The notes below the pieces were generated by a model. The model was not told the DNA's origin. It searched no databases and saw nothing but the letters and a program-made list of their open reading frames with translations. This document shows, piece after piece, positions 1-64,000 of a stretch of 64,000 bases of DNA; position 1 is the stretch's first letter, and each line of letters starts with the position of its first letter. The translations under genes were made by a program, and so were the position numbers. Source of the stretch: Octopus sinensis (Eukaryota); assembly GCF_006345805.1 (NCBI RefSeq), contig NC_043019.1, positions 8,059,360 to 8,123,359 of the forward strand, given 5' to 3'.

Positions 1-433
1 ATACTGCTAGTCTTTTTATATAATTCTTAATCATATGTAACTATAGAAATATTATTGGAATTTTGAAAATGTTGAATGGCTACAGAGATCCAGTAGAGAA
101 AAATAAGGAAGAAGAGGGCCAAGGTAAAAAAAAAAATGGTAGCTTTTGAATAGTTTCTTATCTCTTGTTGAAACTTATTTTAGAGAATATGACTAAAATT
201 GTTGCAACGTAGACAGATATGGTTCCAGATAACGGCCGAGATTTCTAGATGTGTGGCTTTTATTCTGATGATTGTAACATGAAAGTTATTTCTATTGACT
301 GAAGAGTTTTTGAAACTAAAAGAAAAACACAAAAGATAACGAGCATCAAGCACAGGTAGAACTCAGCCGAACGAAAAAAACAAAATACAAATCACAACTA
401 ATGTAGATGTCTGTTAGCGTACAAGACAGCAGC

Positions 434-465
<32 letters not shown>

Positions 466-669
466 AATCGACGGTTTTTAGACCATAGTTTTCATGTCAA
501 AATGAACAAATTTTCTTCTCAAACCGGTGTATGAGTATGTGTATGTAAAAACATGTGTGCATGTATATTGATATGTATGCGCGTGTACACACATAGATAC
601 ATTCACACACGCACACATATATATATACAGATATATATATATATATATGTATATATGTATATGCATGTG

Positions 670-777
<108 letters not shown>

Positions 778-1392
778 TACATACACACACATGCACATAC
801 ACACACATAGGAGAGAGAGAGAGAGATGGATAAATAGGTATTGATAAGCAGATGAAGGTACACACAGCCACAAGCTCACACATATAGATGTATGCACATA
901 TGGAAGTGTGTGTTTATATACGCTTGTCTGTGTGTCCATGGGTGCGCGTGCGTCTATATGTTCGTTCGTTCGTTCGTATGTGTGTTGCAAGTCACTTTCC
1001 CGGCACGATCCTGGTCTTGTTAATAATGAATAGGTCGGTGATGGTGATGTTGATAGCAAATGGTTCGCTGATGGTGAGAATGATACTGTTGGTGAAAATA
1101 ATCAGCACCGTCGCCATCATCATTATCATCATCATCATCATCATCATCGACAACAACTCCGTCGTCGTTGCCGTCATCATCATCATCATCATAATCATCA
1201 TCATCAATTAAAATATTGTTTGTCGCATTGCGAAAAACCTTTAAACTTGGCCGAGTGACAGGAGTGCGTTTACACACACACACAAACACATACATATATA
1301 CATACACACATAGACATACAGAACCGTGCATACATGCAAACATACATGCATATATAGATTCATATATAGTTATATAGATGCATATATACACG

Positions 1393-1432
<40 letters not shown>

Positions 1433-1521
1433 CGTATGTATGTATGTATATGGCAAGTATATATATGTTCATATATATATATATGTATGTATACATATAT
1501 GTATATATACATATATATATG

Positions 1522-1554
<33 letters not shown>

Positions 1555-2072
1555 AATATTATATATATGTGTGTGTGTGTGTATATATATATGTATGTAT
1601 GTATACACATATGTATATATATATACAACATATATATTAGTATATATATATATATACATATATATATGTATATATATATACATGTATAAGATTATGGTGT
1701 ATATATATATATATATTTATAAGTATCTGTTTTTACAAGACTTGTAGTTTTCTACATTAAAATTTTATGTAAGTATATATATGTGTGTGTATGTATATGT
1801 GTGCGCGTGTGTATGTATGTGTGTTTGTGAGTGTGTGTATGTTTGTGTGTGTGCAGCGTGTCTCTCTCTATCGCTCTCACCCTGACTCGCACTCCCACAC
1901 CTCTCTCATGCTTCTTTCCTTCTTTGCATCTCTCTCTTTTTACTCTCTCTCTCTCTCTATTTCTCTCTCTCTCTTTGTCTCCTGTCACTTTCTGCCGTGT
2001 GTATATATATACGCTTACCTACCTACATATAGTTATATATATATATATATATATATTATATTAAATATATAT

Positions 2073-2119
<47 letters not shown>

Positions 2120-2529
2120 TATACTGCTGTATGTATGTTATTTGTGTTGTCTTGGTTTTAGTGTATGTGTGTGTGTGCGTGTGTGTATGTACGTTAAATA
2201 CCTCTGCTAGCGAAAACTACTGCAGAAACTAACGAACTATAACACGGCCATAACTGTCGGTCAATCAATCTCTTTCATCGTCTTCCATCCTACCTGATTG
2301 TTGTCAGTATCGACGCAGCTTGACATCGCTTTGTTCTTTCCATCCACTCAAAAACTTCTCAGCAACATTTCCACTGAAGTAGTAAGCTAACTACTCCACT
2401 CCACTCTTCTTAAACTCTCACTCATTTTCTCCTTCTATCCCACGATCTCTTCCTCCATCTGCTTCTCCCTTTCGTTCTCTCTCTCTCTCTCTCTGTCTCT
2501 CTCTGTTTCTGTCTATATCTGTCTGTCTG

Positions 2530-2582
<53 letters not shown>

Positions 2583-2698
2583 TTTATGTTCATCATACCG
2601 TTCTCTTATATCCCGCACGGTTTCTTTTGTTTTTATTGTTTTTTCCTGAATATCATTCTCTCTTCTTAATAGTTTCTCACACATTCTCTCTATAAGTG

Positions 2699-2853
<155 letters not shown>

Positions 2854-2877
2854 GTGTGTGTGTGTGTGTGTAATGTG

Positions 2878-2916
<39 letters not shown>

Positions 2917-3029
2917 TATATATATACTTTATTTAAAAACAGCAGAATTCAACAAACCTGTTACTCGGAGTTTCACGTTCCCGTCCGTCGGACAGTTTTG
3001 TTAAAATATATATATATGAATATACATAC

Positions 3030-3083
<54 letters not shown>

Positions 3084-3753
3084 ATATGAGCATATATGTG
3101 TGTGTGTGTGTGTATATATGTATATGAGCATATGTGTGTGTGTGCATATATACATGAATTTTAGCACAAGGCCAGCAATTTTGAGAGAGAGTCAAGTCAA
3201 TTTCATCGAACCTGAAGATATGGAAAGTAAAGTCGACCTCGAGAGATTTATGATCCAGCAACCATAATTTGTAATCCTGTACATGCTGACACATTTTAAT
3301 ATATAATGCTGTGGCGAAGAAATAAGTTAGAAATGGATTCAAAAGTTCTTCGCTGCACATTTCGAATTAATTATAGTTTTTTAACGCCATTTTTACGCTA
3401 GATATTAGAATATCATTTTGTCTAGGTGAAACACTGGTGAAATAACTTCGTATATTAAACAACTTCGTTTATATACATAAACTGTATTGTACAGCATAGC
3501 TGTTATGATTCTAGAGAAATGTAAGCGCACTTCAATCTGGAAATACAGATAAGGCCTTGCTGAAAAAAGAGCGATTTCAAAGCGCTCCAGCGTTCAGGTA
3601 TCTACTCGTAAAGCGGTACTGAACTCATCACCTTAGGGTTAAAAAGCAAGATTTTTAGCAGCAAACAAACCATCATCAATACGTGCATACGGAGGGGTAT
3701 AAATAAGTACAAGTATTTTTACTCACCACTCCCTCTCTCTCTCTCTGTATATA

Positions 3754-3866
<113 letters not shown>

Positions 3867-3936
3867 GTGTGTATATATATATAAACAGCATGTGCGTATA
3901 CTTTTGTGCTCTTCTTACATTATCAAGATTATTTTG

Positions 3937-4312
3937 ACTCTTATTTCTAGCCATGTAGCTGCTGCGGCTCTTCAGTCACAGGTTGTGACGATTGAATTTT
4001 TCCTTTATGATATCACATTGCGCCTAACTGTTTATATTAATTTGTTTTTATACGCATTAGTATTTCGCTAAATGATCCATAAATTTTTATTGTCAATACA
4101 TATATTCGGAAAGGTGGACTTGCCCGAACGTCTGCCGTTCGAGCAGACTTCACTGACGATGCCTACGTAATGGGCAAAACTAGGCGTCTAGTCTGGGTTT
4201 TTCGAGTCAGCCATGGGGTGGCTACCTCCCCTTTCATCGTATGTGTATGCATCTGCCCTCTTCGTACAGCATTAAGAGGATTTTAACTCTTATTTCTAGA
4301 AATGTAGGTGCT
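3937..4312 (+). mobile_element. ~350-bp retrozyme-like or PLE pLTR-like unit bounded by direct repeats and containing a hammerhead motif
   Basis: Direct repeat ACTCTTATTTCTAG(cc/aa)ATGTAG(c/g)TGCT at 3937-3963 and 4286-4312 (period 349 bp). Hammerhead-like motif at 4144-4195 and a hairpin at 4121-4145 lie inside. Confidence 0.45.
4144..4195 (+). ncRNA. Type I hammerhead ribozyme motif, G12 mutated
   Basis: cagact-tca-CTGACGA-tGCC(tacgtaatg)GGC-aAAAC(taggc)GTC-t-agtctg. Stem I is cagact/agtctg, stem II gcc/ggc, stem III ac/gt, GUC triplet. AAAAC replaces GAAAC. Confidence 0.6.
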
Positions 4313-5148
4313 TAGCCACCCACACACTATGTATGTGTGTTTATGTATTTGTGTGTGTGTGTGTGTTTGTGTGTCTATGTGTATAAGAATGTACATTATA
4401 CTGCGATATACAAACACTCTTGGAGAAGTTCACACTTATATCACGTCTTCACTTCGTTCAACTTGTCAGACATCTGTAGTAAATGCGTTTGTCTTGTAAT
4501 TAATTGAACCACAATGGAAGCCGTCGGTTCTAAGTTAAGCTTTTTCCATTTCTTTCATTCTTTCTTTGATCTACATCTATTTAATTCTATTCTTATTTTT
4601 CTCTCTTTCTCCCTCGCTACAGTATATATTCCCTAGCGTCTCGCACTCTCCTCATATACATATACATATATGTACATATATATATATTATATATATATAT
4701 TATATATATATAATATATATAATATATATATATATTTATGTATATATATATGTACATACATATATATATATACATACACGCATACACATTGATATATGCA
4801 TGCATATATAAATACATACACACACACATACTCACACACACACATACACACACACATATATATGTGTATATATATATTTATATCATACTTATATTTGTGT
4901 ATGCGTGTGTATACGTGTATGCAGTTGTAGGAGGGAAATGGTACAGACACACACTCACAGTCGAAGGGACACAAACGCACAGAGATATAAATATTTAAAG
5001 GTGGTTTATTATTTCAAATTAAATTTGAGATTTGCAAACGATCATCTACTGATTGGGTCCTCAATACAGAAAATGGAATTAGTGGAATAAATCTTAATAA
5101 TATATATTTCCGTTTCTGCTGATAAATAAATGGATATGTACAGACATG

Positions 5149-5180
<32 letters not shown>

Positions 5181-5207
5181 AAATTTGCATACATATACAG
5201 ATAGCTT

Positions 5208-5246
<39 letters not shown>

Positions 5247-5316
5247 ATATTCATGTGTGTGTAATATACATATATGTATATATATTTATGCATATGCATA
5301 CACTTACACATATATG

Positions 5317-5367
<51 letters not shown>

Positions 5368-5471
5368 AATGCATATATAAATATTGATGGATAGATACAT
5401 AAAGCGATTGATTGAATGATTGATACATATCTACACACACACGCGAACACATTCATATATATATATATATA

Positions 5472-5509
<38 letters not shown>

Positions 5510-6121
5510 GGGGGGGAGAGACACATAAATACCCAGTCATCCCTTTAGATATTTATGTTTTGTGCTGATTTGGCTAATTTTCCCTCTCTTTGACTTTGCA
5601 CACATGTTGAAAATGGCGAAGTTTTGGCGAAGCAATCTTCCAGTAAATGACTTCGATTCACTCTGTTATTTGCCGTTTCTTCTTCCCAGCCTCACTCCTC
5701 TTCCTCTTCCTCCTTCTCTTGTTCTTCTTTTAACCCATTCGTTTCTTCTTTTACTTCTTTCTTCTTTGTTCCTGCCGAACCATTGTTGATTTCTTGTCTG
5801 TCTACGCTTTTCTCCGTTTTTTTTATTTTTCTTTTCAACTTTCTCATTAGTAGTTTCACTTCGTAATGTTCTTATTCTTCAAATACCGCCATGATGAAGA
5901 AGAAAGAAAAGAAAAAAACTGGCGGTGACGTACCTAGCTACAAAAACCTCTTTTATACAAGAAAACAAAAGCGACATACGCTCGCGTTCAATGGGACTAA
6001 TGTATGGAGTCTGTTGAAAGAAAAACACAATTAACCAAAACATATATATGTGTGCGTGATTGTGTACGTATGTACGTGTATATGTGTGTGTGTATACATA
6101 TGCATACATACATACATACAT

Positions 6122-6170
<49 letters not shown>

Positions 6171-6499
6171 CTAGCAGTATCGCCCGGCGTTGCTCAGGTT
6201 TGTAAGGGAAATAACTATAAAGCATTTTTAGAGAGTTATAGCAAAAAAATGGAAAAAAATGATGGTAAATTATCCGGTTTGTGTTTCTGATTCTCGACCC
6301 CATGTCGAATTTATCGATTTTTTTCAGAACTGGGGGAACTTTTCAAAATTTTCGCTGCGTTAGTTTTGAATTATGACATTGGGCTATGTGTGTGTCAAGT
6401 TTCATCAGAATCGGTTGAAAGCTGTGGTCAGGGTGAGGGTACAAGCAAACAGACACACAGAAACACGCACAGACAAACTGCCGTTTATATATAGAGAGA
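6171..6499 (-). mobile_element. Non-autonomous Helitron, 329 bp (copy 1)
   Basis: Minus strand starts A|TCTCTCTATATATAAACGGCAG and ends with a GC-rich hairpin (CCTGAGCAACGCCGGG) followed by CGATACTG-CTAG|T. These are canonical Helitron 5'-TC, 3'-hairpin-CTAG termini at an A|T target. Confidence 0.8.
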
Positions 6500-6610
6500 T
6501 ATATATATAGGTATATATACATTCATGAATACAGACATATACATGTACACATACACATACATAAATACATACGTATATATAAAGAGAAAGAAAGAGAGAG
6601 AGAGAGAGAA

Positions 6611-6651
<41 letters not shown>

Positions 6652-7253
6652 AGAGACACATAAATACCCAGTCATCCCTTTAGATATTTATGTTTTGTGC
6701 TGATTTGGCTAATTTTCCCTCTCTTTGACTTTGCACACATGTTGAAAATGGCGAAGTTTTGGCGAAGCAATCTTCCAGTAAATGACTTCGATTCACTCTG
6801 TTATTTGCCGTTTCTTCTTCCCAGCCTCACTCCTCTTCCTCTTCCTCCTTCTCTTGTTCTTCTTTTAACCCATTCGTTTCTTCTTTTACTTCTTTCTTCT
6901 TTGTTCCTGCCGAACCATTGTTGATTTCTTGTCTGTCTACGCTTTTCTCCGTTTTTTTTATTTTTCTTTTCAACTTTCTCATTAGTAGTTTCACTTCGTA
7001 ATGTTCTTATTCTTCAAATACCGCCATGATGAAGAGAAAGAAAAGAAAAAAACTGGCGGTGACGTACCTAGCTACAAAAACCTCTTTTATACAAGAAAAC
7101 AAAAGCGACATACGCTCGCGTTCAATGGGACTAATGTATGGAGTCTGTTGAAAGAAAAACACAATTAACCAAAACATATATATGTGTGCGTGATTGTGTA
7201 CGTATGTACGTGTATATGTGTGTGTGTGTATACATATGCATACATACATACAT

Positions 7254-7302
<49 letters not shown>

Positions 7303-7631
7303 CTAGCAGTATCGCCCGGCGTTGCTCAGGTTTGTAAGGGAAATAACTATAAAGCATTTTTAGAGAGTTATAGCAAAAAAATGGAAAAAAATGATGGTAA
7401 ATTATCCGGTTTGTGTTTCTGATTCTCGACCCCATGTCGAATTTATCGATTTTTTTCAGAACTGGGGGAACTTTTCAAAATTTTCGCTGCGTTAGTTTTG
7501 AATTATGACATTGGGCTATGTGTGTGTCAAGTTTCATCAGAATCGGTTGAAAGCTGTGGTCAGGGTGAGGGTACAAGCAAACAGACACACAGAAACACGC
7601 ACAGACAAACTGCCGTTTATATATAGAGAGA
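7303..7631 (-). mobile_element. Non-autonomous Helitron, 329 bp (copy 2, within the duplication)
   Basis: Same termini and essentially identical sequence to 6171-6499. Confidence 0.8.
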
Positions 7632-8464
7632 TATATATATAGGTATATATACATTCATGAATACAGACATATACATGTACACATACACATACATACGTAT
7701 ATATAAAGAGAAAGAAAGAGAGAGAGAGAGAAATATATATATAGAGATGTATGTATATTTTTCTGTGCGGTTATGCACATATGTGTTAGTTAATATTCGT
7801 GTCTATATGTATGTACATACATTGATTGAATAAAATGCAAAAAAATCCTATAAAGGAATCGGTATAAAGAGAAATGAGACAGCTAGAGTAGCAAGACGTT
7901 CAAATGTCTCACACAGGGTTCGAAACCATCATAAAAACTCACCCGCAAAAAAAACATATTTTAACGAGAATCAGCATTCATAATAATATTTATCTTAGAG
8001 TTTTGTACAAGAATAGCAAGTTTAAGTAAAGACTGTATGACGATATCCAATGACTGTTTTCCTTGACAGGTATTTTATCCACCACAAAAGGTGGATTTTG
8101 AATTCAAAGTATGAAGAGCCGAAAGTTGTTCTGAGTGAATTATTTGCGACACCCTTTCGATTTCGCTACGCTGCCTGCCTTGCTGTATTCGTATCTGTTT
8201 TTGTCAAATGGATAGTAACTCTGAGGGAAAGATTTTAGACGGTGCCACTGTTTCACTGGCACGGAATTTTAACGATTACGAACAGATAAATGTCAAATTT
8301 GATTTGAATTTTTACCGGAAATATAAAGAGCACTGGTGATATAATGCAAAGCATGTTTCTAACATTTCTGTCAAGAAGGAGCGTCGATGGAGCTGTCTTT
8401 TGTCCGTCGAATAATCTAGAAGTACGTTTTTTATATAAATCAGAGGCAACACTAGAAGTTACGT

Positions 8465-8513
8465 CGTTTCGTATACGAATGCGATATACATAGATCCATT
8501 CGTATACGAAACG
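8465..8513. other. Perfect 17-bp inverted repeat (hairpin)
   Basis: CGTTTCGTATACGAATG (8465-8481) and CATTCGTATACGAAACG (8497-8513). The stem extends imperfectly to about 8459-8519. Confidence 0.9.
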
Positions 8514-9432
8514 CTGTAAGTTGCATTGCTGTCTCTGAACTAAATAAAACATTTATAGCGATAAAGTAAAACATTAGAATATCGCATTGCTAACACAAAA
8601 TGGGGGAGTCACAATATTGACTAAACATTTAAAATACTTGGGAATATATTATGATTTAAAAGCAATATATTGTATACTTACCAGCAATTAGAACATACAT
8701 AACAGTTGCCAATAAGTAAATTGGTCCAACCAATTGAGTTGCACTGGTAAAAGTTTGGAGTATTTAAGTAATGCGTTTGTGGACATCTAATGGGTTGAAT
8801 ATGGTACTGACGAAAAGTCAATAAGTCATGAAATGTGAATAGTCACCCATTACTTATATTTGCAATCTTCATTCGCATTGTTTATATAGACGTATTGGTA
8901 TTTGAAACGTCGGATCCTGCAGTGCTGGCTTTGGATTCTATAGAAAATCCACAGAGGTACACATGATCTAAAGTTGCCACATATAATAATATCCCAATTG
9001 AGAAAAGCCAACTTACATTAGTGAATATATAAGGGAAGTGCAGAAGGAATTTTTATGAAGCAGAACATTTTTTTAGTACAGCTGGAACCTTTTAATCGAA
9101 TAAACAAATGTTCGTATTCTACTTTATAAGTAGACAGACGATGGGACGAATAACCTCGTCAATATGAGTTCTGCTTGAGTCTCTCTTTTCAGGCCAAAAG
9201 GCCAAACACGCGCCTTCACCTTTCGAACGAAAAATAAAGTTTATATTTGATATATTAACTATAAATAAGAACTTCAATAACTCGGCACGTTCGCTTTGCA
9301 TAAATAGCTCTTTGATTGTTGCAGGATCAATTACTCTATAACTGATATAATAAGCAACATATTACGAATAATATAAATATAATGCATACATACTCTATCA
9401 AACTGCTGCAAGTATTTTCTTTCTTCCTCTCT

Positions 9433-9471
<39 letters not shown>

Positions 9472-9921
9472 CTTTTCAGGATGGTCGATGCAGTAAGAAA
9501 TCGAATAAACAGGAAATATAAAAACAAAAACAAATGTACGTTTCTGCGTACTGAGAAAGTTGGAAAAAGGATTTATTGTCCGTTTGTAGAGCAAATAAAT
9601 TATAACCGTTTAGCCGAACATTATTTCTGCTTTCGTTGGGGCTGATAACGTTGAATTTATATAAAGATGGATTCAACACTCACAAAACATGAAACGGTAT
9701 TCATGTTCTGGCTGTTTTCTTATTGTCCGCAATAATTGGGTTACTCAATATTTTTCTTTGTATCTTATTCAACGTACAAACACATATTCATGTACAAACA
9801 CACACACACACACACGCAAGCATGCACACACGTACACACAAATACACACACATGTATGTATGTGTATGTGTATATATATATGTGTGTGTATATATGTATA
9901 TTATATATGTATATATGTATG

Positions 9922-10043
<122 letters not shown>

Positions 10044-10044
10044 C

Positions 10045-10385
10045 ACAAGAGTGGTGTGTGGTAAGTAGCTTGCTTACGAACCACATGGTTCTGGGTTCAG
10101 TCCCGCTGCACGGCACCTTGTGCAAGTGTCTTCTACTATAGCCTCGAGTCGACCAAATCAATGTGAGTGGATTTGGTAGATGGAAACTAAACGAAGCCCG
10201 TCGTATATATATATGTGTGTGTGTGTATGGTATGTATGTGTGTGTGTGTCTGTGTTTGTCCCCCAAACATCACTTGACAACCGATGCTGGTGTGTTTACG
10301 AACCTGTAACTTATCGGATCGGCAAAAAGACGGTGATCCAGCTTGGTCGCAGTCAAATAACTGAAACAAGAAAAAGAATGAAAGA
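10045..10385 (+). mobile_element. tRNA-derived SINE, family A, internally deleted
   Basis: Head gtgtggtaagtagcttgctt...gggttcagtccc, central ccttg(t/g)gcaagtgtctt domain and tail gcagtcaaat(a/g)actgaaacaag all match 12061-12469. Confidence 0.85.
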
Positions 10386-10440
10386 ATGAAAAAAAGAAAT
10401 AAGCGTCGGAAAATGGAAGATACGAGAATTTTTATTATTA

Positions 10441-10554
10441 ATCACGACAATTGTTTCGACACATCTAGCACTGAACACCCCCCGCCCCATGTCTGGGATA
10501 CTTTATAAATGATTCAGGAGTATCCGCTGATGCAGATGTGTCTTATCTGGCTAT
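10441..10554 (-). ncRNA. Degenerate hammerhead ribozyme with extended stem II (PLE-type)
   Basis: Minus strand reads atagc-CAGATAA-GACACATCT...AGATGTGTC-GAAAC(aatt)GTC-gtgat. Stem II is 9 bp with a nested ggatact/agtatcc hairpin. The core has two substitutions relative to CTGATGA. Confidence 0.5.
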
Positions 10555-12060
10555 AAATAAATACAATTCATTAAAATGACAGTTCCGTAATGCATCTCCT
10601 CATTTCATAGAAAGAAAAACAGCAGAATGAAGGAAATATCTTCATTTATATAGAAGATCAAAAATATAATCACAGAAGCAAAAAAGAAACAAATACATGC
10701 AATACAGCAAGAAAAGCATGTGTGTGTGTGTGTGTGTGTATACAATCACATACATTTATTTGTATATGTAACTTTTATTGTTTCTCGTAGCTGAGATAAC
10801 GCGCCATTAGCGCCACCGGCTAAGTGCGTACGTCTTCTTCGTTTTCTTGTTAAGCACATTACTGCCAAGAACTGGTAATAAAGTGATGACAAAATCTGAT
10901 ACTGATAGCTTTTGTATGGATAATTAACTAATTAAATAAAGCAGCCATAAGTAACCCTAACAGATGGCAAGGGTCATACAGGGTTCATGCTTAATATATA
11001 TTATATTATAATTCCTTTGGATCAGAGCTTAGACAAGTCTAGTAATAACATTATCAGTAAATGAACGCAAACCGTGATGCTTAACTACGGAACAATTAAT
11101 ATTCTCTAATAACATCTTCACGTTTTCTACAGGATACTGTTTCATTAACTGGCTGATGGAAGAAAAAAAGAAAGAAAGAGAAAGAGTGAGAGAGAAATGG
11201 AAGAAAAGAAAGGGGGAGAGACAGAGATGGAAAGAGACAGACAGAGGAAATGAGAGGATAGTGAGGAAGAGAGCAGACGGAGAGAAGGAGGCAGGGAATG
11301 AAAGCTGTTCTACTTCAGCTTAGCTCATCGTTAAAGCCTACCTTTCCATATTTATCTTCGCATTTCCAAAGAAGATTTGTTAAAGTACAAGAAATTAGCT
11401 TAGTTAATGTCTCTGAGTTTCTCTATTTCCGTTGCGTCTTATTTTTCTCTATCTTCCATCTATAGAATATACTGTTAGGAAGTCTCCACTACGTGTTGTT
11501 GTATTCTGACCAAGCTTTTTTCAATGTCGAATATAGCAATGCTTTATGCATGAATGTAGAATGGCATAATTCTTTTCAGCAAGTGCAGCTTGCTGGCGAA
11601 AATGTTTCTCTGTAAATTTTGAGAATATTGTGTATTTCTTATTCCAAAATTCTTTAAGTCTCAACTTGCAGCCAATCGAAGGAATCTTACCTAGCTTTTT
11701 TTTTTTTTTTTTTGTAGAGCTGATATAGGTCTTGGTTCACTTCGAAATTCCACAAGAATTTCTCTCGATAGTTCCACGATCTACGATAGCTGACTTCGCG
11801 TTCCTTCGTTGTCATGGTGTATCTAAGGTAATTTTCCTACGTGGCTTCTTTTTCACTATTTGGCTGCTGCTATGATCATTTCAAAATAGTTTAGTTCTTT
11901 GCATTTGCTCAAAAAGGAAAACCATTTATTTTACCAGGCTTCTATTAATACCAATATTTATAGGGGATAGTAGTCATTTTACGGGGGAATGAATAGTCTT
12001 CTTAGCAAAGGAGTCTATATATAATGCTATGAAACATGTATGTTCTCGTATATATATATA

Positions 12061-12469
12061 GGCACAGGAGTGACTTTGTGGTAAGTAGCTTGCTGACCAA
12101 CCACATGGTTCCGGGTTCAGTCCCACTGCGTGGCATCTTGGGCAAGTGTCTTCTGCTATAGGCCCAGGCCGACCAATGCCTTGTGAGCGGATTTGGTAGA
12201 CGGAAACAGAAGGAAGCCTGTCGTATATATGTATATATATATGCGCATGTGTGTGTGTTTGCGTGTCTGTGTTTGTCCCCCTAGCATTGCTTGACAACCG
12301 ATGCTGGTGTGTTTACGTCCCCGTCACTAAGCGGTTCGGCAAAAGAGACCGATAGAATAAGTACTGGGCTTACATTGAATAAGTCCCGGGGTCGAGTTGC
12401 TCGACTAAAGGCGGTGCTCCAGCATGGCCGCAGTCAAATGACTGAAACAAGTAGAAGAGTAAAAGAGTA
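12061..12469 (+). mobile_element. tRNA-derived SINE, family A, full length
   Basis: A-box/B-box-like head (tggtaagtagc; ggttcagtccc), central domain, internal (TA)/(TG) tract and tail ctaaaggcggtgctccagcatggccgcagtcaaatgactgaaacaag. Inserted in (TA)n. Confidence 0.92.
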
Positions 12470-13335
12470 TATATATGTATGTATGTATATATGGATGGCT
12501 GGATGGATGCGATAGATCAATTGGCACCGTTTTATGTTTTTAATTTCGGGCATGCGCATTGTTGTTTTGTTTTTTTTCTCGACTACACAGTATAGGGAGG
12601 TCAGTTTTTTCGTCTGAGAAAAACCAAAGCATGTTCGATTGGAGGAGATGCTTGAGTTTGTTGAAAAGCTTCGCAGACATATATATATATATGTCCTGGG
12701 TATGACAATCAGCTGCACCCAGTGGCAAGGCCCCAGTTCGGGAGTCCAGGAGCTGTGGAGAATGTGGAGTTACCCCTTAGTTATCAACACTTGCAAGTCT
12801 ATCTGGTCTGGAATAGTAGTACGTGTTAGGACCCCATTTATGAGTTAAATAATTACCTTACACGAGTGACGCCGTTGAGGTATTATCAGACACTGATAAG
12901 AACCATGGAGAGTATACTTAAGAGCACTAGGGGTAGAGCCCCAAATCTCGGGGTTTACCCGCTCTAGATAGATAGATAGATGAATAGATAGAGAGATAGA
13001 TAGATATACCGAAAGAAGAGAATGAAATATATTTTGGTATTAAGAAGACACAGTTTGGATTTTAACCCCGTCCAGATATATGTATGTGTGTGGATGTATC
13101 TGCTTGTATCTGTGTATATTTGTGTATTTTTATTAATCAAAATGGATGTGTGCATGTCTCACCCATCATGTATGATTTAACTTTCCAATTCATGTGTTTG
13201 TGGTAGTGTTATATCTTTTATATATGAACAGGCGAGGTTTCACGTGTGTGTAAGAGAGAGATAGGAGAACAGAGCAAATGAGTTAATAGATGACAGCGAG
13301 TGAGAGTTTATGAGAGAAGCGAGAGATATATAGAA

Positions 13336-13383
<48 letters not shown>

Positions 13384-14161
13384 GGAACATAGCGAGTTGA
13401 GATTTCTAAGCTGGAGTGATATCTGTCTTGTTAAGGCTTCCATAGTGTAATACACCCCGGCTTCTCTGTTCTATATCAGATAACCCTATATATCAGTCAG
13501 GAAGCCTTACATAAGGCGAGCGGTTCCTGTAAAAAGAAAACGAAAATGTTATGATTATAGAAACTTAGGCATGTGAATACAAACGGATCCAGAGCTGCTC
13601 TTACGAAAAGGCACAGAGACAGCGAATGATATATATATATATATATATACACTCACACACACATATATATATTTGTATATATATATATATGCATATATGT
13701 ATATATATACATATATGCACACACATAATATATACATACATACATGCATACATATATATCTGTTCTGTGTGTGTCTGTACGTGCGTTTCAGCGTGTATTT
13801 TCGTGTATGTGTGTGTGTGTGTGTGTATGCACGTGTGAGAGTGTGTGTCTCTATGCATACATTTGCATGTGTGCGTGTGTGTGTGTGTGCGAGCGTGTTT
13901 GCATACATTTTATATACGTTTTCACACACACACATGCACGCACACAATCACACACACACACACACACATATTCATGTAAATGGAAAGGTATATAATATAC
14001 ATGCACTGCACAAGCACACACAAATACACACACTCGCACACTCTCGCACGCACACACACACGCTTGTATACATGGATACATATATGTGTATGTGTGTATA
14101 TATATATATATATATATGTGTGTGTATATATATATATAATATATATATGTATATATATATA

Positions 14162-14214
<53 letters not shown>

Positions 14215-14216
14215 TA

Positions 14217-14266
<50 letters not shown>

Positions 14267-15784
14267 TTATATATATATATGTATATATATATATATCATA
14301 TAATGATCTTGAGAACTTTCATGGTTTTTAACAATGGGTTTCCAGCCACCCAAATAATTTTAGGAACGTTCCACGTCTTTTTTTTCTCTCATGTTCCTTC
14401 TCGCGGCAAACACAGGGCGAGTACAACAACCGTTTTCGCCTTTTCTACTTCTACCTGTGCACAATCTTTCAAATTAGATTGAGGCAACATTGATCCAAAA
14501 TAGATTTTCCTACTCAGGGGATGTTCTATACTGGGTGACCTTGCTCTCCTTGTACTTATTTTGGGAAGCTTTTTCCAATGCCGAAGCCATAAACTACCGT
14601 TGTTTTCTCTGTTTAATGTAAAATATACAGATTTGAGCAATATGAAAACGAGGTTATACTATAACATTCTGTGCTGACCATGAACATGTGTCTGTTTGAG
14701 TTATTGTTTCGTAACCGTAAGGGCAGCGACCCATGATTTAAATTATTACCCAAGATGATGCAAATGAAGAGAATGTCGTTGCAATTGTTTGTACAATCTT
14801 GCATTTCCGAAAGAACAAGAACAAACTTTCTGAACTTCCATACGACAATGAAAGACAATTTTAAGGCCCTGGTGAATTATACATTCCTTATTTGTATCTT
14901 GTGTTATTTCCAGAATCATTCGGAGTACAATGTGAAAACATGTATTTGCGTATACATGAACACTTTCTCTTCTGACATGTACATAATCGTCTTGCATATC
15001 TATGCACGTATGCATCATGCGTGTGATGTGTGTATGTATGTCTGTGTGTGTACATATACGCAGAAACAAATATATATATATATATATACATACATATAAC
15101 CATATTCAATATGTTTTATGCACAAGAAAATTATATTAAAGTCAATTTAAAATAAGAATATCTGAAATGGTTGTAAGCGAAATATTTATCACAACTAATT
15201 ATGATAACACATCCTGATCAACTTTCTAACCGAGTGCTTCATATCGCTAAAAGAAAAAAAAAATCAGAAAAATTCTTCAGAAACATTAACAGGTAATAAA
15301 AGTAAGCTAATTACATCCAACATAAGAAAACCTCAAGAAATATAAAACAAAATTTACATGAAAAGATACATAAAAGCTAAAAAGAAACAGAAATTGAATT
15401 TGCTTTTTTTTTAAGTGATGGAAAAGAGATAAATAGATGAAGGAACGTTCTGGAATTAACCATATTTTTCACTGTTGCTATTAGTTTCCATAAATGACAG
15501 AGTTACAACCAGTGTCCTGATAGATTTTCACTATCTGTATACAGCCATGATTGGAAGTGTGTTGCATTTTGTATATCAAATCCTTACAAGAAACCATTCC
15601 TTCAAAATTCTGGGCAATAGGATACTCAGTGCGATCTCATTACGTAAGCGTTACGTTTTCTTGTTGCCAATAGAAATACCAAAATATTTCTTATGCGTAC
15701 AGAAGAGGTGTTGCGCGTTTTAATTGTGCGTAAATGTTATGAGATTGATGACGTATCCTCTCTTGCTGTGATTCGTAAAGAGAT

Positions 15785-15915
15785 CGGAGGCCAACAGTAC
15801 TGGTACTTAGTATATCGACCGCGAAAGGACGAAAGGCAAAGTCAACCACGGCGGACTTTGAACACAGAACGTAACGGCAGACGAAATGCTGCTAAACATT
15901 TCGCCCAGCCTGCTA
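15785..15915 (-). mobile_element. tRNA-derived SINE, family B
   Basis: Reverse complement of gtgttcaaagtccgccgtggttgactttgcctttcgtcctttcgcggtcgat, homologous to 17499-17700. Confidence 0.8.
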
Positions 15916-17133
15916 ACCATTCTACAAACTTGCTGCCATAATCAACGAAGCCATATTTGTTTCAAATTTTGGTACAAGGTGAACAGTTTCGAGGAACGTT
16001 GTAATCGATTTAGATCGAACCAGTGAATAACTGGTATTTGTCGTATCGACTCTGAATCGCCGAAGTCATTGAAATTCATTCTCAAATGTTGACTTTCATT
16101 TGTTCGCGGTATAATCCTTGCATCCTACAGCTTTCTTCTATATGAGTCAATATACTCACAGACTACACACCTGTACGCGACTACACACCTATTTATCTAG
16201 AGAAAACTAGATATGTTTGTCGATCACCTGTGCACATATGGCAGATATACAAGTATGTATTATCTTGAGCATATATGTCGAAATCTTTCAACAAACTTAA
16301 CTTTCCTAACAACAGTGAGTAAATTTCTTATTAAATAATATCTATTAAATAATTAATTAGTAAAAACAAACTGAAATATTGCTTTCAGTTTAGGAGAGGA
16401 TAGCTTTACGCAGTCTCCCGGTCGAAAACAATTTCTCTATTCAATTTATCTTAATTTCATTTCTTTTGAAGTGCTTAATGTTTTTCTTATCATTCCTCTC
16501 GACCGTTAAATTCATTATTAATACTAGTTTATCATGTTCTACGTAATTGTTACTGCGCAATACACACATAAGAAACTTAGCAATGCAATGGAAGCAGAAG
16601 CGAGTAAATTATGTTGCAGTCTTCGTTAAACAGCAGCAACTTATATTTAACTGAACACATGTGTTACATTCTGTTAATAGACATAGCTAACATCGTTCGC
16701 GGAGAGAGAAATTTGTGACGCCCCATTGATGTAATTATTAGTTGTAATTTTTGTGCGTTACCTTATATGTCTGTTGATTGAGCAGACGCACATATGATTA
16801 GCTAAATTCACTCTATCAACATACGACTTTATTTGCCTTTGTCTATAAAGCATTCACGACTAGATTAGCAAACGAACATTTCACATTTTAAGAAGATATG
16901 ATTTAAGAACGTTTTGGCAGTTATCTCTAGAAGTCGAGAGATAACATAGAAACAACATCGTTGAGGGAGATATATTTTAGTCATTTATCTACGCACGCAA
17001 CCCACACAATTTTCAGCAACTATGATCGGATTGATAATCTGGAACATTTAGTAATTCTGAGGTTACATCATTTAATCACAAATTGTTGCAATTTAACCTG
17101 TTGATTAGTTTTTATCTCAAAACCGTAGCTATT

Positions 17134-17326
17134 CTTGGGTAAAAGAAAGTACAGGGGATCGGTTTATGATGATTTTATTGAACATATACGCCTCCCAGAT
17201 TCACACACTTATTGGCAGCAGTTCTTCAGGTTTTCGAAAGCCCGTAAATGAACTCGGACGATCGGACCTGCAACCGGGACTTTTGTGGTGCCCTTAAAAC
17301 CAGGAATTTTTCAGCACCCCTTCGTA
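17134..17326. mobile_element. Mariner-type MITE; right TIR recognisable, left TIR eroded
   Basis: 3' end reverse-complements to TA-CGAAGGGGTGCTGAAAAATTCCTGGTTTTAAGGG, a mariner-like TIR at a TA target. Confidence 0.6.
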
Positions 17327-17498
17327 TTGCATGGTAGTTCGAAAGAGATTAAGAACAGAATTGGATCTAGCCAACGTTAAAATCCTCCCCACAAATACTG
17401 TGCGAACTCTCGGAGCACACACATACATACAAATAGAAAAACACACGCACTCACACATGCCAATACGCATATCTCGTTGACGTTTTATATATACGCGC

Positions 17499-17700
17499 GG
17501 GCGAGCTGGCAGAAACGTTAGCACGCCGGGTGAAATACTTAACGGCATTTCATCTGCCTTTACGTTCTTAGTTCAAATTCCGCCGAGGTCGACTTTGCTT
17601 TTGGCTTCCTTTCGGGGTCAGTTGCATACTGGGGTCGATCTAACCGACTGGCGCCCTCTCAAAAATTTTCGGGCCTTTTACCTAGAGTAGAAAAGAATAA
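17499..17700 (+). mobile_element. tRNA-derived SINE, family B
   Basis: ggcgagctggcagaaacgttagcacgccgg...gttcaaattccgccgaggtcgactttgc...ggggtcgatctaaccgact; B box gttcaaattcc. Confidence 0.9.
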
Positions 17701-18260
17701 GGCTGATAAAGAATCTATCTATAGTATGAAATCGAATTTACATTCTGAATGGACCTAGCTATTACTTATGTTTTTGCGTAATTACGTGACTTTAACGCAT
17801 CATCTAATTAGCGATGATATCAATGGCATAGCCATCTTAAAATTTCTAGTTGCGAATACAGAATATTGTGAATACGCTACATGGTATTTTGCCTTGCATA
17901 TTCTGAACCGGAAACCAACTTTTATCACCATTAACGTAACGGGACATAAATGCATGAAGCCTGATTGTTTTGACCGGTATTAATATAAAAATATTTGAAC
18001 GCAACATATTTGTATAAACTCTGTACGGTACATGTATATGAATTATATTTTTCATAGCAGTATGAGATATATCAATGGAAAACGAGTTCTGTACGAATCT
18101 CGCTGTATAATCCCCAGGTAATTATAGATTGAAAGGAAAATACGAAAACAAAATGACAAAAAAAATAACGGAAGCGCATTAAAACGAAATGAATAATGAA
18201 AATACAGGTAGATAAAACGTGTTTAAGAAATAAAAAAAAAATGTAGTGGTTCTGGTTTGA

Positions 18261-18503
18261 AAACGGAAAACTCGTAAATATTGTGGTGAGAACATATCAT
18301 TGGGAATTCTATGGTGCAACGGTGGAAGCGAAGAGAAGAAGCTATGTGTTGTGTGTTGTGAAGCATTTCCCAATGAAAGCATGAAGCCAACCAAAATTCC
18401 TCGTCATTTAGAAGCGAAGCATGAAAAAGCATTAACGGAACCTGTTGAATCTATTCCACGAAGACACCAAGCAAGAAATAACTTTCATGACAAAAGTCAA
18501 TAG
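18261..18503 (+). pseudogene. hAT (Buster/Charlie/SPIN-type) transposase remnant, N-terminal BED zinc finger
   Basis: Translation LCVVCCEAFPNESMKPTKIPRHLEAKH fits the C-x2-C...NESMKPSKLxRHLxxKH signature of Buster/ZBED5-type transposases. Confidence 0.8.
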
Positions 18504-18567
18504 AAAAAAAAACTGACCAGTTGACTGTAATGATGAGGAGGATGAGGAGGATGATGTTGATGATGAT

Positions 18568-18660
<93 letters not shown>

Positions 18661-18661
<1 letters not shown>

Positions 18662-19213
18662 TCGAAAAGAAAGTGGAGATATAGTGAAGGTACAAAGACC
18701 TCGAAACTGAAGTTGTCAAGATATAGGACATAAAGGTGAAAAGAATACCAGTAATAATTGGAGCATTGGGCATGGTAAGAAAAACAAATGAACAAAAACG
18801 TAGAAGCTATACCTGGATCCTCACTACTACACAGTGTCCCAAAATGGCCCTGCTAAGTACAAGCCACATACTGCGCAAGACACTATCAAATCAATAATAT
18901 AACCTAAACAAAACAATCCTGGAACACAAAATACACTTTATACAGCAAATATCCAATGAAATAAACTATCACCAGTAGGTTGGATACTCAATGCATTACA
19001 TACACAATCCACACTACAAATACTAATACAAGAAAAGACTGCACCACACTCCATAAAGTAAAGAAAGTTACAATAAAATACAGGGTAGTGTTTACACACA
19101 CCCAACAACAAAGAAAACAAAATACTGCAGACCTTCCTGCAAAACGAAAGTGTAGCAGGTGACGGATTAGAATATTGCCATATGGTGAATAATGACAATA
19201 ATAATAATAATAA
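18661..19213 (+). mobile_element. R4/Dong-clade non-LTR retrotransposon 3' fragment (family 1)
   Basis: Degenerate ORF RYKDLETEVVKI*DIKVKRIPVIIGALGMV...ALLSTSHILRKTLS matches the C-terminus of the restriction-like endonuclease domain. A 3' UTR ends in (TAA)n, and (TAA)n/(TGA)n lies upstream. Confidence 0.85.
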
Positions 19214-21513
19214 TTATAATTTGATGGCAGTTGGCCTTTTTCACACGGTCGTTTTTGATAACGAACCGATTTCTATTTCTCAAACCGTAGCTGGTTTCAT
19301 CACATTTGTTGCCCAAGGAAGACATGTTATTTGACCCTGTGGTACTTCCAGCGTGTATGTGATCGGGGAAGTTGTATCATTGATCACTATTCTCGCATGC
19401 TACACAAACATGAGTAAAAACAATGGCGACAGAAGCATAATTGAACTGTAGGAAGACAATACAAAAGAGTAAAAGCTTTATTTAAAACAATAACATTCCG
19501 AATGAAAGCCATGCACGCTGTTAATTTGAAAGCATTCACAGTTTCATGAAGTGAAAGTCTTATATTATTAAGAAAGATCATCCTCTTTAATCCATAACTA
19601 TGTGATACTTTCCATGCCTTTCACTTTCTTTTAACCCACTTTCTCTCTCTTCATCTCTCTTTCCTATAGATTTATCTTCCTATCAGACGCATCATTTCCC
19701 GCTTTCATCTCAATCATTGCTTGAACTATTCGCCAACCTTATCTGTATCCTTCCTCCTTTTATCTATTTCTCTTTCAGTTCTTCGCTTCTATTTCACGCT
19801 TCATTTTATTCTACTTCCTTCTCCTCAGTTCCAAGAAATAGTCTTACTCCCTCCTCACTCTCCCTCCTCTCTCTCTCTCTCTCTCTCACTCTGTTTAACA
19901 GTCTCCTAATCCTCTTCTACCTCTTCTCCTTTTTCTCTGAAGTGGAATTTGTCAGTTCAGTCTGAAATCCAGGAAATCGGGTCAAATAGAAAGCGGGGTG
20001 CTTACAGCGCAGAGAAAACGCTCTGGTTAAGCTTCTTTGTCTAAAAATACTTTCGTCGACATCATGTATTAATTATGTAACATATTCGACCTTCAAGAAA
20101 TAGTAGTCAAATTCCCTCAAATTCCACCAACGACATGATATATATGTACCTAATCATGCGTCTATATAATAACCCTGTTTCCCCCAATATAGTGACGAAC
20201 TGACAACTCTTAGGAGAGCCACTCCATGGTCAACTGATGTCCTAGATATAGTAGGCATATGTACCTCTAATCGCATGTTTTGTCTATTTAAATAAAAATA
20301 AAGATAAAAAATAATGAATAAAAATTTTATAAAAATTATGGAAACACATGTTTGACTATGTAGTGCTTCAATTCCCAGGCGATGAGTTGTGATGGATGGA
20401 CCATGTTTTAGCGTTGATCTGTTTAGCGTTGACTTGCGGGTTCAACAGCAACAGCAACTACCAAACAACCATCTAATCAAACCAGCTTTCAACGAAACCA
20501 TCCATTTAACTATTCACTTACGAAGGCTGCAGCAGCAGCATCCATCCATCCCCAACCAACCCCCGACCATTTAACCACAATTCCATCTATCTAACCATCC
20601 ATGTCCTTTCAACAATCCAAATATAATCCCATGCCAATCACCACCTAACACATCTACATACACACACAACGATGACATAGAGAAAAGTTGAAAGGAAGCA
20701 CACCTACATCGCAACCTCACTTCCCTCCCCACCATCTCAATCAAACCCTCTCACACTTTCTTCCATCCCACTCTTTCTTTAACTCTTTCCTATCCTCTTT
20801 CATCATTTTATTCTCTTTTGTTCATCTCCTTTATTAATCCCTTTCTCTATATCCTCTCCGCATCCTCGTTCCCTTTCTTTTTTTCTGTCTTTCTTTCACT
20901 TCCTCTCTCTTTCTCTCTTGGTGCTACGCAATGAACCGCTTCCTACTCCGACACTCTCAATGAAACTCTGTCCTTCCCTCACTTTCAATACTTCCCTCTA
21001 TTACTTTCTCTATCTCTTCCACTCTTTTCTTTACTCCTTCTCTCTATCAGTCAATCACTATCTTCCTCTTCCCACTCTGATTCTCTTTCATTCTCTTTCT
21101 TTTTCATTTTCTCTCTCTCTCTCCCTCTAACCATTTTCTCTCTATATTTATTAATCTATATTTTATCTCTCATTAATCCTTTCATCCTCTCTCTCTCTCT
21201 TATCACTTGCTCTCTCCCTCTCTCTTTATATATATATATATATTTAACGCTTCCCCTTCTATCTTTCACTCCTCCTCTCTCTCTTCTCCTTTCTTTCCAA
21301 AACCTCCTATCACGAAGTCATTACCCTAATGAATGCTCCGTAACCAGAGACAACAGTTAAGGTACATACAGCAAGTTTGATCATTTTCTCCCTCTCCACA
21401 TCTCTCTCTCTCTCTCTCTCAGTCTTCCTCTCTCTTTCTTCCTCTCTCTTTCTTCCTCTCTCTTTCTCTCAACATCATCATCTCACTCAGTCTCTCCTTG
21501 CTATTCTCTCTCT

Positions 21514-21544
<31 letters not shown>

Positions 21545-21692
21545 TCCTCGTTTTTCTCTCTTTCATACTCGTTGCATTAAACCTTTATACATGTGCAATA
21601 ACACAATGTGCAACATCGCTGCCTTCAATGGAAACGCAATAGAATGCTGCATGCCTAATTCTGCAAAGACAATTCCATGTTGAATTGGTTAT

Positions 21693-21791
21693 GGGTTTGG
21701 TGGGGGTGTGGGGGTGGGGGGTGCAGCAGTGTTCAACAGAGTAGGGGAATGTTGTGGTGGGAGAGGGGAAAGAAGCGAGGGGGTGGGTGGG
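21693..21791 (+). other. G-rich tract with potential G-quadruplexes
   Basis: G-runs at 21693-95, 21702-06, 21710-14 and 21716-21, with further G3+ runs to 21791. Confidence 0.5.
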
Positions 21792-21979
21792 TATATATAT
21801 ACGGTTTATGGAAAGAGAAGGAGGAGGAAGGGGAGGATGAATCGTTCGACATCGCTTTGTTTCACCGTTTTCCAAACTATAAACCTGCGCCGAGTGATTC
21901 AGCCTTGTTTCATGTTTGTGTTCGCGGCGGTTTGTTGCTCTTGTTGTTGTTGCTTTTGCTACGCTCTAATTGCATTTGT

Positions 21980-22017
<38 letters not shown>

Positions 22018-22559
22018 TTATCTACTTTATGTGGTGTGTGTGTTTATGTCTTCTATTCGGTGCTGAGTGTTCTGTGCAGCAGATTGGAGAAGTAGCTGTG
22101 CTAATGCATATCGTTTGGGCACGCACACACACACACACACACATATATATGTGTGTGTGTGTGTGTATGTGTGTATGTATGTATGTATGTATATATGTAT
22201 ATATATATGTATACATACACACACGCACACAGACACACACACTCACGCACATACATATACATACAAATATATATAGGTCTATCTATATTGGCTGATATAG
22301 TGTAGTGTAGTGTTTGTGTGTGTTTGTGTGTGTGCGTGTGTATATTTTTGTGTGTGTTTGCGTGCGTCTAGTGTGCGCGTGTGTGCGCGCGCGCGTATCC
22401 TTTGCGGTTTTGGAATTTTGTATAAAGGTTTGTGTTCATTTAATTCATTGCCGAATAAAGTATGTAGTGCACGCTGATTATATGTGTGCATGTGTACGTA
22501 TATGTCTCCCTATACGTTCATATATACATACATACATATATACATATATCCATGCATAC

Positions 22560-22610
<51 letters not shown>

Positions 22611-22663
22611 ATAATATATATATATAATTATATATATATGTGCGCGTGTGCGCATATTTGTAA

Positions 22664-22743
<80 letters not shown>

Positions 22744-22882
22744 GTACATATGCATGTGTATGTATATGTGTGTTACACTTCACTGTATATAAGAACATAT
22801 CCGTATATACGTAAATTAATAGAGGCAGATCGATAGATAAGTCATTCGCAAGCACAATCACACACACACATACTAACTTTCC

Positions 22883-22915
<33 letters not shown>

Positions 22916-24299
22916 GCAAACACACACACCCACACACACACACACAAACACACGTGCACACATCTATCGCTCACACAAAGTCTTTTGTTTCGAAGTTTTT
23001 ATATAATCAGTTATCCGTCGATCGGTCTTTCATTCCATCACTCGCCCTCACCCTCTCTCTCTCGTACCCACACACTAAGAAACAAACACACCTTTTCAAT
23101 CCCAATCTCTCTCTCTCTTTCTTTGTCTCTCTCTCTCTCTTACCCCTTTTCTTCAACATCCGATCACATATTACATCATACCGCCTCACCCACTCCTCTT
23201 TAACAGGTTCATGCATTAACGACTTCTCTGTCAAACAGGATTCTTTGAATTAGTCTTCACATATGTGTCTGTCATGCTTTCAATTCACGACATTTCTATC
23301 TCCCTTCAACACGCCCTCTTGCCACAACTCTCTCTCTCTCTTCCTCTCCTTCACTCCCTTCCTCTCTCATCCCCCCTATACGCTGTATGTAAATCCAGCT
23401 GAAGATCAAAAATCTTAAGAACTAGAAGATTGTATGAACATCTCAGCGGCCAAAATAACTGCGGCCGTGCAAAATCTGAGGGATCCATTGGGAAGAAAAT
23501 GGTTCCGCTGAACATAATTGCCCTAGAATAATTGCTGGTGTTTTTGGTATCTTTAACAGTAGTTCTTTGAGTTTCATCATCGACTTTGCTTTTCTTTTTT
23601 CCTGATTTTATTTTGTCTCATTAATCTTGGCAATTTAGGACAATGATATTGCGTGAACGAAAGAGAGCAACTTTTATCTGTTTGCTAGATTTGCTGGAAA
23701 TCGCAACCCAGTGTCCCTCGGATCAAAGTGTCATGCTTTAGAAACGCAAGGGATGAGCCTATGATATGATGCTGTTTTATAAAGAGCTCTGAACAGAGAA
23801 TTCGATCGTTGAAATAGTTTATTTGATATGTTGGTGGGGACGAGATTGAATAGGGGCGAAAAAGACAATAAAGACATTAGACAAATAAAAGAATGAGAAA
23901 ATATACAATAGCAACAACAGGGAAAGCAGGAGTTGCAACAATAACAACAATTACAAGAGCAATATTTAATAGAAGTGCAGCAACACCAGCAGTAGCAGCC
24001 TATTACTTCTTTGAAAGGAGGTGAAGGTCATAATTGGTATGGATTTCATCAGAAAACCGCGTGATTAGGTTTCTACTGTCGTTAAATATAATAACCACAA
24101 CAACGATAAGGACATTGGATTCGATTGACTATGTTCAGTCCACTGCTGCACGAAGGCCTCAGCATGTCCTCTCCACTAGATACGGTCTGCATTCCAGGCT
24201 GTTAATTTGAGTTTTAAATCATACAAGATTGATGGGCTTCCTCTGCCACACTGGATCGACACGGCTTGGAAGGTGAAGGGCAGTTGTTTATACTCATAC

Positions 24300-24446
24300 C
24301 CAGCATTTGTACTTGTTTTATCCACCCCGAAAGGATAAGAAGCAAAGTCGATCTCGGCGGAATTTGAACTCATAACTTAGCTACGGGCGAAAATCAGCAA
24401 AATACTTCACCTGGCGACGCGATCGATTCAGCCAGTTCGCCGCCTA
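24300..24446 (-). mobile_element. tRNA-derived SINE, family B (diverged)
   Basis: aagcaaagtcgatctcggcggaatttgaactc...ccagttcgccgcct is the reverse complement of the family B head. Confidence 0.75.
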
Positions 24447-25684
24447 TGACCAAAAGCAGACCTCCTCCAACCAACATGTATGGTGTTTACCTTTTTAAAA
24501 GAATAATGTGCTCTTCTTTACTTATATATAACTTGAGTGCTATATTTGAAATTGAACTGTTATCTCTAGCAGACCAAGCAATTACAAGTAGTTTGGTTTC
24601 TTTTGGCTCAACCAACCCCGTGTTGCATATTCTACTGTGTTTTGCTGCCATGTTCAAAAACAGCCATTAATCTGCCATTTATATCTCTCTCTCTCTCTCT
24701 TACCTTCTCTCTCTTTCCTTCTTTCTCATTTTTACTCACACCATCAAACGCCACGCATATTTCCTTTGCTTCCACCGTTCCGCAACGCCACCTATCACCG
24801 TCCCTCTTTTTCTCCATTTATCTTTCTCTCTATCACAATTTTTTTTATGGTCAGTTGCAGGGTAATATACCTGTTTGATGTTTTCCAGTAATTGTAACAA
24901 TTATGGTGTTCCGAATTCCTGATTAATTCCAAATTACGTGGCAATAATGTCTTTGAAATATTCGTCAAGTTTCTAGCTCTTCATTAGGGCGACAGAATGT
25001 TTGGACGATTGTAGTGCATATCGAGGGTTCTTTTAATGAGCAATATTCATACAATTTGCCGAAGAGAAATGAAAGTTAACTCGTTTTACATTTTATCGCT
25101 TTCCTTTGTTGTTGCTGTAATGGCGTGCGTTGCTTTGCGCTGCAATCGGTATTTTTACGATGCTATATTCTATGAACGAATGTTGTGCAAAGCGGCTTGT
25201 ATTATAGGATATGATAGGATGTGATAGAAGCATTCAAATAATATTGCTAGTTGAATGTAGAGCGATTTTATGGCTGTTTGGGGAAAGGAACATGACGCCA
25301 GTACAACACCTTCGGCTAGAGTGCATCAATTGCTGCGCTATGGGATCGAACCGAGCGACACATGGTTTTACTCATAGATTGTTCAATACAGGAGCTTACG
25401 ACTCCCTCTTCTCTGTATATATGTCTATGTCTATCTATATATCTATTAAATGCATGCATACATGCATATGCATATGGGTGAGTATGTGTATATATGCGTG
25501 TGTATGTGTATGTGTATGTGTCCATATACATGTAGACATACACGCACACACACAAATGTATCCGTATTTAAAATTTTGTATGATCATCAACCGAACGTAA
25601 TTTGTGAGTTTTACATGACTGAATGCAGAAATGGAGAACATATTTATATATGTATGTAGGTATATATATATGTATGTATGTATG

Positions 25685-25745
<61 letters not shown>

Positions 25746-25946
25746 TATATATATATATATTTACTTACATATATATACGTATATATATATCTACACGCAT
25801 GTATATGTGTGTGTGTGTATCTATTTACATATATCCATACGCAAACACACACACACACATATTTATATATGTATTTATGTATGTATGCATTCCCTCCACC
25901 TCTCCAACCGTTCTTGTTATATATTTTATATTTCGTGTGTGTGTGT

Positions 25947-25983
<37 letters not shown>

Positions 25984-26746
25984 AAGATGGCGAAAGCGAA
26001 AATGATGCGACAACAATTATAAAAACACAAACATTGACGACAAAAAAAAAATGTCTTCAGCAACAATTAGCCTGCACGTGGTTGCGAGTAGGGACATGCA
26101 GTTTATTTGCATTTTTGTGGCCATCGCTATTTAATTCAAGTCAGCCAAACGCGATTTCATTGATTTCCCAGTTTAGTAATTTTAAATATTTTTTTCCAAT
26201 TTTTAAATATTTTTTGTCCCCAATTTAGAATTGCAGCGTTATGAAACCGTAACTTATGCATTCTGATTAGATTCCACTAATTATTTACAGAATTTATATT
26301 ATTCCCAGATGTTGCTTTTCAACTAGTTTTGTTTTTATTCGTTTCTTTGGATTCAACAGGTCAACTATAAAATTTGGTTCATGCACAACCGATATCTCCA
26401 TAACCTTATTTTGCAGTTTGCGAAAAGAAAACGATTAATTGAGAACACAAATGAGAAAAGGGTGGCTGCGAAATACAGACCTAAACTTCAGAGGCCCTCA
26501 TGTGGTGTGGTCAACTCACCTGCATTTATGCTGGTAAATTTCGATCCAAGTAAATAAAGCATTCAGTTTTAAACAAATTTAGTTAACAATAAATGCAAGT
26601 AGAATACACATACGATCGAATTCCTTTATATGACAAGTAGATCCTCTTGTCAGTTTTGTATGAGGAATTCTGCAATTAAAGATACGATTTGGCCTAACAA
26701 TATTTTTGCTATAAACATAATATATGTATATATCTATATCTATCTC

Positions 26747-26807
<61 letters not shown>

Positions 26808-27182
26808 ATATATATATAATATAATGCCATAAAGGCGAAAACAAATTTCTGTGTGTCAGTGTGTCACGCCGTAACCTCCCTCTCTCACTATCCAATGATA
26901 CTTCTTTGTGCAGGGGTGAGAATAATAGTAGGCATAGAAGCGTTGAGGACGGTGGTGAAGACGCAGAGAAAACGTGAAAGGGAGAGAGAGAGAGAAACAA
27001 AGAAAGAAAAAACAGCGGGAAAGAAAGAGAGATCAAGAGATTTTGGGAGAGTTGCTGATGTTTTATTAAAACTAGTAGTGTTGATGATGCAAGTGTGAGT
27101 AATATTAAAAGAGAAAAAGAGAGACACTCATACATACACATACGTGTGTGCGTGTACATGTATATATATGTGTGTGTGAGTT

Positions 27183-27230
<48 letters not shown>

Positions 27231-27814
27231 TGCATCGCCCATGTTATTTGTGAAGTCTTAAGCTGTTGCATGTTTCTAGTCTCAAGTAAATCGACAGCGC
27301 AACAAGGCAAGTCATTTGACAGGGGTTGCTAAAAATATGCACGCGTATTTTGTGTGTGCGTTTGTGGATGTGCGCGCGGCGCTATTCGAGATTTTATGCT
27401 TCTCTATACACATATATGCAAATAACAATATATAATTCAATGAATGTTGTCGAACGTTCCTAGCAGCTACATGGACCTACAATTATTTAGCACAGAAAAT
27501 ACTTTCATTAGCAGACAAAACAGAGATTACATCTATTTCACATTTCAAAGTTTTTACGCAAAAGTTTTGCGCAAACAGCTGAAAGAGGGGCGGGGTATGG
27601 CCGTGATATCTTTCATCATAAAAGCCTGTTTGACTACAGATGACCAGCTACTGAAATCAAGAACTACGCGCATAGCTCTCTCCTCTCTCCGACTGCACTC
27701 TCCATCTCCATCTCTGTCTCTCAATCTCTCTTTTTCTTTCTCTCTCTCTCTGTATATATAGGGAGAGTTTACGAAATATATATATATATATATACATATA
27801 TACATATATATATG

Positions 27815-27848
<34 letters not shown>

Positions 27849-27918
27849 GTGTGTATATATATATACACACACACACACACGCACACATATATATATATAT
27901 ATATATATACATATATAC

Positions 27919-27959
<41 letters not shown>

Positions 27960-27979
27960 CATATATATATAATATATAT

Positions 27980-28010
<31 letters not shown>

Positions 28011-28015
28011 GTATG

Positions 28016-28064
<49 letters not shown>

Positions 28065-28148
28065 ATATATATATATATATATAATATATATATATATATA
28101 GATATAGATAAGAAAGTTTGTTTGGTAAAGCATGTGGGTGAATATAAT

Positions 28149-28451
28149 AGAAAATAGTAAAGTGTGAAAAAACGACAGAAGGCTTAAATGTTAAAAAATA
28201 TATATATTTGTGTCAAAATGTCTGGAGAATATTGGAAAAATTTTTTTCCTTTCCTTAAAATGACATAATTATAAAATTTTTAAAGAAATTACCGGTTTCG
28301 CGTGTAGCTTTTCAAATTTCTTGTGACGTTATGTTTATATTGCATGGAATTATCGTTGTGTTTATTAACAGGAGATTTCTAAATAAGGAGAGGTAGTGAG
28401 TGATTTCTTCCGGTGTAAGGGAGATAATCGCTTAAAAATTTTTTTCTCCCT
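28149..28451 (-). repeat. Left arm of ~303-bp inverted repeat
   Basis: Reverse complement of 29172-29473 with only a few substitutions and homopolymer indels. Confidence 0.95.
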
Positions 28452-29163
28452 CTAGAGGATGGGATCAGTCGTGCAACAGAAATCAACATAGAAACTTTAA
28501 GAAAAGTTCAACACAACAACACACCTTCCCCGAAAATACTACCTTACATATCTACATACAACCCCAGAAACAAAGAAGCCTTCACCATCATCACCCAGAA
28601 TTTACCAATACTTCATAAAAACCCAAAATTAAAGGAAATTCTAAACATACACCAAATCATTAAAAGCTACAAACAGCCTAAATCACTTAAAAAGATTCTC
28701 ACAAAGGCAAAATTGTCTTCTAAAATTACGGATGCAAAAGTAAAAAAATGTGGTAGATCGAACTGTGCAACATGTCCTAACCTATTGGAAGGATCAGAAT
28801 TCTTCTTTAAAGAGGGACAGAAATTCAAGATCAAATCTAACTTTACTTGTGCCTCTGAAAACATAATTTATGTTATTAAATGCTCGGGCTGCCACCAAGA
28901 CTACGTGGGTTCAACGGGACTATCACTCAGGCGTAGATGCACACTGCATCGACAACAGATTGCATTCCCAGAATATAGAATGATACCTTTTAGTGAGCAC
29001 ATTGAAATGCGCAAAGCAAATACTGCCACAATTTTTAATCTTCCCATTTTACCAATGTGCTTTCGGATCATCAACACAAATGAGACTGAACAAGGAAACA
29101 TTCTTCATTGAAAAGTACAAACCCAGACTCAACCATCCGAACATACTGACACAGAGAAATTAA
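28452..29163 (+). pseudogene. PLE ORF C-terminus: linker, Cys motif and GIY-YIG endonuclease, one frameshift near 29007
   Basis: LEDGISRATEINIETLRK...LPYISTYNP...KKCGRSNCATC...NFTCASENIIYVIKCSGCHQDYVGSTGLSLRRRCTLHRQQI...PFSEHIE, frameshift, then CAKQILPQFLIFPFYQC...RLNKETFFIEKYKPRLN...*. Stop TAA at 29161-29163. Confidence 0.92.
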
Positions 29164-29171
29164 CAAGGAAA

Positions 29172-29473
29172 AGGGAGAAAAACATTTTTAAGCGATTATC
29201 TCCCTTACACCGGAAGAAATCACTCACTACCTCCCCTTATTTAGAAATCTCCTGTTAATAAACACAACGATAACTCCATGCAATATAAACATAACGTCAC
29301 AAGAAATTTGAAAAGCTACACGCGAAACCGGTAATTTCTTTAAAAATTTATAAATTATGTCATTTTAAGGAAAGGAAAAAATTTTTCCAATATTCTCCAG
29401 ACATTTTGACACAAATATATATATTTTTTAACATTTAAGCCTTCTGTCGTTTTTTCACACTTTACTATTTTCT
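29172..29473 (+). repeat. Right arm of inverted repeat (PLE 3' UTR/pLTR)
   Basis: Begins 9 nt after the ORF stop and is complementary to 28149-28451. Confidence 0.95.
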
Positions 29474-29680
29474 TATATATATATATATATATATATGTCT
29501 TATGTGTGTATATATAATTATATATATATATTAGGGAATTCGTGGTAATTAGTCTATATTTTTCGATATGATTATATATAGGTTATATATGGATTATATA
29601 CTTATATTTTTTCATTTATACTTTAATTATTTAAAGTATTATTTTTATATATTTTAAAATTTTGATTTTTTAGATTGGAA

Positions 29681-29726
29681 GTCCACCTGAAGATTGTCGA
29701 TCAAGACAAGAACGATTTATTGGCGG
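29681..29726 (+). ncRNA. Degenerate hammerhead-like motif in the PLE pLTR
   Basis: CTGAAGA-TTGTC(gatcaa)GACAA-GAAC, one A short of GAAAC. Stems I and III are poorly defined. Confidence 0.4.
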
Positions 29727-29922
29727 TTTTTTTTGACTATTATTAAATTTTATGTATTGATTAAGTCTTTCCTTGTTTTGTTTTGCAAATAGTGGTTTTG
29801 TCTCAAATAATATTTATATATATATATATATATATAATATATATATATATGTATATATGTGTATATATATATATAAGATATATATATATAATATATAATA
29901 TATATATATATATATGTATGTA

Positions 29923-29981
<59 letters not shown>

Positions 29982-30507
29982 ATATATGTTCCTCTTGCTA
30001 GCTCTCTCACATTCAATCTCTGGTCCTCTCATCATCTATCGCTTGACTCGAAATTACTTACTCTGTCTCCCCTAGTTTTCTCGCCTCTCTTCGTCTCACT
30101 CACATACAGATACACATTCATTCGGGGAGGGGGTCTTTGTCGAGTTAATGAATATAATAAAATTAGAAATCTGTGTTGATTACACTGTAAATTTTAATCC
30201 TAAAATGGTTTACGTTCCATGTTTATGTGCCTGTGTGTGGTTCTATAATTTTCTGTGAGATTTATTTGTTTCTTTTGATTTAGCAGGCGCCAAATTTCAG
30301 TCGCCAATTCGCTGTGAAAAATTCATTTTTAGGCAAGAGAATTGAAATAAACAAAAAAAATAATTGTAAAAGTAACAGAACTATATTGATATATAAACCG
30401 AAAATAATAAAAAAAAAAAAAACCGAAAATTGTTAAAAAATAGAAATGCATTAAAACATTGTGAGAAAACTTTAATCAATTTTTATCATGAGAAAATATA
30501 AAGCAAA

Positions 30508-30584
<77 letters not shown>

Positions 30585-30909
30585 AAGAAGAAGAAGAAGA
30601 AGAAGAATTATGTTGTGTTTGAGGTTAATTTATAACTTACGAGGATATTATAACCTCTTGGCGTTTATTGTACGATTCTGTATAAAAAGATATGGTCATT
30701 CCTTGTAGAAACGGCAGCCCCTTCCGTCGTTTCAATTTGTTTTATGCATTCATGGCTACTACGACTGGCCCCTCAGCATCAGCAGTAAAGTTGCTTCGGA
30801 CGGAATGCTTAAATCTATGCTTTCATTTATAACATATATGCATATATATGTGCATATATGTATGCATATGTATACGTATATATTTATATATGTATGCGTG
30901 TCTGTGTAC

Positions 30910-30945
<36 letters not shown>

Positions 30946-31196
30946 GCATACATATGCACAACTATATACATATATGTGTACATATGTACATACACATACA
31001 TTTAGAAATATATACATACATACGTACATTCAGATAGAGAGATAGACATACAAATCAAAATGTATATGGATTTGTATATATGTACATATATATATATGCC
31101 ATGGAATTCTACAAATCGCAAATTAAAAAAATAACGAGGCCTGTGAAGGATCAACAAAGAAGTTGTATTAGTTCGACGCTCAGGAAAGTTGGAAGT

Positions 31197-31232
31197 CTTT
31201 GACGTTTCGCGCCTACTCCACTCTGCTGAAAG
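31197..31232 (-). ncRNA. Degenerate minimal hammerhead in a PLE pLTR remnant (~31130-31300)
   Basis: Minus strand reads cttt-CAGCAGA-gtg(gagtagg)cgc-GAAACGTC-aaag. The downstream ...tttcctgagcgtc...taatac resembles the sequence after the 59587 hammerhead. Confidence 0.5.
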
Positions 31233-31587
31233 CTATATGTATTAGTTTATACGAGTAAATGTGAGAGTGTATTTCTATATATATATACGATTAGAGGTTG
31301 TTAGCGTCATGATGGGATGGTTTAATCTAAGGAAATACTGATTGAATACCTACTACTTTGGGGGATTTAATTTCGTTAATATAATAGGTATATATACATA
31401 AATCCATAAACACGTATAAAACATCCAAAGGTATATTTCCATTCCTTCTCAAGATATTGTGTTTAGGTCATATGAACTTAATTAGATTCAATGAGGATTA
31501 ATTGAAACAGCTGTAAGGGATGATGACTGAGTTGTTGTTAATAATAACCAATTAACTTCCCAATCTCCATTCTCTTTTTTCTTCAAT

Positions 31588-31631
<44 letters not shown>

Positions 31632-31835
31632 CGTGTCAGTATGTTTGTGTGTGTGTGTACACATAGGCTCACACACACACTCATAAATGTGTATGTGTAT
31701 ATATATACATACATATAAGTGTGTGTGTGTGTATAGATTAATGATTTGCCAGGGTAGTAATGGTAGGGAATATGTTAGTGTATTTATCAATGCCCTGTGA
31801 CTAGTGTGATTAAGACAGTTGGTTTATCATCAACC

Positions 31836-31847
31836 GGGAATTGTAGT
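31836..31847. promoter_or_regulatory. ACTACAATTCCC (ZNF143/THAP11-type SBS) motif; possible promoter
   Basis: Exact GGGAATTGTAGT in a locally GC/CpG-richer segment, with a plus-strand donor GAG|GTATGG at 31988/31989. Single motif only. Confidence 0.35.
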
Positions 31848-31999
31848 GCGAAGGGTTAGAGCAGCGGAGGACGAAAGAAAAGGACGGAGCATCTAAATCA
31901 CACTTCTTGGTGTTGAAACTCTGATACTCTGTGGAGCTGTTGAAGTGCGTAGAAATTCCCTGAGAACCACTTCTAGCAAACTCCGGAGGTATGGCGAGG

Positions 32000-32430
32000 T
32001 GGAGAAACCTTCTGTGTCACACATGGCTTTCAAGCGGTAATCCGTTCCAACCAGCAATTGCCCAGACACTCCAGCTGATTCACACACCAGAATCCTTGTT
32101 CAAAATTGTGTCCTTTCCTGCTCAGTCCCTTCACGCCGACTACAGCTTTATTCCCTCAGTAGCAGCTTCCGCGTTATACAGCCTTTGCAATACTCATAGA
32201 AACCTAAGTATCAACCATGATGACATCGATTTTATACCCAGCGCGATCTTCAATAATATAGCTAATTCTTTCCCAATATTCATTTCACTTCCAGTCCTCC
32301 GTATCAGTTAAATTATTTCTTAACTACAAGTTTTATATTTATGCTCTCCAGCGCCGTTGGCTTTTCACCAACTCATCAAGCTCTTCTCGAATAAAAGAAG
32401 ATATTAAATCGGCAAGTTTAGACTCGTCAC
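32000..32430 (-). pseudogene. Possible highly decayed LINE (RTE-like) AP-endonuclease remnant
   Basis: Fragments EELDELVKSQRR..., RTGSEM..GKELAILLK and AGKDTILNKD loosely follow the APE motif order. Many stops; judged by eye only. Confidence 0.25.
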
Positions 32431-33041
32431 CCTCCATATACTTATATATTTCTCTCTCTCTCTCTCTTTCTCTCTGTATATATATATATCCACATACTCT
32501 TAAGAATATATAAGTATATATATATATATATGTATATAAAGTATATATATACATACATACACATGTATATGTATATGTTTCATTGTACATATGCACATAC
32601 ATATGTTCAAACTTACACCAGCTCACATTCTCACATATGCGGACGCGTACTCTCTCTGCTTTTCTCTCACTGTCTCTCACACACACAGACTCAGACACAC
32701 GTGACTATGTGTTAATCATGGCTTGCATGGAATGTGTCCGAGTTTGCAGCGAAAATGTGCGAGATGAACTATGCGTGTGGTCTGGTCTGATTTTGTATTG
32801 GTCATTGCCAGGAGTGAAGTAACACGTATCTCTTGGCAACTGAAGCAATATCGGCAAAAGTTGTGGAATATCTCATCGCCATTCTTTGATTGATATCTGG
32901 CATGATCTTCTGAATTCTCGATGTTGAAGTTCAACTGCCTGTTTGTATTCCATAAATGATTTTCAAACTATCGGATGCCAATATAGGTTGTTGTAATATA
33001 GGCTTCTGCCTCAATGTGTCTCAATGCTGACATAAGATATA

Positions 33042-33072
<31 letters not shown>

Positions 33073-33212
33073 CATACATAGATACATACATACATACATA
33101 CATACATACATGCATACATACATATATACATATATACATATATATATATATATACATATTTGTGTGTGTGTGAATGTGTGCGTGCATGTATGTGTTTGTA
33201 TAGACCTATGTG

Positions 33213-33262
<50 letters not shown>

Positions 33263-33434
33263 ATATAATATATATGTTAATGTTTGTATTTATGTTACAG
33301 TAGAGCCAGACTTACATGAAATTGATGGTTTGCTCAATACATTTGGTAGAGTAAAATTTTATTATCCTTTCATAATGAATATATTTATAAAAAATATGCA
33401 TACATACATACATTTATATATATATATATATATA

Positions 33435-33480
<46 letters not shown>

Positions 33481-33894
33481 GTGTGTGTGTGTGTGTGTGT
33501 GTATAATGTATGTATATTTCAATTAGGATTATATACAACCTGAAACTCAAAGTAATGGTTAATATATTTCTGGCTTTGTGCAACTGACCGATTACAAGTT
33601 TACATGTAAATGCAAAATATGATGGGATCTGTCTAAAAACTCTCCCGATTGGCCAAATTGACTGAATTAAGCATTTGTTCTCTCTCTTATCACTTTGATG
33701 AAATGAGGATTCGTATAAGCTTAAACCTGATACAGAAATTGTACGGCATCTTTGATATGAAATTCATTTCAACGTTATTTTTCTGTAACTGTTTAAGTAT
33801 TGTTTCGTTAATTAATTTCTTCCCTCCGAAAACCAATGTATTTGAATTCCTTTGTGATGTATTCTTATGGCAGTAAAATATATTTATCGAAAGA

Positions 33895-34510
33895 CTGCGA
33901 GCTGGCAGAAACGTTAGGACACCTGGCGAAATGCTTAGCGGTATTTCGTCTGCCGCTACGTTCTGAGTTCAAATTCCGCCGAGGTCCACTTTGCCTTTCA
34001 TCCTTTCGGGGTCGATTAAAAAAGTACCAGTTACGCACTGAGATCGATATAATCGACTTAATCCGTATGTCTGTCCTTGTTTGTCCTCTCTGTGTTTAGC
34101 CACTTGTAGGTAGTAAAGAAATAGGTATTTCGTTTGCGTTACGCTCTGAGTTCAAATTCCACCGAGGTCGACTTTATCTTTCATCCTTTCTGGGTCAACA
34201 AATTAAGTACTAGCTGCGTACTGGAGTCGATCTAATCGACTGCCCCCTTCCCCAAAATCTCCGGCCTTGTGCCTAGAGTAAGAAAGAATATATATTTATC
34301 GAATGCGCCGAGTTTTGAGCGCGCCGAGCGAAAAGCTTATTAGCATTTCTTCCGTCTTCACGTTTTGATTTCAAATTCCGCCGATATCGACTTTGTCTTA
34401 CATTCTTTCACGTTCGATAAAGTAAGTTGTAGCTGAACATTGGAGTGTATTTAATCGACTAATCCTTCATCTAAAATTGCCCACCTGTGCTAAAATTCGA
34501 AACTGTTACG
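33895..34510 (+). mobile_element. Three head-to-tail family B SINE copies
   Basis: gagttcaaattcc(g/a)ccga(g/t) B-box segments at about 33965, 34148 and 34370, each followed by a gtcgactttg/a...gat...aatcgact body. Confidence 0.88.
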
Positions 34511-35749
34511 CTTTTATCTAAGGTTTTCAATTAATTCTTTTAATATGCTGGGTGAGTTTTTAATATCTCAATTTTGTCCTTATCTATTTTCTTCACGAAC
34601 CGAACGATAAACAAACGAGGACGTTTATTCTGTGGATCACCCTGATTCACCAGAACGTTAGACAAATATATTGGAGCCTTAATGACACCGCTGTTTCCTT
34701 TGTTCTTCGGAACCACATAATTTTCTAGTATCTCACTTCTAAGACATTAGTGTATATTACAAGTAAATTTAACTGTAATTTCTGGCTGCTCCAGCGACAC
34801 CACAAAACACTTCCTCCGAAGTTGATCTAACCGACAAAGACGCTGTTTTCTTTAAGAATTATGGAGAATTATAGCGCAACGTAATTAATTCTTCGGAGGT
34901 GTTTTCAATATGTTCCTACTTCAAAGACAATATTACAGAATGCACACTAGCTGTAACATATTAAGTTATTCAGATTTTTATTATATGAAATCAAATAACA
35001 GTTGCCAATCCAACGTGTGGAAAGGTCACGGTTGTTGTTGTTGATTAGCTATAGGTCAACACTGATCTGACAGAATTATGATCAAACGCATTCCAGCTGT
35101 GAAAAGTTAGTCTTTTTTTTTCCGCCCCACCTTTTTTTCTTTCTCATTTTTTTTTTTATGTCAGGCGCAGCACATTTAGGAATTATATCATGCACTATGT
35201 CATCGCTTGTTTTAGGAAGATTGTGTGCTGTTGAGAGGAATATCGCTATTATTTAATCCGGATATCTCTGTTCTGTCTATCAGCCTGAGTGAACACTTTA
35301 CTCAGATACCCCCACGGGTTTTCATTCCAAATCGTGTTGTTTTGTCGTTATTTTTTTTTCTTTTTGTTGCTTTTGTTGTTGTCAATGTTGTCAAACTTGG
35401 GTGAACAATTTTATTGTCAAAAGCGATCCAGCTATCGTACGTCCATTTTTATTTACTGACTCAGTTGATCGGTCAAGATTTGATTTCCAGCCCTAACACC
35501 TCAATGGATCGTTACTGTGTCTGTTCTGTCGCTCAGCTCCTATAAATGTCTTTTGCGTGATTATATTTATAGGTTTGCGTCAAAATTCAAAGATAGTCAA
35601 ACGTTATTCAATAAATTTTAAGTTTTCTCTGCCCCCTATGCGTTACCCTACGCTACTCAGCATATGTGCACACCCCTTTGCATCGTGAAAATAGAATGTT
35701 GACACTCATGGTGATTTAAAAGAACCTAAGAGTATTAATCCTTTCTTCT

Positions 35750-36204
35750 TTAGGTAAAAGCCTGAAATTTGGGCGAAGTGGCGAGTCAAATATATTGAAT
35801 TCGATGTTCAATTAGTAGTTATTTCATCAACCTGGAAAGGTTTAAAAAACAAAGTCGACTTCTGATCAGTTTGAAGTCAGAAAGTAAAAACAGAAATAGA
35901 TGCTTAGCGTTTTGTACGGTGGACAAACAAATCTGCCACCTCGCTGACTTTTCAGAGTTAATAATGCTAAATATAAATCGTTTCCACTAAATGCACAAGG
36001 CCTGGACTTTTCCGGGGAGGCGGGGCCAGTCGATTTCAACAACTTTAGCGTTCAATTGGTACTTATTTTATCGAACCTGAAAGGTTGTAAGGCAAAGTCG
36101 ACCTCGGCGGAATTTGAACTCAGAACATATAGCCGGACGAAATGCAGATGAGCATTTTTCTCGGCGTGCGCACAAATCTGCCAGCTTGCTGCCTTTACTG
36201 TAGG

Positions 36205-36247
<43 letters not shown>

Positions 36248-36472
36248 TAATAATAATAATAATCTATTCTACTCTAGGCACAAGGCCCGAAATTGTGTGG
36301 GAGGGGGCCAGTGGATTAGATTGACCCCAATACTCAACAGGTACTTAATTTATCGATTCCGAAAGGATGAAAAGTTAAGTCAGACACGGCGGAATTTGAA
36401 CTCAGAACGTGGCGGCAGGTGAAATACTGCTAAGCATTTCTCCCATCATGCAAACGATTCTGCTAACTCACT
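35750..36472 (-). mobile_element. Three family B SINE copies, minus strand, variably decayed
   Basis: aaagtcgac...ggaatttgaactcagaac motifs at about 35850, 36095 and 36385. Confidence 0.8.
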
Positions 36473-36502
36473 GTCTTAATAATGATAATATTATTATTAT
36501 TA

Positions 36503-36539
<37 letters not shown>

Positions 36540-37495
36540 TTATATTAAATAAATACTTACGTGTGCATACGCGAAAATGCTTGACATATATATATTTTTC
36601 TCATGTATGTATGTATGTATGTATGTATGTATGTATGTATGCGTTTATATAATTGTATGATATGTGTGCGTGTATGTGATGCCTGTCATTTGTGTGCGTA
36701 TGTAGATACATATAAATATACATACATGCAAACATACAAATGTATATATATATATATATGTCAAACATTTTCGCGTATGCACACAAGTATTTGTTTGTGT
36801 AAGCAGTAAAATGTATATTATTTATTACCTTGTGTTTCAATGTTTTTACTCATGTTTTTGCCCATATGGCAAATAAGGGTAACATTGCCATTGTTATTAT
36901 TATTATTAGTAGTATTATTATTATTGTTACCGATGTTGTTATCGTTGTTTTGTTTGCTCTCCTAATTCTTACGCTTATTGCTGTTGTAGCCAATATCTTA
37001 CTATTTTATTCTTCTTCTTAACGTTGTTGCAGTTTTCTTGCCTTATTTATGTTTGCATTTTTTCCTTCTTGTCTTTTTCCAATTACTTGAACTTCTTCGC
37101 ATTGATTTCTTCTTTCGGATTCCATCTTTCCTTACCAATTTGGTGTGGTTCCAATTTTCTTTTATTGTTTTAAGAATCAATTAGAATTTGGCAAAACCAA
37201 GGAATCTTGTCTGGCAGCATATACCAATACATAGAACTGGGTGTAGTTTGGTTGGTCAATAACACCGAACCACTCGTATGGACCTTCCATTTCTGTTGCG
37301 CGCATACATATATACGTGTATACATGCGTGTGTGTGTCTGTATCTGTACATACATACATACACGCACACACGCATACTTGCACACACACTCACAAATACA
37401 TATTGTTTTCGCGTGTATGCATATGCACAAGTGAAGTTGGTAACTTTGTTTTTAGCGATTTATCCGTTTTCATTTATCTCCCTCTAATATTATTA

Positions 37496-37537
<42 letters not shown>

Positions 37538-37657
37538 TATTATATTATTATTATTATTATTATTATTGTTATTATCATTATTATTATTATTATTATTATT
37601 ATATTATTATTATTATTATTATTATATTATTATTATTATTATTATTATATTATTTTA

Positions 37658-37714
<57 letters not shown>

Positions 37715-38025
37715 GTCAGTATTCTTATTTGTATCACGAGCTTTCACTGCACTACCGAGCGCAGCTCTGTGTGCCTTGGGCCTGTGCTGTGGTTTGTTTT
37801 GTTGTTGTTATTATCGTTGTATTGAAAGTGTTTTATGTAGGATATCTTGTAGTATTTTCTGTGTGTTATATACGTTCGTAAGTCCTGGTGTTTTGGTTAT
37901 ATATGTCTGTCAGTATGCTTCTTAATCATACTTAATGCACCTAATATTAAAGGGATTGTTTTTGGCTTTTAGACTCCACACTCGGGTAATCTCTATTTTG
38001 TAATCTTTGTATTTCGAAAATCATC
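37715..38025 (-). mobile_element. R4/Dong-clade LINE 3' fragment (family 2)
   Basis: Minus translation SKYKDYKIEITRVWSLKA, frameshift, TIPLILGALSMIKKHTD...ILHKTLSIQ. The 3' UTR ends in a long (TAA)n tract (37490-37714). Confidence 0.85.
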
Positions 38026-38372
38026 TCTTGCCATAAAATACATGGATTTATAATTATGCAGCAAAAAATGTTGTTTGATGAACGAGGTTGAAAGTCAAGA
38101 GGACAGATACATTTCTGTTTTGTAGGGGCCTCATCGAATTTTTCAAGTTTGACTTGAAGAGAAAGCTGTGAGCGGAGAGAGAGAGAAGTGCTGTGCTATC
38201 CCTGAGCGAATTTATTGTAAATTTGATAAAAATGTGAAAATGGCTAGTGTGGATTGTAGCTCTCTAAAGTGTAGACCTGGTATTCGAGTACTACTTTTTC
38301 CACCTTGCTTCGTATTTATGTGCTTACTCTAGTATATATATGTATATGTATATATATATATTATATATATAT

Positions 38373-38405
<33 letters not shown>

Positions 38406-38418
38406 GTATATGTATATA

Positions 38419-38449
<31 letters not shown>

Positions 38450-38509
38450 ATTATAAATGAGGGTGAAAAATCGATATTAATCCACATAGTGGATAACTCT
38501 CTAATAATT

Positions 38510-38587
<78 letters not shown>

Positions 38588-38724
38588 TTAAAAATAGGAT
38601 AACATCTGTATAAGAATTTATCAAGAAGTCAGCATAAAAACCTCAAAAATAAAATGAAGTGAAAAAATTAATATATATATATTTGTGCGTGTGTGTGTAT
38701 TTATGTATGTATTACTGTATATGT

Positions 38725-38912
38725 TGTTTATCACCCCCATCGCTTCACAACAGTTTTTGGTGTGCTTATGTCCCCGTTTCTGAGCGTTTGAGCAACAGAG
38801 ACCGGCAGAATAAGTACTAGACTTACAAAGAATAAGTCTTAGGGTCGATTTGTTCGACTAAAGGAGGTACTCTAGCATGGCCGCAGTCAAACGACTGTGA
38901 CAAGTAAAAAAA
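38725..38912 (+). mobile_element. Family A SINE, 3' half
   Basis: cccccatcgctt...ggtgtg...gaataagtactag...ctaaaggaggtactctagcatggccgcagtcaa. Confidence 0.8.
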
Positions 38913-38926
38913 TAAAAATTAATAAA

Positions 38927-39135
38927 GGCGGTAAGCTGACAGAAATTTTAGCACGCCCAGCAAAATATTTAGCGGAAATGGGTCTGTTACTACGTTCTGA
39001 GTTAAAATTGCACCGAAGTTTAGTTTACCTTTCATTCTTTCGGGGCCGATAAAATAAGTACCAGTCCAGCGCTAGGGTCGATGTAATAAACTACTCCCCT
39101 CCCACGAAATTACTAGTCTTGTGCTTAGAATAGAC
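38927..39135 (+). mobile_element. Family B SINE
   Basis: ggcggtaagctgacagaaattttagcacgccc...ttctgagttaaaattgcaccgaag...ggtcgatgtaat. Confidence 0.8.
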
Positions 39136-39144
39136 AGGAAGAAA

Positions 39145-39376
39145 TACCTGTTTCTTTATTACCCACAAGGGGTATAACACAGAGGGGACAAACGAGGACA
39201 GACAAATTAAGTCAATTACATCGACCCCAGTCATTAACTGGTACTTATTTAATCGACGCCAAAAGGATGAAAGGCAAAGTCGACCATGGCGGTATTTGAA
39301 CTCAGAACATAACGGCATCCGAAATACAGCTACGCATTTCGCCCGGCGTGCCAACGTTTCTGCCAGCTCGCCGCCT
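39145..39376 (-). mobile_element. Family B SINE, tail-to-tail with 38927-39135
   Basis: Reverse complement of ggcggcgagctggcagaaacgttggcacgccgggcgaaatgcgtag...gttcaaataccgccatggtcgactttgcc. Confidence 0.9.
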
Positions 39377-39743
39377 TAACCTGGAAGAAATATCTTTAAG
39401 ATGTATAACCAAGTGACATGAAAATTATAGAACACACCAACGAAAAATATACTCGAAGACAAAAAGAAAAACCTTATCGCGAAGAGATCGAATGATAAAT
39501 GTGCCACGAAATTCGCAAGTCTGACAAATATATTCTCGCTTTTGTTTTTGCCTTCAGGATGAAGATTGCAAATTAGTTCACATCTTGATGGAAGAATTGT
39601 AAACATTAATCATTTATGATATTTTCTCTGCAATTTATCCTTTCCTTTATCTTTCACTCTTTTCAGTCAATATACATCCAACCATGCTGGGGCACTGCCT
39701 TCCAGAATATTTGTTGGTCGAACAAACTCACCGTAGTACATTC

Positions 39744-39810
<67 letters not shown>

Positions 39811-39839
39811 TTGTTGTTGTTGTTGTTGTTATTATTATC

Positions 39840-40235
39840 ATTTTATTGTTTTTGCACAGCTTCTGATGCTGGAGATGTACTACGGTGCCAGCTGTTCACT
39901 ACCAGTGAACTATGGTAACACTCCTCATTTTTCAAACACTATCCGGAGTATTCGAGCTGTTCCAAGCAGTGCCGTGGTTTGCGAGTTCTCAACCCTTATT
40001 GCAGCTCCTATTTGTTCCATGTCCTTCTCAACGTTTTTACTCCCTGATCCCAGGGCACCGACAATTATTGGTACTACTGCCACCTTTTCTTCATCGACCA
40101 AAACTGCTTAACCCCACAAGCTCACCTCTCATAACTATCGATTTTTCTTTCTTCGTTATCGCATACGTTGTTGTCAGCTGTACATGCCATACCTATGATC
40201 CAGCATCGTTTGCTTTCTTTCTCAATTAAGACTTA
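39840..40235 (-). mobile_element. R4/Dong-clade LINE 3' fragment (family 3)
   Basis: Minus translation VLIEKESKRCWIIGMACTADNNVCDNEERKIDSYER*...WSMKKKVAVVPIIVGALGSG...TALLGTARILRIVFEK*. Followed by a (TAA)n/(CAA)n tail (39745-39840). Confidence 0.85.
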
Positions 40236-40354
40236 TGTTGTTGTTGTTTGCTCAGGTTCCTGTTCTTTCGCTCTGTATTGCAGAATCTCTAAGTTACGGC
40301 TACGTAAACACAGCAATACTTGTTGTCAAGGTGTGACAGACACAGAAGAACCTT

Positions 40355-40468
40355 AATTCTTCATCAGTTATCGACCAAAAATACTCATACTCAGTTTCGT
40401 GCATTTAACGTTAAGACAGAGGTACGAAACTAACTATTATTTGTTTGATCGATAACTGATGAAGAATT
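40355..40468. other. 114-bp imperfect palindrome (hairpin)
   Basis: Perfect 20-bp outer arms AATTCTTCATCAGTTATCGA / TCGATAACTGATGAAGAATT, plus inner arms tcagtttcgtgc / gtacgaaactaa. Confidence 0.85.
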
Positions 40469-40647
40469 TTATGACATTTGCCTGTTTTCCATTTGTGTCT
40501 TTCAGTGTCCGAAAAAATAGTTCATGTTCCATTTACTCGTACTTCGTACTTCTTTTTGTTGTACACGTTTCGTGACGTCCTGTACCTACATATGCGTATA
40601 TAGATATACGTATAGATGTAAGTATGTACATATATGTATATATATAT

Positions 40648-40672
40648 GTACTAGCTACGGCGATACATATTG

Positions 40673-40704
<32 letters not shown>

Positions 40705-40754
40705 GGCCCCCTGCGCAAGGATGACACGCAAATTCGTGAAGCGTTCCATATTTT
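40648..40754 (+). ncRNA. U6: U6 spliceosomal snRNA sequence, full length, most likely a retrocopy
   Basis: GTACTAGCTACGGCGATACATATTGTAAAATTGGAACGATACAGAGAAGATTAGCATGGCCCCCTGCGCAAGGATGACACGCAAATTCGTGAAGCGTTCCATATTTT. The ACAGAGA box and AGC triad are intact. The 5' stem is disrupted, the ISL has an extra C, and no recognisable PSE or TATA lies upstream. Confidence 0.97.
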
Positions 40755-40810
40755 CCTAAACGGCGGTGCATCAGCATGGCTGTAGCTCTGAGCTGAAACT
40801 AGAAAAAAAA
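40755..40810 (+). mobile_element. SINE/LINE-type 3' tail fused directly to U6
   Basis: cctaaacggcggtgcatcagcatggctgtagctctgagctgaaactagaaaaaaaa aligns with the family A tail at 12405-12456 and ends in an A-run followed by (TA)n. Confidence 0.85.
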
Positions 40811-40858
40811 TATATATATATCATATTATATATATATATTATATATATAATGTATATA

Positions 40859-40909
<51 letters not shown>

Positions 40910-40986
40910 GTATATATAATATTATATATATAATATAATATATATAGTTATATATGTATATTATAGTTATAGTTACATATGTATGC

Positions 40987-41018
<32 letters not shown>

Positions 41019-41749
41019 TATATATAATATATATATATATATATAATAATATATAATATTTACATATGTATGGGTGCATGTATGTACGTATAGGTTCATT
41101 GTGTGGGCATACAGGAATAGCTATTCGAGGATTTCAGCATGCGACTGGCTCTCTATTATTATATATCTATATAAGTGTCTGTCTACTTCTGATGCGTCCT
41201 GATGCGTCTCTAGCTATGTGATATCCACTCCATTCTTCTATTGTTATGAGATAATGTCAGAATATCAGTAACGTTCGATTGTCTAGTAATTTCAATGTCT
41301 CTACTTCGTGAGTATTTGATTGCTCAAAGTTCACTTGTCGTAATTGTAACCTTAACATGAACAACCACATTCAATTCTCTCCCATTCTCCCTCATTCACT
41401 TTCAAAAATCGCTCCCTCCATCCCTCACGCCTTTTCTCACTCTCCCTCTCTTTCTCTCTCTACCTGTGTGTGTAGGTATATATATATGCTTACACACTTA
41501 CCCGCACACACATACGGATATATATATAGATATATATATGTATGTATATTGTTATATATATGTATATGTATATATATATAAACACATATATATATATATA
41601 AATATATATATATACATTACACATATATATATAAATATATGTATATAAAAATATATATATATGTTATATAATTGTGTGTCTGGTTTAATGTGTAGTTGGT
41701 TATGTGCCCGTATATATATATATATATATAATATATTATATATATATAC

Positions 41750-41789
<40 letters not shown>

Positions 41790-41917
41790 GTGTGTGTGTA
41801 TGTATATTCACATTTATATGTTTATATATGTATATATGCATATAATATATACATACATATCATATTATGTATATATATTATATTGATATATATATATGTC
41901 TATACACACATACACAG

Positions 41918-41953
<36 letters not shown>

Positions 41954-42698
41954 ATACATACCTGCATGTGTAGTGACTATGTATGTGTGTATATATAACA
42001 CTCTTGCTTTCCTATAACTCAATCTGTCTTTTCAGTTTATTCTGTCTTCCAAATTCTACCGATTCTCCCCTCTGTCAATTCTTTCTGCATTACTCTTTCC
42101 ATAATTTTCTCCCTTCCCTCCTTCTCTCTCTCTCTCTGTCTCTCTGTCGCCCAGTGCCCCCCTCTCTCTCTCTCCCTCTCTTTCTTTTACTTCTACATCG
42201 TCCATTTCTGTCTCTCCTGTTTACTTCCAGACTGAAGAATTTAATTCAACTGCTTGTGTGTTAAGTATAATTTTGGCAGGTGTCTCGCTTATCAATTCTG
42301 TGAATTACTGTATTGGACACTAATTAGCCCCAGGTAATATAACTTTACTCAAATAAATCGCCATTATCGATTCTCTTTTGGGTTCACTTTGGAAAGTATT
42401 CACGTTAAACGTACGTCGTTCACCGAGGTGAAATAGCCACTTTAAATCTCCTTTCATTTCAAATATCGAGAAGGTCTCTCCACCGCACCCACCACAAACC
42501 CTAGCTCTCTAATTTTGTACATAGACAGAGATACATTTGCCTACACTCATACAAACATGTATCTATGTATATGCGTATATATATAAGTGCACAGGTATGT
42601 CTATGCGTCTGTATATATATTATATAATATATATATATATAATATGATATAATATAATATATACCTATATATATATATATATATATATACAGACAGAC

Positions 42699-42745
<47 letters not shown>

Positions 42746-43379
42746 CAGACAGATATATAAATATATATATATATATATATACATATATAGATAGATATAT
42801 ACATGTATACATATACATATGAATATATATATGTATATATATGTATATATATCGTATGCCGCGTATTTTTATATTGAAAAACATGATTGTATTTTGTTTC
42901 GTGCGATTAGAAGAACGGACACGTCTTCTCGATGCCGTCAAGTTTGTATAACCTTTGAACGCCAATTTCAAGAATTGCGTCCGCTTCTATATGTCAAACG
43001 ATCGGATATATTTATCGATCGGCACATATGTTATCAACTCTTGAGAGATGAAGAGTTGAATCGATTTTGACAGGTTTCAAACTCGTAAATATAATTTCGT
43101 CAGTTCACCATTCCAACACCTGTCTCATCGCTTTAACGTTGTATCAGTAAAACCCGAAGAGAATATATATGCGTCAATATGTTTTTCTTGCCGTAGGGGT
43201 GAGGAAATCGAGGCATCGTTTGCTTGTCCTTCGGGAGGGAAAATCGCACCGTTCAGGCGAGCATTTGTGTGAAGCGCCGCAAAATTCCATTCTTCAAGGA
43301 GACCGAATATACTTTGATGCTGACTCTCTCGCTTTGTATTTTATTAATGTTGGTGCTAATGCAACCACTGAGGGCTTGT

Positions 43380-43681
43380 TCGCTTTTCAGGTTTATGTGC
43401 TGCATTTGAAAAGGTTGTTGGCCCATGTGGATTGGCGATATGTTTAAAGCGTAGTATGAAATGTCTTCCAGTATACTTTATAGATTTTTTTTATCCGTTA
43501 TAAATTCTCGACCATCTGTTATTGCTTTGTTACGCTTTCGGTACATGCAGACTTGAGAAATAAACCAAAGAGCGGAGTCCTCCATCATCAGGTCGAGTGA
43601 CGAATCTGTCCGAGGAATGTACTCGTTGCTTCCGTGAAAGTGCGTTAAAATTATTATCTGAAAATAACATCCCACACACAT
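43380..43681 (-). pseudogene. Decayed Tc1/mariner-superfamily transposase C-terminal remnant
   Basis: YFQ...EYIPRTDSSLDLMMEDSALWFISQVCMYRKRNKAI resembles FQQD...WPPxSPDLNPxDYxLWxxL...YRKRHK. Judged by eye. Confidence 0.4.
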
Positions 43682-43730
43682 CCAGTTTAACTGAATTTTT
43701 ATCTTTTAAATAATTTATGAATAATAACTA

Positions 43731-43798
43731 AATATGCTAATTATGTAAATATACCAATTATGTAAATATGCTAATTATGTAAATATGCTAATTATGTA
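43731..43798 (+). repeat. Four copies of a 17-bp unit AATATGCTAATTATGTA
   Basis: Copies at 43731, 43748 (2 mismatches), 43765 and 43782. Confidence 0.9.
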
Positions 43799-44829
43799 AT
43801 TTCTGCACCAACCTTTGAGGTTTTAGTAAGTGCAGTATCTCTGACATCGCATGTTATCATTATACTGAGGAAACAGAAATACTATAAAAGATAAGATAGT
43901 TTAGAGTGAGTTAAATGTATCTCCGTCAGTTTCGACTATAAATATTCAAATAATTGATCAGCCGAAATACCAGCGCCATGAAATGCTGTGTAATTTGCTT
44001 AACATTCCACTGATCCGTCCATCCTGTCAGTGAAGAATCTTCTTAAACTCTTAGGTTCTGCTTGTCCAGTATATGCAGAAAACAAGCATTTCTCTCTTGG
44101 TCTACTCTGGTCATCCTCCCTGGAGACAAGAAACCACAATAACCCAAGATGTGTTGCAATAGTGAATCCTCTACTTTTGTTGCTTCAGTGTGTATGTATG
44201 TATGTATGTATGTAATGTATGTATGTATGTATGTATGTATGTATGTTGGAAAATTAAGATATTCACAATTGAAGATTATTATTTTCTGCATTATATTTAC
44301 TATTACATTTATTTGGAGCTCAGCATTGGATGTCCCAAGTGGATTGGGATGCCAACCTGCAACGGATGATGGGGGAACACGTTATTGCATTCTGTTACAA
44401 TGGTCTATTATTTCTTGTTCTGTGTTTTCGACAAAGTATATCTAAGATTAATATTATCGCCTAAAAAGCAGAGAGGCTTTCGAGAACAGGATTTGCATAA
44501 TATTTCAGGCAGAGAGATTAGCTAAGTAGGAGCCGAGTCTTAATTCGATATCATAGAAAGAAAAGAAATCTAAGATGAAAAGACTAACAAGGGATTCGAC
44601 CTCTTGAATTTGCATTGGTTAGTTGTTGTTCTCATTGTTTTTGCTGTTGCTACAACTAAAGATGTTGCTATTGTTCTTGACCTTGTGGAAGTTCTGGCCA
44701 TTGTTATTCCCCTTCTCCCAATGGATTATGTTGTTATTATCCCAATCGGAGATGATTTTCTGGTTCCTTTATTAAAACTGCTTCGCTGCTCATACTCCCC
44801 CAATATATATCATGCACTCCCCGCGAACG

Positions 44830-44995
44830 TGTTCAGCTAACGGAATCATTAAAACACTATTTTTGATGGTATTTCGGCCGCCTTTACGTTCTGAGTTCGA
44901 ATTCCGCCGCTGTTGACTTTGCCTATCATTTTTTCGGGGTTGATAAAAATAATTACTAGTTGAGCATCGAACATGCTGGCCTCGTGTCAAAGTTG
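44830..44995 (+). mobile_element. Family B SINE (diverged)
   Basis: acgttctgagttcgaattccgccgctgttgactttgcctatcatttttcggggttgataaa. Confidence 0.75.
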
Positions 44996-45199
44996 GGAAT
45001 CAATAATGTCTGCTGCTCGAAAATGTCATTGTTATATTTGTGACGTTGTTGTCCTCACGAAAGTCTATGTCTTCCTAGCACAACCTTTGGAAACAGTGAA
45101 CGATTTTGAGTTTCAGCAATGGGATTCTATGTTATTGTGAATGTAATAGTCCAAATAAGAGCTCTAATAGTTTTTTTAAAATATTGTGACTTCCATTGA

Positions 45200-45410
45200 G
45201 GCAGCGAGATAGCAGAATCCTTAGGACGCCGAAATAAAAATCCTTAGCGCCATTTTGTCTGACTGCACAATCTTGTTTCAAATTCCACCGAAGTCGATTT
45301 ACCTTTTCATTCTTTCTGTGTCGAGAATAGATGTACCAGGTGAGCACTGGGTCGATGTAATTATTTGTCCACTTACAAGAATTTGCTGGCCTTGTGCACA
45401 AATTTAAACC
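45200..45410 (+). mobile_element. Family B SINE (diverged)
   Basis: gcgagatagcagaatccttagg...ttcaaattccaccgaagtcgatttacc...ctgggtcgatgtaat. Confidence 0.75.
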
Positions 45411-46004
45411 AATGTTATGACTTCAACTATAAAACATTATCTTTATTTGTAGTTGCTTTAATTTAATTTATTTCTAAGGTTGTATTTGGTGATCTTGCCA
45501 TTGAAAAAAAAAAAACACAAATACAGTTTCAACGGTGCAATTCGAAGCAAAGTAGCAGAACGGTTTCAATCCCAGTTGATTTGTGATTGTGCATTCCTTC
45601 AATATGAAAACATTCTCTGACCAATTTAAGTAACACTATTTGCTTTCCATTTGGAAAATTACTCCACGCCGAAAGCACGGCGCCACTGTAACCCAACAGT
45701 CGGTTAGAAAATTCCTCGGTGTAAAGTGGGAAGAAGTATTGTCTTTCAGCAGCAAAAGTATTCTTATGCTAAAACGAATTTCTTGGATTTGTCACCATAA
45801 CCCAAGGGATAAGAACACAACCCATTCACATAGTTGAATGCTACATAAGCATAAACATAGGCCTTTATGCACCTATGTATAAATATATATACATATACAT
45901 ACGTACATGTATGAATATATATATATATATATATACATACATACACACACACATATATATCTAGTATGCGTTTGTCTAAGTGTATGTCTATACACACACA
46001 CACG

Positions 46005-46051
<47 letters not shown>

Positions 46052-46084
46052 GTGGTGTATAAATATATATATATATATAGTATT

Positions 46085-46412
46085 TTCATATATACATCTC
46101 TGAGCAGCTGTAAGTATTCTGCAAAAGGATGAATAGGCCAACACATTTGGGATTCCGGTGTAATTCGACATGGCAACTTAACTTCAACCAAGTGCATTGC
46201 CATCCGTCGTGCATTTCGATAGTGCAGCCACCTGGCAACGGAGTAGGTCATAGGTTATAAATCCTCAATCGTTATTCTTTCGTCCATTCACCAACCGCAA
46301 TAGCGCCCCAGATGCAGGGAACGAACTATAATGCTACTCTCCAAATACGATCCCTGTGACCTGTCAAACAGCGATTTGGTGGTGCGTGAGTCTCTTGTCA
46401 ATTCGCCAACTT
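46085..46412 (-). pseudogene. Possible decayed RTE-type reverse transcriptase remnant
   Basis: One frame gives VGELTRDSRTTKSLFDRSQGSYL...W*MDERITIEDL*PMTYSVARW...LVEVKLPCRITPESQM, loosely tracking the QG...LEDLDYADD region. YADD is not preserved. Confidence 0.25.
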
Positions 46413-46423
46413 GTTTCTCTCTC

Positions 46424-46502
<79 letters not shown>

Positions 46503-46504
<2 letters not shown>

Positions 46505-46648
46505 TGTGTGTGTGTGTGTGTATAATTATATATATACATATATATTATATAATATATCATTTATTATATATATATATGTATATATAATTATTTATATATA
46601 TGTGTGTGTTTGCGTGAGTGGGTATATTCATATGTATATATTCTATAC

Positions 46649-46685
<37 letters not shown>

Positions 46686-47897
46686 CGATTATATATGTAA
46701 TGTGGATTACGAGCGAATAACTGGAAAGTAAAATTCCCTCTGTCTATCAGTCTAAATGCATATAAACCGTAGAAAGAAATGATGCTTTATTTCTTGTCTG
46801 AAAGTATTTATTTTTATAGGTATATTACGTAGAGTTCACAATGAATATTGAATCTTGGTGGATAGTGTCGCAGCAGTGACGTCATAAGTACGAGACTTAC
46901 GTGCCCTCGTATTTCGGTTTCGCGGATTCTCTGCGTTTCCTAGTAACTTCCTGAAACGAAATTCGTGGTTAGATATATAAGGAATGGTGAGCAGTGCGTC
47001 TCCGATTTTGGGGAATGTTTGTTGAGCTGTAAAAAATACTCGGTGAATGCAATAGAGTCAGCATTGAATTAGAATCACTAGTTTTCGATCTCTGCTTCAC
47101 TTTCGCCTTCCCTCTCTCTCGTTCTATCTCTTCCTCTCGATACGTACGTTAGTATATTTATATATGTGTGTTTGTGAAAGAGAGATAGATAGAGAGAGAG
47201 AGAGATAGAGAGAGAGAGAGATAGAGAGAGGAAGTTGTTGGAAAAAGGGTAAAGATTTATACATAAAAATATTCATACATATATATTTCATATGATCAAA
47301 CAAAAAGTAGATGTGTATATGCATTAATGATCTTATTTTTCCATGAATATCTGCTTCAAAGGATGTGTGATTTACTTCGCATAGATACGTTCAAACATAA
47401 AAATATGTGAGGGTCTATGTATGCGCCTGCGTGCGTGTATCCATGTGCGCGGGTGTGTGTTTGTATATGTGTGTTGTGTATTGTTACGCTAGCGGTGGAA
47501 TCGGCTATTCTAATTCCTACCAAGCGCATGTTGGCAAACGCTACCAAACGATAGGAAGACAATCAATAGCCCGCATTAATTTTGGATTAAAACGTGAAAC
47601 AGATAACTATTCCGAGTTTAGTGCAGAAGACAGAGAATAATATGATTGTGAATGCTATTAAATATAACTCACTACTGCCCTACTGCCTGGCTGCCTGGCT
47701 GCCTGACTGCCTGGCATGGAATTCGAACGAGCTTCCGCAAAGCGTTAGATGCCGTACATCACATTCGAAGTAAATTATGATATATGTGTGTGGGCGTATG
47801 ATTGTGCGTGCGTGTTTAAGAATACACACACACACATACGCATACACGCATATACTTGTATGTGTGTGTCTGTATATATATAATATATATATATATA

Positions 47898-47931
<34 letters not shown>

Positions 47932-48058
47932 ATAATTATATATATACATAATAATTATATAAATATATCATTATATATATATATATATGTATATAATTAT
48001 ATATATATATGTGTGTGGTTTGCGTGAGTGGGTATATTCATATGTATATATTCTATAC

Positions 48059-48090
<32 letters not shown>

Positions 48091-49273
48091 CGATTATATA
48101 TGTAATGTGGATTACGAGCGAATAACTGGAAAGTAAAATTCCCTCTGTCTATCAGTCTAAATGCAATATAAACCGTAGAAAGAAATGATGCTTTATTTCT
48201 GGTCTGACTGAAAGTATTTATTTTTATAGGTATATTACGTAGAGTTCACAATGAATATTGAATCTTGGTGGATAGTGTCGCAGCAGTGACGTCATAAGTA
48301 CGAGACTTACGTGCCCTCGTATTTCGGTTTCGCGGATTCTCTGCGTTTCCTAGTAACTTCCTGAAACGAAATTCGTGGTTAGATATATAAGAATGGTGAG
48401 CAGTGCGTCTCCGATTTGGGGGAATGTTTGTTGAGCTGTAAAAAATACTCGGTGAATGCAATAGAGTCAGCATTGAATTAGAATCACTATTTTCGATCTC
48501 TGCTTCACTTTCGCCTTCCCTCTCTCTCGTCTCTCTCCTTCTCGATACGTACGTTAGTATATTTTATATGTGTGTTGTGTGAAAGAGAGATAGATGAGAG
48601 AGAGAGAGAGATAGAGAGAGAGAGAGATAGAGAGAGGAAGTTGTTGGAAAAAGGGTAAAGATTTATACATAAAAATATTCATACATATATATTCATATGA
48701 TCAAACAAAAAGTAGATGTGTATATGCATAATGATCTTATTTTTCCATGAATATCTGCTTCAAAGGATGTGTGATTTACTTCGCATAGATACGTTCAAAC
48801 ATAAAAATATGTGAGGGTCTATGTATGCGCCTGCGTGCGTGTATCCATGTGCGCGTGTGTGTGTTTGTATATGTGTGTGTGTGTATTGTTACGCTAGCGG
48901 TGGAATCGGCTATTCTAATTCCTACCAAGCGCATGTTGGCAAACGCTACCAAATCGATAGGAAGACAATCAATAGCCCGCATTAATTTTGGATTAAAACG
49001 TGAAACAAGATAATCTATTCCGAGTTTAGTGCAGAAGACAGAGAATAATATGATTGTGAATGCTATTAAATATAACTCACTACTGCCCTACTGCCTGGCT
49101 GCCTGGCTGCCTGACTGCCTGGCATGAATTCGAACGAGCTTCCGCAAGCGTTAGATGCCGTTACATCACTTCGAAGTAAATTATGATATATGTGTGTGGG
49201 CGTATGATTGTGCGTGCGTGTTTAAGAATACCACACACACATACGCATACACGCATATACTTGTATGTGTGTG

Positions 49274-49280
<7 letters not shown>
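46503..49280. repeat. Tandem duplication, two copies of a ~1.41-kb unit; probable assembly artefact
   Basis: Copy 1 spans ~46503-47880 and copy 2 ~47913-49280. Differences are mostly 1-nt indels. Confidence 0.92.
46901..47026 (-). CDS. Candidate internal coding exon (126 nt, phase 1-1) of an unidentified gene
   Basis: Branch-like GCTGAC, acceptor ttttttacag| and donor CAC|gtaagt. Only one frame is open: xQQTFPKIGDALLTIPYISNHEFRFRKLLGNAENPRNRNTRA. The duplicate at 48311-48435 is 125 nt and frameshifted. Confidence 0.55.
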
Positions 49281-49310
<30 letters not shown>

Positions 49311-49379
49311 ATATATATATATATATATGTAGATACAAGTATATTATACATATATATTTATATACATCTCTTAATTTAT

Positions 49380-49560
49380 TTGGAAAGTAGCTTGCTTGTC
49401 AGCTACATGGCTCCGGATTCAGTCCACTGCGTGGCCCCTGGGCAAATGTCTTCTGCTAGAGCCTCGGGTCGACCAAAACCCTGTGAGTGGATTTGGTATA
49501 TGGAAACTGAAAGAAGCCCGTCGTATATATATGTTAATGCATATGTGTGTTTTTTGTGTT
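49380..49560 (+). mobile_element. Family A SINE, 5' half
   Basis: agtagcttgctt...ttcagtccactgcgtggcccctgggcaaatgtcttctgcta...gagtggatttggta...gaagcccgtcg. Confidence 0.85.
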
Positions 49561-49604
49561 AGTGTGTGAGTGTTTGTGATAAATAGATAGATTGATACAT
49601 TTCA

Positions 49605-49745
49605 GAGTGTAGCCGATAGCTTAGTATGTTGCACTCATAATCTGAAGGTCGTAGTTTCGATTCTTGGATCGGGCAATGCATTGTGTTCTTGAGCACTATA
49701 CTCCATCTCAGGTTGCTCCAGCCCACCTGGCTGGCGAATATGCAC
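49605..49745 (+). mobile_element. tRNA-derived SINE, family C head (diverged)
   Basis: gcttagtatgttgcactcataatctgaaggtcgtagtttcgattc...ttgtgttcttgagca...gttgctccagcccac. Confidence 0.65.
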
Positions 49746-50729
49746 AACACACTGACAGATTGCCGTCCAATGGAGAGAGTATTGGGGGAGGTAGTATACA
49801 TATATGGCACGGAATCTTAGAATCCAGCTGTATGAGAAAATTCCACGGGACGAATCTCCGTCGTTTCTCATGCATATAACGATCCATAATTATGCAGATA
49901 GCGATCCGTAATATGTCTACGAAATTTGGAATTTCTCAAATTATCCGAAAGAATTCGACTTTCGACTAAACATTATATTCACAGCAACATTTATCGAGAC
50001 AAAAGGGCAACATTTAACTCTTCTTTGCATATTGAGTCCTTTATATGTTAATATTTTAATTAGATTTAATTTGTTCTCCAGTTTCGCGGATATATTTGAA
50101 AACGTGTAGCTGCGCGTAGTATGTATGTATGTGTGTTTTTGTTTATGTACACGTGACTATGTTTATATGTGCATATGTATATTGCCAATGTGTACGAGTG
50201 TGTGTGTGTGCGTCTAAGTTTTCTGTGTTACATACGAGACCATGCCTTAACATAAGTGGGGGAAGTTTGGTCGGAAGCCAAGTGAATTTGGCAAAGCTCT
50301 TCGTCTAACTGCTATTGATCGTCCAGTCTCTTCCATATATCATCTTTGGAAAGACTAGTACACGGAGAAAAGTAGCAGGATATACGCTGTCGCTCTCTCT
50401 ATATTCTAATATTTATATGGATAACTATATACGTACGTGCATATACATACATGTGCATGCATACACATATATATATATGCATGCATACATATATATGTAT
50501 TTTTATATGTATTTATATATGTATGTATACACACAATATACGTATGTCTATATAGAAAGCATATTATATATATTTTGTTTCCTTGTCATTCTATGATTAT
50601 GTATGCATGCGTCAATGCATACATACACACTTACATACATACGTACATACATACATACATACATACAATACATACATACATATAAGTAGATAAGTACATA
50701 CACTGGAAGATAAATAGATAAATAATAGA

Positions 50730-51010
<281 letters not shown>

Positions 51011-51508
51011 ATGGGCACACAAAGAGATAAATGATCGGTCGATAGCTATTGCTATAGCTAGATACGCACATATTGTTATGCCTACGCAGAGACATAATAC
51101 GGTATGGAAACAGGCATTGAAGCTACCTGCATGAGTCATGTCCAATCTTTCACAACCTATTCCGATGTGTTTCCAAACTTCGCTAAAAAAGCCTTCTCCA
51201 GTTTAATTAATAATGCATATTTCACAATATGATATCCTGTCATATTATAGTCACATACATGTGCCTTTAGGGTGTTCATTCTGCAAAGCTCGGACTAGGC
51301 TTGGAGTTAATGCTGCAGCAGAAATGAAGGCCATAAACACAATCGCTACAGCTGCAGAGATGACGGCTACAGGGCTTTAGATGAAGGGGATGATCGTTGG
51401 CGAAGTGTCTGATGTTGTTGTTGCTATAATAATAATAATAATAATAATATAATAATAATAATAATAACAACAACATCGAAAAATACCCAGGTTTGAAATT
51501 TCCCCAAG

Positions 51509-51552
51509 ACACCTCATGAAGGTTGGAGGGTACATCAGCCGAAATGTTGTGT
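51509..51552 (+). ncRNA. Minimal type I hammerhead (G5 mutated) in a PLE pLTR remnant (~51250-51620)
   Basis: ACAC-CTCATGA-a-GGTTG(gagggtacat)CAGCC-GAAATGTT-GTGT. Stems I and II pair. Confidence 0.65.
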
Positions 51553-52980
51553 TGACAACAAACAAGATGTGGACAAATATCGGTCAAATGTAAATAATAT
51601 AAATAATGTACATAATTCCTCATGTCTTAAATATAAAAGTGTTTATAATGTTCGATGTTAGATCAAATTTAATATGCTATTTTGAACCCTCTGATACGTA
51701 ATAATAGGTTTTGGAATATACTAAGATAGAATCTAAATTTAAGCATAAATGCAAAAGAAAAAATATCGCCAAAGAATCTTTAATCTGATTATTTTTCATC
51801 TCCAGTCTGACAATAGATATCGCAGGATCTTTAGTACAATCAAATATATTTTTTTGTTTTAAGTATTTTTCTAGCTCAATTAACCACTTTAGTGCAGAGA
51901 ACATTCCAGCTACGATAATACATCATTTCCTGCTTGTAATTCCATGGAGCGTATAATTGTCCACGAAATGATAATTGCTTTAACCAAAACATTGGCAGAC
52001 AGCAGCTGTGAAATTTAAAAGCAGACCAGACACACGCAGAATAACTTCACGTTACCATTTCGCAAGACCCCTACAATCAACCAAAACAGCAAATTGCAAC
52101 AAATTTGTGCAGCTTGAGTGTTTCGCTTTAGTATATATCAAACTTCTGTGTTATTAAAATGAAACGGTGAAAAATTCAGACACGCAGCGCTCCAATTTCA
52201 TGAGTGGCAATGTTCTAGCATGTAATGCAAGCTACGTCTGGGGTCATTTCGGTCATTTAGCCGCCTTGTTTTCAATCTTCCTCGAATTACTTGAACGAAT
52301 AATGTTTGAAGATTACTGCTTTAGATCTTACCGTTATTTGTTTCAAACCGCTTGGTTAAACACCAAAAAGATATTAGACATTCAAGCAATCTTTTAAAAA
52401 ATGTAGGCTCTTTAAAGTATCTTTTCCATCTCTATTATCGCTAAATTTAACTCCCAGTCTTCATATTTGCGTATTAAAACACTGACTTTCAAAATTATCA
52501 TTTACACAACTTAAAATAGTTTATTATTTACGATTTCAAATAAGACATTCTCACTGATCCGTTCAAAATTTTCACTTTTGTGCGAAAAGTTTTCATTTTT
52601 CTTATCTATACTTTCCGTATAAAGTTTATTTCTCTCTCTCTCTCTTTCTCTTTCTCTTTCTCATTCTCTCTCTTTCTCTTTCTCTTTCTCATTCTCTCTC
52701 TGTTTCATTCTCCCTCTTTCTCTCTATCTGCTTTTTCTCTCTTTCCCTTACTGTGTCTGCGCGGGTGTCTGTAAAACCGAGAAAGATAGAAAAAGGTGAC
52801 TGTACGCGCTCACACACAAACACAACATATCATGAAGTATACTTTTTTTTTAAGTGAGTACCACGCCCCACTGCATCAGCAGCCATATTATTCGTAAGGT
52901 TGTTGCTACGGATATTCTATGGAAACTACTGCCAGCACTCAGATCCAAACAAGCACTGAGATCGGAGACAAAAGTGAGTA

Positions 52981-53040
52981 ACGGGTATATATGGCATATT
53001 TCGGGGGTTGTTACCCCTTCATCAGCAACTGTCTAACCCA
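52981..53040 (-). ncRNA. Hammerhead ribozyme motif with intact catalytic core
   Basis: Minus strand reads CTGATGA-a-GGGG(taacaac)CCCC-GAA-ATAT(gcc)ATAT-A, giving an AUA triplet. Stem I is weak. Confidence 0.65.
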
Positions 53041-53157
53041 TTCTTGCCTCCGATCTCATCTTTACATCTGACCTGTCGATACGAAACGTTGTAGCAAAAA
53101 CAATCAATGCTGGCTAAAGTTTCTGCAGAATACCTGTAGAAACGACCTTAAAAGTAA

Positions 53158-53224
<67 letters not shown>

Positions 53225-53565
53225 TGTGTCTGTGTGTGTGTGTGTGTGAGAGTGTGTCTGTGTGTGTGTGAGTGTGTGTATACACGTATGTGTGAGCGGG
53301 TGTGAATGTGAATTTGGGGCGCGAGTTTTATATGATAAACAAATATGACATAATTTTATAATATTATCCAATGAAACGGAGGCTGTAAATTGATGCAACT
53401 TCATTCATTCTTATTCCTGTATCTGTCTTAGATTTCATTCTTCACCAGAAACAGAAACGAATTTAGGATCTTCGCTTTCCAATAAAATATAGTACAACAC
53501 TCAATTTTCAGTATATCTTTCACATTTTATTCAAATCTACTTTTCCCCATCTATTTATCTGTCTG

Positions 53566-53615
<50 letters not shown>

Positions 53616-53653
53616 AATGTCTTTCTCTTTCTCTCTCTTTCTCTCTCTATATA

Positions 53654-53687
<34 letters not shown>

Positions 53688-53746
53688 CTCATGTACATAC
53701 ACATGCACATATATATACATACATACACACACCACCGTATATATAT

Positions 53747-53793
<47 letters not shown>

Positions 53794-54014
53794 GTATATA
53801 TATATACACACACATACATACATACATATGTACATATGTACGTATGTGCGTATGTATCCTTGTAAGTATACAGCTTTGTGTGTGATTGTGTGTGTGTGTC
53901 TGTTATGTGCACATCTGTTGGCTGACATAGATGAAAATATATAGCGGTATTATATTCCATACGCAATATTCTCATAGCATAATTCTTTTATAGATTCCAC
54001 TGCAGAGAACTCAC

Positions 54015-54086
54015 GACTCATCCATGGCTGGCTATGAGCAGCGCTTCTCTTCGATTTTTCTCTCTCCCCTGAGGCAATACCACTTC
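54015..54086 (-). CDS. Weak candidate exon (72 nt, phase 1-1) or first coding exon MDES
   Basis: Strong donor GTC|gtgagt at 54014. Open frame GSGIASGEREKSKRSAAHSQPWMS, or alternatively Kozak-like agccagccATGG at 54025. The acceptor is weak. Confidence 0.25.
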
Positions 54087-54469
54087 CTACATCATGTGTA
54101 ATATATTCATAGATACATGTATATAGAAATATGTGCGTGTGTGTGTTTATATGTCAGCCATGTTCGTTGGTTAATTACGTCAGGCTTACGTGTCTCTTGT
54201 TGCAATGGTTTACGAGATGCCATACATCTTGCAGTCGTTCGGCACAAAACGACTTCATAACTGGCGAATATTCTAACTTGATATACTTCCATTTGAAGCA
54301 ATAAACAAAAGCAAACCAGAGAGAAATGAAACACTTTTGAGCATACATATTACTCTTTCGTTTACTTCTTGTTCATTTCCGTCTTCTGCCACGGCTTCTC
54401 CTTCTACTAGAAATAGTAGTCATAATAGTAGTAACAACAACATCAACAACAACAGCGAAAATTGATTCA

Positions 54470-54660
54470 GATTTTGGCACAAGGCCAGCAGTTTCGGGCC
54501 AGTAGCTAAGTCGATTACATCGACTCCATTAAACAACTGGTATGTATTTTTACTGAGTCCCGAAAGGCAAAGTCGATTGCAGCGGAATTCGAACAGAGAA
54601 CGTAATGACGAACGAAATGCCGCTAATCATTTCGCTCACCCGGCGCGGTAACGATCTTCC
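54470..54660 (-). mobile_element. Family B SINE (diverged)
   Basis: ttttggcacaaggccagca...gtcgattacatcgactcc...ggcaaagtcgattgcagcggaattcgaacagagaacgtaa. Confidence 0.75.
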
Positions 54661-54714
<54 letters not shown>

Positions 54715-54814
54715 GAGAAGAAGAAGAAGAAGAAGAAGAAGAAGAAGAAGAAGAAGAAGAAGAAGAAGAAGAAGAAGAAGAGAAGAAGAAGAAGAAGAAG
54801 AAGAAGAAGAAGAT

Positions 54815-55225
54815 CAACAGCACATGACCTTGCAAGTGGGGCCCAGTTAGAATTTTCTTCTGGTCGAGTAACCCATCCCACTCAAAAGGTCCCTGATTAA
54901 GGGTTGTTTAAGGATGTTGAACGAAACACCCATGTTTCCAAAGGTAAATTATTCAAACCCCAAAGAATCCCTCTCAACACATGGCTATGATGCTCCCCCA
55001 CTACTGCTCGTGATCAGAAATGCACATATCATCAGCCACTAAGGGACATGGTCAACTGGTTAAGATCAAGCAACTGACAAGCAAATCTGTGGTATTGAGC
55101 AGAATATTTGCTGTAGCTCATCTTTTATACCAAGACAAAATGTACATGATAACACTTCCAATCAGTTAAGATCAGAAGCACGAGAGCCACTGTCTGGTAC
55201 CGTATCAGGGCATATGGTACCGCAT
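54815..55225 (-). mobile_element. Non-coding interspersed repeat fragment abutting (TAA)n, unclassified
   Basis: ~410-bp complex island sharply bounded by (GAA)n and (TTA)n tracts. It resembles an abundant octopus repeat from memory; not verified. Confidence 0.45.
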
Positions 55226-55385
55226 TATTATTATTTTATTATTATTATTATTAGTAGTAGTAGTAGTATTAGTAGTAGTAGTATTTTTATTATTATTAAT
55301 GTTGTTGATGTTGTTTTTGATTTTGTCATTAATATCAAGTGTAAAATGAAACTAATTTGATAATTTGATTTGTGGTGGACGCCAT

Positions 55386-55426
55386 GTTTCGCCTGACAAC
55401 TTATGCAACCGTTTGTCAGGCGAAAC
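55386..55426. other. Perfect 14-bp inverted repeat (hairpin)
   Basis: GTTTCGCCTGACAA, 13-nt loop, TTGTCAGGCGAAAC. Confidence 0.9.
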
Positions 55427-56418
55427 TTTAAGAGCCTTTCAAATGTTATTGCATTCAAAAGAACGAAATTATACATACCTACATACTTATATACCTACAA
55501 GCACACATACATATGTGAACATACACATATATACAAACATATACATACACAGACTAACATATATAAACGCATATATGAAGTAGATAGATGAATGTATACG
55601 TGTATATAAGTGTATATATGTGTACATACACACACACACGCGCATATATATAAGTATACAGAGAGAGAGATCGAGATCGGAGAGGGACAGACAGGAAGAT
55701 ATGCAGATCCAATTTTAGTGGAAAGAGAAGACGTTCAACAACATACAGTATAGAATCGACAGCAGATTTAGAATTCTCTAGAGTATATATACCTAGAATG
55801 GATTAGTTCCTTGGAAACTTTATAATAACTACAATTTTGATACGATTTACAATGGAATGGAAGGATTACCACGAAATTCCCAGCAATTTAATAAGCATAC
55901 AATAAAATGTCTTCAAGCAGCAGCTGCTGTCCAGATTCAATTTCCGGAGAGATTTTAAACTTTACTTCCGTTCTAGCGTACACTTTGTTATCTACGCATT
56001 ACGCCATGTTTCTTTCTTTTCATCTCCACATTTAAATCTCTGCGTTTCAGTGCCGTTCGATGTTTTATACATAAATCATTTTCTCTTTAGTTTCTTACTG
56101 GCATTTTAATAACGAATTAATGAGAAATGAAATAATTAAATTTATTTAATGACAAAAATTGTTAATATTGCTTCTCTTCAAATTTTTATTTCTTTAAATA
56201 ATAAATACTCGTTTTTTCAAAAGACTATAGAAGCTGTTATATATTCGCTGATGACATTTCAAAAGAAAAAAAAATGATACACGCCTATACTATCTATTGT
56301 CATTATTATCGAGACACACAGATACACACACACACGCACACACATATGTATATATATATGTATATGTATGTATGTATATGTATATATATATATGTATATG
56401 TATATATGTATATATATG

Positions 56419-56466
<48 letters not shown>

Positions 56467-56844
56467 TATCTCTGTGCTGTACAAAATACACACACACAAA
56501 ACGAGCCCATTATTGTTAGAGTGTGCTTGCGTATTAATGTATATATGTCTATATATAGATACAGACACACACACAACACATATATATATATGTGTGTGTG
56601 TGCGTATAAATTCAATCGTACATGCCCACAGATATGTGGATGCGCTTCTTGTAAGGCCTATTAAAGCGAGCGTCAGTGCCTGCCAGAGTATGACATAATT
56701 AAAATGTCTACCCACAGATATCGGCCGGTACTTAATTATATTTATTAAAAATTTCACTCATTCATGAAATGGAAATAAAAAAAAGAAGTGGTGACGACTT
56801 TACAATCTCTTAAACAATAGAGCTTCTTGTCATCGAGACGAATA

Positions 56845-58430
<1,586 letters not shown>

Positions 58431-58947
58431 ACACCAATATCCACAAGAAAACGATTGACAACAATAAGAAAAAAACAAGATCAACAACAACAATATCAAA
58501 AATGAAGAACAAAGCATTCACCCAAGAGCTATTCCAAAGAAACACCATCGCCATGTTTACGAAACCGATTTGTATGGAATGTCAGGTAAACGCTAAAATA
58601 CGAGAGATTTTGGGAGAGAAATAATCAGATTTGTTATCACATCAATCATTATCTCCATACTTTGTTTATTTATTGCTTATCTACAAAAATGTATCGCTAA
58701 GAAATACTGTTCCGTTATAATATTCTTTATGTATTACATTAATAACGACAGACGTATACATGATATTGAATGAAGCAGCCGATATCTTTTGCGTCCCTCT
58801 AGTGCTCGTCTCTCTCTCCTCTCTCTCTCTCTCTCCTTGTCGATCTATCTCTCTCTTCTCAAACTGATCATTCATTGTTAGCATGTGTGTGTATATATGT
58901 ATATATATGTATATATAAATATATATATATATATATTATATATATAT

Positions 58948-58983
<36 letters not shown>

Positions 58984-59097
58984 GGTAAATCTAAGCATAT
59001 CAACATATCCATGCACACACATAGATGTATGTGTATGTATATGTATATGCACATATATGTATGTATATAGCGTTTGCGTGTATGTGTATATATATGC

Positions 59098-59138
<41 letters not shown>

Positions 59139-59174
59139 CAGCGACACACAGATGAATGATAGATAGATAGATAG

Positions 59175-59209
<35 letters not shown>

Positions 59210-59229
59210 TTAGATAGATAGATAGATAG

Positions 59230-59326
<97 letters not shown>

Positions 59327-59329
59327 GAG

Positions 59330-59720
59330 GTATTTATGAGAATTATTCTTAACATGGGCGATTGCGGCCACTAACATTAATATCTCTAACGAATATTCAT
59401 GTTCTTTATAAGTGGATCTCGCTCAGAAATTTATCATGTATTTATATATCTATATATATCATATCATATATATATATATTCGTATCTGTATGTGGATGTA
59501 AATGTGTGTTCGCGCTTGACCTCGTGTGTACCGTTGGCGATTTTTTTCCCCTCTATCTTCCCTTCTCTGGATCTTCCTTCCCCTATGTTTCCGACGAAGA
59601 GCTCCGCTCGAAACGTTAAACTATCCTTCTTTCCTTCTTTCCTGAGCGTCCAATAATACTATATTTGTTCCACGTCCTCGCGTTGTTGTGTTCTTTTGTG
59701 TTTTCTTGTTTGGATTAATT
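59330..59720 (+). mobile_element. Penelope-like pLTR fragment
   Basis: Contains the minimal hammerhead at 59587-59621 followed by a T-rich tail. Flanked by (GATA)n and (TA)n. Confidence 0.7.
59587..59621 (+). ncRNA. Minimal type I hammerhead ribozyme (PLE type)
   Basis: GTTT-CCGACGA-a-GAGC(tcc)GCTC-GAAACGTT-AAAC. Stems I and II are 4 bp each, with palindromic ACGT in place of stem III. U4 is replaced by C. Confidence 0.75.
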
Positions 59721-59745
59721 TATATATATTATATATAGATATATA

Positions 59746-59798
<53 letters not shown>

Positions 59799-59836
59799 TA
59801 TATATATATATAGATATATAGATATATATATATATA

Positions 59837-59960
59837 CGTAATGCCTCAACATACGAATTAATTCGTTCCTTGAGAACGCTCGTCAAGCGAAAACTCGTAA
59901 ACAGAAATGAAGCTAGTAAAAGCTCGTAAACATGGTTCTTCCTCGTAAAGTGAGATAACA
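59837..59960 (+). mobile_element. Possible pogo/Tigger-type terminal fragment
   Basis: TA-c(a)gtaatgcctcaacatacgaattaattcgttcc resembles Tigger TIRs, with repeated ctcgtaaa motifs. No partner TIR seen. Confidence 0.3.
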
Positions 59961-59972
59961 CTGTGTGTGTGT

Positions 59973-60015
<43 letters not shown>

Positions 60016-60559
60016 TGTCTATCCTGTTCAAAGATACACGGAAAATAATCAATATTTTTATCTCGCGTTCCGTCAGATTTCTCTCAATCTTTCTTTCCAT
60101 GTATCTCTCCATATTGTCTTCCCCTCTGCTCTGTGCGTGCTCATACACATCTGCAAGTTTGCCTCGATCATACACAATCACCCGAAACAGCAGATGCATG
60201 ATGTTGTATAAAACAAACGACAGCCCTCTGCATCTCTCATCCACGTTCTCCATCTCCTCTCTCTTCCTTCCTCTTTTCTAAAACACATGGCATATATTTA
60301 TATACGTGATCACATAGAGACACAGTCAAAATGCTAACTAATAGAATTTAGAACGAATCAGTCGCCATAACTCACCGCTCTTCTTTGTTTGTACCTCTCT
60401 GTCCATCTAACACAAACGAACGCATGTAAAAACGCACTCAAATACGGGTGAAGCCTTTTACACACACACACACTCACTCACAGATACACCCACATAACAC
60501 ACGCATTTCCAGATACATATGTGTACATTTTGATAATTTACCTCTTATTTGTTTCGAGT

Positions 60560-60722
60560 ATTAGACTGCGGCTATGCTGGGGCAACTTTTTGGAGAATAT
60601 TCAGTAAAATTACTCAACCATAGTACTTGTCTTTTAAAGCATGATATTTATTTTATCGCTGTTCCTTGCCCTTCCGCTAAGTTACGGTGACGTAAAGACA
60701 TCTGGACCAGTTAGTTGTCAAG
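60560..60722 (-). mobile_element. Family A SINE, 3' half (diverged)
   Basis: gactgcggctatgctggggca...ccgctaagttacggtgacgtaaa...ttgtcaag. Confidence 0.7.
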
Positions 60723-60787
60723 AGCTGATGGATAACATAAATATACGCACACATATATCTATGTTCCTGTGTGTGTACATATATATA

Positions 60788-60821
<34 letters not shown>

Positions 60822-60837
60822 TACATGCACACACACA

Positions 60838-61045
60838 CACACGCCGGGCGAAATGCGTAGCCGTATTTCGTCTGCCGTTATGTTTCGAGTTCAAATTATG
60901 CCGAGGTCGACTTTGCCTTTCATCCTTTCGGGGTCGATAAATTAAGTACCAGTTACGCACTGGGGTCGATGTAATCGACTTAATCCCTTTCTCTGTCCTT
61001 GTTTGTCCCATCTGTGTTTAGCTCCTTGTGGGCAATAAAGAAATA
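60838..61045 (+). mobile_element. Family B SINE lacking the extreme 5' end
   Basis: cacgccgggcgaaatgcgtag...gagttcaaattatgccgaggtcgactttgcctttcatcctttcggggtcgataaattaagtaccag. Confidence 0.9.
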
Positions 61046-61059
61046 CATATATATATATA

Positions 61060-61094
<35 letters not shown>

Positions 61095-61245
61095 CCGACA
61101 GGCTTCTTTCAGTTTCCTTCTACCAAATCCACTCACAAGGCTTCTACTATATCGGAGGCTATATCAAATTTGCCAAGATGTGGGATTGAACCTTGATCCA
61201 TGTATTTTGAGAAACAAACATTTCACTACACATTTATGCCTGCGC
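61095..61245 (-). mobile_element. Family A SINE, 5' part (diverged)
   Basis: cgacaggcttctttcagtttcc.tctaccaaatccactcacaaggc is the reverse complement of the family A core. Confidence 0.75.
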
Positions 61246-61702
61246 AGTGAAAAATAATGTAAAAACTGTTTAAATCAAAATGGCACAGACATACTTCTTC
61301 GTCTTCTCCCTCTATCGCTCTTTTTCTCAATTATCCTCTTATGACTGTATTGGCAGCCACTTCCATACGTAAATATTTTGTACATTACACGGATACACTT
61401 CTAAACATGAATATTTCCAAAATGACACATTTCAAAAATACGCTTTACACATCCACATTTACACGGAAAACATCTATAAACATCGATCAAGATAAAGAAA
61501 AGAACTACGGATGGAGAGAGACCATGACACGAGATGGAAGGAGATGAACGGAAAACCAACGAAACGCGGTCACACACGATAAAAGACTGTATGTGATATG
61601 TAACTGTATACTCATGTTCTGCTTGTATGTATATATGTATGCATTCACATGTATATTCTTATACATACATATATATATATGTATGTATGTATATATATAT
61701 AT

Positions 61703-61736
<34 letters not shown>

Positions 61737-61738
61737 AC

Positions 61739-61789
<51 letters not shown>

Positions 61790-62430
61790 ATATATTATGT
61801 ATTATGTATATTATATATATTGTGTGTGTGTGTGTGTGTGTGAGTGTGTACATTATATATATATATTATATTATATACATGCATACATACATGCACACAT
61901 AATATGCGCTCCGTGATCATATTGAAAACTGCATCTGCATATACGTGTTCTTGTGAGAGTTGAGCATTTGTGTGCGTATATACCACCCCCGCGCACATAC
62001 ATATATATGCATACACACACACATATACATATATGAATATACTTATTTATACAATATATCTATAATGAAATTCTGTAAAAAAAAAAACTTATTACGGGTT
62101 GTACTGCCTGTTCTTTATTACTCAGAAATTTCATAACTTGACAACGTTTTTATACAATTGACATACCACAGAAATATTATTGGTACAAAAAAGAACTAAA
62201 ATTTAATAAGTACACATCCTCGTATGCCAACAGATATACATTTACAGCGAAGCATTAACTTTCACACAACCCACATAGACGCTCAAATACAGACAACGAA
62301 ACGTTAAATTGAAAACAGGAAGCTATAATATCGGGAAGTAGGGACGTGGGCGACTTGTGTAGGACAAACAAATGAGGAGATGTAAAACAGAAAATGATAG
62401 AACGAATTTATGATTGCATATATACGTACA

Positions 62431-62476
<46 letters not shown>

Positions 62477-62859
62477 ATACATGTATATGCAGATAGAGAA
62501 ATACACATATATATATGCGTATGTAATTTATATATGATTTCGTAGTGTTGACAAAAATACATTCATATGATTCTGCTGTATGGTGTGTATTGTTTAGTGA
62601 ATTATCAGTGAAAATTCACGCTAAGAAAACCAGACTTGATAGAATGAATGAAACCAGACGACAGTTATATAGTATTTCGAAACAATAGTAACATAAAAAT
62701 GATAAATAAATGTAAAAGAAAAAAAAAAAGATAATAATGACAACATCAGTATAAACGGTAGGAACATTATGATTGGACAAAAAGAAAAAAAAAACGGGGA
62801 AAAAAAGCTCTAGAAATTATGGCATGAACTGAAGTGGAACGAAGCGTATTCGGTATGAA

Positions 62860-62903
62860 CGGAAGTGCGCGGAAGCGAACGGAATCTGGCGGAATGGCGG
62901 ATC
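62860..62903 (+). promoter_or_regulatory. Helically phased array of CGGAA (ETS-like) cores
   Basis: CGGAA at 62860, 62870, 62880 and 62890, and CGGAT at 62898. The first is a full CGGAAGTG. CpG-rich island in AT-rich surroundings. Confidence 0.45.
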
Positions 62904-62915
62904 AGACGAAAGACG

Positions 62916-62953
<38 letters not shown>

Positions 62954-63056
62954 TATATACATACATATATATATATACAAATATGTATATGTATATGTAT
63001 ATATATGTATATATATCATACAAATATATATATATAGAACATATATTATATATATA

Positions 63057-63102
<46 letters not shown>

Positions 63103-63530
63103 ATATATACATACATATGTACACGTATGTTTGAATGGATATATATACATATATATATATATATATACTAATATGTATATGTCTATGTATGTCTATGTGT
63201 ATATATATATATGTATATATAAATATGCGTTTGTAAAGCAAATTGTATGAAGTATAATATAAATCTTTATTTAAAAAAGTATCGCTGGACATTGTGGATT
63301 ATTTGGTGAATTAATGCCATTGAATATCATATTAATAACGGAAGAAAACCTAATATTCAGAGAAAAAACGCAGACGGCAGAAATTCTAACAATGCCAAAA
63401 GTGTATTATACAAAAAAATTTCATTACAAGCATGTATGTATGTGTATAAGTACATATATTTATATATATGTATATATAATATATATAATATATATATATA
63501 TATATTATATATATATATACACATATATAA

Positions 63531-63577
<47 letters not shown>

Positions 63578-64000
63578 CATATATATATATAGATATAGAT
63601 ATAGATATATATAATATCTACCTATCTGAATGTTCGTAGTAAAAAGCATATCCGAGGAAAAATAGTCAGGAATGAACATACAGAGAAATAGTTGGAATGG
63701 AAAGCGTATTTGAATTATTATTTGGGAAAGGAAATATAATGAATATTTTAATGATAATAATACTATTCTCCTTATTATATCGATAATAACATCAATAATT
63801 ATATTACAGTTTTGTATTGATTAGTAAAACAATATTAATGTCAACAACGTAGAAATGGCTTTGGTTTGGTTCATAAATACTGGTTATGTAGATTTGAAAA
63901 CACTGAAAAGAACCACACATATGGAAGTCGTGTCTCGTATTACCTAATTTTTGAAGTCTTTTAATTCGCCAAAAGAAGAGTGTTACCTTCAATCGCCAAC

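Follow-up and report, generated by a model that had tools for sequence, protein, structure and literature searches.

Chimeric pseudogenes in which U6 is fused to L1 were reportedly the first of their kind to be described, in mammals, by Buzdin in 2002 and by Garcia-Perez in 2007. In human cells, ligation of U6 to L1 RNA by RtcB before retrotransposition has been demonstrated and acts through the 2′,3′-cyclic-phosphate end of U6 (Moldovan 2019, PMC6789731). The first-pass annotation of the locus described below had treated U6 chimeras as a matter of mammalian L1, which proved too narrow. The account of Doucet et al. (2015, PMC4476161) includes about 40 U6-L2 or U6-Mon-1 chimeras in platypus, and U6-L1, U6-L2 and U6-RTE as well as six U6-AnolisSINE2 chimeras in the lizard Anolis; it credits them to template switching from LINE or SINE RNA to U6 during reverse transcription. 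In vertebrates such chimeras are well known, among them ones fused to tails of stringent LINEs or of the SINEs that partner these LINEs. The SINEU elements of crocodilians (Kojima 2015, PMC4494074), which are headed by U1 or U2, i.e. by Pol II snRNAs, form amplified families with subfamilies, shared deletions and master copies.

Within the genus Octopus, a published annotation of O. vulgaris (Bonar et al. 2026, PMC13282606) contains one family labeled 'SINE/U-L1' (52,753 bp; two recently active insertions of 353 bp in total, ~176 bp each) and one labeled 'SINE/U' (369,490 bp; 19 recent insertions averaging ~734 bp). Both labels were produced by an automated pipeline and stand in the paper without sequences or description. 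Among LINEs, that annotation has RTE, Dong-R4, CR1 and L1-Tx1 as abundant groups. The earlier statement that no U6-headed SINE is known from molluscs has to be amended, since these snRNA-type labels exist, uncharacterised, for O. vulgaris. A literature search for U6-retroposon-tail chimeras in molluscs found no published description.

Here we describe a unit of 163 nt (40648-40810) in a 64-kb stretch of Octopus sinensis DNA, referred to as the window, that begins exactly at nt 1 of U6. The first-pass annotation had read it as a 107-nt U6 ending in TTTT and joined without spacer to a 56-nt tail with an A-run, and both direct reading and the Rfam match agree with that description. The unit and its immediate surroundings comprise the following features.

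40637-40647, no strand: 5′ flank (TA)5.5, TATATATATAT, directly 5′ of U6 nt 1; candidate left target-site duplication or microsatellite target
40648-40754, plus strand: U6-derived segment, full length, 107 nt (Rfam RF00026, 100.5 bits)
40755, plus strand: junction base C, assignable to neither U6 nor tail
40756-40802, plus strand: retroposon 3′ recognition module, 47 nt, two hairpins followed by GAAAC.AG; variant of the tail common to the local SINE families
40803-40810, plus strand: A8 run, end of the unit, at the same position as the (GTAAAAGA)n terminal repeats of SINE copies
40811-40823, no strand: 3′ flank (TA)6.5; candidate right target-site duplication

Like the mammalian U6/L1 chimeras, the unit consists of a full-length U6 with a short U-tract, directly joined to the 3′ part of a presumed LINE and followed by an A-run; like them, it would be an inert retrocopy with template switching or RtcB ligation as candidate mechanisms. 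Mammalian L1, however, is 'relaxed' and poly(A)-dependent, whereas the octopus tail is a structured two-hairpin module of the 'stringent' type and only 47 nt long. With the platypus and Anolis chimeras, the unit shares a U6 whose 3′ end is joined, both partners facing the same way, to the 5′-truncated 3′ end of a stringent LINE or partner SINE, and target-site duplications that are short or unclear (PMC4476161). It differs from the platypus U6-L2 chimeras in its full-length U6, almost all of those being 5′-truncated (PMC4476161), and from the platypus and Anolis chimeras in its mollusc host and its insertion into a (TA)n microsatellite. An snRNA head, a LINE-related tail and an external parent promoter are also found in crocodilian SINEU (PMC4494074), but in the 84 kb analyzed the octopus unit displays no SINEU-type family property, and its head is of the Pol III type. 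The O. vulgaris 'SINE/U-L1' family comes from the same genus, carries a label that stands for an snRNA-type head and has insertions of ~176 bp as against 163 bp; this likeness is one of label and size only, the paper giving neither snRNA type nor junction (PMC13282606). Our unit might correspond to that family.

The U6-derived segment

Scanning the whole window against Rfam with cmscan yielded a single match at gathering threshold, namely U6 (RF00026) at 40648-40755(+), scoring 100.5 bits where the gathering score is 44 (E=6.2e-25). The match is complete (model positions 1-105 of 105) and not truncated. In the same search of the 64-kb window, no further snRNA genes were found near the unit. 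The segment contains an ACAGAGA box as well as an AGC triad, and the TTTT at 40751-40754 that ends it is like the UUUU of mature U6.

From nt 26 to nt 107, the segment equals human U6 apart from one additional C at 40707-40711. This base lies within a run of C (GGCCCC run) in the invariant GGCCCCUGC stretch. All eight substitutions relative to the human sequence fall inside the first 25 nt, most of them within the 19-nt 5′ stem-loop. The first 25 nt of U6 are lineage-variable. In the stem, the human pair G3-C17 is replaced in a compensatory manner by A3-U17; the UACG loop belongs to the tetraloops of the UNCG type, and the sole non-canonical pair is C4·A16. As judged from these features, the 5′ differences probably represent a lineage-specific octopus U6 gene rather than decay. 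The private mutations, with human U6 instead of a cephalopod U6 gene as the reference, would comprise the additional C and perhaps A16, i.e. at most 1-2 changes in 107 nt. It had been proposed that shared changes in the 5′ stem could serve as markers of a repeat family; with 8 of 8 substitutions in the lineage-variable part, these probably belong to the octopus U6 gene itself and hence would not by themselves diagnose a SINE family.

The promoter of U6 genes is external and lies upstream, so that a retrocopy does not carry it along. Over the 60 nt 5′ of U6, the sequence is TA/TG low-complexity, and TATA-like strings are unavoidable there; we know of no defined PSE consensus for cephalopods. 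Behind the terminator follow the retroposon tail and the A8 run, and no unrelated DNA. Taken together, the gene context leans towards a pseudogene.

Junction and flanking sequences

The junction reads ...CCATATTTT, then C, then CTAAACGGCGG..., with U6 and tail fused in the same orientation and without spacer. The C at 40755 was aligned by cmscan with the fifth U of the U6 model, and the consensus CTAAA of the SINE tails starts one base later. The 56-nt tail (40755-40810) consists of this C, then CTAAACGGCGGTGCATCAGCATGGCTGTAGCTCTGAGCTGAAACTAG, then A8; as a query for the partner LINE, the 3′-terminal string of this variant is ...GGCTGTAGCTCTGAGCTGAAACTAG(A)n.

The flanks (40470-40647 and 40811 onward) are made up of unique or simple sequence and lie outside any larger repeat. 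An 11-nt direct repeat, TATATATATAT, is found on both sides of the unit, but it lies within a low-complexity microsatellite and is therefore no proof of a target-site duplication. The tail alone is not enclosed by a direct repeat: the closest string common to both of its sides is CATATT, 13 nt past the A-run and within the TA tract, and a target-site duplication around the tail alone was rejected accordingly. The first-pass annotation had likened the (TA)-rich setting to that of the local SINE insertions, and the comparison holds. The unit is flanked by (TA)5.5 and (TA)6.5, and the SINE copies have comparable borders, with (TA)n on the 5′ side and ...GTAAAAGAGTATATAT on the 3′ side, while TA microsatellites make up only about 4-6% of the window. 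This shared context points to the same insertion machinery and the same kind of target.

A string of 9-11 nt occurs both in U6 (40697-40707, ATTAGCATGGC) and in the tail (40770-40780, ATCAGCATGGC; AGCATGGCC in the SINE consensus). It is located off the junction and, by shuffling, is probably a chance resemblance (p about 0.05-0.09). An origin of the tail from U6, or microhomology at the junction, via AGCATGGCC was rejected on the basis of the same shuffling.

Approximately 180 nt 5′ of the unit, and apparently unrelated to it, lies a 25-nt inverted repeat (40355-40379 / 40444-40468), whose arms are 96% complementary and 64 nt apart and which has a hairpin or MITE-like shape.

Local SINEs and their shared tail module

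The tRNA-type SINE of the window (SINE-A) ends in CTAAAGGCGGTGCTCCAGCATGGCCGCAGTCAAATGACTGAAACAAG(TAAAAGAG)n. It is represented by a full-length copy at 12053-12456 and by further copies at 10034-10377, 38738-38910, 49381-49556 and 60542-60591(-). A 20-kb segment of Octopus vulgaris chromosome OX597840.1 (L003) was analyzed alongside, giving 84 kb in total. SINE copies in this segment reach 95% identity with the copy in the window; its 20 kb contain no U6 and no variant tail. An ORF across the 3′ half of SINE-A shows 79% identity to an O. vulgaris 'hypothetical predicted protein'. For comparison of the 3′ ends, a tail HMM was built from 12 SINE tails, excluding the U6 tail, and both strands of the 64-kb window were searched with it. 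The tail modules and the SINE-A copies used for counting T runs are as follows.

12405-12458, plus strand: 3′ tail module of the full-length SINE-A copy 12053-12456 (HMM E=2e-19)
38858-38910, plus strand: SINE tail module (HMM E=9e-16)
10326-10377, plus strand: tail module of a SINE whose body is a deletion variant (HMM E=2.5e-14)
60542-60591, minus strand: tail module of a SINE with another body upstream (HMM E=1e-11)
61-114, 3107-3157, 3515-3568, 5364-5415(-), 6337-6385 of the O. vulgaris segment: SINE tail modules
10187-10239, 14135-14187, 17745-17798, 19007-19060, 19813-19865 of the O. vulgaris segment: SINE tail modules
12053-12456 of the window and 9825-10235, 6006-6377 and 3164-3563 of the O. 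vulgaris segment: near-full-length SINE-A copies for the T4 count

Across the window and the O. vulgaris segment, the same ~50-nt module was found on at least three or four different upstream SINE bodies. It thus behaves like a tail that several SINEs have in common, as a LINE-derived recognition tail should. Its organization in these octopus SINEs is two hairpins, then GAAACAAG, (GTAAAAGA)1-3 and usually (TA)n. By analogy, the octamer terminal repeats, which resemble the ends of CR1-type LINEs, suggest a CR1-like partner; an RT ORF as a handle on this partner was found neither in the window nor in the O. vulgaris segment.

SINE-A copies lie in or beside (TA)n on both sides (5′ flanks 9960-10040, 12030-12060 and 49300-49380; 3′ flanks 12458-12490 and, in the O. 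vulgaris segment, 115-135 and 3570-3600), and an internal (TA)n(TG)n stretch is present at 12223-12275. This setting suggests either a preference for microsatellite targets or priming of the partner LINE on TA repeats.

Relationship of the U6 tail to the SINE tails

The first-pass annotation had regarded the tail as homologous to the local SINE 3′ end and at the same time as a distinct variant of it, and our comparison corroborated both statements. The U6 tail is collinear with the SINE 3′ ends at 12405-12458, 10326-10377, 38858-38910 and 60542-60591(-). The HMM derived from SINE tails alone matched 40762-40806 with E=0.019, its sixth-best match, which lies directly 3′ of U6 and in U6 orientation. 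In BLAST comparisons with O. vulgaris SINE copies, the tail reached 78% identity over 55 nt (E=6e-4), and it agrees with the consensus of the SINE tails at about 66-71% of positions.

The SINE consensus tail and the U6 tail are predicted to adopt the same fold, i.e. two adjacent hairpins followed by GAAAC, with folding energies of -15.8 kcal/mol (z=-2.8) for the U6 tail and -17.8 kcal/mol (z=-3.3) for the SINE tail. In the alignment of 13 tail sequences, 89% of paired cells were complementary in register, compared with 19-45% when the 3′ partners were slid. All 12 hairpin pairs are kept in the U6 tail, despite about 30% divergence from the consensus. Six changes of the U6 tail affect paired sites, and pairing is preserved at each of them (6/6); hairpin 2 contains two compensatory double changes, U-A>C-G and C-G>U-A. 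The chance that six random substitutions would all keep pairing is 0.001-0.008 (kappa 1-4), or 0.07 if only transitions are considered.

Because the 12 pairs were maintained through compensatory changes, the U6 tail appears to stem from a distinct lineage and not from a decayed local SINE copy. The conserved 82 nt of U6 beside the tail carry one change only. As the adjoining U6 is nearly unchanged, the tail must have diverged, with its structure intact, before the fusion, and post-insertion decay does not explain the divergence. On this comparison, the tail was putatively donated by a related LINE or by some other SINE subfamily, not by the dominant SINE. Judging by its predicted fold, we infer that the tail is a functional-looking, LINE-derived module that could recruit a LINE reverse transcriptase. 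No second copy of the variant was found in the 84 kb, a weak negative at this scale.

A further tail variant, GGAAGGCAGTGCCCCAGCATGGTTGGATGTATATTGACTGAAAAGAGTGAAAGA, is located at 39640-39730(-), ~1 kb upstream of the U6 unit. Its hairpin 1 is conserved and its hairpin 2 region is different, which indicates that several tail lineages coexist.

Origin of the unit

We consider the unit to be, more likely than not, a sporadic chimeric retrocopy of U6 and a retroposon tail, which arose in the course of LINE reverse transcription through a template switch or through ligation of the two RNAs. A mature full-length U6 with its UUUU end would have been joined to the last ~47 nt and A-run of an octopus LINE RNA, or to those of a SINE borrowing the tail of such a LINE, and the composite inserted into the (TA)n microsatellite by target-primed reverse transcription. 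In this process, the LINE reverse transcriptase would bind the two-hairpin 3′ module, prime on a nicked TA-rich target and copy the module first and U6 next. U6 might be reached either by a template switch onto its 3′ end or through prior RNA ligation via its 2′,3′-cyclic phosphate. Reverse transcription would then run to U6 nt 1, and the cDNA would be joined to the target. We infer this order of events, as well as the enzyme. The two routes are not separable from sequence, and the four-U end fits mature U6 in both. Further genomic copies, if any, would mostly represent independent events and not the offspring of a master copy. Probably lacking the external U6 promoter and carrying an additional C in an invariant stretch, the product is most likely inert.

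Several observations count in favor of this origin. The complete U6, starting from nt 1 and abutting the microsatellite, speaks for a retrocopy, and the direct fusion in the same orientation, after exactly four Ts, to a homologue of the SINE tail with an A-run speaks for a chimera. Further points in its favor are the intact hairpins of a tail that had diverged before the fusion, the (TA)n setting common to unit and SINE copies, and the T4 between head and tail, taken up below. Counting against it are (i) the missing unambiguous target-site duplication, the 11-nt TA repeat being low-complexity; (ii) the missing donor LINE or SINE with the exact tail variant in the 84 kb; (iii) the 'SINE/U-L1' family annotated in O. 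vulgaris, whose two recent insertions come close in size to our 163 bp; and (iv) the position of the junction within a few nt of the start of the module shared by several SINE bodies.

The last point bears on a reading that we hold to be unlikely but which deserves detailed consideration, namely that the unit is one copy of an amplifying, SINEU-like family of U6-headed SINEs, in which a chimera became the master and was mobilized by a LINE recognizing its tail. A head, a structured LINE-type tail and an A-run formally constitute SINE architecture, and other SINE families have their module 5′ boundary within a few nt of our junction; such a position fits a preferred switch or ligation point and a stable SINE architecture alike. 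The O. vulgaris families 'SINE/U-L1' and 'SINE/U' (PMC13282606) and the crocodilian snRNA-headed SINEs, which exist despite external promoters (PMC4494074), also speak for a family. The published 'U-L1' label, however, arose from automated classification with no sequence given, and chimeras formed independently of each other would also be grouped into such a 'family' by a repeat finder. Both U6 and the tail variant are present as a single copy in the 84 kb of the window and the O. vulgaris segment. An amplifying family would moreover have to be transcribed, but it is established knowledge that the U6 promoter is external and upstream, and it is absent from a retrocopy. The intact TTTT (40751-40754) between head and tail presents a further obstacle. 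In the near-full-length SINE-A copies (n=4, 372-411 nt), the sense strand contains 0 runs of four or more Ts, compared with 7 per kb in the window. Such an absence fits selection against interruptions of Pol III transcription, and it follows that T4 is probably an effective Pol III stop in the octopus genome, which makes a U6-TTTT-tail RNA unlikely as a single Pol III transcript. As it stands, the unit does not lend itself to transcription as one RNA, although read-through or transcription by Pol II might occur. Overall, the indirect evidence leans against a self-amplifying SINE. What the two options offered by the first-pass annotation, a chimera or a family, have in common, a retroposed U6 with a LINE- or SINE-type tail, is well supported, and the family has found no support (one copy in 84 kb; T4).

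Two other explanations dispense with a chimeric RNA altogether. A genuine U6 gene, with a 5′-truncated SINE or LINE fragment inserted by chance right behind its terminator, would account for the full-length and nearly perfect U6, for the T4 at its end and for the TATA-like strings upstream. It would require, however, that the insertion started with the very base that follows T4, and the tail alone is not bracketed by a direct repeat; moreover, the microsatellite runs right up to U6 nt 1, as it would at the edge of a retrocopy, the additional C occurs in a universally invariant stretch, and other snRNA genes are absent nearby in the 64-kb window. We regard such a coincidence as very improbable. 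Even less credence is given to an artefact, by assembly or by DNA-level recombination, that joined a U6 copy and a SINE tail inside the microsatellite. The locus is indeed embedded in long (TA)n tracts that are hard to assemble, but U6 and tail meet precisely, collinearly and with matching orientation, where U6 naturally ends and close to where the module naturally begins, and an A-run closes the unit; retroposition leaves such a signature, a random mis-join does not.

As a sporadic chimera, the unit would show in a mollusc what is known from vertebrates as a by-product of LINE reverse transcription, the capture of U6 by template switching or RNA ligation, and it would constitute a small, datable marker of which octopus LINE lineage was active. 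The tail variant, with its compensatory hairpin changes, would point to a second LINE or SINE tail lineage beside the dominant SINE. The unit also offers a natural snapshot of a presumed step in SINE birth, the acquisition of a LINE recognition module by a small RNA, with the junction almost exactly where other octopus SINE bodies meet the same module. Should copies turn out to be amplified, U6 would be added to the few SINE head types and the question of transcription would be raised. Such a family would be the first SINE with a Pol III type-3 snRNA head on a stringent LINE tail, in a mollusc, and would imply either read-through of the U6 T4 terminator or master copies driven by Pol II. No host function is implied for the unit, and its relevance is for transposon specialists.

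Database searches and neighboring repeats

The ORF at 40655-40777(-) (40 aa), which runs across the junction, was compared with 5.8 billion proteins; it matched five generic U6-antisense ORFs, none with the tail. This negative is uninformative, since the ORF of the abundant SINE-A has only two entries in the same protein collection. An exact look-up of 10 ORFs around the U6 unit found none on record. Pattern searches returned two junction-pattern matches in JGI metagenome contigs, a collection without cephalopod genomes, and one tail-pattern match in a Pirellulaceae MAG (IMG/VR and GTDB genomes, no cephalopods). All three were dismissed as chance matches, the first two being without U6. A U6-antisense ORF with a TA-rich insert (P0002) was rejected as a relative of the unit as well; it belongs to an unrelated decayed U6 beside a histone H2A gene in a eukaryotic metagenome contig, ENA ERZ27257546 k141_688580 (L005). 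In this U6 copy, at positions 2606-2767 of the contig, the 5′ stem is separated from the AAAGTTGG region by inserted (TA)n.

Elsewhere in the window, the ORF at 28713-29111(+) (132 aa) contains a CxxC...C motif and, behind it, a GIY-YIG-like one (IIYVIKCSGCHQDYVGST...). These motifs suggest the endonuclease found at the C-terminus of Penelope-like elements; the match to Pfam GIY-YIG (E=0.014) was below the cut-off, and the search against 5.8 billion proteins gave no matches for this ORF.

Finally, a further interspersed family of ~240 nt, with copies 78-86% identical, is present in both the window and the O. vulgaris segment, at the following positions.

39140-39380, 33891-34131(-), 60840-61043(-), 15799-15917 and 36054-36479 of the window: copies of the ~240-nt repeat
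13687-13917(-) of the O. vulgaris segment: copy of the ~240-nt repeat
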